Assembly (NCBI GenBank): GCA_963737345.1
Contig: CAVTSM010000005.1
Span: 334,064-398,063 of the forward strand
Length of the DNA: 64,000 bases
Direction of reading: 5' to 3'
Origin: an uncultured Pseudomonadota bacterium
GTDB taxonomy: Bacteria; Myxococcota_A; Polyangia; Fen-1088
The translations under genes were made by a program, and so were the position numbers. This document shows, piece by piece, positions 1 to 64,000 of the stretch (position 1 is the stretch's first letter; every line of letters starts with the position of its first letter). The notes under the pieces are model-generated. The model was not told the origin of the DNA and ran no database searches. It saw only the letters and a list, made by a program, of their open reading frames with translations.

Positions 1-153
1 CAATCTTCCGACGCTCCGCGATCGCTGATGGCCGGCAGTTCCGACCAGGGCGGTCCCACGGTTTTCTCCCCTTCGACCCCTTTTGCCCCGTTTTTGCCGA
101 CCGCGCGAGAAACCTGCCCACCATGGGCCGGCGCCCCGCGGCCATGGTGCAAC

Positions 154-1272
<1,119 letters not shown>

Positions 1273-1539
1273 TTAGGCGCTGAGCTGCGCGCCTTCGACG
1301 ATGCTGACGATCGTGCGCGGGCCCGACTTGGCGTACTTGACGGTGCCGTTCTTCAGCGCGAACAGCGTGAAGTCACGACCCATCCCGACGTTCGGGCCGG
1401 GGTGCACGACCGTGCCCACCTGCCGGACCAGGATGTTGCCGGCCAGAACTTCCTGGCCCGCGTGTCGCTTGATCCCGCGTCGCTGCGAGTTCGAATCGCG
1501 GCCGTTGCGGGAGCTTCCTTGACCTTTTTTGTGCGCCAT
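1273..1539 (-). CDS. rpmA: 50S ribosomal protein L27
   Basis: 88-aa ORF starting [16 protein letters not shown], the canonical L27 N-terminus. Confidence 0.95.
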
Positions 1540-1543
1540 CGGC

Positions 1544-1861
1544 TTAAGCCTTTGCCCGAATCGAGGTGATCTTCAGCGCCGTGAACGGCTGCCGGTGACC
1601 GGCCTTGCGGCGGTAGCTCTTGCGGCGCTTGTACTTGAAGATGATGATCTTCTTGTTCAGGCCCTGCTCGACGATCTCCGCCTCGACGGTGATGCCGCCG
1701 ACGGTGGGCTTGCCGACCTGGACCCCGCCCGCGTCGTCCGCGAACAGCAACGGGTCGAAGACCACCTTGGTGCCCGCCGGACCGGCGAGCTTCTCGACGC
1801 GCAGGGTTTCCCCCTCCGCGACGCGGTACTGTTTTCCACCTGACGCAATGACGGCGTACAT
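1544..1861 (-). CDS. rplU: 50S ribosomal protein L21
   Basis: 105-aa ORF starting [14 protein letters not shown], typical of L21. It lies immediately upstream of rpmA. Confidence 0.95.
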
Positions 1862-1934
1862 CTGACTTGGGCCTCCCGGAAGCGGCGTAGTTTAGAGAGC
1901 GGCGTCCCCGTGTCAAGCACGGAGAGGGCCATGG

Positions 1935-3365
1935 TCAGCCAAGGAGCTTTTTCAGGATCTCGTTCACGGCCTTGGGATTCCCCTTCCCGCCGGTCTCTTT
2001 CATGACGGCGCCGACGAAAAAACCCATCAGCTTGGGGTTGCCGCGAAACCGGGCAACTCCCTCGGGATTCGCGGCGATCACGCGGCGGCAGGCCTCTTCC
2101 AGCGCGCCGCCGTCGGATACCTGGGCCAGGCCCTCGGCCGCGACGATCTCCTTCGCCCGGCGCCGATCGGTCCACATCTTGGCGAAGACGTCTTTGGCCA
2201 ACTTACCCGACAAGGTGTCGTCCTCGACCAGCGTGACCAGCTCGGCCAGCGCGCTGGCGGGTACCGGAACGTCGCCGTCGCCCAGCCGGCGCGGGTCGCC
2301 GACCCGGCCCAGCACCTCGTTGATGACCCAGTTGGCGGCGCGCTTGGCGGGCGCCCCGGCGGCCACGACCGCGTCGAAGTAGTCGGCGATCTCGCGCTCT
2401 GCGGCCAGCACGCCAGCGTCCTGCGCCGAAAGGCCGGCCGGACCCGAGTAGCGATCGAACCGGTCCTCGGGCAGCTCCGGCAGCGAGGCGCGCAGCTTGC
2501 CCTGCTGCTCTTCGCTGACCACCAGCGGCGGCAGATCCGGCTCGGGGAAATAGCGGTAGTCGTGGGCCTGCTCTTTCGAGCGCATGGCCTGCGTCACCCC
2601 GCGCGACGCGTCCCACAGGCGCGTCTCTTGGATGATGCGCTCGCCGCGATCCAGCAGCGTCGCCTGCCGCTTGACCTCGTGCTCGATGGCGTCGCGCACG
2701 TTCTTGAACGAGTTCATGTTCTTGATCTCGGTCTTCGTGCCGTAGGTCGTCGTGCCGCGGGGCCGCAGCGACACGTTGGCGTCGCAGCGCAGCGAGCCCT
2801 CTTCCATGTTGCCGTCGCCGATGCCCAGGTAGCGAACCAGCGTCCGCACGGCGCGCACGTACTCGGCCGCTTCTTCGGCCGAGCGCACATCGGGCTCGCT
2901 GACGATCTCGCACAGCGGGACACCGGCCCGGTTGTAGTCGACGAAGCTGACGCCGGCCGCGGCATGCAGATTCTTGCCGGCGTCCTCTTCCATGTGGATG
3001 CGCACGAGGCGGATGGATCGCGCCTCGCCGCGCAGGCGGAACTTGATGGCGCCACCCTCGCAGATGGGCTCGTCGAACTGCGAGATCTGAAATCCCTTTG
3101 GCAGGTCGGGATAGAAGTAGTGCTTGCGCGCGAACCGGCAGCGCGTGCGGATGTGGCAGCCGGCGGCCATCCCCAGGCGCACGGCCGATTCGACCGCCTG
3201 CCGGTTCAGCACCGGCAGCGTCCCCGGCATGCCCAGGCAGACGGGATCCGTCGACGCGTTCGGGTCGGCGCCGAACGCCGCCGACGACCACGAAAAGATC
3301 TTCGATTGGGTGGCCAGCTGGACGTGCACCTCCAGCCCGATCACCACCTCCCAGTCCGTCGCCAT
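1935..3365 (-). CDS. gatB: Asp/Glu-tRNA amidotransferase subunit B
   Basis: 476-aa ORF with the GatB N-terminus (WEVVIGLEVHVQL) and a C-terminal YqeY-like tail. It abuts the gatA stop. Confidence 0.95.
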   Translation of the reverse strand: MATDWEVVIGLEVHVQLATQSKIFSWSSAAFGADPNASTDPVCLGMPGTLPVLNRQAVESAVRLGMAAGCHIRTRCRFARKHYFYPDLPKGFQISQFDEPICEGGAIKFRLRGEARSIRLVRIHMEEDAGKNLHAAAGVSFVDYNRAGVPLCEIVSEPDVRSAEEAAEYVRAVRTLVRYLGIGDGNMEEGSLRCDANVSLRPRGTTTYGTKTEIKNMNSFKNVRDAIEHEVKRQATLLDRGERIIQETRLWDASRGVTQAMRSKEQAHDYRYFPEPDLPPLVVSEEQQGKLRASLPELPEDRFDRYSGPAGLSAQDAGVLAAEREIADYFDAVVAAGAPAKRAANWVINEVLGRVGDPRRLGDGDVPVPASALAELVTLVEDDTLSGKLAKDVFAKMWTDRRRAKEIVAAEGLAQVSDGGALEEACRRVIAANPEGVARFRGNPKLMGFFVGAVMKETGGKGNPKAVNEILKKLLG

Positions 3366-4850
3366 TTACGCGACCTCCGGCGGAAGGCGCTTGTGCCAAT
3401 CGGTCGCGGCCTCGTACGCGCCGGCGACGCGGAAGCAGATCTCTTCGCCCAACGCGGGGCCGATGGTCTGCAGCCCGATCGGCAGACCCGCCTTGGTAAA
3501 GCCGCACGGCTGGGAGATCGCGGGGATGCCGGCCAGATCCGGGGCCACGGTGAAGATGTCTGCCAGGTACATCTGCAGCGGGTCAGCCATGCGCTCACCC
3601 AACTTGAACGCCGGCACAGGCGAGGTGGGGGTGACGATGGCGTCGCACTGGGCGAAAGCCGCCGCGAAGTCGTCGGCGATCTTTCGGCGCGCCCGCAGCG
3701 CCTTGCCGTAGTAGGCCTCGTAGTAGCCGGCGCGCAGCACGTAGGCGCCCAGCATGATCCGCCGCTTCGGCTCGGCGCCGAAGCCCTCGCCGCGCGTGCG
3801 GGTGTAGAGCTCTTCGAGCGACCGCGCCTCGCCGGTGCGGTACCCGTACTTGACGCCGTCGTAGCGCGCCAGGTTCGACGACGCCTCGGCCGTGCAGACG
3901 AGGTAGTAGGTGGCGATCGCGTATTTGGTGTTGGGCAGCGACACCGGCACCACCGTCGCCCCCGCCTTGCCCAGCTCTTCGATCGCGGCGCGCACGGCTG
4001 CCTCGACCTCGGCGTCCATGCCGGGCTGGAAGTACTCCGCCGGCATGCCGAGGCGGACGCCCTTCAGCGGCGATCCACTTTGGCGCCCGGCGCGCGCCGC
4101 CTGCCGGTACGCGCCGACGGGTGCGGGGATAGACGTCGCGTCCAGCGGATCCGGGCCGGCCATGACCTCCAGCAGCGCCGCCGCGTCCTCGACCGTCCGG
4201 CCGAACGGCCCCGGGTGGTCCAGCGACGAGGCAAAGGCGATCACGCCATACCGCGAGACGCGGCCGTAGGTCGGCTTCATGCCCACGATCCCGCACAGCG
4301 ACGCCGGCTGGCGAATCGACCCGCCGGTGTCGGTGCCGATCGCGCCCGCGCACAGCGAGGCGGCAACCGCGGCCGCCGAGCCCCCCGACGAGCCGCCCGG
4401 CACGTGGGCCGTCGACCACGGGTTGCGCGTGGGCTTGACGGAGCTGTTCTCCGTCGAAGAGCCCATCGCGAACTCGTCCATGTTCAATTTGCCCAGCGCG
4501 ACGGCGCCGGCGGCGGCCAGGCGCGCGGTCACCGTCGATTCATACGGGGGGACGAAGCCCCGCAGGATCTTCGACGCGCAGGTCGTTTCGACCCCTTTCG
4601 TGCAGAAGATGTCCTTGATTCCCAGCGGCACGCCCGCCAGCGGCCCCGGATCGTGTCCGGCCTTCACGCCGGCGTCGACGGCGTCGGCGCTGCGCCGCGC
4701 CCCTTCGGCGTCGACCAGCAGGTAGCACCCGAGGCCGCCGTCCAGGCGCGCCACGCGGTCCAGGAACTGCTCGGTGACCTCGCGCGCCCGCAGCTTGCCC
4801 GACCGAACCGCCTCGGCGATGGCCAGCGCAGACGCCCCACGCGCCTCCAT
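3366..4850 (-). CDS. gatA: Asp/Glu-tRNA amidotransferase subunit A (amidase)
   Basis: 494-aa ORF with the amidase signature GGSSGGSAAAVA and the GatA-type IKDIFCTKG. Confidence 0.95.
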   Translation of the reverse strand: MEARGASALAIAEAVRSGKLRAREVTEQFLDRVARLDGGLGCYLLVDAEGARRSADAVDAGVKAGHDPGPLAGVPLGIKDIFCTKGVETTCASKILRGFVPPYESTVTARLAAAGAVALGKLNMDEFAMGSSTENSSVKPTRNPWSTAHVPGGSSGGSAAAVAASLCAGAIGTDTGGSIRQPASLCGIVGMKPTYGRVSRYGVIAFASSLDHPGPFGRTVEDAAALLEVMAGPDPLDATSIPAPVGAYRQAARAGRQSGSPLKGVRLGMPAEYFQPGMDAEVEAAVRAAIEELGKAGATVVPVSLPNTKYAIATYYLVCTAEASSNLARYDGVKYGYRTGEARSLEELYTRTRGEGFGAEPKRRIMLGAYVLRAGYYEAYYGKALRARRKIADDFAAAFAQCDAIVTPTSPVPAFKLGERMADPLQMYLADIFTVAPDLAGIPAISQPCGFTKAGLPIGLQTIGPALGEEICFRVAGAYEAATDWHKRLPPEVA

Positions 4851-5173
4851 CAGAGGTCCTCCTCGGCTGCGCCTCCGCCCGGCCCTGGGACGATGCGCGG
4901 CACCTGGAAGAAGCTGTCCTCGCGCCGGGGCGCGTTGGCCAGCGCCGCGTCGACGGGCAGCGAGGGCGCGACGCGGTCGTCACGCAGGGGGCAGTCGAAG
5001 GGGACGGCGTGGGTCATGGGTTCGACACCCGTGGTGTCGAGCTCACGCAGAGCGTCGACGTAGGTCAAAATCGCGCCCAAGTCGCCCGTCATGCGCGCGA
5101 CCTCCTGCTCGGACAGCGCCAACCGGGCCAGCAACGCCAGCTCCCGCACTTCGTCGGGGGTGATCCTGGACAT
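4850..5173 (-). CDS. gatC: Asp/Glu-tRNA amidotransferase subunit C
   Basis: 107-aa ORF with a GatC-like LARLALSEQE...LDT motif. Its end overlaps the gatA start by 1 nt. Confidence 0.85.
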   Translation of the reverse strand: MSRITPDEVRELALLARLALSEQEVARMTGDLGAILTYVDALRELDTTGVEPMTHAVPFDCPLRDDRVAPSLPVDAALANAPRREDSFFQVPRIVPGPGGGAAEEDL

Positions 5174-5256
5174 GGAGGCGCTCTACATACCATGCGCCTG
5201 CCGAATTGGCGTGTTGCGGGGGGTAACGTTATAGTGTTGAGTCCGGTTCGACGCCC

Positions 5257-6153
5257 ATGCCCTGTTCCCGCGCCGATCTCCGTGCCTTGTCGGCTGCCCT
5301 GGTGGCGGCGGTGGCCGTGGCATGCGGCTGCGACGCAGGCACCCGTCCGCCGGAAGCTGCCGCGCGGGTGACGGTCCCCTCCGCCGAGCTTTCGATCCGC
5401 TTCGACGTGGCCGAGGGACGCCGCCCGTCGGTGTCCGTGCTGGGATTCCGGGCCTCGGCGGCCGGTCCGAACGCGCCGGACGTGCTGGGGTTGGTCGATC
5501 CGCTGTGGACCGCCGCGCCCGACCAGGGCTGCGCGCTACACGACGTGGATCGGGCCGCCAGCGCGCTGGAAGCCCGGGGCGAATCCGTCGATCTCGAAGA
5601 GCTTTCGGGCGTGGGCGTCGGCTTCGGACCGGGCGAACCGCTGGTCCGACCTTTCCCGCGCGTTTTTCCCGACGTGGCGGGGGTGGTGGGCGGGGTCGTC
5701 GCCGAGTCGACCCCGCAGGGGCTGGGCGCCATGCCCGAACGGCTGAACGTGTACGGGGCCGAGTCGGAGCTGCCGGTTGCGGAGCTGGCGGTGCCTGCCC
5801 TGCCGCGCCTGGTGGCCGCCAACGGTACGGCGCCCGTCGCCGGCATGCGTATCGACGTCACCGAGGGCTTGACGCTGTCGCTGGCCAACGCCGCCGGCGC
5901 CCTGGTCGAGCTGCGCCCCTTCGGGGCGACAGTCGCGGTCATCTGCACCGTACCGCCCAACGCGAGCGAGGCGCAGGTCGGTGTTCCCCGGGCGCTGCTG
6001 GTCCACTTGCCCCGTGTTCATGGGCGCACCCGCGGCGTTCCGGTGTCGATCGAGGTCGCCCGTCGCCTGCGCGCCCGCGAACCGCTGACCGCCAGCGGCG
6101 CGCGCGTGTCCGTGGAGGTCCGCTGGGCGATGGCCGCGGAGCTGCAGCCGTGA
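5257..6153 (+). CDS. hypothetical lipoprotein
   Basis: 298-aa ORF with a signal peptide and lipobox (LVAAVAVACGC). No recognisable domain. Confidence 0.6.
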   Translation: MPCSRADLRALSAALVAAVAVACGCDAGTRPPEAAARVTVPSAELSIRFDVAEGRRPSVSVLGFRASAAGPNAPDVLGLVDPLWTAAPDQGCALHDVDRAASALEARGESVDLEELSGVGVGFGPGEPLVRPFPRVFPDVAGVVGGVVAESTPQGLGAMPERLNVYGAESELPVAELAVPALPRLVAANGTAPVAGMRIDVTEGLTLSLANAAGALVELRPFGATVAVICTVPPNASEAQVGVPRALLVHLPRVHGRTRGVPVSIEVARRLRAREPLTASGARVSVEVRWAMAAELQP

Positions 6154-6494
6154 GCCCCGGTCCCGTTCGTCGCGACACCCGCCTTCACGCCCGCGTCCCG
6201 CTGGAAATCGTGGTGACCATCTCCGACGTGGCGAAGCGGGTCCGCAAGCCCATCCGGTTGTCGTCGGTGGATTTGTCCGGGGGCGGCGCGTTCCTGCGCG
6301 CCGACGTGCTGTTCGAGGTCGGTGAGGTGCTGCTGGTCCAGTTCCAGCTGCCGGACGGGCATCAGATTCGCGGTCAGGGGCGCGTCGTCCGGGTCTCCCG
6401 CGGCGGACCCAAAGAACGCCCGGCTGGCATGGGCATCGAATTCGTCGACCTGCCGGCGGAAGATCGCGCGGCCATCGAAGCGCGATCGTCTTAG
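6150..6494 (+). CDS. PilZ-domain protein (c-di-GMP receptor type)
   Basis: Only the last 114 codons of track ORF 5322..6494 look coding. The GTG at 6150 overlaps the upstream TGA (GTGA). It carries the PilZ motifs RxxxR (RRDTR) and DxSxxG (DLSGGG). Confidence 0.75.
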   Translation: MSPGPVRRDTRLHARVPLEIVVTISDVAKRVRKPIRLSSVDLSGGGAFLRADVLFEVGEVLLVQFQLPDGHQIRGQGRVVRVSRGGPKERPAGMGIEFVDLPAEDRAAIEARSS

Positions 6495-6535
6495 CGAGAC
6501 ATTTCAGAGAACCGCAAGAGAACTGAGAGAAGCCG

Positions 6536-6901
6536 ATGGCCGAGACCCTGGAAGAGCTGACGTACGACTACGAAGACGAGGGGACGCTGGTCCGCAAAGA
6601 GCTGGATCGCGCCGTTTTGACCAAGGGTAGCTGGGCGACGATCATGTTTCTTTTCCAAGAGCTCGACCGCGCCAAGGGAAAGTTTCGGCCGCCCAAGATG
6701 GCCATCGTCCGGTTCAAGAAGGCCAAGGGGTCGTACCGGAAGCAGTCGTCGTTCAACATTTCGAACGAGAAGCAGGCCAGGCAAATCGCCGAGGTGTTCG
6801 AGCGCTGGTATCCCAAAATGGCCGAAGTCGCGGCGGCCGCCGGAGACGACGAAGAGACTGACGCCGGCGACGACGGCGCAGCCGCGGACGAAACCGACTG
6901 A
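6536..6901 (+). CDS. hypothetical protein with acidic C-terminal tail
   Basis: 121-aa ORF with good codon bias. The C-terminus is rich in D, E and A. No domain recognised. Confidence 0.55.
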   Translation: MAETLEELTYDYEDEGTLVRKELDRAVLTKGSWATIMFLFQELDRAKGKFRPPKMAIVRFKKAKGSYRKQSSFNISNEKQARQIAEVFERWYPKMAEVAAAAGDDEETDAGDDGAAADETD

Positions 6902-6918
6902 ATACCGTCGTCCTATTC

Positions 6919-7877
6919 GTGAACCCGCGCTCGCGCGCGAACCGGCGCAACCCGCGCATCGCCTCGGAGTTCCAGGCCTTGCTGGGCAGCGACGGCCGCG
7001 TCGTGGCGGCCATGACCCTGGAAGAGCTGGACCAGGCGACGGCCGCGCTGGCCGAGCAGGCGCCGGGGGTCATCGGCGTGCACGGCGGTGACGGCACCCT
7101 GCACAAGCTGGTGACGTCGCTGGGTCGCGCGTTCGGTGAACGGCCCATCCCGCCGATCGCGATCCTGGGCGGTGGCACGATGAACGTGGTCGCCGCGTCG
7201 CTGGGCATCCGGGAGCGCGCCATTCCTTTCGTGCGGCAGCTGGTCGAGAGCGCCCGCGGTGGCGCCACCTTCCAGACCTTGCGGCGCCGCTGCCTTCGGG
7301 TGAGCGATCATCTCGGCTTCATCTTCGGCAACGGTCTCATGGCCAACTTCCTGGGCGAGTACTACGGGACCGGTAAGTACGGGCCGGCGCGCGCCGCCTG
7401 GTTGTTGCTGCGGGCGTGCGGGTCGGCGTTGATTGGCGGGCCCTTCGTCAAGAAGCTGTTCAAGCGATTCGAGGGGACACTGGAGCTGGACGGCCAGCTC
7501 CTCGAGCGGACCTCGTTCGTCGGCGTGGGCGCGGCGACGGTGCGGGAGGTGGGCCTGGGGTTCAAGCTCAATCACCGCGCCGACGATGACCCGGAGCGGT
7601 TCGGATTCTTGGCCATCCACGCCCGTCCCATCGCCATCATCCCGGATTTCATTTCCGTGCACCGGGGCAAGGGCGTCGCCCCCAGCCGGGCCATGAGCGC
7701 CGTCGCATCCACACTGCGAGTGACGCCGAAAGGTGGAACGATGTCGTACACCATCGACGGTGACCTCTACCGTGCTCACGGACCGCTCGACATTTCAATC
7801 GGGCCGGCCATCCACTTCGTTCGACCGGCCGGTGCGTTGATCGTGGGGTCACGCGGCGATACCATGGCGGGCCCGCC

Positions 7878-7881
<4 letters not shown>
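6919..7881 (+). CDS. diacylglycerol/lipid kinase family protein (YegS/BmrU-like)
   Basis: 320-aa ORF with a GTG start. It has the DAGK catalytic motif VHGGDGTLHK and a second glycine loop, LGGGTMNVVA. Confidence 0.8.
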
Positions 7882-8669
<788 letters not shown>

Positions 8670-8720
8670 CGGCGGCCTCCGGGGTTGCGTCGGGCTCCAC
8701 TCGCTCGGTTCACTTTGCGG

Positions 8721-8835
8721 GCGGAGGGGGACGGGCAGCTCCTCGGCCTACGTACCCAAGGGGTTGGAAGCGGGCCGCGGAACAACAGAGCCGCGGCCCT
8801 CAACTTCGGCCGAGAAGCTCCCCGTCCCCCTCCGC
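8721..8835. repeat. 115-nt nested imperfect palindrome in a convergent intergenic region
   Basis: The 28-nt arms at 8721-8748 and 8808-8835 pair at 26/28 positions. An inner 9-bp stem pairs GGGCCGCGG (8772-8780) with CCGCGGCCC (8791-8799). Function unknown. Confidence 0.6.
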
Positions 8836-8942
8836 TCGCGCGTTCCACCTCGGCTCCGCTCCGCCAGGCCCAGAGCCGAGTTTCGCGCGGAGCGTAGCGC
8901 TGGTCTTCTCGCCCCCGCCGAAGAGTTGAGTGAGCGAAGCGG

Positions 8943-9926
8943 TCAGGCGGCCGGGACCAGGCCGGTGGGGGTCGCGACGGCGTCGATGACGTCGCCCGCC
9001 GCCACGGTGCCCGACCAGACGACCGCCCGGCGCACCCGCGCCCCCGCGGCGACCTGCGCGCCGGCGTCGACGACAGCGTCGGGGCCGACCTCCGCGCCGG
9101 CGGCGATCTCTGCGCCGGGGCCGATGCGCACCGGTCCGACGATGCGCGCGCCCGCAGAGACGCGCGCCTCGGGATCGATGCCCGCCAGCGCGCCGGGGGC
9201 ATCGCGCAGCAGCGCTGGATCGCGCAGCAGCGCCAGATTGCCGGCCAGATAGCGCTGGGGCGTCGAGTGCTCTGCGAAGTAGCCTGCCAGGGTGACGGCG
9301 CGGATGGTCTCGCCGTCGCGCAGTGCCGGGATGTACGCGTCGCGGATGAGATCCGAAAAGATCGGACGCAGGCGGGCGCGCAGGGCGGGCCCCAGCACCT
9401 GAACGCCGGTGAACATCCGCAACTTGACGGGTCCGTCGGCGGGGCGGGGCGATTGCGCCTCGAGGATGCTGACCACCCGCCCCGTCGCGTCCACGCCGAT
9501 TGCGCCCCAGCGCTGGGGATCGGGATCGTCTCGGAGCAGCATCGTCGCGGCGACGCCGTCCGCATGCGCGGCCACGAACGCGGGAAGGTCCAGGTCGGCG
9601 ACGACCTTGGCGTTCATGACCAGCACCGCGCCCGGTCCCAGCAGCGCCGCGGCGTTCGCCACGCCGCCGCCGGTTCCCAGAAGGTCAGCTTCGACGGCGT
9701 ATTCGACCGCCAGTTCGCCGGCCGCCGAGCGCCAGCTTTCGCCCACCGCCGCACGGACGAGGTCGCCCCGATGGAAAACGTTCACGACCGCGCGACGCGC
9801 GCCGGCGCGGGCCGCCGCGTGTAAGCCGAAGGTGATGGCGGGATGGCCGCAGATCGGGACCAGAGGTTTGGGAAGCGCCAGGCCCAGCGCGCCGAGCCGG
9901 GTCGACCGGCCCGCCGCCAGCAGCAT
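8943..9926 (-). CDS. NDP-sugar pyrophosphorylase-family nucleotidyltransferase with C-terminal left-handed beta-helix
   Basis: 327-aa ORF. The N-terminus LLAAGRSTRLG...PKPLVP is the nucleotidyltransferase signature. The C-terminus has hexapeptide-like repeats (GARIVGPVRIGPGAEIAAGAEVGP). Confidence 0.75.
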   Translation of the reverse strand: MLLAAGRSTRLGALGLALPKPLVPICGHPAITFGLHAAARAGARRAVVNVFHRGDLVRAAVGESWRSAAGELAVEYAVEADLLGTGGGVANAAALLGPGAVLVMNAKVVADLDLPAFVAAHADGVAATMLLRDDPDPQRWGAIGVDATGRVVSILEAQSPRPADGPVKLRMFTGVQVLGPALRARLRPIFSDLIRDAYIPALRDGETIRAVTLAGYFAEHSTPQRYLAGNLALLRDPALLRDAPGALAGIDPEARVSAGARIVGPVRIGPGAEIAAGAEVGPDAVVDAGAQVAAGARVRRAVVWSGTVAAGDVIDAVATPTGLVPAA

Positions 9927-9980
9927 GACTGACGTCTTCAGACGCGCCCTCTTGGCATGGAGTCATGGTATGCGATCGGC

Positions 9981-11291
9981 ATGAAGATTTGCGTGATCGG
10001 GACTGGTTATGTCGGGCTGGTGGCGGGGGCAGGGTTCGCTGACATGGGCAACGATGTGGTCTGCTGCGACGTCGACGCGCAGAAGATCGAAGGCCTCAAG
10101 CGGGGCGTGATGCCCATCTACGAGCCCGGCCTCGACAAGTTGGTCACCAACAACGCCGCCGAGGGGCGCCTCACGTTCACGACCGACGTCGGCAGCGGCG
10201 TCGCCGGCGCCGAGGTGGTGCTGCTGGCCGTCGGAACGCCCCCCGGCCCAGACGGATCGGCCGACCTGTCGTACATCATGAAGGCCGCAGCAGACGTGGC
10301 CGACGCGCTGACGGGTTGGGCGGTCATCGTGACCAAGTCCACCGTCCCCGTCGGCACCGGCGACAAGATCGAGGCGACGATCGGCAAGCGGACCAAGCAC
10401 GAGTTCGCCGTCGCCTCGAACCCCGAGTTCCTGAAAGAAGGGGACGCGCTCTCGGACTTCATGAAGCCGGACCGCGTCGTCGTCGGGACCAGCGACAAGC
10501 GCGCCATCGAGACGCTGAAGGCGCTCTACGCGCCTTTCACGCGCACGAACGATCGCATGCTGGTGATGGACCGCCGCTCGGCCGAGCTCACCAAATATGC
10601 GGCGAACTCGATGCTGGCCACCCGCATCTCGTTCATGAACGACCTGGCGAATCTCTGCGAGGTTCTGGGCGCCGACATCGAGCTGGTGCGCAAGGGCATG
10701 GGCTCGGACGGCCGGATCGGGCCCAAGTTCCTGTTCGCCGGCCCGGGTTTCGGCGGCAGCTGCTTCCCCAAGGATCTGCGCGCGGCCATCAGCACCGGCC
10801 GTGAGGTCGGCTACAAGCTGGAGGTGTTGGACGCCGTCGTGGCGGTCAACGAGCGGCAGAAGCGCCGCCTGGGCGAAAAGGTGACGACGCACTTCGGCGG
10901 CAACCTGAAAGGGAAGAAGATCGCGGTCTGGGGACTGGCGTTCAAACCGGGCACCGACGACATCCGCGAGGCGCCGGCGCTGGTGCTGATCGACCAACTC
11001 CTGTCGGCGGGTGCGACGATCTGTGCCACCGACCCGGTGGCCATCGGCGCGGTCCGCAAGCAGCTGGGCGATCGCATCACCTACGAAGAGGCGCACTACG
11101 AGTGCGCACGTGGCGCCGACGCGCTGGTGCTGGTCACCGAATGGCACGAGTTCCGGCGGCCTTCGTTCGAGCGGTTGAAGTCGCTGCTGAACCAGCCCGT
11201 CATCTTCGACGGACGCAACGTGTGGGATCCAGCCGAGCTACGCGCGGCCGGGTTCAAGTACTACGGCATCGGGCGCGGCAAAGACGCGTAG
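9981..11291 (+). CDS. ugd: UDP-glucose 6-dehydrogenase
   Basis: It has the Rossmann start MKICVIGTGYVGLV and the catalytic-Cys motif GGSCFPKD. I chose the start at the second ATG of track ORF 9957..11291. Confidence 0.9.
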   Translation: MKICVIGTGYVGLVAGAGFADMGNDVVCCDVDAQKIEGLKRGVMPIYEPGLDKLVTNNAAEGRLTFTTDVGSGVAGAEVVLLAVGTPPGPDGSADLSYIMKAAADVADALTGWAVIVTKSTVPVGTGDKIEATIGKRTKHEFAVASNPEFLKEGDALSDFMKPDRVVVGTSDKRAIETLKALYAPFTRTNDRMLVMDRRSAELTKYAANSMLATRISFMNDLANLCEVLGADIELVRKGMGSDGRIGPKFLFAGPGFGGSCFPKDLRAAISTGREVGYKLEVLDAVVAVNERQKRRLGEKVTTHFGGNLKGKKIAVWGLAFKPGTDDIREAPALVLIDQLLSAGATICATDPVAIGAVRKQLGDRITYEEAHYECARGADALVLVTEWHEFRRPSFERLKSLLNQPVIFDGRNVWDPAELRAAGFKYYGIGRGKDA

Positions 11292-11309
11292 GCGCGCGCC
11301 CCGGCGCCG

Positions 11310-11352
11310 GTGTGACCGGCGCTGGCGCTCGTGCGGCTGACCGCGGTCACAC
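11310..11352. terminator. hairpin between convergent ugd and the IstA-like gene (possible bidirectional terminator)
   Basis: A 9-bp stem pairs GTGTGACCG (11310-11318) with CGGTCACAC (11344-11352). There is no U-tract, so support is weak. Confidence 0.25.
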
Positions 11353-11371
11353 GGGGCGACGCGTAGCCGGA

Positions 11372-12424
11372 TCAGGCGCCCCGCGCCGCCAGGGGGACGG
11401 CGATGGGCGCCCCCCACGACGGGCCGGTGCTGGCCGAGGCCGGCTTGCCCGACTCCACGAGCTGCGCCTGCGGGCGTCGTGCGTGGGTCGACTGGTAGCG
11501 GCCCACCACGATGGTGACCCGGTCGGGGTAGAGAAAAAGCGCGCCAGATAGCCCCACCGATTCGGGCGGCATGGCGTACGACTGGCCGTCGTGAACGACC
11601 AGACCGCGCGGGCCCACCAGAACGGGGAAGCGCAGCGCCAAGTCGTTCGGTTCGACCTTGAGCGGCCGCAAGCGTTGGCGCTCTTCGGCCAGCAGCACCC
11701 AGGCCGAGCGCCCGCCCGATTCCGTTTGGGGCTGTTCGTTTTCCTTCCGAATCCAGGCCGAAAGCTGGCGGGCAACGTCGGCTTCGTCGGTGAAGATGCT
11801 GTCCTTGAAGAAGCCGAGCTTCAGCCAGTTGCCGAGGTTCGTCCCGGGGCCGCGATCCGGGCCGCGCCGCGCCCGAACTTCGACCCCCAGGCCCAGCTGC
11901 AGCGCCACGTAAGCGAACACGGGGTCCCATTCGGTGACCTTGCCGTCTTTGTCGGCCGCGACACCAAGCGGCCGGACCCGGTCGAATGCCGCCAACAAAG
12001 GCACGCCGCCCATGACGCCATAGTGGGCGACCAGCATGCGCGCGCAGGTCTCGACCCCTTGGTCGGGGACCACGCACGCCACCGCGAAGCGCGAGTATTC
12101 GAGCCGCGACGCGAACAACGTCACCGATCGCGTGCGACCGTCCTGGAACGTGACGTCGACTTGGCCGAACCCGTGGCGGGCAATCTCACCCGGGACCTTC
12201 TCGTGCTCGGTCATCGGGCGACTGCGACGCGGCCGGACACTGGCGATGAGCGAATAAAGCGCACTCTTGCCCCCCTCATACCCGGCCTCTCGGGCCCGGC
12301 GGACGATCTCCAGAGATCGCAGATTCGGCTGCCGAAGCAGCGAATCGACGACAAACTGTCGGAATGGCTGAGCTTTCGACGGCCTTCCGACGCTTCGCTT
12401 TTTTGAACTAGTTTCTTCGTTCAC
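11372..12424 (-). CDS. IS21-family IstA-like protein (HTH plus integrase-core/DDE domain), solitary
   Basis: 350-aa ORF. It has an N-terminal HTH region (KKRSVGRPSKA...LEIVRRAREAGYEGG) followed by an rve-like core (GQVDVTF..., AAFDRVRP...). There is no istB partner. I saw no terminal inverted repeats. Confidence 0.55.
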   Translation of the reverse strand: MNEETSSKKRSVGRPSKAQPFRQFVVDSLLRQPNLRSLEIVRRAREAGYEGGKSALYSLIASVRPRRSRPMTEHEKVPGEIARHGFGQVDVTFQDGRTRSVTLFASRLEYSRFAVACVVPDQGVETCARMLVAHYGVMGGVPLLAAFDRVRPLGVAADKDGKVTEWDPVFAYVALQLGLGVEVRARRGPDRGPGTNLGNWLKLGFFKDSIFTDEADVARQLSAWIRKENEQPQTESGGRSAWVLLAEERQRLRPLKVEPNDLALRFPVLVGPRGLVVHDGQSYAMPPESVGLSGALFLYPDRVTIVVGRYQSTHARRPQAQLVESGKPASASTGPSWGAPIAVPLAARGA

Positions 12425-12504
12425 CCCCCTATGTACGACCAGCCCCCATCCGTGGATACATGGAAGGGGAAGATTTTTTTACCGGTCCCCCGGGCAGGTG
12501 GAGC

Positions 12505-13601
12505 TCAAGCACCCGTCTTGAGGGCCCGCCGCGCCGTCCACCGTTCCAGCGCCAGCTCGATGAGGCGGGTTAGCAGGGCCTTTTGCGGTACCCCCGAGGC
12601 TTCCCACATCTTCGGGTACATCGACAGCGCGGTGAAGCCGGGAATCGTGTTCACTTCGTTGACGTAAAGCGCCGGCTGGGCGCCCCCGCGTTCCAGGAAG
12701 AAGTCGACCCGCGCCATCCCGGCCAGTTCCAACGTGCGGAATGTCTGAAGCGCCAGCGACTGGACGCGGGCCGTGAGCGCGGCCGGGATGTCGGCAGGAA
12801 TGCGAAAGCTGGCGCCGTCCGCGTCGACGTACTTGGCCTGATACGAATAAAACCCGTCGGCGTGATGAACCAGGATCTCGCTGGGGACGGAGGCGACCGG
12901 ATCGTCGTTTCCCAGGACGGCGCATTCAATCTCGCGCGCGTCGACAGCGCGCTCGATGAGCACCTTGCGGTCGAATTGCAGCGCCGCGCGCACGGCCGGC
13001 GCCAGCCCGGCCCGGTCGCGCACCCGGGTGACACCCACCGACGAGCCGGCGTTGGACGGCTTCACGAAAACGGGGAATCCAAACGCGGCAGCCGGCCCCA
13101 GCGCCGCCTCCGCGTCGCGCGCGAACGCCGCGGCGGTGACCAGCACGAAGTCGACGACCGGAATGCCCGCGTCGCGCAGCAGGCGCTTGGCGACGTCCTT
13201 GTCCATGCCGACCGCCGAGCCGAGCACGCCCGCGCCGACATAAGCGACGTCCGCCAGGTCCAGCAGCCCCTGCACGGTGCCGTCCTCGCCGAACGTGCCG
13301 TGCAGCACCGGGAACACGACGGTGTCGGTGGTCGCGCCGCCGGCCGCCGGGCCGTGAATCAGCGCTGCCTCCACCCCCACCGGCGGCGCCGCTGGGTCCA
13401 GCGCCAGCGCCCGCGGGTCGCCGGTGGCCCCGGCCAACGTCCGTTCGGATTCCAGGCGCCACTGCCCGGCCCGATCCACGCCGACCAGGATGGGCTCGAA
13501 CCGATCGCGATCCAGCGCCGCCACCACGTTGCGGGCCGACAGGATGGACACCTCGTGCTCTGCCGAGCGCCCGCCGAACAGGATCACCACGCGCGTCTTT
13601 G

Positions 13602-13605
<4 letters not shown>
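12505..13605 (-). CDS. ddl: D-alanine--D-alanine ligase
   Basis: 366-aa ORF with the Ddl N-terminus VVILFGGRSAEHEVS, ATP-grasp motifs VFVKPSNAGSSVGV and EVNTIPGFT. Confidence 0.93.
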
Positions 13606-15689
<2,084 letters not shown>

Positions 15690-15702
15690 TTCAGCCGGCC
15701 TT

Positions 15703-17061
15703 TCAGCGGTCGAGCCCGTGCATGCGGCGCCGCAGCCAAGGAGTCACGGCCGCCAGCGCGCCCGCCGCCACCAGCGACATGACCACGAACATGAAATAGA
15801 AGTCTGCCTGACCGCCGAACAGATGGAACAGCTCGCCGCGCGCGACCCGATCGGTGAGCGCCGCCAGCTGCCCCGCGATCAGCTCGGCGATGGCCGTCGA
15901 CAAGAACCAAACGCCCATCATCAGCGCCGACAACTTCAGCGGAGCCAGCTTGGTCACCAGCGAAAGCCCGATGGGCGAAAGACAGAGCTCGCCGAAGGTG
16001 TGGAAAGCGTAGGCCAGCGTCAGCCACCACGCGCTCACGAGGGCGACCTCAGCGCCGCCGTGGTCGCTGCGCCTGGCGCCAGCCACCATGAACATGAACC
16101 CAACCGCCAGCAGGATCAGGGCGCCCGTCATCTTGGCGGGCGTGCTGGGCTCGCGCCCGCGACGGCCGAGGCGCGTCCAGGCCGACGCGAAGAACGGGCC
16201 GGCCAGGATCAAGACGGCCGGGTTGATCGACTGGAACCAGGACGCGGGCACCACGAACTGACCCAACGCGCGATTCGTCCGCTGCTCGGCGAAGAAGTTC
16301 ATCGACGAGGCCGCCTGTTCGAACGCGATCCAGAAGGGAATCGTGAAGATCATGATGACCAGGAGCGCCGCCAGGCGATCCCGCTCGTCGCGGGTCAGTG
16401 GTCCGGTCGCGTGCGTCTCGACCGCGCGCGCGCGGCTGGGCTGGTCGCCGATGTCGCCCAGGTAGCGGCGCTTGAGGCGCAGGTACAGCGCCAGCCCGCA
16501 CAGCATCCCCACGCCCGCGCACCCGAAGCCGTAGTGCCAGCCCCAGCGCGGGCTCTCGCCCAGGTACCCGCAGGCCAGCTGACCCAGGAGCGCGCCCACG
16601 TTCACGCCCATGTAGAAAATCGTGAAGCCGCCGTCGCGGCGCGGGTCGTGCTCGCCGTAGAGCTGCCCGACCATCGTCGAGGCGTTGACCTTGAAGAAGC
16701 CGGTGCCGATCGCGACCAACCCCATACCGAGGAAGAAGGTCGGCGCCGTCGGCACCGCCATGCAGAAGTGGCCGGCCGCGATGATCGCGCCCCCCACGAC
16801 CATCGATCGATGCGTCCCCCACCAGCGATCCGCGACCACGCCGCCCAGGACCGGCAGCGCGTAGGCGGCGAACCCGTACCAGCCGAACAGGCGGCTGGCG
16901 GACGCCGCCGACCAGCCCATCCCGCCGCGCGCGCTGTCGGCGATGAACAGCACCAGGATCGCGCGCATGCCGTAGTACGAGAAGCGCTCCCACATCTCGA
17001 CCAGGAACAGCAGGAACAGTCCCGGCGGCTGGCCGCGCCGGGTCGGCGCCGGGTCGGTCAC
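15703..17061 (-). CDS. POT/PTR2-family proton-dependent oligopeptide transporter
   Basis: 452-aa polytopic ORF with the ExxERFxYYG motif (EMWERFSYYGMR). Confidence 0.9.
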   Translation of the reverse strand: MTDPAPTRRGQPPGLFLLFLVEMWERFSYYGMRAILVLFIADSARGGMGWSAASASRLFGWYGFAAYALPVLGGVVADRWWGTHRSMVVGGAIIAAGHFCMAVPTAPTFFLGMGLVAIGTGFFKVNASTMVGQLYGEHDPRRDGGFTIFYMGVNVGALLGQLACGYLGESPRWGWHYGFGCAGVGMLCGLALYLRLKRRYLGDIGDQPSRARAVETHATGPLTRDERDRLAALLVIMIFTIPFWIAFEQAASSMNFFAEQRTNRALGQFVVPASWFQSINPAVLILAGPFFASAWTRLGRRGREPSTPAKMTGALILLAVGFMFMVAGARRSDHGGAEVALVSAWWLTLAYAFHTFGELCLSPIGLSLVTKLAPLKLSALMMGVWFLSTAIAELIAGQLAALTDRVARGELFHLFGGQADFYFMFVVMSLVAAGALAAVTPWLRRRMHGLDR

Positions 17062-18224
17062 GAGGCGGGCGGCGCCAGCGGGTCGACCGGCGCTGGCGTC
17101 GCGGCCGGAGGCGACGGGTCAGGTGGGGATGGGGGCGGAGGCGCGGGGGCGCGCGGCGGGGGAGGCAGCGCCGGCGGCAACGTGTTCAGGAAGGCCGCCA
17201 CCATGCGGTCCACGTCCTCGGGCCTGTTCGCCTCCAGGTCCAGCGACTGCCGCGCGTGCCAGAGCACGTGGCCGTCGTAGGTCGAGACCAACGTCATCGA
17301 GACGTAGACTTCGTCACCGGCGAACATCGGATCCTCGTACCCGACGCTGCCGTCGTGGGTGATGACCGGCTCGTCGATGGGTACCACGATGCCGACGTCG
17401 ATGCCGCCGCCCACGTAGACGGGGCCGCCGCCGCGCGGGCGACCGACCGGGCGGACCCCGCCGCGCCATCCGCCGACGGGCGGCGCGCCGGTCGTGCGCG
17501 AGGCGATGGCCGGCGCCGCACCCCGCGCGGGCACGCGCAGGGGCGCCGCCGGTGGGGCGCGGCCCGCCGCCGGCGCGCGGAAGCCGGGCGAAGAGCGCGA
17601 CGGCGCGGCGCGCCCGCCGCCTCCGCCGCCGCTCTTGCTGCTGGACATGGCCACGATGATCGCGGCGATGATGACCACGATGAAGACGACGGCCAGAACC
17701 GTCGCGGCCTGCTTGCCCGGCGTCGTGACCACACCTTTGACGTTGACGTAAAGGACCGCGCCCGCCTGCGTCGCCCATCCGACGCGCGCGGCCAGCTCGG
17801 GCGCGATCTGCGCCGGTGTCGCCACCTGACCGGTGACCGCGCCGTCGGCGCTGTTTCCGAACATCACGATGCTACGGGCCAGGCCGCCCACCTCGTCGCC
17901 GCCGACCAGCAGGGCGCCGTCGGGCCCGTGAACGCCGTCCCAGGCCGTCGAGAGGTCGACGTCGTAGCCGCGACGGCTCAACCCGGCGGACACCGCCCGC
18001 AGCGTCTCGGCCGAGACCTGCTGCCCCAGTGCGGCCGACGCCGCCGGATCGTTGTCGCCGAGCTCGTCCAAGACCAGGAACACGTCCGGCGGCAACACCG
18101 CGATTCGCCCGGGCGTGTACGCGCGGGCGGCGAACGCGGGATCGATCTGCGGGGTCACCGTCGTCGCGCACCCGACCCAAGCCAACAGCGCGAGCGGCAT
18201 CGCGAGGCGATAAAGGAAGCTCAC
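17058..18224 (-). CDS. hypothetical lipoprotein/membrane protein with Pro/Ala-rich C-terminal half
   Basis: It has a lipobox LLAWVGC, one central TM segment (VLAVVFIVVIIAAIIVA) and a long low-complexity G/P/A/R tail. The start is uncertain: GTG at 18224 or ATG at 18200, and the track ORF extends to 18293. Confidence 0.55.
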   Translation of the reverse strand: MSFLYRLAMPLALLAWVGCATTVTPQIDPAFAARAYTPGRIAVLPPDVFLVLDELGDNDPAASAALGQQVSAETLRAVSAGLSRRGYDVDLSTAWDGVHGPDGALLVGGDEVGGLARSIVMFGNSADGAVTGQVATPAQIAPELAARVGWATQAGAVLYVNVKGVVTTPGKQAATVLAVVFIVVIIAAIIVAMSSSKSGGGGGGRAAPSRSSPGFRAPAAGRAPPAAPLRVPARGAAPAIASRTTGAPPVGGWRGGVRPVGRPRGGGPVYVGGGIDVGIVVPIDEPVITHDGSVGYEDPMFAGDEVYVSMTLVSTYDGHVLWHARQSLDLEANRPEDVDRMVAAFLNTLPPALPPPPRAPAPPPPSPPDPSPPAATPAPVDPLAPPAS

Positions 18225-18277
18225 GACCGGACTATATCGCGGGCGTCGGACGCCGCCGCTGGTGTTAGGATGTCGCC

Positions 18278-19021
18278 GTGATCCGGGTCGCATTGCTGGC
18301 CACGGTCCTGGCCGCGGCGGGCACGCCGCTAAAGGTGCAGGTCGACAAGAGCAAGGTCGACCTCAAGGCGCATCGGCTGGAGGTGAAGATGTCTCACCCG
18401 GCCGGCAAGGTGAAGGTGCAGGTCTTCGCCGATTCCGAGGCGCCGCTGGCCGACGAGGAACAGGACTTCAGCGGGCGCCCCGCGGGCACCCCGCTGGTCG
18501 TGAGTTGGAGCCCGTCCAGCGACGCCCCGGTCGGCCGCATCGAAGTGCGCGCCTACGACGCGCAAGGAAACTGGGTCGGGGTCGAGCTGGCCCCCTGGTT
18601 CGTCCCCATCCCGCACGAGGACGTGAACTTCGCGACCGGCTCGGCCGACATTCAGCCCTCCGAAACCCCGAAGCTAGAGGCGGCCTACACCAAGCTCGAG
18701 GAGGTGCTGGCCAAGGATCGCGAACATGGCCGCATGCACCCGGGCATCACCCTCTACATCGCCGGCCACACCGACACCGTCGGAAGTGCCTCGAGCAACC
18801 TGAAGCTCTCGCAGGACCGCGCCCGGTCAATCGCCGCCTGGTTCCGCAAGCGCGGCGTCAAGCTCCCTGTCGCCTTCGAGGGTTTCGGCGAGACCTCGCC
18901 CGAGGTGAAGACCGCCGACAACGTCGACGAGCCCAAGAACCGCCGCGTCGATTACGTCCTTTCCGACGGGCCGCCGACTTATTCAGCCGCCTTCAAGCCA
19001 AGCTGGAAGCGGATCCCCTGA
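18278..19021 (+). CDS. OmpA-family peptidoglycan-binding protein
   Basis: 247-aa ORF with a signal peptide and a C-terminal OmpA domain (IAGHTDTVGS...NLKLSQDRA...NRRVDYV). Confidence 0.85.
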   Translation: MIRVALLATVLAAAGTPLKVQVDKSKVDLKAHRLEVKMSHPAGKVKVQVFADSEAPLADEEQDFSGRPAGTPLVVSWSPSSDAPVGRIEVRAYDAQGNWVGVELAPWFVPIPHEDVNFATGSADIQPSETPKLEAAYTKLEEVLAKDREHGRMHPGITLYIAGHTDTVGSASSNLKLSQDRARSIAAWFRKRGVKLPVAFEGFGETSPEVKTADNVDEPKNRRVDYVLSDGPPTYSAAFKPSWKRIP

Positions 19022-19071
19022 ACGGGCGCCGGTGACCGGCCGAGCCGAAGTCCGCGGCGGTTTGCTAGATT

Positions 19072-19683
19072 TTGCGCATCGACGGCGCCGGCCCCATCCA
19101 CACCGTGTTCCTGCTGTCGCCCGCCAACTTGGGCGGGCAGCGAGCCAGGATGGTCTTCAATCCGGCGGCCACCTTCCCCGTCGCGCGCCAGCTCCATTGT
19201 GGCCAAGGCGCCACCATTCGCGACGTTTTCAGCTTCGTGAGCGGCCTCTATTTCCGAGGCAAGGCCACGTACGCGCAGGCGTTTGAACGACCGCCGGCCG
19301 AGGACCTGGGCGCGTTGGTCATCTGCCCGGGCGAGGGGCTTCGTCTGTTGAACGAAACGGTCACGGTAGAGCGACTTCGTGGGTGGGCCGAAGTCGCCGT
19401 CGACGAAGACAACCGCGACTTCACCGCGCCGTTGATCGAAGACGCAGCCGCCCTGGAACGCGCCTACGGTGCGACGACCCGGTTCGTTCTGCTGGGCAGC
19501 GTGGCGTCCGACAAATACGTCCGCCCGCTGACTCACGTCTTCGGCGACCACCTCTGGTTCCCGTCCGCGTTCGTCGGCCGCGGCGACATGAGTCGCGGCG
19601 CCCTCATGTTGAAGGCCGCCCGCGCCGCCGAAGAGCTGGAGTACCTTCCCGTGGAACAAAGCGTCCGTCGCAGCCGGCGGTGA
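19072..19683 (+). CDS. conserved-looking hypothetical protein
   Basis: 203-aa ORF with good codon bias. No domain recognised. Confidence 0.5.
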   Translation: MRIDGAGPIHTVFLLSPANLGGQRARMVFNPAATFPVARQLHCGQGATIRDVFSFVSGLYFRGKATYAQAFERPPAEDLGALVICPGEGLRLLNETVTVERLRGWAEVAVDEDNRDFTAPLIEDAAALERAYGATTRFVLLGSVASDKYVRPLTHVFGDHLWFPSAFVGRGDMSRGALMLKAARAAEELEYLPVEQSVRRSRR

Positions 19684-19751
19684 AGGCCCGAGAAGCGAAG
19701 CGAGCCGACACGTGCGCGTCGTCGCTGCCAGCTCCGTCTATCGTGGACCGG

Positions 19752-20174
19752 CTACCCGAGCGGCTGGGCGAGTCCGATGAGAATTCCTTCGGGACCACGG
19801 ACGTAGCAGAGCCGGTAGATGTCTTCGTAGTTGACGACTTCATCGACGACCGTTGCGCCGAGCTTCCTGAGCCGCGCGACGGTGTCGTCGATGTCGTCGA
19901 CCGCGAACATGACCCGCAGGTATCCCAACGAGTTCACAGGGGCTGTCCGGTGATCGGACGCGATAGCGGGCGCGTCGAAGCGCGAGAGCTCGATACGGCC
20001 GTGGCCATCGGGCGTGCGCATCATGGCGATCTCGACGCGCTGGCCGTGCAGCCCGGTGACCCGGCCGGCCCATTCCCCTTCGACCGGCATCCGGCCTTCG
20101 AGCACCAGGCCAAGCTCCGTAAAAAATGTGATGGCGACATCCAGGTCTTCCACCACGATGCCGACGTTATCCAT
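19752..20174 (-). CDS. VOC/glyoxalase-family protein
   Basis: It begins MDNVGIVVEDLD..., a typical glyoxalase/bleomycin-resistance fold. The track ORF extends to 20273, but that extension looks non-coding. Confidence 0.75.
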   Translation of the reverse strand: MDNVGIVVEDLDVAITFFTELGLVLEGRMPVEGEWAGRVTGLHGQRVEIAMMRTPDGHGRIELSRFDAPAIASDHRTAPVNSLGYLRVMFAVDDIDDTVARLRKLGATVVDEVVNYEDIYRLCYVRGPEGILIGLAQPLG

Positions 20175-20285
20175 ACGCCTGACTGTCACGACGCCTCCGT
20201 GGCGGTAGTAGAGACGCGGATTTTCAGTGAGGCATCGAGTACGGTCGGACTCACAGCGTCGACTGTAGCGCATCCATCGTCAGCG

Positions 20286-20435
20286 GGTTAACCGACCTGC
20301 CGTTCAGCAGCGAACGCCGAGGTCGCGTTCGAGCGTATGCTCGCGAGGAGCCGCGGCTTAGCCCCTGGCGTCGCGGCGCGAGCGAAGTTCTGCGCGCACC
20401 GCGTGATGTTCGGCTGCTGCAACGGCTTGTTACGC
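20286..20435 (-). repeat. attC-like site 1 (150 bp, long class)
   Basis: On the + strand it reads GGTTAAC...GCCGTTCAGCAGCGAACGCC...GTTCGGCTGCTGCAACGGC..GTTACGC. The palindrome arms carry unpaired bases on the + strand 3' arm. It ends 1 nt from the stop of ORF 20437..20793. Confidence 0.75.
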
Positions 20436-20436
20436 C

Positions 20437-20793
20437 TCAGACCGGTGCGAATGCATCGGGCGAGGACTTGAACACCTCGCGAAGTCGGTGAGTGATGACT
20501 TCATCGTCGGGAATCACGGCCCAATACTGGCGGTCAGCCGTGTCCTCATCCAACGACGGAGCCACCTCCAACACTCGGCCAGCGGGAGCCAGCGCGAAGA
20601 ACTCGAAGCCCCGCATCGCTGCGCGAATCTCATCTTGGGACAGCAGTTCGAGAGCGTGGTGGACGCCTCCATTCATCACGAGTCCGTGGACACGCAGCAG
20701 AGCTGCCAGCGCGAGGTCCCCTTCGCGTGGTACTGCGCCACCACATTCAAGGGCGGCTCGGTTCCAAACGCGGGCTTCGACGGAAAGGTCCAT
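20437..20793 (-). CDS. cassette 1: hypothetical 118-aa protein
   Basis: A single ORF fills the interval between attC1 and attC2. It appears helical. No domain recognised. Confidence 0.6.
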   Translation of the reverse strand: MDLSVEARVWNRAALECGGAVPREGDLALAALLRVHGLVMNGGVHHALELLSQDEIRAAMRGFEFFALAPAGRVLEVAPSLDEDTADRQYWAVIPDDEVITHRLREVFKSSPDAFAPV

Positions 20794-20806
20794 GGCGAGG
20801 ATGTCC

Positions 20807-20959
20807 GGCTAACGTCCTGCCGTTCAGCAACGAACGCCAAGGCGCGTTCGAGCGTAACACGGCCGCGAGGAGCGGCGGGAGTAGCCCGCGGCGTCGCGGC
20901 ACGAGACCGCCTCCGAGCGGATACGCGTGGCGTTCGGCTCCTGCAACGGCCGGTTGGCA
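20807..20959 (-). repeat. attC-like site 2 (153 bp, long class)
   Basis: It reads GGCTAAC...GCCGTTCAGCAACGAACGCC...GGCGTTCGGCTCCTGCAACGGC..GTTGGCA. It shares the CGCGAGGAGC.GCGG...AGCCC..GGCGTCGCGGC core with attC1 and attC4. Confidence 0.75.
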
Positions 20960-20963
20960 GCAC

Positions 20964-21278
20964 TCACGCGGCTGGATCGGTCTTGCTCCATTTTGGCAAC
21001 CCGCAGTGCAGGCAGCGCGAAGCGAATGGATTCTTCCGGACGCGGGACCAGAAAAAGCGGCTTCTGCACCTGGGACAACGCCAAAGAACGCTAACGATGC
21101 TGGTCGTCTGAAAGACTAGGAGCCAGACGACGAGCAAGAAGACCGGCGGGCGCGGGCTCAAGGGGTAGGCAAGCCACCCAAAAAGAAGGAACCAGGACAC
21201 TGAGGTCCAGGCAGCGTAGGACCTCCAACTGGCCGCGTACGGCCTTTCCACAGCTGAGACACTCATCGACCTGTGCAA
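20964..21278 (-). CDS. cassette 2: small membrane protein with C-terminal zinc-ribbon
   Basis: 104 aa with two hydrophobic helices (WTSVSWFLLFGWLAY and VFLLVVWLLVFQTTSIVSVLW), followed by CPRC-x16-CLHC. Confidence 0.6.
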   Translation of the reverse strand: MHRSMSVSAVERPYAASWRSYAAWTSVSWFLLFGWLAYPLSPRPPVFLLVVWLLVFQTTSIVSVLWRCPRCRSRFFWSRVRKNPFASRCLHCGLPKWSKTDPAA

Positions 21279-21289
21279 CCCGCTTGTCT

Positions 21290-21351
21290 GTCCAACGTCG
21301 TGGCGTTAACCCGCGGGCCGAAGGCCCGTCGGGTTCAACGCCGGGTTCGAC
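21290..21351 (-). repeat. attC-like site 3 (62 bp, short class)
   Basis: It reads GTCCAAC-GTCGTG-GCGTTAACCCGCGGGCC-GAA-GGCCCG(T)CGGGTT(C)AACGCC-GG-GTTCGAC. The RYYYAAC box is perfect. Two unpaired bases lie on the + strand 3' arm. Confidence 0.85.
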
Positions 21352-22513
21352 GGCGGAACCTCGCGCACCTGCAAGCATCGCCGTTTGACAAGGGCCTTGG
21401 CTGCCTTGGCCAGATCTCCCTTGGTCTCATCTGGTCTGAGTTCGCCGCTCTCCAACAACTCGACGTCGGCCATGATGGTCTCGGCAAGGAGTGACCGAGC
21501 ACGTGGAGCAAGGCGTTCAAAGTCCTGCTGCTCGCGCGCGGTACCGTGTGCCGCTCGACTGCGGAGCTCGTAGATTCGCTTCAAATCGCTATCGACCTCC
21601 TCTTCGAGTCTCGACGACAAGAGCGTCGCACCGTGGAGACAGAACTTGTAGGTCGACTCACCGGGATCTGGGACGAGCAATGACTCGAGCCCGATCGCGG
21701 CTTCGAGGAGCGAATCACGGGCGGTTGGAGACGTGTGTGACCTGCCCAAGAGCCACATGATCGACTCGAGTTCCGGCGCGACCGACATCAGCTTGTCCAC
21801 GCGCTGAAGCAGCTTGGAAGCCTCGCGGACGACACTCTCATCGAGCCTGATGATGCTTCGGGCACCATTTCGAAACGTGGTCGTGTCTTGGCGTCGAATG
21901 GTCGGTCCCTTCCAACCGCTCGGCGAGCGCAGGATGACTCCACCTTCACCGAAGGTCAGGACCGAATTGGCGGCGATCATCAGGGCCCACTTCACGAAGT
22001 CAATCTCACGGGTAACTGCCTGGATCGCAGTGCCGTCGGCCGCCGCGGTCGCGAGCACTCCCTCTAAATTGATTTCAAGCAGGCCCGGACTTGCCCAAGT
22101 CGACGGATCATCGTCCACGTATTCGTGATGATACCGGGTCAAAAAAAGACACCGCTCGTCGAGCGACCAGGAGCGAAGGGCGACGCCGGGCCTTAGCGTC
22201 ACGGACAGGTTATCGGGGACGTGGGCCAAACTGAGAGGGCACAGCGCCTTTACGGAACGACGCTCCGAGCAAACGGTCCGGGCCACATCAAGAGCCGCCG
22301 CTTCCGCATCAGCCGGATCGACCTCCCAGGGAGCGTAAGTGCCAGAGTCAGCCAACTGACGTGTTGCTGATAGAGAACAAAGGTACAGAAGCGGTACCTG
22401 AACGAGGTCAGTCCATGTGAAGTCGGCCCATGCTTCCTTGCCGGGAACTCCCTCCCCGTCCTGGCTGATCTTCTTCGGCAAGGCACCGGTATCCCAGAGA
22501 TAGTCGATTAGGC
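21306..22513 (-). pseudogene. cassette 3, C-terminal fragment of an IS66-disrupted gene (Apea-like HEPN C-terminal domain)
   Basis: In track ORF 21306..22574, the first 20 codons and the first base of codon 21 are read from the IS66 left end. Native sequence resumes at ...RLIDYLWDTG. The C-terminus contains ...AAIGLESLL...LKRIYELRSRAAHG (Rx4H). Confidence 0.8.
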
Positions 22514-22572
22514 GTAACCGTCCGACCGACGACGTCTTACCGCGCCCGTAGCCGACGGGCAGTCTGGCGTGC

Positions 22573-22911
22573 ATGAAGCAGCGAGAAGAGAGACGTCAGT
22601 TCTGGTCGGCGCTTGTGGCGCGATTCGAGAAGAGCGGGCGGTCCCGAAGGGAATTCGCGGCCGACGCGGGCGTCGGGCTCGCGATCTTCCAGTACTGGCT
22701 CTACAAGCTTCGGCGTGAGCGCACGACGGTCGCCGCCAGCAGGGCCGCTGTCCCAGAGGTCCGTTTGGTACCGGTCACCGTCAAGGCGCGGCCGGTTCCG
22801 ACTCGGCTCGAGCTCCGTGTCGCCGGCATACGGCTCCGGGTCCCCGTTGGCGCGGACGCCGGATACGTCGCGCAGCTGGCGATGGCGCTCCGCGAGGGGC
22901 GTTCGTGCTGA
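22573..22911 (+). CDS. tnpA: IS66 accessory protein TnpA (orfA)
   Basis: 112 aa with an HTH-like N-terminus (RREFAADAGVGLAIFQYWLYKL). It is the first ORF of the IS66 unit. Confidence 0.85.
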   Translation: MKQREERRQFWSALVARFEKSGRSRREFAADAGVGLAIFQYWLYKLRRERTTVAASRAAVPEVRLVPVTVKARPVPTRLELRVAGIRLRVPVGADAGYVAQLAMALREGRSC

Positions 22912-23279
22912 CGCTCCCGCCGAGCGTTCGGATCTATCTCGCGATCGGCCAGGTGGACATGCGCCGCGGGCACGATGGGTTGGCGGCCATCGTCCACGGG
23001 CAATGGAAGCTCGATCTGTACGGCGGCCATCTCTTTGTCTTCCTCGGCCGCCGCGCCGACCGCTGCAAGATCTTGTTCTGGGATCGGGGCGGCTTCGTCC
23101 TCTACTACAAGCGCCTCGAGCGCGGGCGATTTCGCCTGCCACGCGTCGCCGCCGACGCGGTCTCTGTCGCGATCGACGCCACCGAGCTGGCGATGCTGCT
23201 CGACGGGATCGACGTCGTCGCGGTGAAGCGGCCCCCAAAATGGGAGCCGACCTCGCTCGCGGCCGCCTCGCCCGCGTAG
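22905..23279 (+). CDS. tnpB: IS66 accessory protein TnpB (orfB)
   Basis: 124 aa with the characteristic VRIYLAIGQVDMRRGHDGL...LFVFLGRRADRCKILFWDRGGF. It overlaps tnpA by 7 nt. Confidence 0.9.
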   Translation: MLTLPPSVRIYLAIGQVDMRRGHDGLAAIVHGQWKLDLYGGHLFVFLGRRADRCKILFWDRGGFVLYYKRLERGRFRLPRVAADAVSVAIDATELAMLLDGIDVVAVKRPPKWEPTSLAAASPA

Positions 23280-23364
23280 AAATAGCTGGATCATTCCGAT
23301 CGCTTGCGCCGCCTCTACAGAAAGGGGATCGACAGGATCGGCGCGGTATGATCAAACATGATCG

Positions 23365-24792
23365 ATGGGGCCGCCGGCCGACGACCACGACTGCGGGTGG
23401 AAGACTCGCGCCGCGGACCTCGAAGCGAAGCTCGAGGAGGTGGCCGCCAAGATGGCCGCCATGGAGCGCCGGATCCTGGGGCCGAAGAGCGAGAAGCTTC
23501 CGCCGATGGATCGGGAAGTCCGCAAGCAGCGACCGGCAGATCCCGCCGCGACGCGCGCGACCCGACGCAAGAACGCCGAGCTGCGCGCCACCCGCGTCGT
23601 AACCGAGGACGTCCCGCACAAGGTGCCGGAGGCGGAGCGCACGTGCCCCAAGTGCGACGGCGCTGACCTTCGGCCCGTCGGTGACGGCAAGGTGTCGATG
23701 GTGCTGGACTACGTGCCCGGGTACTTCCGGCGCCGCCAGCACATTCGCGAGACGCTGGCCTGCGTGTGCGGCGATCACATCGTGACGGCGCCCGGTCCTG
23801 ACCATTCCATCGAGGGTGCGCGCTACGGCGACAGCTTCCGTGCTTTCGTCGTCACCTCCAAGTGCGCCGACGCGATCCCTCTTTACCGGCAGGCCAAGCA
23901 GATGAGCCGCCTCGGGATCCCGATCTCGCGCAGCACGCTCACGGACCTGCTGCACCAAGCGGCCCGTCAGCTCGCGCCGCTGTCGAAGCGGCTGCTCGAA
24001 CTGGTCGCCGCCGCGGAGGTCGTGCAAGCGGACGAGACGTCACTGAAGATGCAGCAGCCGAACAAGCGGGGCTTCGTCTGGACCTTCCTCGCGGAGAAGC
24101 TCATTGCGTACGTCTTCTCGAGCAGCCGCAGCGGCGAGACGCCGTCGACGGTCCTGGGGGCGAGCACGGGGACGCTCGTGGTCGACATGTACACCGGGTA
24201 CAACGAGGTCACCAGCACCGGCGGTCGGACGCGGGCTGCCTGTCTCGCGCACGCGCGGCGCCGCTTCTTCGACGCGCTCTCGTACGCGCCGGAGGCTCGC
24301 ACCGCGCTCGAACTGATCCGCGACGTGTACGTGGTGGAGCACGACGCAAAGGCCGACGGCGTCGCGCGCACCGACGAGCACACCAACCTCCGCCGAGCGC
24401 GTTCGCGGCCAATCATGGACCGCCTGCACAGCTGGCTCGTCGAGCGAAAGGACCAGTACGCGCCGAAGGGCCCCATGGCGAGCGCCGTCCGGTACGCTCT
24501 GAACAACTGGGACGAGCTTACCCGCTTCCTCGACGACGCGCGCATTCCGCCCGACAACAATCGCAGCGAGTCGGCGCTTCGAGTCGTGGCTCTCGGTCGC
24601 AAGAACCTCCTGTTCGTGGGTCATGAGCAAGCCGGCGCCAACATCGCCGGCCTCTACTCCCTCACCGCCACTTGCGAAGCGAACGGTGTCGAACCCATCG
24701 CCTACCTGACCGACGTCCTCGGCCGCGTCGGCTCCCATCCTGCTTCCGCCCTCGACGATCTCCTGCCCCACAAGTGGCGGCCGTCGGGCTGA
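23365..24792 (+). CDS. tnpC: IS66-family transposase TnpC
   Basis: 475 aa with an N-terminal coiled coil, a zinc-finger CPKCDG, and a DDE core (VQADETSLKM...DMYTGYN...). Confidence 0.92.
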   Translation: MGPPADDHDCGWKTRAADLEAKLEEVAAKMAAMERRILGPKSEKLPPMDREVRKQRPADPAATRATRRKNAELRATRVVTEDVPHKVPEAERTCPKCDGADLRPVGDGKVSMVLDYVPGYFRRRQHIRETLACVCGDHIVTAPGPDHSIEGARYGDSFRAFVVTSKCADAIPLYRQAKQMSRLGIPISRSTLTDLLHQAARQLAPLSKRLLELVAAAEVVQADETSLKMQQPNKRGFVWTFLAEKLIAYVFSSSRSGETPSTVLGASTGTLVVDMYTGYNEVTSTGGRTRAACLAHARRRFFDALSYAPEARTALELIRDVYVVEHDAKADGVARTDEHTNLRRARSRPIMDRLHSWLVERKDQYAPKGPMASAVRYALNNWDELTRFLDDARIPPDNNRSESALRVVALGRKNLLFVGHEQAGANIAGLYSLTATCEANGVEPIAYLTDVLGRVGSHPASALDDLLPHKWRPSG

Positions 24793-24868
24793 CCACGCCT
24801 CGGTCCTCACGCTACCTCGATACCCCGGTCGCCCCCGGTCGTCACGACGTCGCCGGTCGGACGGTTAC

Positions 24869-25150
24869 GATTAGGCGATTCGCCTCGGCGCATTTCGCGG
24901 CGGCTCCTCGAACGTCCCAAATCGACGTACGGTAGTTGGGCGACGGAATCGCCGAGGATTCGATCCCCTCGTGGGGCCCGGACGCTCGGCGGTACACATA
25001 CCGTTCGGTGTTCGTGACTGGTGCTTCGCGAAGTTCTCGAGCGGCACCCAATAGGGCATCGCGAACGAGGGCAGCGAGGTGGCCAACGTCGATCGGCTTT
25101 GCCGGACCTAGAGGAATCGTGATCTCACTCATCGTCGCCCGTCCGTCCAA
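24869..25150 (-). pseudogene. cassette 3, N-terminal fragment of the IS66-disrupted gene
   Basis: Track ORF 24842..25150 runs from the cassette into the IS right end. The native part ends ...KCAEANRLI at the target duplication. The start is either ATG 25150 (inside attC4) or ATG 25132 (MSEITI...). Confidence 0.75.
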
Positions 25151-25297
25151 CGTTTTGCCGTTCAGCGGTGAACGCCGAACGGATGTGCGATCGTACCACG
25201 GCCGCGAGGAGCCGCGGGCGCAGCCCGCGGCGTCGCGGCACTGCCCGCGCTCGGGCGAGCCGCGCGGGCGTTCATCCGCTGCAACGGCTTGTTAGGC
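25145..25297 (-). repeat. attC-like site 4 (153 bp, long class)
   Basis: It has perfect boundary boxes, GTCCAAC and GTTAGGC. The arms are GCCGTTCAGCGGTGAACGCC / GGCGTTCATCCGCTGCAACGGC. The stop of ORF 25292..25615 lies inside the terminal box. Confidence 0.85.
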
Positions 25298-25615
25298 GGC
25301 GTACCAACTCGGCGCTTCGCGGCTGCCCGACCAGCCCCAGTCACGGAGCATGTCGACAATCTGAGATTCGTCGAACTCGGCATCAGGCGAGTCGTCGAGG
25401 CAAGAGTAGCCAAACCCGGCGTCCACCAGTCGCTGCGTGACAGCCTCGATCTCTCGATACGAGGTAACGAGCAGCATTCCGCGCCGAGCACCGAACTCCG
25501 CCAAGAGCACCGGCACCGTCAGCCGTTCGCCCGCGAGGTCGACCTCGAACGGAATCTGGACCTTGAGACCGAATCGCGCGGCAATCCGGACCCAGTGCTG
25601 CTGGAATGCCGTCAT
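25292..25615 (-). CDS. cassette 4: hypothetical 107-aa protein
   Basis: A single small ORF. Its TAA stop is embedded in the attC4 core. No domain recognised. Confidence 0.6.
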   Translation of the reverse strand: MTAFQQHWVRIAARFGLKVQIPFEVDLAGERLTVPVLLAEFGARRGMLLVTSYREIEAVTQRLVDAGFGYSCLDDSPDAEFDESQIVDMLRDWGWSGSREAPSWYAA

Positions 25616-25721
25616 TCTTGTCCGCCTAGTCAGAATGGAACGACCGGCTCACGCCTGGGCGTGGGTTACGTTCGGGCTCGGTAAGAAGTCCAACCGCAGA
25701 GCCACAAAGGAGGAGCCGGTC

Positions 25722-26846
25722 ATGATCAAGAGTACACGATTCGTGGGATTGGATGTTCACGGCCAGACCATCGCGGCGGCGATCGGCGACGGGTACGGTA
25801 AGGCGCGCAGTCTCGGCCAGTTTCCCAATCGGCCTGAAGCGGTGCGCAGGTTCATCGAGCAACTCGGCGGGCCCGCGGGGCTCAAGATCTGCTACGAGGC
25901 CGGTCCGACGGGGTACGCGCTGTACTGGCAGCTCGCGAAGATGGGCGTCGATTGCGAGGTCGTCGCGCCGTCGTTGATCCCGCGCAAGCCGGGCGAGAAG
26001 ATCAAAACCGACCGGCGCGATGCCGAGAAGCTCGCGCAGTGCCTCCAGAGCGGCACGCTGACCAGCGTCTGGGTCCCCGACGCCGCCCACGAAGCGCTGC
26101 GCGACCTGGTTCGCGCGCGAGCCGCCGCCAAGAGCGACGAAAGCCGCGCGAAGCACCGGCTCGTGAAGTACCTGCTTCGAAACGGGCTCCGACATCCCGA
26201 CGACTGTCGCGCGTGGACGCACCCTTGGTGGCGCTGGGTTCAGGGCATCACCTTCGACCACGACACCCAGCAGGTCACGCTGGCCGACCTCGTCGCCCAG
26301 GTCCTCCATCAGCGCGAGCGGCTGGCACGGCTCGACCTGGCGATCGACCGCGCGATCGAATCGGCGCCGCCCGAGAAGAAGGCGGTCATCGATGCGCTGC
26401 AGGCGCTGCGGGGCGTCGCCAAGCTCACCGCAGTCACCATCGTCACGGAGGTCGGCACCTTTCAACGGTTCCGCAAGCCGACGGAGCTCATGGGTTACAC
26501 CGGGCTCGTCCCGTCTGAGTACTCGAGCGGCGCACGAGAAGCCAAGGGCCGAATTACCCGAACCGGCAATGCCCATCTTCGGCACGTGCTCGGCGAGGCA
26601 GCCTGGCATGCGCGCCACCGACCCTGGTTGAACGTCCGCCTCAAGAAAACGCTTCCCACCCTGCCGGCGGGCATCTCCGAGATCGCCTGGAAGGCGCAGG
26701 AGCGACTGCATCGCAAGTTCACCAAGCTGACCTTCCACCGAAAGCCGCCGGCCAAAGTGGCGACGGCCGTGGCGCGGGAATTCGTCGGCTTCATCTGGGC
26801 GATCGGCCGCCTCGCCGAGAGCCACGCCACGAGAGCCGTCGCGTAG
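25722..26846 (+). CDS. IS110-family DEDD transposase
   Basis: 374 aa starting MIKSTRFVGLDVHGQT (the first D of the DEDD motif). The C-terminal region LQALRGVAKLTAVTIVTEVG...RFRKPTELMGYTGLVPSEYSSG matches the Transposase_20 region. An AAGGAGG RBS lies upstream. Confidence 0.92.
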   Translation: MIKSTRFVGLDVHGQTIAAAIGDGYGKARSLGQFPNRPEAVRRFIEQLGGPAGLKICYEAGPTGYALYWQLAKMGVDCEVVAPSLIPRKPGEKIKTDRRDAEKLAQCLQSGTLTSVWVPDAAHEALRDLVRARAAAKSDESRAKHRLVKYLLRNGLRHPDDCRAWTHPWWRWVQGITFDHDTQQVTLADLVAQVLHQRERLARLDLAIDRAIESAPPEKKAVIDALQALRGVAKLTAVTIVTEVGTFQRFRKPTELMGYTGLVPSEYSSGAREAKGRITRTGNAHLRHVLGEAAWHARHRPWLNVRLKKTLPTLPAGISEIAWKAQERLHRKFTKLTFHRKPPAKVATAVAREFVGFIWAIGRLAESHATRAVA

Positions 26847-27149
26847 CAGGACGACCAACACACCGATGAACCTGAGGATGGCGAGCCGAGCAGCACGGAA
26901 AGGAGAATCCTCGAAAATCGTTATGCGGCAACCAACCCGCGATGCCTAGTCCGAGGCAGCTCCCGACGCATCAAAGACTGTGAGGTACGTCGCCGCGCTC
27001 CGCGCGTCGACCAACCCTCGAATATCAGCCTGATCAACCGTCGACTCAGCTCGCTCGGCTCGTCATCCCCAGGTTCATCGACAACCTGAAAGGCAACAAC
27101 GCGACAACTACCACCCGAACGCCCGATTCAAGTTGCGGGGTCGTTCCAT
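26847..27149 (+). ncRNA. candidate IS1111-type bridge RNA / seekRNA region (hypothesis)
   Basis: 303-nt non-coding right end. It contains GCCTAGTCcGA (26944-26954), a 10/11 match to the DNA just outside the left IR (25624-25634). It also contains ATATCA and ATCAAC motifs (27022-27038) that mirror the right junction CATATCAAC. Confidence 0.3.
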
Positions 27150-27232
27150 ATCAACGATACTGGCGTTCAGCGGCGGACGCGAGAGGGAGCGGAGCGACCG
27201 ACGCGTCCGCCGCCTGCAACGCCGGGTTAGAC
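27149..27232 (-). repeat. attC-like site 5 (about 84 bp)
   Basis: It reads (T)ATCAAC-GATACT-GGCGTTCAGCGGCGGACGCG...CGCGTCCGCCGC(C)TG(C)AACGCC-GG-GTTAGAC. The left boundary box abuts the IS right IR. Confidence 0.8.
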
Positions 27233-27796
27233 CGCGCGCAGGGTTACCGCTCCGCCTTGAATCAATGCCTGTGCGCCGGCCAGGATGGGACGCGAACCGC
27301 TCCGCGCGACTGCGAGCGTATCGCGGATGTACGTGTTGATACGGCGAGAGACCCTTGTTACCTCGGTGAAGTCCCACTCGGCGAGCGGTGGAAAATGAGG
27401 GTAGCTCGGTTCCCATTTCAGCGCCCGTACTTCGGTGTTGTGGTTCGTGTGGCTCGGCGGAAGCGCGCCTTCACGGACGCCCCGAAGACTCAACTGGATG
27501 AGGCCCCAGCCTTCGATAGTCTCGCGCCACGGGGTTGCCGCCAAGGCTTTGGGTTTCAGGTCGATGCGACTGATCCGATAGCGACCTCTCATCGACGGGC
27601 TGTAGAGCATCAGCTCGACAGACTGGCTTCTCGCACCGTCGAACACTTCCAGGACGTCTTGCAACGTCTTAAACCGCCGAAGTCCCTTTCCCGGTACGGA
27701 ATAGCTCTCAAACACCTCGCACCCCGCAGCGCCTAGCACGAAGGCGAGGACAGCGTCCAGATCCGGCCTGGCCGCATAGAAGTCGAGATTCGGCAT
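27227..27796 (-). CDS. cassette 5: hypothetical 189-aa protein
   Basis: I chose the start at MPNLDFY (ATG 27796) because the track start at 27856 lies inside attC6. The stop is embedded in the attC5 core. No domain recognised. Confidence 0.6.
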   Translation of the reverse strand: MPNLDFYAARPDLDAVLAFVLGAAGCEVFESYSVPGKGLRRFKTLQDVLEVFDGARSQSVELMLYSPSMRGRYRISRIDLKPKALAATPWRETIEGWGLIQLSLRGVREGALPPSHTNHNTEVRALKWEPSYPHFPPLAEWDFTEVTRVSRRINTYIRDTLAVARSGSRPILAGAQALIQGGAVTLRAV

Positions 27797-27807
27797 CGTC
27801 CGAGTCG

Positions 27808-27869
27808 GTCTAACGACCAGGCGTTCAGCGGCGGCGCGCAGCGCGGTCCGCTGCAACGCCTTGTTAGGC
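27808..27869 (-). repeat. attC-like site 6 (62 bp)
   Basis: It reads GTCTAAC-GACCAG-GCGTTCAGCGGCGG...CCGCTG(C)AACGCC-TT-GTTAGGC. Both boundary boxes are perfect. Confidence 0.88.
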
Positions 27870-28100
27870 AGCGCCCCTGTGGAGCGGCCGCACCGAGATC
27901 AAGTCCTCGTCCATCACCGCGCGGACGTCGCTGAGCCGCAGTGTTACGAGCGCCTGGGTTCGACCCGACGCGGTGACGAACTCCACTTCGAGACCGTCAG
28001 GTTCGTACGTCTGCACGACCGCTCCGAGATCGCCCTTCCGGAGACCATTCTCCGGGACGTCCCGATCCAGAACTACCGTGTCGAGTTGCTTGAACGTCAT
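27864..28100 (-). CDS. cassette 6, gene 2: DUF4926-like small protein
   Basis: 78 aa. FKQLDTVVLDRDVPENGLRKGDLGAVVQTYEPDGLEVEFVTASGRTQALVTL matches my recollection of the DUF4926 pattern. The stop lies inside the attC6 core. Confidence 0.6.
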   Translation of the reverse strand: MTFKQLDTVVLDRDVPENGLRKGDLGAVVQTYEPDGLEVEFVTASGRTQALVTLRLSDVRAVMDEDLISVRPLHRGAA

Positions 28101-28104
28101 CGCG

Positions 28105-28443
28105 TCATCCTGGATATGCCGTCACGAATCTCGGGGCATCCTCGCCCATCAAGACCACCCAGACTGTTACAACCTGAGCCTGCCGACCGGATGGTCCCTT
28201 AAGCGTACCACGGACCTCGTACTTCCGGCCGAACTGGCTCGCCTGCCCTTCGATCGCGTCGACGTGTCGGCAGAGGTCCAGCAGATCCGTCTGCAGACGA
28301 CTCCAATCTGCCTGCGAGTATCCGAGCGCTTCGAAAAACACGGCCTTGAACCGACCGACCGGATGCTCCCGCGAGAGCAGATAGTCGCGAACTTTAGCCT
28401 CCTCGACGATTGCGTGATCGGCCTGCGGCAACACCATCAGCAC
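28105..28443 (-). CDS. cassette 6, gene 1: DUF6883-like protein
   Basis: 112 aa. KVRDYLLSREHPVGRFKAVFFEALGY matches my recollection of the DUF6883 signature. It ends 4 nt before the DUF4926-like gene. Confidence 0.55.
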   Translation of the reverse strand: MLMVLPQADHAIVEEAKVRDYLLSREHPVGRFKAVFFEALGYSQADWSRLQTDLLDLCRHVDAIEGQASQFGRKYEVRGTLKGPSGRQAQVVTVWVVLMGEDAPRFVTAYPG

Positions 28444-28453
28444 CTCGAAAGCT

Positions 28454-28538
28454 GCCTAACGATACAGCCGTTCAGCGGCGGGCGGCCACCCGAGCGACGC
28501 GAGGAAGGCCGATCGGCCGCTGCAATGCCTTGTTATCC
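28454..28538 (-). repeat. attC-like site 7 (85 bp)
   Basis: It reads GCCTAAC-GATACA-GCCGTTCAGCGGCGGGCGGCC...GGCCGCTG(C)AATGCC-TT-GTTATCC. Confidence 0.8.
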
Positions 28539-28566
28539 GGCCGCACTGAGGTCAGGTGCCGCCGAT

Positions 28567-28866
28567 TCATGCTCGCCTCTTCTTAGACCAGAGGTGGTCG
28601 GCACCCGCTATCCCGATGCCCAGGACGACCAAAGGCCAGCCGAACATAACATGCGATTCTGCCCGCCGAAATCGTGTCGCTTCCCATTCGCTGACGAAGA
28701 TGTGAGACCCATGATGGACAATCATCGGCACGACTCTACCCGAACTCGGATCCGGAGCCCTCGGCATCGTCGCGGCATACGACGAGTCGAGATAGATTGT
28801 TCGTCCCCCGAGGACCAGCCCCGCTAGGAACGACATCACAGCAATCGCCCTTCTCAAGACAGCCAT
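28567..28866 (-). CDS. cassette 7: small two-TM membrane protein
   Basis: 99 aa with hydrophobic helices AIAVMSFLAGLVLGG and VMFGWPLVVLGIGIAGA and a basic C-terminus KKRRA. Confidence 0.55.
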   Translation of the reverse strand: MAVLRRAIAVMSFLAGLVLGGRTIYLDSSYAATMPRAPDPSSGRVVPMIVHHGSHIFVSEWEATRFRRAESHVMFGWPLVVLGIGIAGADHLWSKKRRA

Positions 28867-28876
28867 TCGTCCGTCC

Positions 28877-28940
28877 GGATAACGTTCCGGCGTTAACCCG
28901 CGGGCGCGGAGCGCCCGTCGGGTTCAACGCCTTGTTGGAC
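28877..28940 (-). repeat. attC-like site 8 (64 bp, short class, near-twin of attC3)
   Basis: It reads GGATAAC-GTTCC-GGCGTTAACCCGCGGGCGC-GGA-GCGCCCG(T)CGGGTT(C)AACGCC-TT-GTTGGAC. Confidence 0.85.
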
Positions 28941-29784
28941 CGCCGCTCACGCCCGCGCCTTCCACAGCATCCCCCGAATCACGCGGCGTGCCATTTCGCT
29001 GTTTCGCTTCTGCGGCAGCAAGACGGAGAACCGATGGATGGTTAGGTCGCTTCAAACACTGGGACATCACGGCCATCGCGACCACAGTGACGACCGTCCG
29101 ATAGGCAGCCATCGCCGCATGGATTTCCTTCTCACCGACCGCTGTTGGGTGTCTGGGGCATGCCTTTTGGCGCGCCACAAGCACGCCGGTGTCGTCGAGC
29201 CCCAACTCGAAGATCCCCTGATCATGCACCGCTGTGTTACGCAGTGTGGGATAGTGCACAAGGCATTTCGTTGTGTCCTCATCGAGCGCGAGTTGCAGAC
29301 CGAATGTCTCGCGGAGAAAGCCCAGACGGCCCGCGAAGGGAAGGAACGAGATTTCCCGTGCCTTTTTGACCGCGGTCGCAGACAACACGGCGTGTACCGA
29401 CGTTGCCCCAATCATGGAGCCCAAGGGTACCTGGTGGTTCTTCCCAAGCGACTCCGGGAAGTGCAGGAGAAGAAAGAGTGTAGTGTCCGTCAGGAACGTG
29501 TCGAGCAGCGTTGTTGCGTAGATCAGAAGGCTGATATCGCTGACGTAACAGAGAGAGTCGTAGGAGGACGCTTCGATCTTTTCAAAATCGCTGAGCGTCC
29601 CACCCCAGTTCGTCGGAAGGGCGTTGCTCTGGGCGTCGTGCCGGTACTGGGTATATGCACACATCAGACGCAACTGTGTCGCTTCCGCCCCGTAGAAACG
29701 AACGAGGCCGAGGCCGAAAGAAGACACTACGCGGGCGTAGACGTCGGCGGCGCGGTCATCATCATATGGCCTTGGACTCTTCAT
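28924..29784 (-). CDS. cassette 8: HEPN-motif (Rx4H) protein, Abi-like
   Basis: The likely start is MKSPRPYDDD (ATG 29784). The track ORF extends to 29994 with an Arg/Pro-rich, non-coding-looking N-terminus. It contains ...VHYPTLRNTAVHDQG (RNxxxH). Local GC is low. Confidence 0.6.
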   Translation of the reverse strand: MKSPRPYDDDRAADVYARVVSSFGLGLVRFYGAEATQLRLMCAYTQYRHDAQSNALPTNWGGTLSDFEKIEASSYDSLCYVSDISLLIYATTLLDTFLTDTTLFLLLHFPESLGKNHQVPLGSMIGATSVHAVLSATAVKKAREISFLPFAGRLGFLRETFGLQLALDEDTTKCLVHYPTLRNTAVHDQGIFELGLDDTGVLVARQKACPRHPTAVGEKEIHAAMAAYRTVVTVVAMAVMSQCLKRPNHPSVLRLAAAEAKQRNGTPRDSGDAVEGAGVSGGPTRR

Positions 29785-30042
29785 TTGGGTGCCCTGCGGT
29801 CCGTCCCGAACTCCCATTATGCCGCGAGCTTGCCTGTTATTGCCGCAAGGTTCTGGGCTCCGTCTCGCTCGGGTGCAAAGGAGTTCTGCGGGCTTGCTGG
29901 GCCGGGGGCGGTGTCTATCACGGTGGCGTTGCTGGATAACGCGATAAGGGCCGCGTGTCGCCGAGGAGTGGCGCGGGTCGTCTGAACGGGGCACTGGGTC
30001 AATGAGGCGCTGGTTCGCGCGTCTCTTGGTGCGGCACCCCGA

Positions 30043-31834
30043 TTACAGGGCGTAGCCGCCGGCTTCGATGACGTGTTTGGCGATTTTGCGGCGCAGGGAG
30101 AAGGTGTTGACGCGATCGAGGTTGTAGTAGTTGTTGATGTCGCGGACTTCGCGGCCCCACTCTTCGTCCTGGGACATCCACATCATCATTTCGCGCAGCA
30201 GGTGAAAGACCTGTTCGTGCGCGTTGGCAACGAAGAGCTGGGTCATGCAAATTGGAATCTGGCTTTGGGCTTCGCCCTTGGCGGCGATGAGCTGCAGGGT
30301 CCGCGAGATCGCCGAATCCATGCCGAAGGTCAAAATGATTGCGTCGGCCAGGCCGCCCAGCAGCTCTTGTTTCTCTGAGATCTGCTGCATGTACTTCTGT
30401 ACGCCCAGGGACGCGCCGTAGGCGATGGCGCGCTTGGCGTAGTCGCACTTCTTTCGCTCGCGCCCCAGCGGGCCGTCGGGAATGCGGCGATCGATCTTGA
30501 TGGGGTCGGCGAGCTCTTGCTGCACCTGCGCGACCAGGGACATCAGCGCCAGGCGGCCGGTCAGCGCGCGCTTCAGGATCGTGCCCGGCACCAGCAGCCG
30601 GTTGATCTCGTTGGTTCCCTCGAAGATGCGGTTGATGCGCGCGTCGCGGCTGACCCGCTCGATCGGGTAGTCCGCGATGTAGCCGGCGCCGCCGAAGATC
30701 TGCAGGGTCTCGTCGGCGCTGGCGTGCATCATCTCGGAGCCGAACACCTTGATGATCGACGCCTCGATGGCGTGCTCTTCGATGCCGTCGATCTCCTTTT
30801 TCTGCGCCTGCGGGTCGGCCGGATCGATCGCCGCCGACCGCGCGTCCAAGCAGGCCCGCGGTGCGGAAGGCCATCGACTCGGCGACGTACGTGTTGGTCG
30901 CGATGTCGCCCAGCTTCTTGCGAATGAGATCGAACTCGGCGATCGGTTTGCCGAACTGTTTGCGCTCGCGCGCGAACTTCACGCCCAGCTCCAGGCAGTA
31001 CTTGGCGCCGCCCACGGCGCCCACGCCCAGCTTCCAGCGGCCGATGTTCAGGATGTTGAAGGCGATCTTGTGACCCTGGCCGATCGTTCCCAGCACGGCG
31101 TCGATCGGAATCGTGCAGTCCTCGAGGAAAAGCGGGCAGGTCGAGCTGCCGCGGATGCCCAGCTTGTGCTCCTCGGGCCCGATGGTCAGGCCAGGTGCGC
31201 CGCGTTCCACCAAGAACGCCGTGAACTGCTCGCCGTCGACCTTCGCGAAGATCGTGAACAGGTCGGCGAATCCCGCGTTGGTGATGTAGAGCTTCGAGCC
31301 GGTCAGCTTCCAGCTCTTGCCGTCGGCGGACTTCACCGCTTTGGTCTTGGCCGCCAGCGCGTCCGACCCCGAGCCTGGCTCAGTCAGCGCGTAGGCGGCG
31401 ATGCTCTCGCCGCTGGCCAGCTTGGGCAGGTATTTCTGTCGCTGCTCGGCCGTGCCGAAGAGGACCAGCGGCATGGTCCCGATGCCGACGTGCGCGCCGA
31501 AGCTGACCGCGTAAGAGCCCTGCTTGCTGGCCGCCTCGGTGATCAGGCTGGAGCTGGTCTTGTCGCCCCCGAGGCCCCCGTACACCTCTGGAACGTCGTG
31601 CCCCAAGAGGCCCACGGCGCCGGCCTTCTGCAAGAGCTCGCGCATGAGACCGGGCTTCTTGGCCTCGATGTCCGCGACCCGCGGCATCACCTCGCGCGCG
31701 ATGAAGTCGTCCGCGGTCTCCTTCATCATCCGTTGCTCGTCGCTGAGCATCTCCGGCGTGAAGACAGTGACCGATCCGGTCGGCTCGAGCAGAAACCCGC
31801 CGCCGGGCGAAAGCGTGATCGAAGGGGCGCCCAT
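30043..31834 (-). pseudogene. acyl-CoA dehydrogenase with an apparent 1-nt frameshift near 30850
   Basis: The N-terminal ~328 codons, in the frame of 31834, are ACAD-like (YALTEPGSGSDA, ...GIRGSSTC...). The C-terminal 268 codons continue in ORF 30043..30849 (...IFEGTNEINR...). The junction reads AFRTAGL / LDARSAAID. Confidence 0.8.
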
Positions 31835-31838
31835 AGAA

Positions 31839-33683
31839 TCAGGATAACAGCTTCGCGCGCCGGCGCTGCAGGGCGGCCACCGACAGCAAGATTCCCAGCG
31901 CGGTCAGCGTCGCGCCCAGCCACAACCCTAGCGGCCGGTGCCGCAACACCAGGTGATGCGTCCCGGCCGGCAGCTCGACGGCCAACAAACCGTGTGCGTG
32001 GACGTCGTGCGATAGGCGCGCTTCGCCGGGCACGAAGCCCCCCACGACGACGCTGGCGTCATCCGCGCGCCAACCGGTCTCGTAGTTCTGATTGACGACC
32101 AGGATGGCCGGCGCGTTCAAGTGAACGTCGTATTCCAGGCGATTCGGCGTCCAGGCAGCGGCGGTGACCGTCCCCGCGGCCAGCGGCTGAACGAAGGTCT
32201 GCGGGCTGTGGCCCAGCCACAGCCAGGGGGACGCCTTCCAGTCGAGCGCCACGTAGCACCGCGGCGTCCCGTAGCCCTCGACCGGGAAGGCGGGCAGGCG
32301 CCAATAGCTGGCGGACGGATTTTGATGGAAGTCGGTGCTTGCCGTCCCGTCCGGCAGGGGCGAGTCGATCCCCTGCTGCAGGAGCTGGCCGTTGGTCAGC
32401 GTCACGTCGGCGGCCACGCCGAGCGCGATGAGAACGGCCCCGAGGTTGGCCGCGCGCGACGCCGCCGGCCACCGCGCCGCAATCCACCCCCGGCCGGCGC
32501 CCAGCGCTGCCGCCGCCAGAAGCCCGAACGCCACCATCGCTGGCCCCAGGAATCGCGAGGGCACCCGCAGCGAATCGAACACCGGCAGGACGTGCAGCAA
32601 CTTGAACAGCGAGGCGCCGCGGTTGCCGCCCAGCGCGCACCAAATGAGCACGACCAGCACGGCCAGATCGATGCGCCGCACGCGACGTGTTGATGTCCCC
32701 GCCGCGTCGCCTCGCCCGAACAGCGCCAAGGCGGCGCCGGCCAGCATCAACGCCACGGGGACGACGCCCACGTAGTCGTCGTACTCGGGCCAGACGTAGC
32801 GGTGGTTGGCCATCCCGCGGGCGTGCGTGCGCGTGGTCCAGAAGGCGAACACCTCGCCGATCCGCAAGAAGTCGTCGATGGGCTCGAAGCGCGGGTGCTC
32901 GCGCAAAAACGCCAGCACCGGCAAGAGCCGCACCGCGGACAACAGCGCCGCCAGCACCAAAATGACCGGCACGGTGCGCAACAACGCACGGCGATCGTCA
33001 CGCCCGCCCAGCCGCGAAACCGTCTCGACCGCCAGCGCGACCGCCATCAAGGGCGCGGGGTAGGTTCCCCCTTCCAGCACCGTGGTGGCCAGCAGCACCG
33101 CGGTGACGACGGCGTATCGCAAATCCGCCGGCGGTGCAGCCAGGGCCCGCCGGAAAGCCCACACGATGGCAGGCAGGTACAAGAACGGCGTGAACGACAG
33201 GTGGCCGCCGCCGATGTGCTCGGCGAAGAAGCCGCACGCCGCCATCACCGCCGCGCCCAGGATCTGCTCGGCGAGGCCGCCCCCCTCGTCGGCGACCAGA
33301 GCCCGCGCGCCCAGCGTTCCCGCCAGCAGATGCGCGAAGATCCAGACCTTCATTCCGACGGCGGTCGGCAGCCAGAAGAATGTCAGCAGGAACACGGGCC
33401 CGGGAAAAGGCGCCTCCGGCTCTTGAAAAAGGACGATCCCGCCGCAGTGATACGGGTTCCACGACGGGAACTGATGAAAGGCGCGCAGCGCGACGCGGGC
33501 GGCCTCCCACAGGGTCGCGAAATGTCGCCAGTCGTCGGTGCCTCCGATCCGGTTCAGGCTGACCTGGCACGCGCCGCCCGATGGGCAGAAAACAATCATG
33601 GGGGCCATGAAGACCAGCGGAATCGCGACAGCCGCCGCCAGTGACCAGGTCCGCGGGTTCCGCAGCCACGCCGTGCGCTTCAT
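31839..33683 (-). CDS. large polytopic membrane protein (GT-C/YfhO-like architecture, function unknown)
   Basis: About 614 aa starting from MKRTAWL (ATG 33683), with at least 10 hydrophobic helices and a C-terminal soluble domain plus a final TM segment. Confidence 0.6.
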   Translation of the reverse strand: MKRTAWLRNPRTWSLAAAVAIPLVFMAPMIVFCPSGGACQVSLNRIGGTDDWRHFATLWEAARVALRAFHQFPSWNPYHCGGIVLFQEPEAPFPGPVFLLTFFWLPTAVGMKVWIFAHLLAGTLGARALVADEGGGLAEQILGAAVMAACGFFAEHIGGGHLSFTPFLYLPAIVWAFRRALAAPPADLRYAVVTAVLLATTVLEGGTYPAPLMAVALAVETVSRLGGRDDRRALLRTVPVILVLAALLSAVRLLPVLAFLREHPRFEPIDDFLRIGEVFAFWTTRTHARGMANHRYVWPEYDDYVGVVPVALMLAGAALALFGRGDAAGTSTRRVRRIDLAVLVVLIWCALGGNRGASLFKLLHVLPVFDSLRVPSRFLGPAMVAFGLLAAAALGAGRGWIAARWPAASRAANLGAVLIALGVAADVTLTNGQLLQQGIDSPLPDGTASTDFHQNPSASYWRLPAFPVEGYGTPRCYVALDWKASPWLWLGHSPQTFVQPLAAGTVTAAAWTPNRLEYDVHLNAPAILVVNQNYETGWRADDASVVVGGFVPGEARLSHDVHAHGLLAVELPAGTHHLVLRHRPLGLWLGATLTALGILLSVAALQRRRAKLLS

Positions 33684-33847
33684 CGCCCACCGCCGTCCTA
33701 TCCCGACGGGCCGATCTCCGCAAAGGATCTCGTCTCCGCGTTGACGAAGCCGGGCTCGAGGTCCAAGGAAGACCTTCCACGGTTCTGTCGACTCACGCTG
33801 TTCGAGCTTGCGCGTTTGCGTGGGACGCATACTCTGGAGCGACTGGG

Positions 33848-35104
33848 ATGAGCGCGCCCACGCGACCCCGAACTCGCGGCGACCGTCCTCGGGTAGCCCT
33901 GGTGCTGTCCGGAGGCGGCGCCCGTGGCGCCTATGAGGCCGGCGTCATGAGGTACATCCGCGAGGATCTGGCCGGAGATCTGGGCGGCCAGGTGCAATTC
34001 GACATCATCTGCGGGACCTCGGTCGGCGCGATCCACGCCTGCTTCTTCGGTGCCACGGCCGACATCCCGGAACAGCAGGGGCGAATCCTGGTCGACCGCT
34101 GGGAGAGCTTCGTTCTAGAAGAGATGGTCAGCTTCGGCGTGAAAGAGTTCATGCGCGCGCCGGCCACCCTGCTGGGCAGCGGCCACATCGAAGACGTCGA
34201 AGGCCAGCGGCGCCTGGGCGGCATCGTGCAGACCAAGCAGCTCGAGCGCATGGTCCGCCGCCTCATCCCGTGGAGCCACATCGGCGACAACATCAAGGCC
34301 GGCCACCTCGAGTCGCTCTCGGTCACCGCCACCGACATCGGCAGCGGCAAGACGGTCGTCTTCATCCAGAGCGCGCGCGGCCAGGCGCCGGGGTGGAGCA
34401 AGGACCCGTTCGTGCGTGCCCAGTCCGTCACCATCACCGCCGAGCACGCGCTGGCGTCCGCCGCGCTGCCGATCCTGTTTCCGGCCATCTGCATCGGCGA
34501 GCGGTTCTTCTGCGACGGCGGCCTCCGGCAAAACACGCCGCTTTCGCCCGCGCTGCGGCTGGGCGCGGACAAGGTGCTGGTGATCGGCCTTCGCCAACAG
34601 CCCGCGACCAACGCCGTCCCCGAAGAGTCGATGCCGTTTCCGGGAGCAGCCTTCCTGGTGGGCAAGGTGCTGGACGCGTTCCTGCTGGACCACATCGACT
34701 ACGACCTGGACCGCCTGCGCCGCTTCAACGCCGTCATCGAAGCGGTGCGTGCCACCGGCAGCCCGGACCACGTGGCCCGCTTCGACGAGGTCGTCACCAC
34801 CATGCGCGGTGCCCCGTACCGGATTGTCGGCGAGTACATGATTCGGCCGTCGTCCGACCTGGGTGAGATCGCCGCGCAGGTGGCGCGGTCCGGGCGATTC
34901 AAGGGCAGCGGCGGCGGCCCCGGCATCCAGCTTCTGCGCCGCCTGGCGACAGCCCGCGGCGCCGACGAGGCGGACCTCTTGTCGTACATCCTCTTCGACG
35001 GCCTCTTCGCCGCCGAGGTCGCGCGCCTCGGTTATGAGGACGCCCGCGATCACCACGACGAGTTGGCCAGGTTCCTGGCCGACGCCGTGGTCCCGCCGTC
35101 GTAG
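33848..35104 (+). CDS. patatin-like phospholipase
   Basis: It has the oxyanion loop SGGGARGAY, the nucleophile GTSVG (GxSxG), and the catalytic Asp in FCDGGL. I chose the start at ATG 33848. Confidence 0.88.
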   Translation: MSAPTRPRTRGDRPRVALVLSGGGARGAYEAGVMRYIREDLAGDLGGQVQFDIICGTSVGAIHACFFGATADIPEQQGRILVDRWESFVLEEMVSFGVKEFMRAPATLLGSGHIEDVEGQRRLGGIVQTKQLERMVRRLIPWSHIGDNIKAGHLESLSVTATDIGSGKTVVFIQSARGQAPGWSKDPFVRAQSVTITAEHALASAALPILFPAICIGERFFCDGGLRQNTPLSPALRLGADKVLVIGLRQQPATNAVPEESMPFPGAAFLVGKVLDAFLLDHIDYDLDRLRRFNAVIEAVRATGSPDHVARFDEVVTTMRGAPYRIVGEYMIRPSSDLGEIAAQVARSGRFKGSGGGPGIQLLRRLATARGADEADLLSYILFDGLFAAEVARLGYEDARDHHDELARFLADAVVPPS

Positions 35105-35135
35105 GCGATCGCGCGGCCCAGCAGACCCGGCCGGC

Positions 35136-35663
35136 CTACTTGACCAGGCGAAGCTGCGGGCGCTTGCGGCGGCGGCTGCCAGCCGTGACCAGCGGTCCCA
35201 GCAGGTCGGGCGCGGGCTCGGCGTGGGCCGGCACCGACTGCAGCCGGCGAGCCGCCGGGGCAGAGACCGACGCCTCGGCCGGAAGGTCGCCGCCCATTGC
35301 CTCGGCCGCGCCGTCCGATGGCGGCGCCGCGATCACCGACACGTCGCTGGGCACGTCCTCGGCGAACAGGACGCCCCGCCCGTCGTCCCCCGTCACCGCG
35401 TAGACCGCGGACCAGGGGATGAACGTGGCGTGCGCGGCCCGCGAGAACGAGAGCGTGGCCCGAACGCCGTCCTGGTCGATCTCCAGGTCAGGAATCGGGA
35501 TCGGCAAGTCGTGCCCGTATTGCAAAATCAGGTGCGCCTCGCGCCGGAAGGACTCCGGAACAAGGACATCGCTGCGGCGCGCGTCGAGGTGGAGCGAGGT
35601 CCACCCCTCTTTAAGGAGCGCCAAAAAAGCTTGCTGCTTCGAGGGGCGTTCGGGGGAGCTCAT
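35136..35663 (-). CDS. SspB-like ClpXP adaptor
   Basis: 175 aa, the C-terminal part of track ORF 35136..36479. It has an SspB-like N-domain (FLALLKEGWTSLHLDAR...LQYGHD), a flexible linker, and the terminal RPQLRLVK. The E. coli SspB tail is ALRVVK. Confidence 0.65.
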   Translation of the reverse strand: MSSPERPSKQQAFLALLKEGWTSLHLDARRSDVLVPESFRREAHLILQYGHDLPIPIPDLEIDQDGVRATLSFSRAAHATFIPWSAVYAVTGDDGRGVLFAEDVPSDVSVIAAPPSDGAAEAMGGDLPAEASVSAPAARRLQSVPAHAEPAPDLLGPLVTAGSRRRKRPQLRLVK

Positions 35664-35858
35664 CCGGGCTCGGTGTGCGTTGGGGCCTACAGTCTTACTT
35701 GGAAGAAGGCCGCGCGCAACGCCCAGCACGCTTCGGCATCGAAATCGACCGCGGCGCGACAGAAAGGCGGCCCCGGGGGATGCCGCATGATTTTTTTGTC
35801 TTGAAAATCGTCGGCGATGCGGTCCGCCGGTCGGGTTTTTGCGATACGCTTCCGTGAG

Positions 35859-36899
35859 ATGAATCGTCTGACGCCCGCGCCGCCGCCGGGGACACCCAAC
35901 CGGTTCCCCTCGGGCTGGCGCGCGCGCCTGGGCCGCGATCCTGTTCCGATTTTGCTGCGCGAAGGGAGCGAAGCCCTGGTGGCGCGCGTGCGCCGTGACC
36001 TGATCGATGACGACGAAGCGCCGCGCGCCGACGAGGTGCTGAAGTACCCGGAGGTCAAAGCCTTCCTGCGCAAGCAGGAGAAGAACGGCGCCTTCCCGCC
36101 CAAGCCACCCGAAAAGGCGCTGGGACCGGCCAAGTTCGCCCGCGCCGTCGCGACCTTGAGGGCGCTCGACCGCATGGCCGACTACGGCCTCCGCAAAACC
36201 GAGGATCCGGTGTCGCGCGCCGCCGAATTGCTGTTGGCGTCGCAGAACGCCGACGGCGGCCTGGGCGATTTTGCCGTGGGCGAGACGCCAGAGTCGCGCG
36301 CCCGCACCGTGGCGGTTCACTTCCACGGCTGGGCGCTGTCGGCCCTGTGCCGGCTCGGGTACGACGACGATCCGCGCGTCGAACGCGGGTTCACGCACCT
36401 GCTGGCCAACCGGCAGGCCGACGGCGGCTGGGCGTGGCGCGGGGTCCGCACCGATTCGGCGGCCCGCCCCTCCAGCCACCTGGTCACCGGCATGGCGTTG
36501 CGAGCTTTTGCCGCATCGCCGTTGCGGCGCACGTCGCGCGAGGCGCGGCGCGCGGCCGAGCTATTGGCGACTCGCTTTTTGCAGCCCGACCGGTACCCCG
36601 ATCGCAAGGCCGCGACGTACTGGGAGCAGATCAACGAACCGCGCTTTTGGACCGACGTTCTGGACGCGCTGGACGGCGTGACCGCCGTCGGTCTCGGCAA
36701 AGAGAACTCGGGGGTCCGCACGGCGGAGGCGTACGTCCGCGGGCGCCAGAACGCCGACGGGCTATGGTACCCCGGTGCCCCCGGCAAACCCGAGCCCCCC
36801 GCCAAGGCGGCGGTCGCCGCCCCCGCGAACCCGAAAGAGCGCGAGAGCGCGCGCTGGCTCACGGTCCGGGTGCTCATCGTCCTGCGTCGCGTGAATTAG
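35859..36899 (+). CDS. prenyltransferase/squalene-oxidase-repeat protein
   Basis: It has repeated QxxDGGW-type motifs (QNADGGLG, RQADGGWAW, QNADGLWY). The start is uncertain between 35817 and 35859. Confidence 0.65.
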   Translation: MNRLTPAPPPGTPNRFPSGWRARLGRDPVPILLREGSEALVARVRRDLIDDDEAPRADEVLKYPEVKAFLRKQEKNGAFPPKPPEKALGPAKFARAVATLRALDRMADYGLRKTEDPVSRAAELLLASQNADGGLGDFAVGETPESRARTVAVHFHGWALSALCRLGYDDDPRVERGFTHLLANRQADGGWAWRGVRTDSAARPSSHLVTGMALRAFAASPLRRTSREARRAAELLATRFLQPDRYPDRKAATYWEQINEPRFWTDVLDALDGVTAVGLGKENSGVRTAEAYVRGRQNADGLWYPGAPGKPEPPAKAAVAAPANPKERESARWLTVRVLIVLRRVN

Positions 36900-36954
36900 C
36901 CCCTCGCCAGCCGGGCGTGGCGGCCCCCCCGCCGCCCGTGGTAAATAGGGCCGC

Positions 36955-37920
36955 TTGTCGCGTCACGATTACACCGTCATCCAGGTCCGGCAGATTCACG
37001 ATCTGCCCATTCCCGAGCTGGTCTTTCGCGCGCAGGGCGTCCACCGGGAGCATCATCCGCCGACGGAGGTGCAGCTGTGCTCGCTGTTGTCGGTGAAGAC
37101 CGGCGGCTGCCCCGAGGATTGCGCCTACTGCACCCAGTCCTCGCGCTACGAGACCGGCCTCGAGCGCCAGAAGATGATGAAGCCGCCCGAGGTGCTGGAG
37201 GCGGCGGCCCGCGCGAAGGCGGCCGGCGCGTCGCGCTTCTGCATGGGCGCCGCCTGGCGCGAGGTCAAGGACGGTCCCGCCTTCGACGATGTGCTGTCGA
37301 TGGTGCGGGGCGTTCGCGCGCTGGGGATGGAGGCCTGCTGCACGCTGGGCATGCTGACCGAGGACCAGGCCAAGCGCCTGGGCGAGGCCGGCCTGACGGC
37401 CTACAACCACAACCTCGACACGTCGCGCGCGTACTACAAGTCGATCATCACGACGCGCACCTACGACGACCGGCTGCGCACGCTCGAGAATGTCCGCAAG
37501 GCGGGGATCACGGTCTGCTGCGGCGGCATCATCGGCATGGGCGAGTCGATCGACGACCGCTGCGCGATGCTGGCCACGCTGGCCAACCTGGATCCGCAGC
37601 CCGAGAGCGTGCCCGTCAACGCGCTGGCGACCATGCCCGACGGCATGCGAACGGCGCTGTCGGACCGGCCGCGCGTCGACCCGCTGGAGCTGGTGCGCAT
37701 GATCGCGACGGCGCGGATCCTGATTCCGAAGGCGCGGGTCCGGCTGTCGGCTGGGCGCGACGCGCTGACGCGCGAGGCGCAGGTCCTTTGTTTCCTGGCA
37801 GGGGCGAACTCGATCTTTTACGGGGAGAAGCTTTTGACGACCGGAAATCCAGACGTGGAAGCGGATCAGGGGCTCCTTCGCGACGTGGGCATGCACGCCA
37901 GCGCGCTGGGCGGCGAATAA
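36955..37920 (+). CDS. bioB: biotin synthase
   Basis: 321 aa with a TTG start. It has the radical-SAM motif CPEDCAYC and the second-cluster region typical of BioB. Confidence 0.92.
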
Positions 37921-38807
37921 TGGGCCGGGTGGCACCGCTGCCGGCGCTGGACGCGTCGGAGATGGCCAAGCTCCAACCCTGGAAGCAGCCCTGGTGGCGG
38001 CCGGCGCGCGGCGATGGCCCGACCTTCGCCTGGATGATGGCGATTCACATTGGCGCTGCGGTCGGCCTGATCCTGCGACCGATCCCGGGCTGGCCGATCT
38101 TCTTGGCGGCAGCCGGGCTGCACTTTCTGGGTGGCCTCGGCACGACGGTCGCGTTTCACCGCGCGATGGCGCACAAATCCGTGCGCCTCAACCCGGTGGT
38201 GCGCAACCTGCTGACGTTCTTCGCGATGCTGAACGGGTCGGGATCGCCGCTGTCCTGGGCGGCCAACCACCGGCTGCACCACGCCAAGTCCGACACGCCC
38301 GAGGACATCTCGAGCCCGAAGATCGGCGGCTTCTGGTGGTCGCACCTGCGGTGGCTGTGGCAGGCCGGGCCGCCGCCCATCAAGCGATATTGTAAGGACC
38401 TCGACACGCCGACCAACCGCCTCTGGTGGCGCTTGCAGCTGCCCCTTTCGCTGATCGCGCTGTTCGGCCCCCTGGCGTTCGGCTGGACGGCCTTTTTCTG
38501 GCTGGGGTCGATCCGCCTGGTGTTTGCGCTGCACGCGCAGTGCTTCGTGAACAGCGTCTGCCACCTCAAGAAGGAAGCTGGCCCGGAGGGGACGGCGATG
38601 AACGTCCGCTGGCTGGCGCTGATGCACTTCTTTCAGGGCGAGAACTGGCACCAGAATCACCACGACCGTCCCGGCTCGGCGCGCCTGGGCTGGACGGCGG
38701 GCCAGCTGGATTTGGGCTGGTACACGATCGTGCTGCTCGAGAAGCTGCACCTGGCGACCGACGTGCGCCGCCCGACCATCGAGCAATCGATGGACGCGGC
38801 CGCCTGA
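37920..38807 (+). CDS. membrane fatty-acid (acyl-CoA/acyl-lipid) desaturase
   Basis: 295 aa with three His boxes: HRAMAH, HRLHH and HQNHH. Its ATG overlaps the bioB TAA by 1 nt. Confidence 0.85.
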   Translation: MGRVAPLPALDASEMAKLQPWKQPWWRPARGDGPTFAWMMAIHIGAAVGLILRPIPGWPIFLAAAGLHFLGGLGTTVAFHRAMAHKSVRLNPVVRNLLTFFAMLNGSGSPLSWAANHRLHHAKSDTPEDISSPKIGGFWWSHLRWLWQAGPPPIKRYCKDLDTPTNRLWWRLQLPLSLIALFGPLAFGWTAFFWLGSIRLVFALHAQCFVNSVCHLKKEAGPEGTAMNVRWLALMHFFQGENWHQNHHDRPGSARLGWTAGQLDLGWYTIVLLEKLHLATDVRRPTIEQSMDAAA

Positions 38808-38819
38808 TCCGGCAAAGGG

Positions 38820-39287
38820 CTACGGCTCCCAGCCCCACTGGCGCCGCACCTCGTAGGCGGCCAGCGCGACCGACGTCGACAGGTTGAGCGAGCGGACCTC
38901 CGGGTCGCGCATGGGGATGGTGACGGTCGCCTCGGCGTGGCGATCGAGGAGATCCTGCGGCAGACCGACGCTCTCGCGGCCGAAGATGAGGACCGCCGGC
39001 CGCGGGTAGGGCACCTCTTGAAAGCGCCGTCGCCCGCGCGCCGTAAAGAAGAAGGGCGTCCCCAATGACGGCAGGACCGCCTCGAGCTGGGCCCAGTCAG
39101 TCCAGACTTGCGGGTGGACGCGCGGCCAGTAGTCGAGCCCGGCGCGCCGGACGTTCTTGTCGTCCAGCGAGAAGCCCAGCGGCGAAACCAGGTGAAGCTG
39201 CGCGCCCGCGGCCAGGCAGGTGCGGCCCGCGTTGCCGGTGTTCCAGTGAATCTCCGGCTCGACGAGGACGACGTGCAGAAGTTTCAT
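38820..39287 (-). CDS. trmL: SpoU/TrmL-family tRNA 2'-O-methyltransferase
   Basis: 155 aa starting from MKLLHVVLVEPEIHWNTGNAGR. It has C-terminal SPOUT-knot motifs LIFGRESVGL and SLNLSTSVA. Confidence 0.8.
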   Translation of the reverse strand: MKLLHVVLVEPEIHWNTGNAGRTCLAAGAQLHLVSPLGFSLDDKNVRRAGLDYWPRVHPQVWTDWAQLEAVLPSLGTPFFFTARGRRRFQEVPYPRPAVLIFGRESVGLPQDLLDRHAEATVTIPMRDPEVRSLNLSTSVALAAYEVRRQWGWEP

Positions 39288-39352
39288 CCGTTTCTTGATA
39301 CCACCTGAGCCGCCACGCGACGCGGGCCGCCTCACCATGAAGGCCAACCGCC

Positions 39353-40183
39353 GTGACGCCGCTTGCGATCGTTCTTTGTGCAGCCATCGTTGCCGCCGAG
39401 CCGCCACACCCGGCCCAGGCGCCGCCAGAGGGCGACGAACCAGCCGAGGCGGAGACGGCGGCGGAGCCGGCCAAAGGCACGGGCGTCAGCCCCGTCGAGC
39501 TGATCCCCCGCCTCGAGCTCCGGCAGGCGTTCACGAAGCTGGAAAGCGGCGTGACCGTGCACGACACCGTCCTCGAGCTGGACATTCAGTTCCTGCGCCG
39601 CGTGCTGCTTCGGTACCAAAGTCCAGCGCGCATCGTCGACACGCCGATGGGACAGGTCGCGGGGCTGGGGGACATCCAGTTCGGGCTGGTGGTGATCGTT
39701 GGATCGACGCCCCGCTTCGTCGCGGCGCTGCTGGCCGGCGCCGAGCTGAACAGCGCCACGCAGCCGGCCCTGGGCTCGGGGAAGCTGCAGCCGATCCTGG
39801 GGCTGGGCGTCGCGATCAAACCCTATCGCTGGTGGCTGGCGTACGCGGTCGCGCAGCAGGAGTTTTCGGTGTCGGGGGCCAGCGACCGGCCAAACACGAA
39901 CCAGCTGGCGACCGACGCCGGCAGCATCCTGTTTGGCAAGGACTTCAACTGGCTCAAACTGGACGTGCAGACCACCGTCGATTTTCCGGGCGGCGCCGTC
40001 GGCCGCCTTTACGGCCTGGCGGAAGTCGGCAGCCTGGTCATCGGGCGGGTGGGGCTGTTTGCGCGCGTGGGAACGCAGTTGGCCGGACCTGCGTACGTGG
40101 ACTACACGGTGGCCGCCGGATTTCGATACCTGTTCCGGCTGGAGGTCGCCCGCCCGCGGCCGGCCGCCCCGGGTCGCATCTGA
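39353..40183 (+). CDS. putative outer-membrane beta-barrel protein
   Basis: 276 aa with a signal peptide and alternating beta-strand-like segments. The motif ...GFRYLF lies near the C-terminus. Confidence 0.5.
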   Translation: MTPLAIVLCAAIVAAEPPHPAQAPPEGDEPAEAETAAEPAKGTGVSPVELIPRLELRQAFTKLESGVTVHDTVLELDIQFLRRVLLRYQSPARIVDTPMGQVAGLGDIQFGLVVIVGSTPRFVAALLAGAELNSATQPALGSGKLQPILGLGVAIKPYRWWLAYAVAQQEFSVSGASDRPNTNQLATDAGSILFGKDFNWLKLDVQTTVDFPGGAVGRLYGLAEVGSLVIGRVGLFARVGTQLAGPAYVDYTVAAGFRYLFRLEVARPRPAAPGRI

Positions 40184-40293
40184 TGCGGCCGGATAGATTC
40201 GCGCCCACCCCGACCATCATCCGTTGCTGCATTGGCCCAAGCTGGTCCATTGCCCCAGGCGTCGCGGTCCCCAACTTCGGGCTAGGGGTCACC

Positions 40294-40740
40294 ATGAACA
40301 CAATCAAGCGAGTCGGATTGGCAGGGGCCGTGGCGGGGACGTTGGTGTTCGGCGCTTGTTCGACCACCAACGATATGCTGGGCCGCAATCAGCAAACGTG
40401 GACCATGAAGTCCGAGGAGGCGACGCCGGCGGTCCAGGCGAAGGTCCAGATCGCGACGGGCGGAAAAGGGAATCGCGATCTCAAGCTGGAGGCCAAGCAC
40501 CTGGCGCCAGCCGAAGCGGTGTTCTCCGGCACCAGCACGTACGTCGTCTGGCTGAAGCCGGATGACGGGCGTCCCGTGAACATCGGCGTGCTGTCGCCCG
40601 ACAAGAACGACAACGCGAAGCTGGAGACGATGACGCCGTACACGTCGTTCGAGATCATGGTCACGGCCGAGAACACCGCACAGCCGACCGTCCCGAGCAG
40701 CCGCGAGGTCGCGTCCGCCAGAATTCACGTCGCGACGTGA
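40294..40740 (+). CDS. hypothetical lipoprotein
   Basis: 148 aa with the lipobox LVFGAC. It is the C-terminal part of track ORF 39295..40740. Confidence 0.6.
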   Translation: MNTIKRVGLAGAVAGTLVFGACSTTNDMLGRNQQTWTMKSEEATPAVQAKVQIATGGKGNRDLKLEAKHLAPAEAVFSGTSTYVVWLKPDDGRPVNIGVLSPDKNDNAKLETMTPYTSFEIMVTAENTAQPTVPSSREVASARIHVAT

Positions 40741-40781
40741 CTCGACCAACCTCGACGGGGGGTCAGGCGCCGGGGAACCGC

Positions 40782-41504
40782 TCAGGGTTCCCCGGCGATG
40801 AACCGGTATGCGCCCGGCGCCAGATCGACGGGCAGCGCCAGTCTGCCGAACTGCACGCGGCACAACCCGACGACGTGGCTTCCCAGCGCAGCGAAGATGC
40901 GACGGACCTCGTGGTACGCGCCGCCGCCGATGGTAATCGCGGCCAGGACGGCCGTATCCGGTGGGCGGGGCAAGCTGGGGTGGACTTCCGCGGGTGAAAG
41001 CTCGCGCAGCTCGAGGACGTTCGGTTCGTACCCGTCGTCCAGCCGCAGCGCCGGCGGTAACGGCGCGAACGGACCCGCCAGCGCCGCCTGGTAGACCCGC
41101 GGGACGGCGCGCTTCGGGTGCGTCAGGCGCTGGATCTCCGCGCCGTCGTTGGTCCAGAGCAGCAGGCCGGTCGTGTCCAGGTCCAACCGCCCGACGGCCC
41201 GCAGCTCCGCATGCAGCGGGGCGTCGCGCAGCAGTGCGTACGCCGTCGGGTGACGCGCGTCGCGCAGAGCCGTCACGCAGCCGAGGGGCTTGTTCATCAC
41301 GATGCGCACCTGATCGAACAGGCGCTGCCCGGCCCCGTCGACGGTCACGGCCAGCGGCAGTCGAGCGGCGGCGATTGGATGACGCGGGTTGGTCACCGGG
41401 AGGCCATCGACCAACACGCCACCGTCAGCGATGACCGCGCGAACGGCCGTGCGCGAGCAGCCGAGATTGCGGGCCAGCAAGACGTCCAGGCGCAGCTCAC
41501 TCAT
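40782..41504 (-). CDS. RsuA/RluB-family pseudouridine synthase
   Basis: 240 aa with an N-terminal S4 domain and the catalytic motif GRLDLDTTGLLL. Confidence 0.85.
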   Translation of the reverse strand: MSELRLDVLLARNLGCSRTAVRAVIADGGVLVDGLPVTNPRHPIAAARLPLAVTVDGAGQRLFDQVRIVMNKPLGCVTALRDARHPTAYALLRDAPLHAELRAVGRLDLDTTGLLLWTNDGAEIQRLTHPKRAVPRVYQAALAGPFAPLPPALRLDDGYEPNVLELRELSPAEVHPSLPRPPDTAVLAAITIGGGAYHEVRRIFAALGSHVVGLCRVQFGRLALPVDLAPGAYRFIAGEP

Positions 41505-41523
41505 GGCGCGCTGGACGACGCGA

Positions 41524-42081
41524 TCACGGCGCGCCGCCGTCGGGGACCGAACAATCGACGGTGCCGTCCAGGTTGCAAACGCAGGGCAGCGAGGCGCACG
41601 AGACCGCCGGAAGCTCGCCGGCCTCGATGATGCTCGCCGTCCCCGTATGGTCGCCGCCGCAGCCGTAATCGCCGGTGCCGCTCGACAGGCGCACGGCCAC
41701 CACCGCGCCCTGGTTGTCGAACACCCGCTTGTTCGCGACGCCGCCGTTGTTCCAGGTGCCGACCAACCGCCCGCACTCGGAGGTCCAGGTGAAGAGGGGT
41801 CCGCAGTTGGGTTTGAGGGCCGGGCACCCGTAGACCGCGCAGTAGCAGGCCCAGCTCATGTGCAGAACCTGTCCGTCGGTGGTGCAGCGGCAGGCGCCCC
41901 CGTCGCTCTCGGGGCCGTCTCCTGCGCCGTCCGCGGCCGTATGGATCGGGGTGGTCGAGTGATCGCGGGACCCGTCGCCGTTGTGCAAACCACCGTCGGA
42001 TCCACTCGAGCTCGACCCGCACCCGGTGATGGCGGCGAACAAGATCAGCCCGCCTGAAGCCCAGATGCCCTGACTGCGCAT
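41524..42081 (-). CDS. Cys-rich secreted lipoprotein, function unknown
   Basis: 185 aa with the lipobox AAITGC and about 18 further cysteines. Confidence 0.55.
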   Translation of the reverse strand: MRSQGIWASGGLILFAAITGCGSSSSGSDGGLHNGDGSRDHSTTPIHTAADGAGDGPESDGGACRCTTDGQVLHMSWACYCAVYGCPALKPNCGPLFTWTSECGRLVGTWNNGGVANKRVFDNQGAVVAVRLSSGTGDYGCGGDHTGTASIIEAGELPAVSCASLPCVCNLDGTVDCSVPDGGAP

Positions 42082-42111
42082 GCGGGCAGCTTACCCCGAT
42101 TACAAACGGCT

Positions 42112-42483
42112 TCAGCGCGTGCCGCTGGCGGCGGTCTGCTTTAACGCGGCGCGAATCTCCGGGTGCTCGTCCAAGAAGGCCTGCCGGCTCTCGCGGCTGA
42201 TCTCGACGACCACCGTGACGTCCTTCAGGATCTTGGACTGGCAGCCCAGGCGTGAATTGGCTTTCACGTCGAACGCCTTGTCCATGATGTCTTCTTCGCG
42301 GTCGGAGGGCGGCGGCAAGGCGTCCAGCCCCTGCTTGACGTAAACGTGACAGGTCGAACAGGCGCAAACGCCGCCGCACGCCGAGCCGACCTGCGCGTGC
42401 GCCTTGTTGGACGCGGCAAGGATGCTGGTCCCGATCGGCACCTCGATCTCGATCCCGTCCGGTTCGAACCGCACCTTCGGCAT
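42112..42483 (-). CDS. fdx: ISC-type [2Fe-2S] ferredoxin
   Basis: 123 aa with the cluster ligand pattern CGGVCACSTCH ... C. It is the last gene of the isc operon. Confidence 0.88.
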   Translation of the reverse strand: MPKVRFEPDGIEIEVPIGTSILAASNKAHAQVGSACGGVCACSTCHVYVKQGLDALPPPSDREEDIMDKAFDVKANSRLGCQSKILKDVTVVVEISRESRQAFLDEHPEIRAALKQTAASGTR

Positions 42484-44510
42484 CAGTGCCCTCTTTCGTG
42501 GGAGTGGCCGGCGTGGCTGGCCACCCGCGCCGCCAGGTCGCGCTTGGCGGCGGTTTCGTCCGCCTTGGCCTCGACCGCGCCGACATCCTTGCCGCGCAGG
42601 CCGCGATCGAACGCGACGTTCATGCGGCGCCCGGCGAAAGTCTTCGACGCTTCGTCCAGCGCCTCGACAGCACGCCGGATGACGTGGTGGTCATCCCCGG
42701 CCCGCGCGGTCGCCAAGCTGGCCAGGGCCGCGTCGATCGCCCGCCGATCCTCGTCGGTCAACAGATCGGGCGAATCGGCCATCGCCGCGCGCGCGGCGGC
42801 GGCAATTCGGTCGGCCTCCACGCGCTGTTCGGTGAGCTGCCGCGTTTGCACGTCCTCTTCGGCGTGGGCGAACGAGTCGAGCAGCATGCGCTCGACCTCC
42901 TCGTCGGTGAGCCCGTAGCTGGGCTTCACCTGGACGGACGCCTCTTGTCCGGTGGTCTCTTCGCGCGCGGCGACACGCAGGATGCCGTCAGCGTCGACGG
43001 TGAACGTCACCTCCAGACGGGCCATCCCGGCCGCCATGGGGGGAATTCCCTTCAACGTGAACCGCGCCAGCGAGCGGCACTGGTCAGCCAGCTCGCGCTC
43101 GCCCTGGACGACGTGCAGGTCGAAGCCGGTCTGCTTGTCGGCGAACGTCGTGAAGGTCTGGGTCGCGCCGCACGGAACGGTCGTGTTCCGGTGAATCAGC
43201 TTCTCGACGACGCCGCCCATCGTTTCGAGCCCCAACGACAGCGGCACCACGTCCAGCAGCAACATGTCGCCCTCTGTCGAGCCGCCCGCCAGCGCGTCGG
43301 CCTGAAGGGCTGCGCCCAGCGCGACGACCTGATCCGGATCGATGTCGCCCAGCGGCGCCCGCCCGAACAGCTTCTCGACGAATTGCTGCACCAGCGGCAT
43401 GCGCGTGGCGCCGCCCACCAGGATGACACCCGAAAGCGCCGCCGGCCCGACGGCCGCGTCGGCCAGCGCCCGCCGCACGGGCGCCGTACAGCGCGCCAGC
43501 ACCGGCTCGACCACCAGCTCCATCTCGGTCCGCGTGAGACCGACCGTGACGGTGCCGTCGTCCGTCGCCAGGTCGAACGACACGTCCGGCCGGAACGTCA
43601 GCGCCTCTTTCATCGCGCGCGCCGCGTCCAGCACCTGGCGCCAGCGTTGCGCCGTCGCGAGATCCGCCACCGCGCCCGACGCGCCGCCAAGCGCGGCGAT
43701 CGCGCGGTCGTGCGGCGCCGCTTCGCGCAGCTTTCGCAGCAGCAGGTCGGCGATCGCGCCGTCGAAGTCGTCGCCGCCCAGCGCCGAATCACCGCCGGTC
43801 GACTTCACCTCGAACACGCCGTCCTCCAGCTTCAGGATCGAGATGTCGAACGTGCCGCCGCCCAGGTCGAAGACGGCGAACGTCCCCTCGGCCTGCTTGT
43901 CCAGGCCGTAGGCCACCGCCGCCGCTGTCGGCTCGTTCAGCAGGCGCAGCACCTCGAGCCCGGCCAGCCGGCCTGCGTCGCGCGTCGCCTGCCGCTGCCC
44001 GTCGTCGAAGTAGGCCGGCACGGTGATGACGGCGCCCGCCAGCGCGCCCCCCAGCTCGCTCTCGGCCCGCGCCTTCAAGGCTTTCAAGATCTCCGCAGAG
44101 ACCTCCATCGGCGTCACGGTCCGTCCGCCCGCCACCGCGAAACGCACGACCTGTCCGTCACCCGCCGCGGGCGCGAATTCGTAGGGCGTGAGCCGCCGCG
44201 TCGCCTCGGCGTCCTGCGGGCCACGCCCCATGAACCGCTTCACGGAGGCGATGGTGTCGCGTGGGAACTGCGCCGCCAGCCGGTCGCGCGCCTCGGCGCC
44301 CACGGCGATGGAACCGTCGGCCGCGTAGTGGACCACCGACGGCACGATCGTGTCACCCTGGGCGTCGGGAAGGCAGACCGGCTTGCCACCGTCGACGACG
44401 GCAATCAGCGAGTTGGTGGTTCCAAGGTCGATTCCCACGGCGCGCGTGCGGCAAGCGCGCTTGGGCCGCGTCTGACCGGGCTCGCCGATCTGCAGCAGCG
44501 CTTCAGCCAT
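42483..44510 (-). CDS. hscA: Fe-S cluster assembly chaperone HscA (Hsp70)
   Basis: 675 aa with Hsp70 motifs [10 protein letters not shown] and DLGGGTFD. It lies between hscB and fdx. Confidence 0.92.
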
Positions 44511-45159
44511 GGGCGCCCTCGCTCGCCGTTCCGTGCGCAGCCTCGTCCTGCGGCACTTCGTCCAAAAAGCGCTGGTAGTAGCGCAGCGCGACCATCAGCC
44601 GCGCCGCCTCTTCCAGCTTGGCGGGATCCGGGTCGTCGAGGACGGTCGCCAGCGCGGCCAGCGTGTCGGCATGGCGGGCACGCATCGCCTGGGCCATCGC
44701 GTGAACCTTCGGGGTGTTGCCGGCCCGCTGCGCGTCGGCCAGCTCTTCCCGCAGCTCGAGAATCTCCATCAACAACACGGGGGGCGCGGCGACCTCACGC
44801 GTGCTCCCTTCCGTTGGCCGCTTGCGATCCTCGCCTTTGAGGCCGAAGCCGGCCAGCGCCAGCAGATACTCCGCGCGGCGTATCGGATCTTTCAGCGTGC
44901 GCCAGGCTTCGTTCAGTTGAACGGTCCGCGACAGCGCGGCCTTGCGGGCGCGCGGGTCGGCGGTCGCGAAGCGGTCCGGATGCACTTGCCGCGACAGCTT
45001 TTTGAAGTTGTTTTCCGCGGCGTTCAGGTCGACCGAGAACTGACGCGGCACCCCCAGAACGGCGAATCGATCCTGCTTGTCGTCGGCGGGCAGAACGGCG
45101 GCGCAGGCGGCGCACATTGGGCCGCCGCCCCCTTCGCGCTCACACGACCAACAGATCAC
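44503..45159 (-). CDS. hscB: co-chaperone HscB with N-terminal tetracysteine motif
   Basis: 218 aa with a J-domain (HPD in QVHPDRF) and a C-terminal helical bundle. The N-terminus is MICWSC-x9-CAAC. Confidence 0.85.
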
Positions 45160-45169
45160 GTCAGCCCTC

Positions 45170-45505
45170 TTAGAACTGGATCGACTCGCCGCAGCCGCAG
45201 GACCCCTTCACGTTGGGGTTCTCGAACTTGAAGCCGCGCGCGACCATGGTGGTCTGGTATCCGAGCGTAGACCCGTCGAGGTAGAGGTAGCTCTTCGGAT
45301 CGACAAAGACCCGCACCGTGCCGTCCTCGAACGAGAGCACCTTGTCCTCGGGACGCGGGTCGGCGTCCGACCACTCGAAGAGATACGAAAATCCCGTGCA
45401 GCCGCCGCCGCGGATCCCGACGCGCAGCCCCTTCGGGGGCGTCGGCCGCTGAGCGGCCGCCTTCTTGATCTCGGCGACGGCCCGATCGGTGACGGCGATG
45501 GCCAC
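45170..45505 (-). CDS. iscA: A-type Fe-S carrier IscA/ErpA
   Basis: 111 aa from GTG 45505. It has GGGCTGF and the C-terminal GSCGCGESIQF. Confidence 0.85.
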   Translation of the reverse strand: MAIAVTDRAVAEIKKAAAQRPTPPKGLRVGIRGGGCTGFSYLFEWSDADPRPEDKVLSFEDGTVRVFVDPKSYLYLDGSTLGYQTTMVARGFKFENPNVKGSCGCGESIQF

Positions 45506-45519
45506 GGACGGCGGCTCCC

Positions 45520-45975
45520 TCAGCCCGCGACCGTGCCCGCCGCCGTTGCGGTCGCCGTCGCCGCCAGGGCCGGTGACACGACGGCGCCCTGCTTGGCGGC
45601 GCGCTTGGCCTTGTAGTCGGCGATGGCGCCCTTGATGGCGTCCTCGGCCAACACCGAGCAGTGAATCTTCACCGGCGGCAGGTTCAGCTCTTCGACGATC
45701 TGGGTGTTCTTGATCTCCATCGCCTGGTCGATCGTCATGCCCTTCACCCACTCCGTCGCCAGGGACGACGACGCGATCGCCGAGCCGCAACCGAAGGTCT
45801 TGAACTTGGCGTCTTCGATGACGCCCTCGTCGTTGATCTTGAGCTGCAGCTTCATCACGTCGCCGCACGCCGGCGCGCCGACCAGGCCGGTACCCACGCT
45901 GGGATCGTCCTTGTCGAAGCTCCCCACGTTGCGCGGGTTCTCGTAGTGCTCGATGACTTTTTCGCTGTACGCCAT
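45520..45975 (-). CDS. iscU: Fe-S scaffold IscU
   Basis: It starts MAYSEKVIEHYENPRNVGS and has the cysteine motifs GAPACGD, FGCGSAIA and KIHCS. The C-terminal extension is Ala/Thr-rich. Confidence 0.92.
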   Translation of the reverse strand: MAYSEKVIEHYENPRNVGSFDKDDPSVGTGLVGAPACGDVMKLQLKINDEGVIEDAKFKTFGCGSAIASSSLATEWVKGMTIDQAMEIKNTQIVEELNLPPVKIHCSVLAEDAIKGAIADYKAKRAAKQGAVVSPALAATATATAAGTVAG

Positions 45976-46003
45976 GACCTTTTGTCCTTTGATGCCAGGG
46001 CGC

Positions 46004-47215
46004 CTAGTGCGCCGCCCACTGAATGCTTTTGATGTCGATTCCCTGCTGCGCCATCTCGTAAAGCGGCGAGAGCTCACGCAGCTTGTTGACCTTGCCGACC
46101 ACCAACTTCACGACGTAGTCGACCTCTTCCTCGGTGTTGAAGCGGCCGAGACCGAAGCGGATCGAGGTGTGCGCCATCTCTTCTTCGACGCCCACGGCGC
46201 GCAGCACATAGGACGGCTCGAGCGAGGCCGACGTGCAGGCCGATCCCGACGAGACCGCCACGTCCTTGAGCCCCATCAGCATCGCCTCGCCCTCGACGTA
46301 GGCGAAGCTGATGTTCAGGCTGCCGGGCAGCCGGTGCTCCATCGAGCCGTTGACGTAGGTGTCGGTCACCTGGGACTGGATGCCGTTGCGCAGCCGCTCG
46401 CGCAGCGCGAACAGGCGCTTGGCCTCGCTCTCCATCTCGGCGGCGCACAGCTCGGCCGCCTTGCCGAAACCGACGATGCCCGGCACGTTCAGCGTGCCCG
46501 ACCGCATGCCGCGCTCGTGACCGCCGCCGTCGATCTGGGCCGTGATGCGCACGCGCGGCTTGCGGCGCACGTAAAGCGCGCCCACGCCCTTCGGACCGTA
46601 CATCTTGTGCGCCGACACCGAGACCAGGTCCGCCTTGGCGGCGTTGACGTCGAACGGGATCTTCCCGACGCTCTGGACCGCGTCGACGTGAAAGGTCGCG
46701 CCGCGCGCCTTGACGGCCGCGCCAATCTCTTCGATCGGGTTGACGACGCCGATCTCGTTGTTGGCGTGCATGATCGACACGACCGTCGTCTTGTCGGTCA
46801 TGGCGGCGCGCACCGTCTCGGGGTCCACGCGTCCGTCCTTGCCGACCGGCAGGTAAGTGACCTCGAAGCCGTCCTTCTCGAGCCGCTTGCAGGTGTCCAG
46901 CACCGCCTTGTGCTCGGTCTGCGCCGTGATGATGTGGTTGCCGCGGTCTCGGTTGAACTCGGCCGCGCCCTTGATCGCCAGGTTGTCGGACTCGGTCGCG
47001 CCCGAGGTCCACACGATCTCTTTGCCGCTGGCGCCGATCAGCGCGGCGACCTGCTCGCGCGCGAGCTCGACGGCCTTTTCGGCGCTCCAGCCGAAGCTGT
47101 GCGAGCGGCTGGCCGCGTTGCCAAAGAGCTCGGTGAAGTACGGCAACATTGCCTCCACGACGCGCGGATCGGTCGGCGTGGTCGCGTGGTTGTCCATGTA
47201 GATCGGAAGCTTCAT
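46004..47215 (-). CDS. iscS: cysteine desulfurase IscS
   Basis: 403 aa from [14 protein letters not shown]. The PLP lysine is in [10 protein letters not shown] and the active-site Cys is in SSGSACTS. Confidence 0.93.
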
Positions 47216-47712
47216 CGTGAAATCCCTTCGACCAGAAGCGGCGCGCGGCCGTCGTGGCCGTGGATGCCGCAGGTTCCGCACTCGGTCTGGGTGTGCGTCG
47301 GCTCGCACGACCGGCAGCTGTCCATGTAGTCCAGCGTCTCGGTCAGGTCCCCGACCAGCCGCTGCAGGCGCGAAATGGTCTCTTTCGTCTCGCGCAGCTT
47401 GTCCGAGAAAATCTCCCGCACCCGGGCGATCGCCTTGGGCGCGGCGTCCGACTCTTCCCAGTCGCGCAAAAAGGCCTTGATCTCGGTCAGAGAGAAGCCG
47501 AGGTCCTGCAGCTTCTGGATCCAGTCGATCCGCTTGACCGCCTTGCCCGAGTACAGCCGAAAGCCGCCCTTCGACCGCACGGCCGGGCTCAGCAGACCCA
47601 GCTCTTCGTAGAGGTGCACCGCCCGGACGGTCTTTCCGGTCCGCTTGGCCAGCTCCCCGACCTTCAGAAGCGCCAGGCTGGCGGCTGAGACGTGGTTTGA
47701 ATCCTCACCCAT
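47212..47712 (-). CDS. MerR-family transcriptional regulator with C-terminal CxxC-x8-CxxC
   Basis: 166 aa with the MerR HTH ([25 protein letters not shown]), a coiled coil, then [16 protein letters not shown]. Its stop overlaps the iscS start (ATGA). Confidence 0.8.
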
Positions 47713-47732
47713 ACGTATGGGTTATGTATATC

Positions 47733-48791
47733 TCACCCCCGCCCCGTGACAAGGACCAATTTTCCAAAGGTTGCGCGGGACTCCAGCAATCGGTGCGCCG
47801 CGGCAATCTGTTCCAGCGGCAGCACCCGGTCGACCACCGGCCTCAGCCGGCCAGCCGCGAACAGCTCTACCAACCCGAAAAGACGGGACTTACTGGCCAT
47901 GGTCGAGCCGAGGATGCTGAGCTGGCGCCAAAACACGTGGCGCAGGTTGAGCACGGGCTCGAACCCAGCCGTGGCGCCGCAGGTCACGATGCGGCCGCCC
48001 TTGGCGCAGGCGACAACGGATTGCGGGAAGGTGGCAGCGCCCACGTGCTCGACGACGATGTCGGCCCCACGCCGGCCGGTCAGGCGCTTGACCTCGGCCA
48101 CCAGGTCGGCCGTCGACGAGTCGATCGTCTCGTCGGCACCCAGCGCCCGCGCCGCAGCCAACTTGGCGGCCGTCGACGCCGTCGCGATGACCCGCGCCCC
48201 GTACAGCTTGGCGATCTGAATGGCGGCCGAGCCGACCCCCGACCCGGCCGCGAGCACCAGCACCGTCTCCCCCTGTCGAATGGCGGCTCGGTCGACCAGC
48301 ATCTGCCAGGCCGTCATGAACACCGTCGGGATCGAGGCCAGCTCCGCGTCGTCCAGAGGGACCTGACCACGCGGCGCGGGAACCAGATTCTGCACCGGCA
48401 CGACCACCTCTTCGGCTTGAGCGCCCCAGGCTTGCTCGCCCAGCATCCGGTAGGCGGGGCAGAAATTGTCGCGCCCGTCCAGGCACGCGACGCAGCGGCC
48501 ACAGGAGAGGCCCGGGTTCACCAACACGCGGTCGCCGACCGCGGCGCCTTCTTGCGGCACCACGCCCGGCCCCAGCGCCGCCACGACCCCACAGGCGTCG
48601 CCGCCCAGCACGTGCGGCAGGGTGACCGGCAAGGCCGGCAGGCCCCGGCGCACCCACAGGTCGACGTGGTTCAGCGCCGCCGCGCTCACCCGGACAGCGA
48701 CCTCGCCGGGGCCGGGCGCCGGCGCGGGAACATCCGCCACCTCCATCACCTCGGGCCCGCCATGGCGGCGAAACAGGGCCGCCCGCATCAC
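47733..48791 (-). CDS. zinc-type alcohol dehydrogenase / quinone oxidoreductase (MDR family)
   Basis: 352 aa with a GroES-like N-domain and the Rossmann loop LAAGSGVGSAAIQIA. Confidence 0.8.
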   Translation of the reverse strand: MMRAALFRRHGGPEVMEVADVPAPAPGPGEVAVRVSAAALNHVDLWVRRGLPALPVTLPHVLGGDACGVVAALGPGVVPQEGAAVGDRVLVNPGLSCGRCVACLDGRDNFCPAYRMLGEQAWGAQAEEVVVPVQNLVPAPRGQVPLDDAELASIPTVFMTAWQMLVDRAAIRQGETVLVLAAGSGVGSAAIQIAKLYGARVIATASTAAKLAAARALGADETIDSSTADLVAEVKRLTGRRGADIVVEHVGAATFPQSVVACAKGGRIVTCGATAGFEPVLNLRHVFWRQLSILGSTMASKSRLFGLVELFAAGRLRPVVDRVLPLEQIAAAHRLLESRATFGKLVLVTGRG

Positions 48792-49333
48792 GCCTCCGGC
48801 AGGACCGGCGCGTCACGCAGGCGCGGTGCGGCCAGGTCTTTGGGCGACAGGATCGGATCGCGGACGGGCCAGGCGATGCCAATGTCGGGATCGTTCCAGA
48901 GGATCGCCTGGTTCGCCGCGGCGACGTAGGCCGTCGTGCATTTGTACGCCACGTCGGCCAGGTCGGACAGGGCGCAAAAGCCGTGCGCATACCCGGGCGG
49001 AATCCAGAGCTGGCGCCGGTTTTCTTCGGACAGCTCCACGCCGAACCACTGTCGGAAGGTTGGCGAACGGCGGCGCACGTCCACGACCACGTCGAACACC
49101 GTCCCGCGCACCGTCTGCACCAGCTTTCCCTGGGGATGAGGCTGCTGAAAATGCAGCCCCCGGACGGTCCCGCGTAGCGAACGAGAGAGGTTGTCCTGTG
49201 CGAACGTCGTGGCGATCCCCAGGGCCTCGTAGCGGGCCGCCTGAAAGGTTTCCATGAAGAACCCGCGGACGTCCTCGAACACGAGGGGCTGCAACACCAG
49301 CACGCCAGCCAGCGGCGCAGCGACGACGTTCAT
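48788..49333 (-). CDS. rfbC: dTDP-4-dehydrorhamnose 3,5-epimerase
   Basis: 181 aa with the RmlC cupin motifs RGLHFQ, PPGYAHGF and the WNDP region. Confidence 0.88.
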   Translation of the reverse strand: MNVVAAPLAGVLVLQPLVFEDVRGFFMETFQAARYEALGIATTFAQDNLSRSLRGTVRGLHFQQPHPQGKLVQTVRGTVFDVVVDVRRRSPTFRQWFGVELSEENRRQLWIPPGYAHGFCALSDLADVAYKCTTAYVAAANQAILWNDPDIGIAWPVRDPILSPKDLAAPRLRDAPVLPEA

Positions 49334-51273
49334 CGCGGCCCGACCGATTTCAGGACCGGCCGCCCGGGATCACCGGCCGTCGCCCGAGCCTCGGTCACGA
49401 CGGCGGTGACGGCGGCAAGAAAGGCGTCGATGGTGGCGTCCGGCAGCTCGCCCATGTTCGCCACCTGGACGTATTGCGCCGCCAGGTCCCCCTTGGCGCG
49501 ATAGACGATGAACCCGCGCGCCTTCATCGCGTCGTAGAGGCCCGACACCGTCAGGTGAGCCGGAAGCCGCAGCGTCGAGATGGTGTGCGATTCACGCCCG
49601 GTGTTGGTGAGTGATTCGAACCCCAGGTCGGCGAACACCCGCCGTATTCGCAGGCTGCGTTCGCGGTAAAGCGCTCGCCGGCCGGGGACGCCGCCCTGCT
49701 CGGCCAGCTCGTCCAGCGCCGTCTCCAGCGCGAAGAACGACGACACCGCCGGCGTGAACGGCGTCTGGCGTAGCTCGGTCAGGTAGCGGCGATGCCGCTT
49801 CAGATCCAGGTAGTACACACGGGGCGCCACGTCGGCGATGCGCGCCCAGACCTGGGGCGCCACGCACAGGAACGAGACCCCGGACACGGAGTGCAGACAC
49901 TTGTTGGCCGACGAGTAGCAGATGTCGATCCCGTCGCGGGTCACGTCCAGGTCCTCGACGCCCAGCGCCGAGACGGCGTCGACGATCGAGGTCACGCCGC
50001 GGGCCCGGCACAGGCGCGCGATCTCGCCGATCGGGTTCAGCACGCCGACCGACGTTTCGTGATGGATGAGCGCGGCGGCCGCGATGTTCGGATCCGCGTC
50101 CAGCGCGCGCGCCACGTCCGCCGGGTCCGGCAGCGTTCCCCAGGGATAGCGCAGCGTGCAGCGCGGAATCCCGTGCAACGCCGCGATCTCTTCCAGGCGC
50201 TCGCCGAACGCGCCGTTGGTGACGACCAGGATCTTCTTGCCGGGCGGCACCACCGAGGAGATCGCCATCTCCATCGCCGCGGTCCCCGACCCGGTGATGA
50301 GCAGCATCTCGTGCTGGTCGGTGGCCCCGAAGACCGGTCGCAGCTTTTGCTGAAGCCGGCCCACGACCGCCGCGTAGTCGTCGTCCCGATGGCAGACGTC
50401 GTGGTGAACCAGGGCCGCCTTCACGCGTGCCGAGGTCATGACGGGCCCCGGGCTGAAGAGGACATAGCCCGGCTGGTCCTTCTCGGCCAAGAGGCGCTCG
50501 ATGAGGGCCAGCGTGTCGGCCGCCGTCGAGGCGGTCGATCCGCCGGGCACCGCCGGACGCGCCAGCTCGTCGCCGTAAACGCGCAGCAGCCACTCGGCGT
50601 GCTGGCGCATGGGCGGCGTGTCGACGTCCTGCCACAGCTTGGCGACCACGTCGTGCGCCGCCACCAGCCCGTCCGCCGCGGCCGCGGCGACGCCTTCGGT
50701 GAGCGATGGCCGCGGCAGCCGGTCCAGCGCGGCGATCAGGGACGGCGCCATCACGTAAAGACCAGTGCTGACGGCGGCGTACTTGGTGAGCTGCTTGCCG
50801 ATCTCCGCCACCCGATCGCCGGCCAGCCGGACCTTGGTGGCGTCGTCGATGTCGAAGACTCGCGCCAGATCCCGGTCTACGGCCAGGACCGTGGGGCCGC
50901 TGCCCGCCGGCAACGCGCAGAGCTCATGCACCAGCGCCGGGGCCGCGATCTGATCGGACATGACCAGCAGCGTCCGCTCGGTCACGAAGCCGCGAGCGGC
51001 CAGCACCGAGAGGCCGTTCGGGCCCTGCCACTCGTCGTTCTCGAAGAACGCGACGGGCCGGCCAGTCCTGGCGTTGGCACCGACGTGGCGGCGGATGGCG
51101 GCGCCCCCGTACCCGACCACGATCCCGATCTTCTGAATCCCCACCGCGTCCAGCAGACCCAGCGTGCGGTCCAGCAACGAGCGCCCGCCGACCGGTGCCA
51201 GGCAGTTGGGGAGATCGGCCTCGCCGATGCTGACCCCTTTCCCGGCGGCCAGGATGAGCGCGCGCGTGATCAC
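49330..51273 (-). CDS. bifunctional nucleotidyltransferase / class-V aminotransferase (2-aminoethylphosphonate:pyruvate transaminase-like)
   Basis: 647 aa. The N-terminal ~240 aa form a LicC/MobA-like nucleotidyltransferase (ALILAAGKGVS...). The C-terminal ~370 aa are PhnW-like (LFSPGPV..., GSGTAAME, PLP lysine in SSANKC). Confidence 0.75.
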   Translation of the reverse strand: MITRALILAAGKGVSIGEADLPNCLAPVGGRSLLDRTLGLLDAVGIQKIGIVVGYGGAAIRRHVGANARTGRPVAFFENDEWQGPNGLSVLAARGFVTERTLLVMSDQIAAPALVHELCALPAGSGPTVLAVDRDLARVFDIDDATKVRLAGDRVAEIGKQLTKYAAVSTGLYVMAPSLIAALDRLPRPSLTEGVAAAAADGLVAAHDVVAKLWQDVDTPPMRQHAEWLLRVYGDELARPAVPGGSTASTAADTLALIERLLAEKDQPGYVLFSPGPVMTSARVKAALVHHDVCHRDDDYAAVVGRLQQKLRPVFGATDQHEMLLITGSGTAAMEMAISSVVPPGKKILVVTNGAFGERLEEIAALHGIPRCTLRYPWGTLPDPADVARALDADPNIAAAALIHHETSVGVLNPIGEIARLCRARGVTSIVDAVSALGVEDLDVTRDGIDICYSSANKCLHSVSGVSFLCVAPQVWARIADVAPRVYYLDLKRHRRYLTELRQTPFTPAVSSFFALETALDELAEQGGVPGRRALYRERSLRIRRVFADLGFESLTNTGRESHTISTLRLPAHLTVSGLYDAMKARGFIVYRAKGDLAAQYVQVANMGELPDATIDAFLAAVTAVVTEARATAGDPGRPVLKSVGPR

Positions 51274-51280
51274 GCGGCGT

Positions 51281-51478
51281 TCAGCTCTTGCGCTGGCGGC
51301 TACCGGTCACGGCGGCATACGCATGCGGCATCTGACGTAGCGGCTCGGCGCGGAACGTCAGCAGGTAAACCGAGTTCTCGGTCTCGACGTAAATTTGGTC
51401 GCCGCCGGCATCGCCCAGCACGCGCCGAACCGGCGTCGTCACCATGCGGTGGCCGTTCGGATCGCGGAAAATGACCAT
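51281..51478 (-). CDS. small hypothetical protein (start uncertain)
   Basis: The minimal 65-aa version starts at ATG 51478. It could extend to GTG 51592. No domain recognised. Confidence 0.3.
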   Translation of the reverse strand: MVIFRDPNGHRMVTTPVRRVLGDAGGDQIYVETENSVYLLTFRAEPLRQMPHAYAAVTGSRQRKS

Positions 51479-51768
51479 TCCCCTTCCCACGCTGGGGTAG
51501 CTGATCAGGTAGCCGGCATAGGTACGGCCGAGGCCCAAAGACGCCCGCTCCCGGCCGTGATCCCGGATTTTTCTTGCGGTGACGCTGACCACGAGAGATC
51601 TCAGGTACGAGATTACCACATAGGGCCAGATACGGCCGGGATTGAGCGGGCCACCGCGTCGTAACCGGACCGTCCGGTCGCGACGACGTGCCCGAGACTG
51701 GGTCCAGCTTCCGATGCCTCCTGCCGCGGGGCCGGGGTGGCGCGACCCTGTATAATGCCGCGCTCCCA

Positions 51769-53352
51769 ATGGAAACTGCCAAACCCGCCGCGCGTGCCGG
51801 CAACCTGACCGCCGCACTGGTCGTGGTCGCGGTGCTCGAGCTGGCGGTCAATCGGCTGGGGGGGCGGCTGTTTTTTCCACGCGCCACCCTGTCGCTGGGC
51901 GGCGGCTCCCGGACGTCCAGCCTGGTCGCGACTGCCGGACCGTTCCTGTTCCAGCTGACGGCGGTGCTGTCCCTGCTGGTCTTGGTCGCGGCGTTGGTCG
52001 GCGTGCTGCGGCGGGGCGAGATCTACCCGCGCGCCATGCGCTTTTCGGTCGCGTTCATCGGGTTGGTCTTCGTGATCTTCGACGCGCAGGGTCTGCTCCG
52101 GGGCCAGCTGCCGCCCCGCCTCTTCGTGTACCTCGAGACCAGCTACGGGTTCCTGGCCCTGCTGACGGCGGTGGCGGTGGTGTCGGCGCCCGCACCCGCC
52201 CGCGTGAAGCTGGGGATCGCGATGTTCGCGTTGCCCGGCGCGATGCACGCAGCCGCCATCCTGAGCGCCGGGTTGGGTCGCGGGGAAGGTACGACCTCGG
52301 CGCTGGCCGGCGCGGGCGAGGCGGCCTTGATTGCCGCCGCCGTGGGCGCCCCGCTGTTGTTGCCTTTGCCGGGGTGGCGCGATCGCCACTGGCGGCTGCC
52401 GCTGGCAGTCGCCGGCGCGGCGACCTTGCTGTTCGTTTCGTTCCTTCTCTTGCGGTTCGATCTGGTGCAGGCCAGCGCCCTTTATGGACTGCGGATGGAG
52501 CTGCCGCCGCCCCGCTCGGCGGCGGGGCTCGTCTACGTCGTGGCTTTTTTCGCCTGGACGGTGGCCTTGCTTCAATTGTTCGGCGAAAGAGGCGGGATGC
52601 GGCTGGCGGCGTACGGCCTGGGGTTGCTGGCGCTGGGCGGCTACGACGCGGGCTCGCCCGTCGAGCTCTCGCTGTCCCTGCTGGGCCTGCTGGCCTTGGC
52701 GGTCGGCGAGGTTCGGGCCGCGCGGGCGGGTGATCCGGGGCGGCCCCGGATCGCCGCCGCCGATTGGCGTGCGTTCGTGGGGCGTCTGGCGACCGCGGCG
52801 GGCGACGGCACCCAGCCCGACGAATCGCGCGCCCAAGCCGTGATCGCCGAAGAGGGCGAGCTGGAGGTGAGCCGGATCCAGACCTATCGCCGCGGCTATC
52901 CCCTGACGATGAAACTGATGCGCCGTCGCGGGGCCGTGGTCGAGCTGGACGCGACGATCGGCGAGATCGGGCGCGAGCTGCCGGACGCCAGCGTCGAGCG
53001 CCACCGCCGCTGGCTCGAGCGCAACCCGGAGAACCGCCTGAAGCTGCCCCGCCTCAAGACGGGTGACGCGAGCTTCGATCAGAAGTTCAGCGTCCACGGG
53101 ACGGCGAACCTCGGAGACGCGGAGCTGCGACGCCGTCTGGCGCGTCAGCAGGGCGACGGTGTCCTGACCATCTGGAACGGCCGGGCGGCCCGTTACGTCC
53201 TTTCCAACCCCGCCGTCCTCGACGAAGCGCCGGCCCTGTTCGCGGGAAAGCTCGACGGCGAGCCCCCTGTCACGACGGCCGTCTCTCTGCTGGACACGCT
53301 GGCCGACCTCATCGAGGCCTCGACGCCCGCCGAGAACGACTCCGAGTCGTAG
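51769..53352 (+). CDS. polytopic membrane protein with C-terminal soluble domain, function unknown
   Basis: 527 aa from METAKPAARAG, with about 9-10 hydrophobic helices followed by a soluble region of about 200 aa. Confidence 0.6.
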   Translation: METAKPAARAGNLTAALVVVAVLELAVNRLGGRLFFPRATLSLGGGSRTSSLVATAGPFLFQLTAVLSLLVLVAALVGVLRRGEIYPRAMRFSVAFIGLVFVIFDAQGLLRGQLPPRLFVYLETSYGFLALLTAVAVVSAPAPARVKLGIAMFALPGAMHAAAILSAGLGRGEGTTSALAGAGEAALIAAAVGAPLLLPLPGWRDRHWRLPLAVAGAATLLFVSFLLLRFDLVQASALYGLRMELPPPRSAAGLVYVVAFFAWTVALLQLFGERGGMRLAAYGLGLLALGGYDAGSPVELSLSLLGLLALAVGEVRAARAGDPGRPRIAAADWRAFVGRLATAAGDGTQPDESRAQAVIAEEGELEVSRIQTYRRGYPLTMKLMRRRGAVVELDATIGEIGRELPDASVERHRRWLERNPENRLKLPRLKTGDASFDQKFSVHGTANLGDAELRRRLARQQGDGVLTIWNGRAARYVLSNPAVLDEAPALFAGKLDGEPPVTTAVSLLDTLADLIEASTPAENDSES

Positions 53353-53439
53353 GCACAGGGCCTCGGGCCTCCGACCTCGGCCTCAGCGGCGTGAGGCTGT
53401 CCCCCCGAGGCCCGATCACCCGAGGCCTGAGGCCCTTTT

Positions 53440-54762
53440 TTACGGCGCGGTGGCCGGCTCGGTTGCGGCGCGCGGGGCCGCCTGACCCTCGAGCTCGTGA
53501 ACTTGTCGCCGTGCGGCCGGGGCGTCGGCGCCCGAGGGCGCCGTCTCCAGGTAACGATTGTAGGCGGCGACGGCCTGGGCCGGCTGCCCTTCCAGCCGGT
53601 ACGCCTCGCCAAGCCCGAATAGGGCCGGGGCGTACCCCGGGGACAAGTTGAGGGCGCGCTTGAACGTGTCGATCGCCGCCAGCGGCTTGTGCCGGTCGAG
53701 CAGCACATACGCGCTGCCGGTCAGCGCGGCCACGCCGTTCGACTGCAGGTGCAGCGCCTCGTCGTAGAGCTTCTGCGCCTTCAGCGTCTGTCCGTTCTCG
53801 ATGGCGCGGTCCCCGTCCGCCACCAGGCGCTCATAGCTCTGCGGCCGCGCGCTGTCGCCGCCGGACGCCGGGACAGCCGCGCGAGCAGGGGCCGCCCGCG
53901 TGTTCGCGGCCGCGGCGGGGGCGGGTGCTGCTGGCGGCGCGGCCGCCGGGGCGGGCGACGGCGCGGCCGCCGGCGGATTCGCGGCCGCCGGATTCGGGGC
54001 CGCCGGGGGCGGCGCCGGAGGCGCGGGAGACGACGGCGCAGCCGATGGCGCCGCGGGAACGGGAGGCGCGGCCGTGACGGGCGGTGCTGCCGGCGCCGGT
54101 GCCCCGCCCGGCCCGCGCTTGAAGCCCAGATAACCGGCGGCTCCCGCGAGGGCCGCCACCAAGAGGATCAAGATCGTGCGGCCACGGCGCGCGCCCGCCA
54201 ACCCCGCCGCGGCGAGATCGTCGTCGTCGACGACGGCCGGGCTGCTGTTGTCGTACCTGCTTCGACCGTTGCCACCGGTCGTCAACACGTCGTCGTCGTC
54301 GGGATCCGGCGAGACGTATGCCTGCGCGGGCGGCCTGGATGCACGCGGCGGCTCGGACCGGGTCGAGCGGGCGCGGCCGGTGGCCGCCGCTCGGTCAGCC
54401 TGATCGACCACCTCGAAGAACGGCCGCAGCTCGTCGATCTCGCCCAGCTTCCGCCAGGTGCTGCCCGGCGCGCAGACGCGGTCGCCGCGGGTGACCCGCC
54501 GCTCGACGATCCATTTTTGCAGCGTCGTCGAGTCGCGGAACCGATGCGTCTTGCCCTCTTCAGTCGTCAGCATCCACGAAGCCGTGGGCTGATCGGCGAT
54601 CGACGGCATCGCCGCCGGGGTGCCGCCCGCAATCGCGGGGCCCGGCCGCGTGACCACGAAGGTGTGGCCACAGGTGGTGCACTGAACCGTGGCGCCGTCA
54701 GCCGTGACGCTCGCGTCGTCGAGCTCGTATTCGGTCTGACAGCGGTCGCAGCGAACGTCCAT
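53440..54762 (-). CDS. zinc-ribbon (MJ0042-type) / TM / TPR-repeat protein
   Basis: It starts MDVRCDRCQTEYELDD...VQCTTCGHTF. It continues with a GYF_2-like segment, one TM segment, a long Pro/Ala low-complexity linker, and C-terminal TPR repeats. Confidence 0.7.
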   Translation of the reverse strand: MDVRCDRCQTEYELDDASVTADGATVQCTTCGHTFVVTRPGPAIAGGTPAAMPSIADQPTASWMLTTEEGKTHRFRDSTTLQKWIVERRVTRGDRVCAPGSTWRKLGEIDELRPFFEVVDQADRAAATGRARSTRSEPPRASRPPAQAYVSPDPDDDDVLTTGGNGRSRYDNSSPAVVDDDDLAAAGLAGARRGRTILILLVAALAGAAGYLGFKRGPGGAPAPAAPPVTAAPPVPAAPSAAPSSPAPPAPPPAAPNPAAANPPAAAPSPAPAAAPPAAPAPAAAANTRAAPARAAVPASGGDSARPQSYERLVADGDRAIENGQTLKAQKLYDEALHLQSNGVAALTGSAYVLLDRHKPLAAIDTFKRALNLSPGYAPALFGLGEAYRLEGQPAQAVAAYNRYLETAPSGADAPAARRQVHELEGQAAPRAATEPATAP

Positions 54763-54907
54763 GGAGGGGACCCGGGGGATTTCCCGCGCGAATCGAGGGG
54801 CGAAACATACCACGTCGCCGCGGGTGACAACCGGCGAGGTCACCTATCGGCCGACACCACCTGCCATGGTTTGCTTCGCGCGCCGTTGTCTTTCGGCCAA
54901 CGCCTTT

Positions 54908-55786
54908 TTAGAGACTTTCGGGGAACAGCGCGTACAGCTGCGCCGGCGGAGGCGTGTAGGCGCCCTTGACCATCAGGTTGCCGAGGTGGTCGACGCGGAA
55001 CCCGCGCGCAAAGGCCCTTAACAGCACCGAAGGCGTCGCCCCCGACGCGCGGATGACCGCCGCACGTCCCGGAAGCGCGAGCGCGACCGCATCGATGAGG
55101 TCGGCCATGACGTCGGCCGATTCCGCGATGCCGGGACCAATCACCACCCGGGCGGGCAGCGACCGATAGAAGAGAAAGCCGGCCAGCGTCCCATCCGGCC
55201 CGTCGGCGGCAAAGCCGTTGCCGCTGGAGGCGAGCAGCGCGAAGTCCGGGCGCCGATCGGCCCCCCCGCGTGCCCGATCGTATCGCTCGACTGCCTGCAG
55301 ATCTTCGCCCCGCAGCTGCCGGACCGGCGGCGCCTTCGAAGGCGGCGCCATGCGGTCGGCCAGCAAGTAGGGGGCCACGTCGGCGACCACGTAGCCGAGG
55401 CGCGCGTAGAGGCCGAAAGAGTCGGGGTTGAACGCGTCTTGGAACAGCCGATGGCTGGTCGATGCCGGCGCGATCCGTCCCAGCTCCGTCATCAGCGCCC
55501 GCGCCACGCCAGCCGGCGCGCCGGGCCGCGACGCCAGCGGCCCGACGCTGGTCACGGGGCCCCGCGGGTGGGCGAACCCGACACCCACCGCATCCGAGCC
55601 GACGCGTGCGATCGCGCAACCGGAGGGGTCCAGGTCCAGGTAGGCGCGGCAGAGCCACCCGGCGCTGTCGCGGGTGGGAAATGGCGGGACGTGACCACGT
55701 TGCCGGTAGACGGCGCCGAACGCGTCGAACAGGATGGCGGCGGCGGGCTCGATGTCGCCTTTTTCCATGCGCGCGACCCGGATCAT
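54908..55786 (-). CDS. GNAT-family acetyltransferase (two-domain)
   Basis: 292 aa. The N-terminal half resembles a GNAT fold (...GVARALMTEL...FGLYARLGY). Confidence 0.55.
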   Translation of the reverse strand: MIRVARMEKGDIEPAAAILFDAFGAVYRQRGHVPPFPTRDSAGWLCRAYLDLDPSGCAIARVGSDAVGVGFAHPRGPVTSVGPLASRPGAPAGVARALMTELGRIAPASTSHRLFQDAFNPDSFGLYARLGYVVADVAPYLLADRMAPPSKAPPVRQLRGEDLQAVERYDRARGGADRRPDFALLASSGNGFAADGPDGTLAGFLFYRSLPARVVIGPGIAESADVMADLIDAVALALPGRAAVIRASGATPSVLLRAFARGFRVDHLGNLMVKGAYTPPPAQLYALFPESL

Positions 55787-55826
55787 GGCCAGACGTGACG
55801 ATCATGCGCGCGGTCGCGCGTCGCGC

Positions 55827-56495
55827 CTAGGGGAATCGCGCTTGAACGCCGATGCCGGCGTCCACTTCGAACCGCAGCCAGCGGACGAGGCCCAAGGTTT
55901 CCCCGAACTGCAGGTAGAACCCGAGATTGCGCATCACCTCGAACATGAACCCGTTCGCGTTGCGAACGCCGAGGTCGTAGTCTTTGATCCCCGGCTCGTG
56001 CTGCGGGTTCAGATCGTAGATACCTTGGATGGTGGCGAAGAACTTCGCCGGCTGGTCTGCGTCCACCCAGTAGCGGACGCCCGGGGCGACGGCGAACTGG
56101 TGCGACTGGCTGAAGTCGGCTTCGATCCCGAACCGCAGGTCGACGATGACGTCCCAGTGGGCGGCGAACCCGAAGGACGCCTGGGCGTCGAGAAACAGCG
56201 GAATCCGGCCGGCACACACCCGTGTGTTGAGCTGGCCGCACGGGATGTTGTCCTTGTACGGGGCGATGATCCGATATCCGGAGCCCGGCATGATCGCCAA
56301 CCCGAACTGATCGCGGTGCAACAGAGACGGCGGCTTGAGGCGCGGGAACTTCTTGGCCGGATCGGGTTGCCGGAGCTGGGTTCCTGGCTGACCGGCGGCC
56401 GGCTTGGAAGGCGCCGGCTCGGGGTTCGCCGCGTGTCCCCCAGAACCCAGCAGCGAGGAAACGACGACCGCGATCGTCACGATGGTCGCTCGCAT
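55827..56495 (-). CDS. putative outer-membrane beta-barrel protein
   Basis: 222 aa from MRATIVTIAVVV, with a signal peptide, beta-strand periodicity and a terminal ...GVQARFP. The upstream part of the track ORF looks non-coding. Confidence 0.5.
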   Translation of the reverse strand: MRATIVTIAVVVSSLLGSGGHAANPEPAPSKPAAGQPGTQLRQPDPAKKFPRLKPPSLLHRDQFGLAIMPGSGYRIIAPYKDNIPCGQLNTRVCAGRIPLFLDAQASFGFAAHWDVIVDLRFGIEADFSQSHQFAVAPGVRYWVDADQPAKFFATIQGIYDLNPQHEPGIKDYDLGVRNANGFMFEVMRNLGFYLQFGETLGLVRWLRFEVDAGIGVQARFP

Positions 56496-56530
56496 GGGCG
56501 CTTCATTGTAAGCCGAAACGGAGATCGGCC

Positions 56531-57307
56531 GTGAGGGATGTGTCGCGGATTTCGCGTCGCGGGCTGTTGGGGGCAGGCGCCGGCGCAGCGCTGGCCGTGG
56601 GTTGGCGACGGCCGGCCGGCGCGATCGGCGAGCGCTCGCTCTTCCGGTTTGCGCGCGCGGTCCTGCCGGGGCTTCCCGACCCACGCCCGACGGCGCTGGG
56701 ACGCCTGGCGTGGGAGGTGGTCCGGCGCACCAGCGTGCAAACCACGTCGGACCCCGTCCAGCTGCGCCTCGGCGACCCGAATCTGTTCCGCCACCCATTC
56801 CTGGTCCTGTCCGGCGACCGTGCGTTCGCGCTGCCGTCGGAGTCGGACATCGCCCGGCTGCGGCGCTACATCACCTATGGCGGCTTCCTGCTGATCGATT
56901 CATCGGAAGGGCGGGCAGGCGGCGGGTTCGACGAATCGGTGCGCCGGCTGCTGGCTCAGACGCTGCCCGGCGAGCTGCCGATCCGCATCCCCGAATCCCA
57001 CGTGCTGTGGAAATCGTTTTACGTCTTGCACGGCGCGCCGGGGCGCATCGTCGCGGCGCCCTATCTGGAAGGGGTGGAACGCGATCGCCGTCTGGCCGTC
57101 GTTTACACGCAGAACGACCTGGGAGGCGCCTGGGCGCGCGACGGTTTCGGACGCTGGGAGCACGAGGTGATCCCGGGCGGGGACGATCAGCGTGAAGAGG
57201 CGTTCCGGCTCGGCGTGAACCTGGTCATGTACGCGCTGTGCCTGGATTACAAAACCGAGCAGGCGCACATCGATTACATCCTGCGGACCCGGCGGTACCC
57301 CCGATGA
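56531..57307 (+). CDS. DUF4159-like protein with Tat signal
   Basis: 258 aa with a twin-arginine leader SRRGLLGAGAGAA. It has the conserved ...HPFLVLSGDRAF...YGGFLLIDS.... Confidence 0.65.
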   Translation: MRDVSRISRRGLLGAGAGAALAVGWRRPAGAIGERSLFRFARAVLPGLPDPRPTALGRLAWEVVRRTSVQTTSDPVQLRLGDPNLFRHPFLVLSGDRAFALPSESDIARLRRYITYGGFLLIDSSEGRAGGGFDESVRRLLAQTLPGELPIRIPESHVLWKSFYVLHGAPGRIVAAPYLEGVERDRRLAVVYTQNDLGGAWARDGFGRWEHEVIPGGDDQREEAFRLGVNLVMYALCLDYKTEQAHIDYILRTRRYPR

Positions 57308-59628
57308 ACCTGCTCGGTCATCTGCCCGGCGGCTACAACGATTGGCGCCTGACGGTCGGCGCGGCCGCTCACCTGGGACGCACCGGGGTGGCGTTGCTGG
57401 TGGCCGGCGCGGCCGTGGCGATCGCGCTGTCGGCGCTGTCCCTGGCCGACGAACGCCGGGGGCGGGGCGGGCTGCTGTTCGCGCTGCGGGTGGCCGGGGT
57501 GCTCGCGTGTCTGCTGACGGCTCTGGAACCGACGGTGGAGCTGCGCCAGGTGACGCACGTGCCGAATCGCGTGGCCGTCCTGGTCGACGCCTCGCGGTCG
57601 ATGGAGGTGCGCCCGCCCGACGGCGGTCCGTCGCGCGCCGAGCGGGCCGCCGCGCTGATCGACGCGGCCGCGCCAGAGCTGGCGGCGCTGCAGCGGGACG
57701 GACACGACGTGGATCTGTATGCGTTCGCCGACGCGCTGACGCCGGCCACGCGCGAGGCGCTGCACGCGGCGCCGGGCGGCGACGCCACCCGCATCGGCGA
57801 AGCGTTGGGCGAGCTGCGGGCGCGCTACGCCGGGCGCGATCTCGGCGCCGTGCTGCTGATCTCGGACGGGATCGACACCGGGCGCGTCGGCGAGGGGCCG
57901 CTCGACGCCACGACCCGCACGACGATCGAGGCGCTGGGCGCACCCATCCACACCGTGGGGCTGGCCGAAAAGTCGCTGCGCGACCTGTCGATCGCGACCG
58001 TGCTGGCCGACGAGCTGGCGTTCGTCCGCACGCCGGTGACCATCGAAGCGGTCGTTCGCCAGCACGGGCTGCCCGACCGGCAGGTCGAGGTCACGCTCGA
58101 GCGCGACGGCCGGCCGGTCGCGACCCGGGGCGTGATCCTGCGCGGCGACAAGTCCGAGGAGAAGGTCTCGTTCGACTGGCTGCCCGATCACCCCGGCAAC
58201 TTCGTCTTCCGGATCTCGACGCCGGTGCTGGCGGGCGAGGCGCTGTCCAGCAACAACCAGCAGTCGTTCACCCTCAAGGTGATTCGCGACCGCGTGCGCG
58301 TGCTGCACCTGGCCGGGCGCCCGTCGTGGGACGAGCGGTTCCTGCGGGCCATGCTGCGGCGCGATCCCAACGTCGATCTGGTGTCGTTTTTCATTCTGCG
58401 CACCGAGACCGACGAGCAGCCGTGGAACCACGACGATCTGTCGCTGATTCCGTTCCCGACCTTCGAGATCTTCGAAGAACAGCTGCGCTCGTTCGATCTG
58501 GTGATCTTCCAGAACTTCAACTACGCCCCATACGGGGTCGAGCCGTTCCTGCCCAATCTGCGCGACTACGTCGAAGAGGGCGGCGCGCTGGCGATGATTG
58601 GCGGGGATCTGTCCTTCACCAGCGGCGGCTATGGGCTGACCCCGCTGCGCGACATCTTGCCGGTCGAGCTGCCGCCCCTCGCGCCCACGCTGGACGGCGA
58701 GAACGACCCGGCGCTGACGACCGACAGCTTCAAGCCGCGCCTGACGCCGGAGGGGCATACCCACCCGATCACGTCGCTGGTGCTGAACCCACGCGAAAAC
58801 GAGGCCGGGTGGGCCAAGCTGCCCCCGCTGGCGGGGATCAACCGGGTGCCGCGCGTGAAGCCGGGCGCGGCGACGCTGCTGGCGCACCCGTCTGCCAAGG
58901 GCGCCGATGGCAAACCGGCGCCCGTCCTGGCGGCCGGCGACGCGGGCAAGGGGCGCACACTGGCTTTACTGACCGACAGCGCCTGGCATTGGGGATTCAT
59001 GGCCGCTGGCGAAGGAGACGACGGGCGCGCCTTCCAGCGCTTCTGGGAGAACGCCGTCCGCTGGCTGGTGCGCGATCCAGCGCTGACGCTGCTGCGCATC
59101 GAGCTGGCCCGACAGGAGTACCGCCGCGATCAACCCATCACGGCGCGGGTCCGCGCGATGCACGCCGACTACACCGCCGCGCCGGGCGTCGACGTCACGC
59201 TGGAGGTCAATGCCGCCGGCGCCGCGGCGGGCAGCAAGCCGCTGCGCAGCCTGAAGGTGACCACCGACAGCGACGGCGACGCGGAGGTGGACGCCGGGCT
59301 GCTGCCGCCGGGCGCCTACCGGATGACCGGCCGCGCCACGCTGGACGGCCGCGCGGTCGCGCAGGACCAGACCTTCGTCGTCCGGGCCGCCGGTCCCGAG
59401 CTGGACGACGTGGCGGCACGCGACCGCGTGCTCCGCGAGCTGGCTCAGGTGAGCGGAGGTGAGTACAAAGCCGAGAAGCTGCCGCATCTGGCGGTCCGGC
59501 CGTCGCGCGAGATCCGTGTCGGGCGACAAGAAACGGTCGAGATCTGGTCACGACCGCCGCTGCTGATCATCGGGCTGGCGCTGCTGATGATCGAATGGAC
59601 GCTGCGCCGCCGCTCCGGGCACGTCTAG
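57304..59628 (+). CDS. BatA/vWA-type membrane protein with C-terminal GATase-like region
   Basis: 774 aa with N-terminal TM helices, the vWA MIDAS motif VLVDASRSM and a C-terminal TM segment. Its start overlaps the upstream stop (ATGA). Confidence 0.7.
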   Translation: MNLLGHLPGGYNDWRLTVGAAAHLGRTGVALLVAGAAVAIALSALSLADERRGRGGLLFALRVAGVLACLLTALEPTVELRQVTHVPNRVAVLVDASRSMEVRPPDGGPSRAERAAALIDAAAPELAALQRDGHDVDLYAFADALTPATREALHAAPGGDATRIGEALGELRARYAGRDLGAVLLISDGIDTGRVGEGPLDATTRTTIEALGAPIHTVGLAEKSLRDLSIATVLADELAFVRTPVTIEAVVRQHGLPDRQVEVTLERDGRPVATRGVILRGDKSEEKVSFDWLPDHPGNFVFRISTPVLAGEALSSNNQQSFTLKVIRDRVRVLHLAGRPSWDERFLRAMLRRDPNVDLVSFFILRTETDEQPWNHDDLSLIPFPTFEIFEEQLRSFDLVIFQNFNYAPYGVEPFLPNLRDYVEEGGALAMIGGDLSFTSGGYGLTPLRDILPVELPPLAPTLDGENDPALTTDSFKPRLTPEGHTHPITSLVLNPRENEAGWAKLPPLAGINRVPRVKPGAATLLAHPSAKGADGKPAPVLAAGDAGKGRTLALLTDSAWHWGFMAAGEGDDGRAFQRFWENAVRWLVRDPALTLLRIELARQEYRRDQPITARVRAMHADYTAAPGVDVTLEVNAAGAAAGSKPLRSLKVTTDSDGDAEVDAGLLPPGAYRMTGRATLDGRAVAQDQTFVVRAAGPELDDVAARDRVLRELAQVSGGEYKAEKLPHLAVRPSREIRVGRQETVEIWSRPPLLIIGLALLMIEWTLRRRSGHV

Positions 59629-59649
59629 ACGGCCTGTCGCGCACCCTAG

Positions 59650-60930
59650 CTAGCTGTCGCGGCGGACGGCGAGCGCGCCGGTCACCCAGCGACGCCGCGC
59701 CCTGCCCGCCCCGCGCCCGCGGCCGGCGAACACCAGCAGCATCGCCAGGCCCGGCAGGAGTCCGGCGGCGCCGAACGCGCCGGTCGCCACGGTGCAGCCG
59801 GCGGCCCCCATCATCGGCGCCGCCTCCAGCAGCTCACCGTCGGTGGGCGCGGTGATGTTCAAAGTCGCCACCGTCTTGTGCCCCGAGGCATCGATGGCCG
59901 TGGCCGTGATGGTCTGCTTGCCCGAGATGCCCGTCAGATCCCATTCGAAGGGACCGTTCTTCGCCGACGCGGTGAGCCCCTGCGGCGACACGGTCAGCGT
60001 CACGTTCGTCAGGCCGCAGTCGTCGTGCGCGTTCACCTTCACGGCGAAGTCATGCCCCATGGACGCCCCGTTCTTCGGCGTCACGAACGCCAGGCTGGGT
60101 GCCTGCTTGTCATCCATGCAGCCGAATGCCGACGGCTTCGGGCCGCCCGGCCAGGCCCCGAAGGCGTCCTTCATCATCTGATACGAATTCTGGGCCTGCC
60201 GGTCACAGCGGTCCCCCGACACGGCCAGGGACTTGTTCTGGAACCCGTCGCAGTTCCGGCAGATGTACGGGTACATGATGTCGGCGTCGCTCGAGACATG
60301 CTCGAGGCCCAGCAAGTGCGCTTGCTCCTGCGCGATGATGACGGCGGTATCGTGGGCGCTCTGCCCGCCATCCAGCGTGTAGGCGACGCCGCCTTTGAGA
60401 TCTTTGCACAGGAAGGGCGCAACGCCGGCCACCGTGCTGTCGACCTTGCACCAGGCGCCCCCGCCCGAGGACACGACCTCGGTGTAGTAAGCGCCGCTGG
60501 CCGGTTTGGTCAGAGTGAAGATGACGTTGAAATCGGCATACCACCGGTCGAGATAGGCCTGGATCTGCTGCTGGCACTCGAGCAACGTCGGCGCAAACGT
60601 GCAGGTGAACTTCGGCGCCAGCCCGCCGCACGCGTTGTAGTTCATCGTGGGCAACGCCGTCTTTCCGTCCGCATAGACGAGGTAGATGACCTTGGGCGCG
60701 CCGGAGGCGTTGTTGGCGGCGACTGTGGGCAGAGCCGTCTCGGCCGCAATGCCGGGGGCGCGCTCCGCCGACATGAGATCGGTCTCGAGCGTCGAGCTGG
60801 GGCCCGGGTTGCCGCCGGAGTCCAAGGGACCGGGCAGGCTCTCGGCGCCGGGCGGCTCGCCGCAGCCGAGCACGGCCAGCGCCGCGCCAAATGCCAGGGG
60901 AGCCAGGGTGAGCTTACGACGCAACGCCAT
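59650..60930 (-). CDS. secreted metzincin-like lipoprotein with degenerate zinc motif and MYXO-CTERM-like tail
   Basis: 426 aa with the lipobox LAVLGC. The motif QEQAHLLGLEH (60298-60342 region) is followed by DIMYP. The C-terminal ...AAGCTVATG...LLPGLAMLLVFAGRGRG is a sorting-signal-like tail. Confidence 0.65.
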   Translation of the reverse strand: MALRRKLTLAPLAFGAALAVLGCGEPPGAESLPGPLDSGGNPGPSSTLETDLMSAERAPGIAAETALPTVAANNASGAPKVIYLVYADGKTALPTMNYNACGGLAPKFTCTFAPTLLECQQQIQAYLDRWYADFNVIFTLTKPASGAYYTEVVSSGGGAWCKVDSTVAGVAPFLCKDLKGGVAYTLDGGQSAHDTAVIIAQEQAHLLGLEHVSSDADIMYPYICRNCDGFQNKSLAVSGDRCDRQAQNSYQMMKDAFGAWPGGPKPSAFGCMDDKQAPSLAFVTPKNGASMGHDFAVKVNAHDDCGLTNVTLTVSPQGLTASAKNGPFEWDLTGISGKQTITATAIDASGHKTVATLNITAPTDGELLEAAPMMGAAGCTVATGAFGAAGLLPGLAMLLVFAGRGRGAGRARRRWVTGALAVRRDS

Positions 60931-61098
60931 TGCCGGTGTTCCCTCCGCCGACCCATCCGCACAATCGACTTGCCCCGCCGGTCCCCAGCTGGCGGTGCAG
61001 TCCGACCTGTGGCAGGGTCTGCAGACTTTTTCATCGGCCGGTCCCGCGGAGCGCTTTATAGTCTCCCCTACGATTTTTTTTGCCGGAGTAATGACGTC

Positions 61099-61746
61099 AT
61101 GGTGGCAGCCGAATCGTTCGTCAGCGAGCTCGACGCGAAGAACCAGCCCTCAATCGGCAGGATCGTGGCGGCGTTGAACGAGGGCCTGGCCAAGGACGGG
61201 GTCGAGGTCGCCGACGCGCTGCGCATGGCGATGAAGAACGCGATCGAGAACGCCGAGGTCGCGGCCCTGTGGCTGACGGACTGCGACGATCTGGGGATGA
61301 AGCTGTCGCTGGCGGAGCAGTGCGGCGACGGTGCGCGGCAGTGCCGCCGTTTGGCCGGGCGCTTGACGGCGATTGGAAGCGTGCCCTACGACCCGCGCGA
61401 CGGCGGGTATTCGAAGTTGTTCGCCTTCCTGCGGTCACTGACCACGGCGGAAGAGCGTTCCTCGGCTGGCTACGTCACGGGCAAGGCGTTGTCGGCCGCA
61501 CGCCTCGCCGCGCTGGCGGCCTTCTGCACCGCGCGCGGCGACGAAGAGACCGCGCACCTCCTCGGCACCGACATGGTCACCGAAGAGCGCCGGTACTACG
61601 ACGAGGGGCGCCAGATGCTGGTCGTCGCCGCGACCGCCGAAGAGAGCCAGGCGCGCGCGCGCCGCGCCGCCTACCGCACACTGGAGCTGGCAGGCGAGAT
61701 CGTCGAGCCGCTGGCGCTGCGCCGCTCGCTGGGCCGTCGCCGGTAG
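61099..61746 (+). CDS. hypothetical helical protein
   Basis: 215 aa, the C-terminal part of track ORF 59878..61746. It is mostly helical. No domain recognised. Confidence 0.5.
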   Translation: MVAAESFVSELDAKNQPSIGRIVAALNEGLAKDGVEVADALRMAMKNAIENAEVAALWLTDCDDLGMKLSLAEQCGDGARQCRRLAGRLTAIGSVPYDPRDGGYSKLFAFLRSLTTAEERSSAGYVTGKALSAARLAALAAFCTARGDEETAHLLGTDMVTEERRYYDEGRQMLVVAATAEESQARARRAAYRTLELAGEIVEPLALRRSLGRRR

Positions 61747-61766
61747 CGACGCTATAGTCGGGCGCG

Positions 61767-63047
61767 ATGGCCAGCGACTTGGCACCGGCGGCGCCGGTGA
61801 CGTTCGGGCGCTACACGCTGCTCGAAAAGCTGGCCGTGGGCGGGATGGCGGAGGTGTTCCGCGCCAAGATCCATTCCTCGCACGGGTTCGAGAAGATCCT
61901 GGTCGTGAAGCGAATCCTGCCGCATCTCGCGGCCGATCCCAGCTTCGTCGCCATGTTCATCGACGAAGCCAAGCTGACGGCGCAGCTCACCCACCCGAAG
62001 ATCGTGCAGATCTTGGACTTCGGCGCGGTGAACGGCCAGTACTTCACCGCGCTGGAGTTCGTCGATGGGTTCGACGCCTTGGGCCTGCTGCGGATAGCCG
62101 CCCAAAAGCGCGTGCGCGTGCCGGCGCCCATCGGGGTGTTCATCGTGCAGGAGATCCTGGAGGCGCTCGACTACGCGCACAACGCGCGCGACATGGAGGG
62201 CAAGCCGATGCAGATCGTGCATCGGGACATTTCGCCCTCGAACATCTTCGTCTCGAAGCGAGGCGACGTGAAGCTGGGCGACTTCGGCATCGCCCACGCT
62301 CAGCGCCGCGACTCGAAGACGCAGGTCGGGACCCTCAAGGGAAAATACGGGTACATGGCGCCCGAGCAGGTCGTGGGCCGCCCCATCGACGCGCGCAGCG
62401 ATCTGTTCGCCATCGGCGTGGTGCTGGCGGAGCTGTTGACCGGGCGCCGGCTGTTCTCGGCGGCTGCCGATCTGGACGTGCTGCTGAAGGTCCGCGACGT
62501 GCGCCTCGACCGCCTCGACAAGTACGGGACTGACATCCCGCCGGCGCTGGACCAAATCGTGCGCGGCGCCCTCAAGAAGGACCCCGCCGAGCGCCCGCAG
62601 ACGGCCTCGGAGCTGCGCGATCAGCTGGCGGACTACCTGTTCGCGGCTGGCGAACGCATCGGGCCCGCGGAGCTGCGTGTGTTCGCGGCCCGGCTGCTGG
62701 GCGCCGACCCGGACACGGCCGCGCAGCTGCTGCGCAACGCGCGCCACATCGACAAGCCCGCCAAGCCGAGCCCGGGCGTCGCCGAGCCCGCGCCGCCGCC
62801 ACGAACCCTCCCCGCCGCCGGCGCAGCGGCCGGCAGCGGATGCCTCGCGCAGCGCGACCGCGGCGTCGACTGGCGAGGATCCCTGGGCCGAGGCGGACGA
62901 GGCCGAGAGGTCCTCGGCGCGCCGGTTCACGCCCGTGTCGAAGCCGGGCGAGGCAGTCCGCCTGGACGACCGCCGCTCCCGCAGCCAGAGCGAGATCGGC
63001 CGCTTCGTGTCGGCGGCGCCGGCGCGACCACCGGACAGCGCCGGTGA
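61767..63047 (+). CDS. Ser/Thr protein kinase (C-terminal ~80 codons of this ORF probably out of frame)
   Basis: It has the Hanks kinase motifs GGMAEV, VVKR, HRDISPSN, DFG and APE. After about 62800 the translation becomes Gly/Arg-rich nonsense. Confidence 0.85.
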   Translation: MASDLAPAAPVTFGRYTLLEKLAVGGMAEVFRAKIHSSHGFEKILVVKRILPHLAADPSFVAMFIDEAKLTAQLTHPKIVQILDFGAVNGQYFTALEFVDGFDALGLLRIAAQKRVRVPAPIGVFIVQEILEALDYAHNARDMEGKPMQIVHRDISPSNIFVSKRGDVKLGDFGIAHAQRRDSKTQVGTLKGKYGYMAPEQVVGRPIDARSDLFAIGVVLAELLTGRRLFSAAADLDVLLKVRDVRLDRLDKYGTDIPPALDQIVRGALKKDPAERPQTASELRDQLADYLFAAGERIGPAELRVFAARLLGADPDTAAQLLRNARHIDKPAKPSPGVAEPAPPPRTLPAAGAAAGSGCLAQRDRGVDWRGSLGRGGRGREVLGAPVHARVEAGRGSPPGRPPLPQPERDRPLRVGGAGATTGQRR

Positions 63048-63741
63048 CCTGAGCATCATCACGCCGATGCGCCTGCTGGCCGACCTGGCCGTGGCGGCGG
63101 AGACCGGCCTTTTGCGTTTCGAGTGCGACGGCAATCAGAAGGAGATCTTCGTGGTCGCCGGCGCTCCCGAATCGGTCAGCTCCGCGGACGCGGGCGAGCG
63201 CTTCGGTCAGTACCTGGTCGGGCGCGAGATTCTGACGACGCAGGACCTGGATCTGGCGTTGCGTATGTTGCCCCACTACAACGGCAAGCTGGGCGACACG
63301 CTGGTCGCACTGGGGATGCTGCGCCCGCTGGACGTGTTCCGCCTGCTGTCCGAGCAGGTGCGCGATCGCGTCATCGACGTCTTCGCGTGGACCGAGGGGA
63401 CATTCTCGTTCTACCGGGGCGTGCTGAACCGCCGGGAGAGCTTCCCGCTGGGGCTCGACACGTTCGAAATGCTGGGGGCGGGTGTGGTCAGTCTGCCGCC
63501 GGAGCTGCTCGAGCACCGCTTCGCGCCGCTCGCCGAGCTGCATCCGTCGGCGACGGCCCGCCGACGCTTCGACCCAGAGGCCTTCAAGATCGGCCCGACC
63601 CCTGGCGCCGTGCTGGATATGCTGGATGGGCACCGCCCGCTGCGCCGCTGGCTGGCGTCGTTCACCGACCCGGACCAGCGCATCACGTTCCTGCGAACCC
63701 TGTACCTGCTGGTCGAGACCGACCTCGCTCAGCTGGATTGA
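62677..63741 (+). CDS. DUF4388 (PATAN-like) domain region, probably the C-terminal part of the kinase gene in the +1 frame
   Basis: From about 62.85 kb this frame reads as a plausible acidic linker. It then reads GDLSIITPMRLLADLAVAAETGLLRFE...KEIFVVAGAP, which is DUF4388-like. There is no convincing independent start. Confidence 0.6.
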   Translation: MCSRPGCWAPTRTRPRSCCATRATSTSPPSRARASPSPRRRHEPSPPPAQRPAADASRSATAASTGEDPWAEADEAERSSARRFTPVSKPGEAVRLDDRRSRSQSEIGRFVSAAPARPPDSAGDLSIITPMRLLADLAVAAETGLLRFECDGNQKEIFVVAGAPESVSSADAGERFGQYLVGREILTTQDLDLALRMLPHYNGKLGDTLVALGMLRPLDVFRLLSEQVRDRVIDVFAWTEGTFSFYRGVLNRRESFPLGLDTFEMLGAGVVSLPPELLEHRFAPLAELHPSATARRRFDPEAFKIGPTPGAVLDMLDGHRPLRRWLASFTDPDQRITFLRTLYLLVETDLAQLD

Positions 63742-63765
63742 GGGCGTTTTGGCGCCCCGAGACCG

Positions 63766-64000
63766 TCACTTGGCGATGGTGTTCAGCGCCGCCTGAATCT
63801 CGTGCTTCACCGCGGGGTCGGTCTCGACCTCCAGCCGGGCGCGGAGCGGGCGCTCGGCGTCGTGCGCGCGGCCTAGGCCCAGGGCGGCGGCCGCGTCCAA
63901 GCGCACCTCGCGGTCGTCGCTGTCCAGAAGCGGCGCCAACACCTCTGTCAGGCGCGGTCCGGATTGCCAGCCCAGCGCCATCGCCGCCCGCCGCAAGAGG
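63766..64000 (-). CDS. HEAT-repeat protein, C-terminal end (gene continues beyond the window)
   Basis: It has HEAT-like repeats (...LLDSDDREVRLDAAAALG...DPAVKHEIQAAL). The ORF is open to the window edge. Confidence 0.55.
   Translation of the reverse strand, partial: LLRRAAMALGWQSGPRLTEVLAPLLDSDDREVRLDAAAALGLGRAHDAERPLRARLEVETDPAVKHEIQAALNTIAK

What the first reader, a model, noticed from the sequence alone, without database searches (positions are those of the whole stretch)
25616..27232. IS110/IS1111-type element inserted exactly at an attC core, with a 3' non-coding end carrying guide-like matches to its own junctions (candidate bridge/seekRNA)
Seen in sequence:
- A DEDD transposase gene (25722-26846) is bracketed by 11-bp inverted repeats at 25635-25645 and 27139-27149.
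- The right IR abuts the ATCAAC box of attC5. On the cassette strand this reads ...GTTGAT|IS, which is inside the GTTRRRY core. The left IR lies only 19 nt upstream of the cassette-4 start codon. The IS therefore occupies the attC/cassette junction.
- The 5' non-coding end is about 90 nt and the 3' end about 300 nt.
- Within the 3' end, GCCTAGTCcGA (26944-26954) matches the DNA immediately outside the left IR (GCCTAGTCaGA, 25624-25634) at 10/11 positions. ATATCA...ATCAAC (27022-27038) echoes the right junction CATATCAAC.

Established knowledge:
- A subgroup of IS1111 elements specifically targets attC sites.
- IS110-family recombinases are guided by an element-encoded bispecific RNA. This RNA lies 3' of the gene in the IS1111 group.

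Inference: this element may encode a guide RNA programmed for attC-type targets. The short matches could still be chance; I estimate odds on the order of 1 in 100 for the 11-mer.
Basis: partly seen in the sequence, partly recalled or inferred. Interest (0 to 1): 0.7.

Follow-up and report, generated by a model that had tools for sequence, protein, structure and literature searches.

The report
RNA-guided insertion sequence in integron attC
This is an intact IS1111-type insertion sequence whose own 3' non-coding RNA carries guide segments matching the integron recombination-site core it sits in; it is a new lineage and a new sub-site for a mechanism first described in 2024.

Summary
Its main inference, an element-encoded guide RNA programmed for attC, is supported.

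**Boundaries.** The 11-bp inverted repeats are subterminal. The element runs 25629-27153 (1,525 bp), with GTCAGA outside the left repeat and ATCA outside the right one. It splits the attC R' core GTT|AGGC, read on the cassette (-) strand, with 1 nt of ambiguity.

**RNA fold.** The 3' non-coding region folds into a long covarying stem bearing two arms (47 relatives, 94% of cells paired, 24 pairs with compensatory changes).

**Target guides.**
- Arm 1 is an internal loop. Its 5' side, AUCGUUA, is complementary to the + strand of the uninterrupted target, TA|ACGAT.
- Its 3' side, GCCUAG-UC, copies the left flank plus the first bases of the element.
- Across 53 distinct copies both segments match their own flanks better than shuffled flanks in 10,000 of 10,000 permutations.
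- Relatives in other sites carry matching guide changes.

**Donor side.** Arm 2 carries invariant AUAUCAG, which is the right end plus the first base of the left end. It is a probable donor loop.

**Relationship to known elements.** The transposase is only 26-27% identical to ISKpn4 and ISPa25. ISKpn4 inserts at the opposite (R''-L'') end of attC.

**Verdict.** This is a new member of a known kind. Nothing has been tested experimentally.

The parts
25629..27153 (+). Complete insertion sequence, 1,525 bp. Either boundary may shift by 1 nt, because the base A is shared by the flank and the element's end.
   Evidence: Flank comparison of about 56 copies, plus uninterrupted attC sites in the window that read GnCYAACG.
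25620..25628 (-). Left target half, GTCCGCCTA. On the cassette strand it is the (T)AGGCGGAC part of the split R' core and the start of the next cassette.
25629..25634 (+). Left terminal extension GTCAGA, outside the repeat. Bases 25631-25636 (CAGAAT) form a candidate -10 of a circle-junction promoter.
   Evidence: The extension is conserved in relatives. The pattern xAxxAT is kept in 56 of 56 copies.
25635..25645 (+). Left subterminal inverted repeat, ATGGAACGACC.
25722..26849 (+). Transposase gene, 374 aa plus stop. It has a DEDD/RuvC-like N-terminal domain, a PF02371 C-terminal domain, and the motif GLVPSEYSSG.
26866..27078 (+). Structured guide (bridge/seek) RNA. The closing stem pairs 26866-74 with 27070-78 and 26877-91 with 27053-67, and encloses two arms.
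26902..26963 (+). Arm 1, the target-binding loop. Stems pair 26902-05 with 26960-63 and 26909-13 with 26952-56. The distal hairpin is 26924-41.
26917..26923 (+). 5' guide AUCGUUA. It is complementary to the + strand of the uninterrupted target, TA|ACGAT.
   Evidence: It covaries with the right flank: observed score 350 against a permuted mean of 288 (sd 6.6), with 0 of 10,000 permutations as high.
26944..26951 (+). 3' guide GCCUA plus GUC. It has the same sense as the + strand left flank GCCTA plus the first three bases of the left end, so it pairs with the - strand.
   Evidence: Observed score 236 against a permuted mean of 211 (sd 3.8), with 0 of 10,000 permutations as high. In L101, GUA in the RNA matches a GTA left end.
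26964..27043 (+). Arm 2, the probable donor-binding loop. Stems pair 26964-68 with 27039-43 and 26982-85 with 27016-19. The variable hairpin is 26989-27011.
26976..26980 (+). GACUG. It is complementary to the + strand of the circle junction, CA|GTC.
   Evidence: GAC is nearly invariant. One covarying case was seen at left-end position +3. The assignment is an inference.
27022..27028 (+). AUAUCAG. It equals the right-end terminus ATATCA plus the first base (G) of the left end.
   Evidence: UAUCAG is invariant and the leading A is kept in at least 90% of the 47 relatives.
27133..27138 (+). TTGCGG, a candidate -35 of the circle-junction promoter. It lies 17 nt from CAGAAT once the ends are joined.
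   Evidence: TTGnnn is present in 54 of 56 copies, and TTGACA in 4.
27139..27149 (+). Right subterminal inverted repeat, GGTCGTTCCAT.
27150..27153 (+). Right terminal extension, ATCA.
   Evidence: Invariant in all copies, including relatives with 38-49% transposase identity.
27154..27232 (-). Body of the interrupted attC. On the - strand it runs from R'' GTCTAAC to ...ATCGT, the first bases of the R' core.

Best explanation
Bases 25629-27153 are an intact IS1111-family insertion sequence. It is a DEDD transposase gene flanked by subterminal 11-bp repeats.

**How it most likely works**
- Its 304-nt 3' non-coding region is transcribed into a structured RNA that directs the transposase to its insertion site by base pairing.
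- The RNA is a three-way junction: a long closing stem bearing two arms.
- Arm 1 is an internal loop with two guides.
  - The 5' strand, AUCGUUA, pairs with the + strand of the target over TA|ACGAT.
  - The 3' strand, GCCUA, pairs with the - strand over the left flank. It continues with GUC, which matches the first bases of the element's own left end. That is the left junction formed after strand exchange, analogous to the 'handshake' guide of bridge RNAs.
- Together the two guides specify GCCTA|ACGAT. On the cassette strand this is ATCGT|TAGGC, the R' (GTTRRRY) core of an integron attC site at the boundary with the next cassette.
- Arm 2 probably holds the donor: the joined ends of the excised circle, ...CCATATCA|GTCAGAATGG... 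It would do so through invariant AUAUCAG and GAC(UG).
- Joining the ends would also assemble a promoter: TTGCGG, 17 nt, CAGAAT.

**Shown by sequence analysis**
- the element's boundaries and its target;
- the conserved fold;
- covariation of both arm-1 guides with the flanks.

**Inferred**
- that the RNA is made and binds the transposase;
- the donor role of arm 2;
- the junction promoter;
- current activity of this copy.
For: **Family and ends**
- The transposase domains and the motif GLVPSEYSSG are present.
- The repeats and terminal extensions are invariant in about 56 full copies from Polyangia genomes and soil or peat metagenomes.
- Uninterrupted attC sites in the window show that the two flanks rejoin into a normal site: the rejoined junction GCCTAACG matches the G-N-C-Y-AACG motif carried by six of the seven.

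**Fold**
- The fold z-score is -6.2 for the whole non-coding region and -7.6 for the RNA core.
- In the consensus structure, 94.4% of cells are paired, against 32-45% when partners are slid by 1-3 columns. Twenty-four pairs show compensatory changes, and 0 of 500 shuffles reach this.

**Guide-flank covariation**
- L008: flank TA|GCGGC with guide GCCGCUA.
- L109: flank TA|GGGGC with guide GCCCCUA.
- L101: flank A|GGCCGC with guide GCGGCCU. Its left end GTA goes with GUA in the RNA.
- L044/45: flank GGATA with guide GGAUAG.
- L087: flank CGTCGA with guide CGUCGAG.
- Permutation tests gave 0 of 10,000 for each guide.

**Comparison with a validated element**
- The experimentally validated ISKpn4 seekRNA has the same layout: 5' guide, hairpin, 3' guide, all inside one internal loop (PMC11187229).
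- The top-strand guide lying 5' of the bottom-strand guide is the IS1111 order reported in that paper.
Against: - There is no expression or biochemical evidence. No Rfam family matches the region, and no promoter or terminator for the RNA was found on the linear sequence.
- Donor-side pairing rests almost entirely on invariant bases, so it could not be tested by covariation. In the clade with left end GTCATG, the two bases after GAC do not match the right end.
- Donor and target share only 1 nt (A), whereas IS621 has a 2-nt core.
- Only one copy lies in the window, and a perfect target 1.3 kb away (28454-63) is empty.
- The related copies are phylogenetically non-independent, which inflates the permutation statistics.
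Confidence: 0.85

Rival explanations
1. A 'seekRNA-only' model. Arm 1 does all the RNA-guided recognition. It reads the target-derived flanks both at the resident copy, for excision, and at the new site, for insertion. The element's ends are recognised by the protein through the subterminal repeats. Arm 2 is then only a protein-binding scaffold or part of a precursor.
For: Siddiquee et al. found that an 82-nt RNA was sufficient for ISEc11 transposition. Retargeting required changing the donor flanks as well as the guides (PMC11187229). Arm 1 plus its flanking bases is about that size. The arm-2 segments are invariant, so they provide no covariation evidence.
Against: AUAUCAG reproduces the joined right and left ends exactly and is invariant in 47 relatives. 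GAC is complementary to the first three bases of the left end and changes with them in L101. Arm 2 mirrors the geometry of arm 1: the 5' strand is complementary to the + strand and the 3' strand has the same sense. Durrant et al. report donor-binding nucleotides in multi-loops of IS1111 bridge RNAs (PMC11208160).
Confidence: 0.3
2. The 3' non-coding structure is not a guide. It would be, for example, an mRNA-stabilising or regulatory structure. The attC core would then be recognised by the protein, and the short matches to the junctions would be chance or leftovers of past recombination.
For: No RNA has been detected. There is no Rfam match. attC sites in this host are alike, so conserved flanks alone would not prove guidance.
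Against: The guide bases change together with the flanks, in the direction that keeps complementarity. This includes three relatives sitting in non-attC sequence. The guides lie in the unpaired strands of a conserved internal loop. The same arrangement has been shown experimentally to guide ISKpn4, ISEc11 and ISPa11 (PMC11187229).
Confidence: 0.04
3. The copy in the window is a fixed, no longer mobile remnant. Its features reflect past rather than present activity.
For: It is the only copy in 64 kb. A perfect target at 28454-63 is unoccupied. One related copy, L019, has lost part of a guide.
Against: The reading frame is full length and matches the family profile end to end. The ends, the fold and both guides are intact, and the guides match this copy's own flanks at every position.
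Confidence: 0.25

Closest known systems
ISKpn4 / ISPst6 / ISPa21, the 'IS1111-attC group', with an experimentally shown seekRNA (Siddiquee et al. 2024, PMC11187229)
   Same: - It has a DEDD transposase, subterminal repeats beginning ATGGA with short terminal extensions, and a long non-coding region 3' of the gene.
- The guide RNA has a 5' guide, a hairpin and a 3' guide within one internal loop.
- It inserts orientation-specifically into attC sites, antisense to the cassettes.
   Different: - The transposase is only 26% identical, against 74-90% within that group and 46% for ISPa25.
- ISKpn4 sits a few bases 3' of the R'' core, at the 5' end of attC (...TAACAATTC|...TTCAAGCC). The window element splits the R' core at the 3' end, which is the cassette boundary.
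- The host is Polyangia (Myxococcota), in a chromosomal attC array, rather than class 1 integrons of Pseudomonadota.
IS1533 of Leptospira, called an IS1111 family member in PMC11187229
   Same: It is the closest of the 12 ISfinder transposases sampled: 33% identity over the full length, 149 bits.
   Different: It is still distant. Its target and RNA were not compared here.
IS621 bridge RNA (Durrant et al. 2024, PMC11208160; Hiraizumi et al. 2024)
   Same: [quoted passage not shown] The left guide runs on into the donor's right half, as the 'handshake' guide does.
   Different: - The RNA is encoded at the 3' end rather than the 5' end.
- The order of top- and bottom-strand guides is reversed.
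- The arms branch from a three-way junction.
- The subterminal repeats are long.
- Donor and target share only 1 nt.
Group IIC-attC introns (PMC3001079)
   Same: They are also mobile elements that use RNA-DNA pairing to home to attC sites, antisense to the cassettes.
   Different: They have an unrelated mechanism (a ribozyme plus a reverse transcriptase), and they insert near the 5' end of attC.

Membership tests
IS1111 family/group of the IS110 superfamily | DEDD (RuvC-like) N-terminal domain plus a PF02371 C-terminal domain | tested here: met
   PF01548 at 1.4e-15, PF02371 at 9.8e-21, and NF033542 at 8.3e-67 covering profile positions 1-339 of 343.
IS1111 family/group of the IS110 superfamily | GL-P----S(T)G motif in the C-terminal domain | tested here: met
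   GLVPSEYSSG is present in the translation. The motif is as defined in PMC11187229.
IS1111 family/group of the IS110 superfamily | Subterminal inverted repeats of 7-17 bp with short terminal extensions | tested here: met
   The 11-bp perfect repeats lie 6 nt from the left terminus and 4 nt from the right terminus.
IS1111 family/group of the IS110 superfamily | The longer non-coding region lies downstream of the transposase gene | tested here: met
   The 3' region is 304 nt and the 5' region is 93 nt.
IS1111 family/group of the IS110 superfamily | Site- and orientation-specific insertion without a target-site duplication | tested here: met
   About 50 of 56 copies sit in the same position and orientation in attC-like sites. 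The only repeated base is the single shared A.
IS1111 family/group of the IS110 superfamily | Transposase related over its full length to IS1111-type transposases, with a typical length of 330-350 aa | tested here: inconclusive
   It is 33% identical to IS1533 (149 bits, full length) but only 22-26% identical to IS4321, ISKpn4 and ISPa11. It is 374 aa long. No tree was built.
IS1111 family/group of the IS110 superfamily | RNA derived from the non-coding region binds the transposase and is required for movement | not testable with these tools
   This needs RNA sequencing, pull-down and a transposition assay.
IS1111-attC group (ISPst6, ISPa21, ISKpn4) | Membership of the monophyletic transposase clade | tested here: not met
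   It is 26% identical to ISKpn4 and 27% to ISPa25. Group members share 74-90% identity.
IS1111-attC group (ISPst6, ISPa21, ISKpn4) | Insertion near the 5' (R''-L'') end of attC | tested here: not met
   The window element splits the R' core at the 3' end. ISKpn4 in pHK31_1 lies just after R'' of the qacL attC. The position of that group is stated in PMC3001079.
IS1111-attC group (ISPst6, ISPa21, ISKpn4) | The target is an integron attC site, and the element is antisense to the cassettes | tested here: met
   Cassette ORFs are on the - strand (DUF6883, 1.3e-32) and the transposase gene is on the + strand.
Bridge RNA / seekRNA | An internal loop whose two strands pair with opposite strands of the target and covary with it | tested here: met
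Bridge RNA / seekRNA | A second loop pairing with the donor (the element's ends) | tested here: inconclusive
   AUAUCAG and GAC match the joined ends, but the ends hardly vary. Only one covarying case was seen, in L101.
Bridge RNA / seekRNA | A match to a curated RNA family model | tested here: not met
   Nothing relevant in Rfam 15 at E up to 10; the sole hit, to a microRNA family inside the transposase gene, looks like chance. Published bridge-RNA models were not available here.

The most novel reading that the evidence does not exclude
This would be a previously undescribed clade of RNA-guided IS1111-family elements in Myxococcota that has independently become a specialist parasite of integrons. 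It would do so by programming its guide to the crossover core of attC (GTT|RRRY), 1-2 nt from where the integron integrase cuts. The element then lies on the downstream-cassette side of the crossover point. It could silence or fuse cassettes, or be carried along when the integrase moves that cassette.
Probability: 0.25. Interest if true: 0.55.

Novelty: new member of a known kind. Interest (0 to 1): 0.35.

Why it matters
- **Convergent targeting.** attC-specific targeting by RNA-guided IS1111-type elements has arisen at least twice. The two lineages use opposite ends of the attC site.
- **A ready test set.** About 56 natural copies have guide bases that track their flanks. They form a ready-made set for working out pairing rules in a 3'-encoded, two-arm bridge RNA.
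- **Effect on integrons.** For integron biology, this is a mobile element sitting exactly at the cassette boundary in chromosomal attC arrays of soil Polyangia. It probably disables that recombination site.
- **Limits.** The mechanism itself is not new.

Tried and rejected
- **Rfam scan.** A scan of 24000-29000 at E up to 10 found only a chance microRNA hit inside the transposase gene.
- **Repeats as termini.** Rejected after comparing flanks and uninterrupted sites.
- **'ATCAAC' (27033-38) as an echo of the right junction.** It is not conserved in relatives, which read GAUCACC or GAUGACC.
- **Pairing of left-end positions 4-6 with RNA columns.**
  - No consistent register emerged, and the per-column z-scores were dominated by single divergent sequences.
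  - The variation is better explained by a -10 hexamer that keeps xAxxAT.
- **Promoter and terminator scan of the linear element.** No promoter was found, and the one terminator-like site lies on the wrong strand inside the gene.
- **Empty-site copy of this cassette junction.** None was found in any fetched locus.
- **Integron integrase next to the array.**
  - The neighbouring ORFs have no hits, and the next gene is an acyl-CoA dehydrogenase.
  - The rest of the window was not searched exhaustively.
- **Tetu & Holmes 2008 (PMC2447020).**
  - The paper is not held.
  - The insertion position of the known group was taken from PMC3001079 and checked directly on an ISKpn4 copy.
- **Plasmid collection.** It holds no relative above 49% identity.
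Full report
**1. Checking the observation**

- The ORF at 25722-26846 encodes a 374-aa protein. It matches PF01548 (DEDD_Tnp_IS110) and PF02371 (Transposase_20).
- It also matches NCBIfam NF033542, 'IS110 family RNA-guided transposase', along the whole profile.
- It carries GLVPSEYSSG, which fits the GL-P----S(T)G motif given for IS1111-type transposases in PMC11187229.
- ATGGAACGACC at 25635-45 and its exact complement at 27139-49 are the only two copies in the window.
- GCCTAGTCaGA (25624-34) and GCCTAGTCcGA (26944-54) are the only two matches to GCCTAGTCNGA. None of 100 shuffles gave two.

**2. True boundaries and target**

Scans of genome and metagenome collections returned 118 loci with relatives. 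The closest come from Polyangia (Myxococcota) genomes and from soil or peat metagenomes.

About 56 distinct full copies keep both 11-bp repeats unchanged. The sequence outside the repeats is also conserved:
- on the left, ...G-T-C-y-G-n-C-y-A then GTCAGA, then the repeat;
- on the right, the repeat, then ATCA, then ACGnnnTGsCGTTCAGC.

The window holds seven uninterrupted sites of the same kind, at 20291, 20812, 21295, 25150, 27813, 28459 and 28882. Six of them read G-n-C-Y-AACG...CGTT(C/A)A(G/C)C, five with the fuller GTCnGnCYAACG form; the site at 20291 reads GGTTAACC.

Joining the two flanks of the element gives GTCCGCCTA+ACGATACTGGCGTTCAGC, which is a normal site. The element is therefore 25629-27153 (1,525 bp). 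GTCAGA and ATCA are terminal extensions, and the repeats are subterminal. One base (A) is shared by the flank and the end, so each boundary is ambiguous by 1 nt.

Subterminal repeats with short extensions are the hallmark of the IS1111 family. PMC11187229 notes that early database entries made the same boundary error.

**3. Orientation of the attC sites**

Cassette genes lie on the - strand.
- A DUF6883 ORF (28443 to 28105, Pfam 1.3e-32) starts 16 nt from the low-coordinate end of the preceding attC.
- The 107-aa ORF next to the element starts at 25615.

On the cassette strand the interrupted site runs R'' GTCTAAC ... ATCGT | element | TAGGCGGAC. The element thus splits the R' core GTTAGGC (GTTRRRY) after GT or GTT. 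That is 1-2 nt from the G|TT crossover point known for integron integrases (established knowledge). The transposase gene is antisense to the cassettes.

**4. The RNA**

The 3' non-coding region folds far better than shuffles. The z-score is -6.2 for 26847-27149 and -7.6 for 26864-27080.

An alignment of 47 non-identical relatives gives a consensus fold. I refined it by hand and counted pairs on it:
- 94.4% of cells are paired, against 32-45% when partners are slid by 1-3 columns;
- 24 of 51 pairs show changes on both sides;
- none of 500 shuffles reached any of the five measures.

The structure has three parts.
- **Closing stem.** It pairs 26866-74 with 27070-78 and 26877-91 with 27053-67. Nearly all of the covariation lies here.
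- **Arm 1 (26902-26963).** Two short stems enclose a 10 x 10 internal loop, capped by a hairpin at 26924-41.
- **Arm 2 (26964-27043).** It has the same kind of layout around a variable hairpin.

**5. The guides covary with the flanks**

The 5' strand of the arm-1 loop contains AUCGUUA (26917-23). This is the exact complement of the + strand of the uninterrupted target, TA|ACGAT.

The 3' strand contains GCCUAGUC (26944-51). This is identical in sense to the left flank GCCTA plus GTC, the first three bases of the element.

The table shows the guides changing together with the flanks.

| Locus | Flank (or left end) | Guide in the RNA |
|---|---|---|
| L008 | TA\|GCGGC | GCCGCUA |
| L109 | TA\|GGGGC and TGTA | GCCCCUA and UGUAG |
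| L101 | A\|GGCCGC and GTTA; left end GTA | GCGGCCU and GUUAG; GUA |
| L044, L045 | GGATA | GGAUAG |
| L087 | CGTCGA | CGUCGAG |
| L073, L065 | GCCGA | GCCGAG |

I shuffled flanks among 53 distinct copies, 10,000 times for each guide.
- The 5' guide scored 350, against a shuffled mean of 288 (sd 6.6). No shuffle reached the observed value.
- The 3' guide scored 236, against a shuffled mean of 211 (sd 3.8). No shuffle reached the observed value.

The copies are related to one another, which inflates these figures. Even so, relatedness alone would not favour complementarity.

The guide that pairs with the top strand lies 5' of the guide that pairs with the bottom strand, and the two overlap at the insertion point. 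PMC11187229 reports this same order for IS1111 seekRNAs.

**6. The donor side (inferred)**

The joined ends of an excised circle would read ...GGTCGTTCCATATCA|GTCAGAATGGAACGACC...

Arm 2 carries two matching segments:
- AUAUCAG (27022-28) on its 3' strand, which is the right terminus plus the first base of the left end. UAUCAG is invariant and the leading A nearly so in 47 relatives;
- GACUG (26976-80) on its 5' strand, which is complementary to CA|GTC.

This mirrors the geometry of arm 1. The ends barely vary, so covariation cannot test the assignment. There is one supporting change, in L101 at left-end position +3. In the clade with left end GTCATG, the two bases after GAC do not fit.

Variation at left-end positions 4-6 always keeps xAxxAT (56 of 56 copies). 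TTGnnn lies 17 nt upstream once the ends are joined (54 of 56 copies; TTGACA in four). This suggests a promoter assembled at the circle junction, as is known for ISEc11 and other family members (inference). No promoter scores on the linear sequence.

**7. Comparison with what is known**

attC-targeting IS1111 elements have been known since 2008-2009. In 2024 Siddiquee et al. showed that ISKpn4 and ISPst6 make a 3'-encoded seekRNA with matches to both strands of their attC target. Durrant et al. predicted bridge RNAs in the right end of 93% of IS1111 elements. The mechanism is therefore known.

The window element is not a member of that attC-targeting clade.
- Its transposase is 26% identical to ISKpn4 and 27% to ISPa25. 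Members of the clade share 74-90% identity.
- Of 12 ISfinder proteins sampled, the closest is IS1533: 33% identity, 149 bits, over the full length. PMC11187229 treats IS1533 as an IS1111 family member.
- The plasmid collection holds nothing above 49% identity.

I located an ISKpn4 copy in plasmid pHK31_1.
- Its repeats are ATGGACTCTCCCC, with extensions of 7 and 4 nt.
- It lies just after the R'' core of the qacL attC (...TAACAATTC|...TTCAAGCC). That is the 5' end of the site, as PMC3001079 states for the group.
- Its non-coding region folds into the same guide-hairpin-guide internal loop, UAACAAUC / UUGAACGC.

The design is thus the same, but the lineage is different and the opposite end of attC is used.

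More distant relatives (38-49% identity) occur in Cupriavidus, Bacillus, Isosphaeraceae and Spirochaetota. They keep the TTGACA-repeat-ATCA right end and a recognisable RNA core (nhmmer E-values from 1e-5 to 1e-15), but they sit in non-attC flanks. The Polyangia clade is therefore one retargeted branch of a widespread subfamily.

**8. State of this copy**

The reading frame, the ends, the fold and the guides are all intact. Both guides match this copy's own flanks at every position.

It is the only copy in the window. A perfect target, GCCTAACGAT at 28454-63, is unoccupied. Whether the element is active now cannot be told from sequence.

**9. Verdict**

The element is a new member of a known kind: a new lineage, a new host group and a new sub-site within attC. 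Interest is moderate to low. The mechanism was published in 2024, and everything here is computational.

Noticed in passing
window 28454-28463: There is an unoccupied attC whose R' junction, GCCTA|ACGAT, matches both guides of the element perfectly. It is the only such 10-mer in the window and in all fetched loci.
   Followed up: partly
window 23365-24792 (+): An IS66-family transposase (NF033517, 2e-110) lies inside the same attC array, between the attC sites at 21295 and 25150. The small ORFs just upstream may be its accessory genes.
   Followed up: no
window 20291-28965: There is an array of at least eight attC sites with cassettes on the - strand. No integron integrase lies next to its upstream (high-coordinate) end; the nearest recognisable gene there is an acyl-CoA dehydrogenase at 29999-31834. 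It may be an attC cluster without an integrase. The rest of the window was not searched.
   Followed up: partly
window 27864-28443 (-): One cassette holds two small genes: a DUF6883 protein (28105-28443, 1.3e-32) and a 78-aa ORF (27864-28100). The layout resembles a two-gene module such as a toxin-antitoxin pair.
   Followed up: no
L019 (about 4168-4382): This related copy has an 8-nt deletion that removes the 3' guide (GC--------AG). It is probably a guide-defective element still sitting in an attC.
   Followed up: no
L042, L067, L070, L074: These metagenome contigs carry the ends of two elements a few hundred bases apart. The spacing suggests insertions into neighbouring attC sites of one array.
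   Followed up: no
L120 (Cupriavidus pENH92), L122 (Bacillus sp. F19), L028, L029, L031: These distant relatives (38-49% transposase identity) share the TTGACA-repeat-ATCA right end, a GnCAnn left extension and a recognisable RNA core. Their flanks are not attC-like, so the subfamily is widespread and variously targeted.
   Followed up: partly
window 27133-27153 joined to 25629-25636: Joining the ends would create TTGCGG, 17 nt, CAGAAT. The pattern is kept in nearly all relatives, with TTGACA in four of them. It is a candidate circle-junction promoter.
   Followed up: partly
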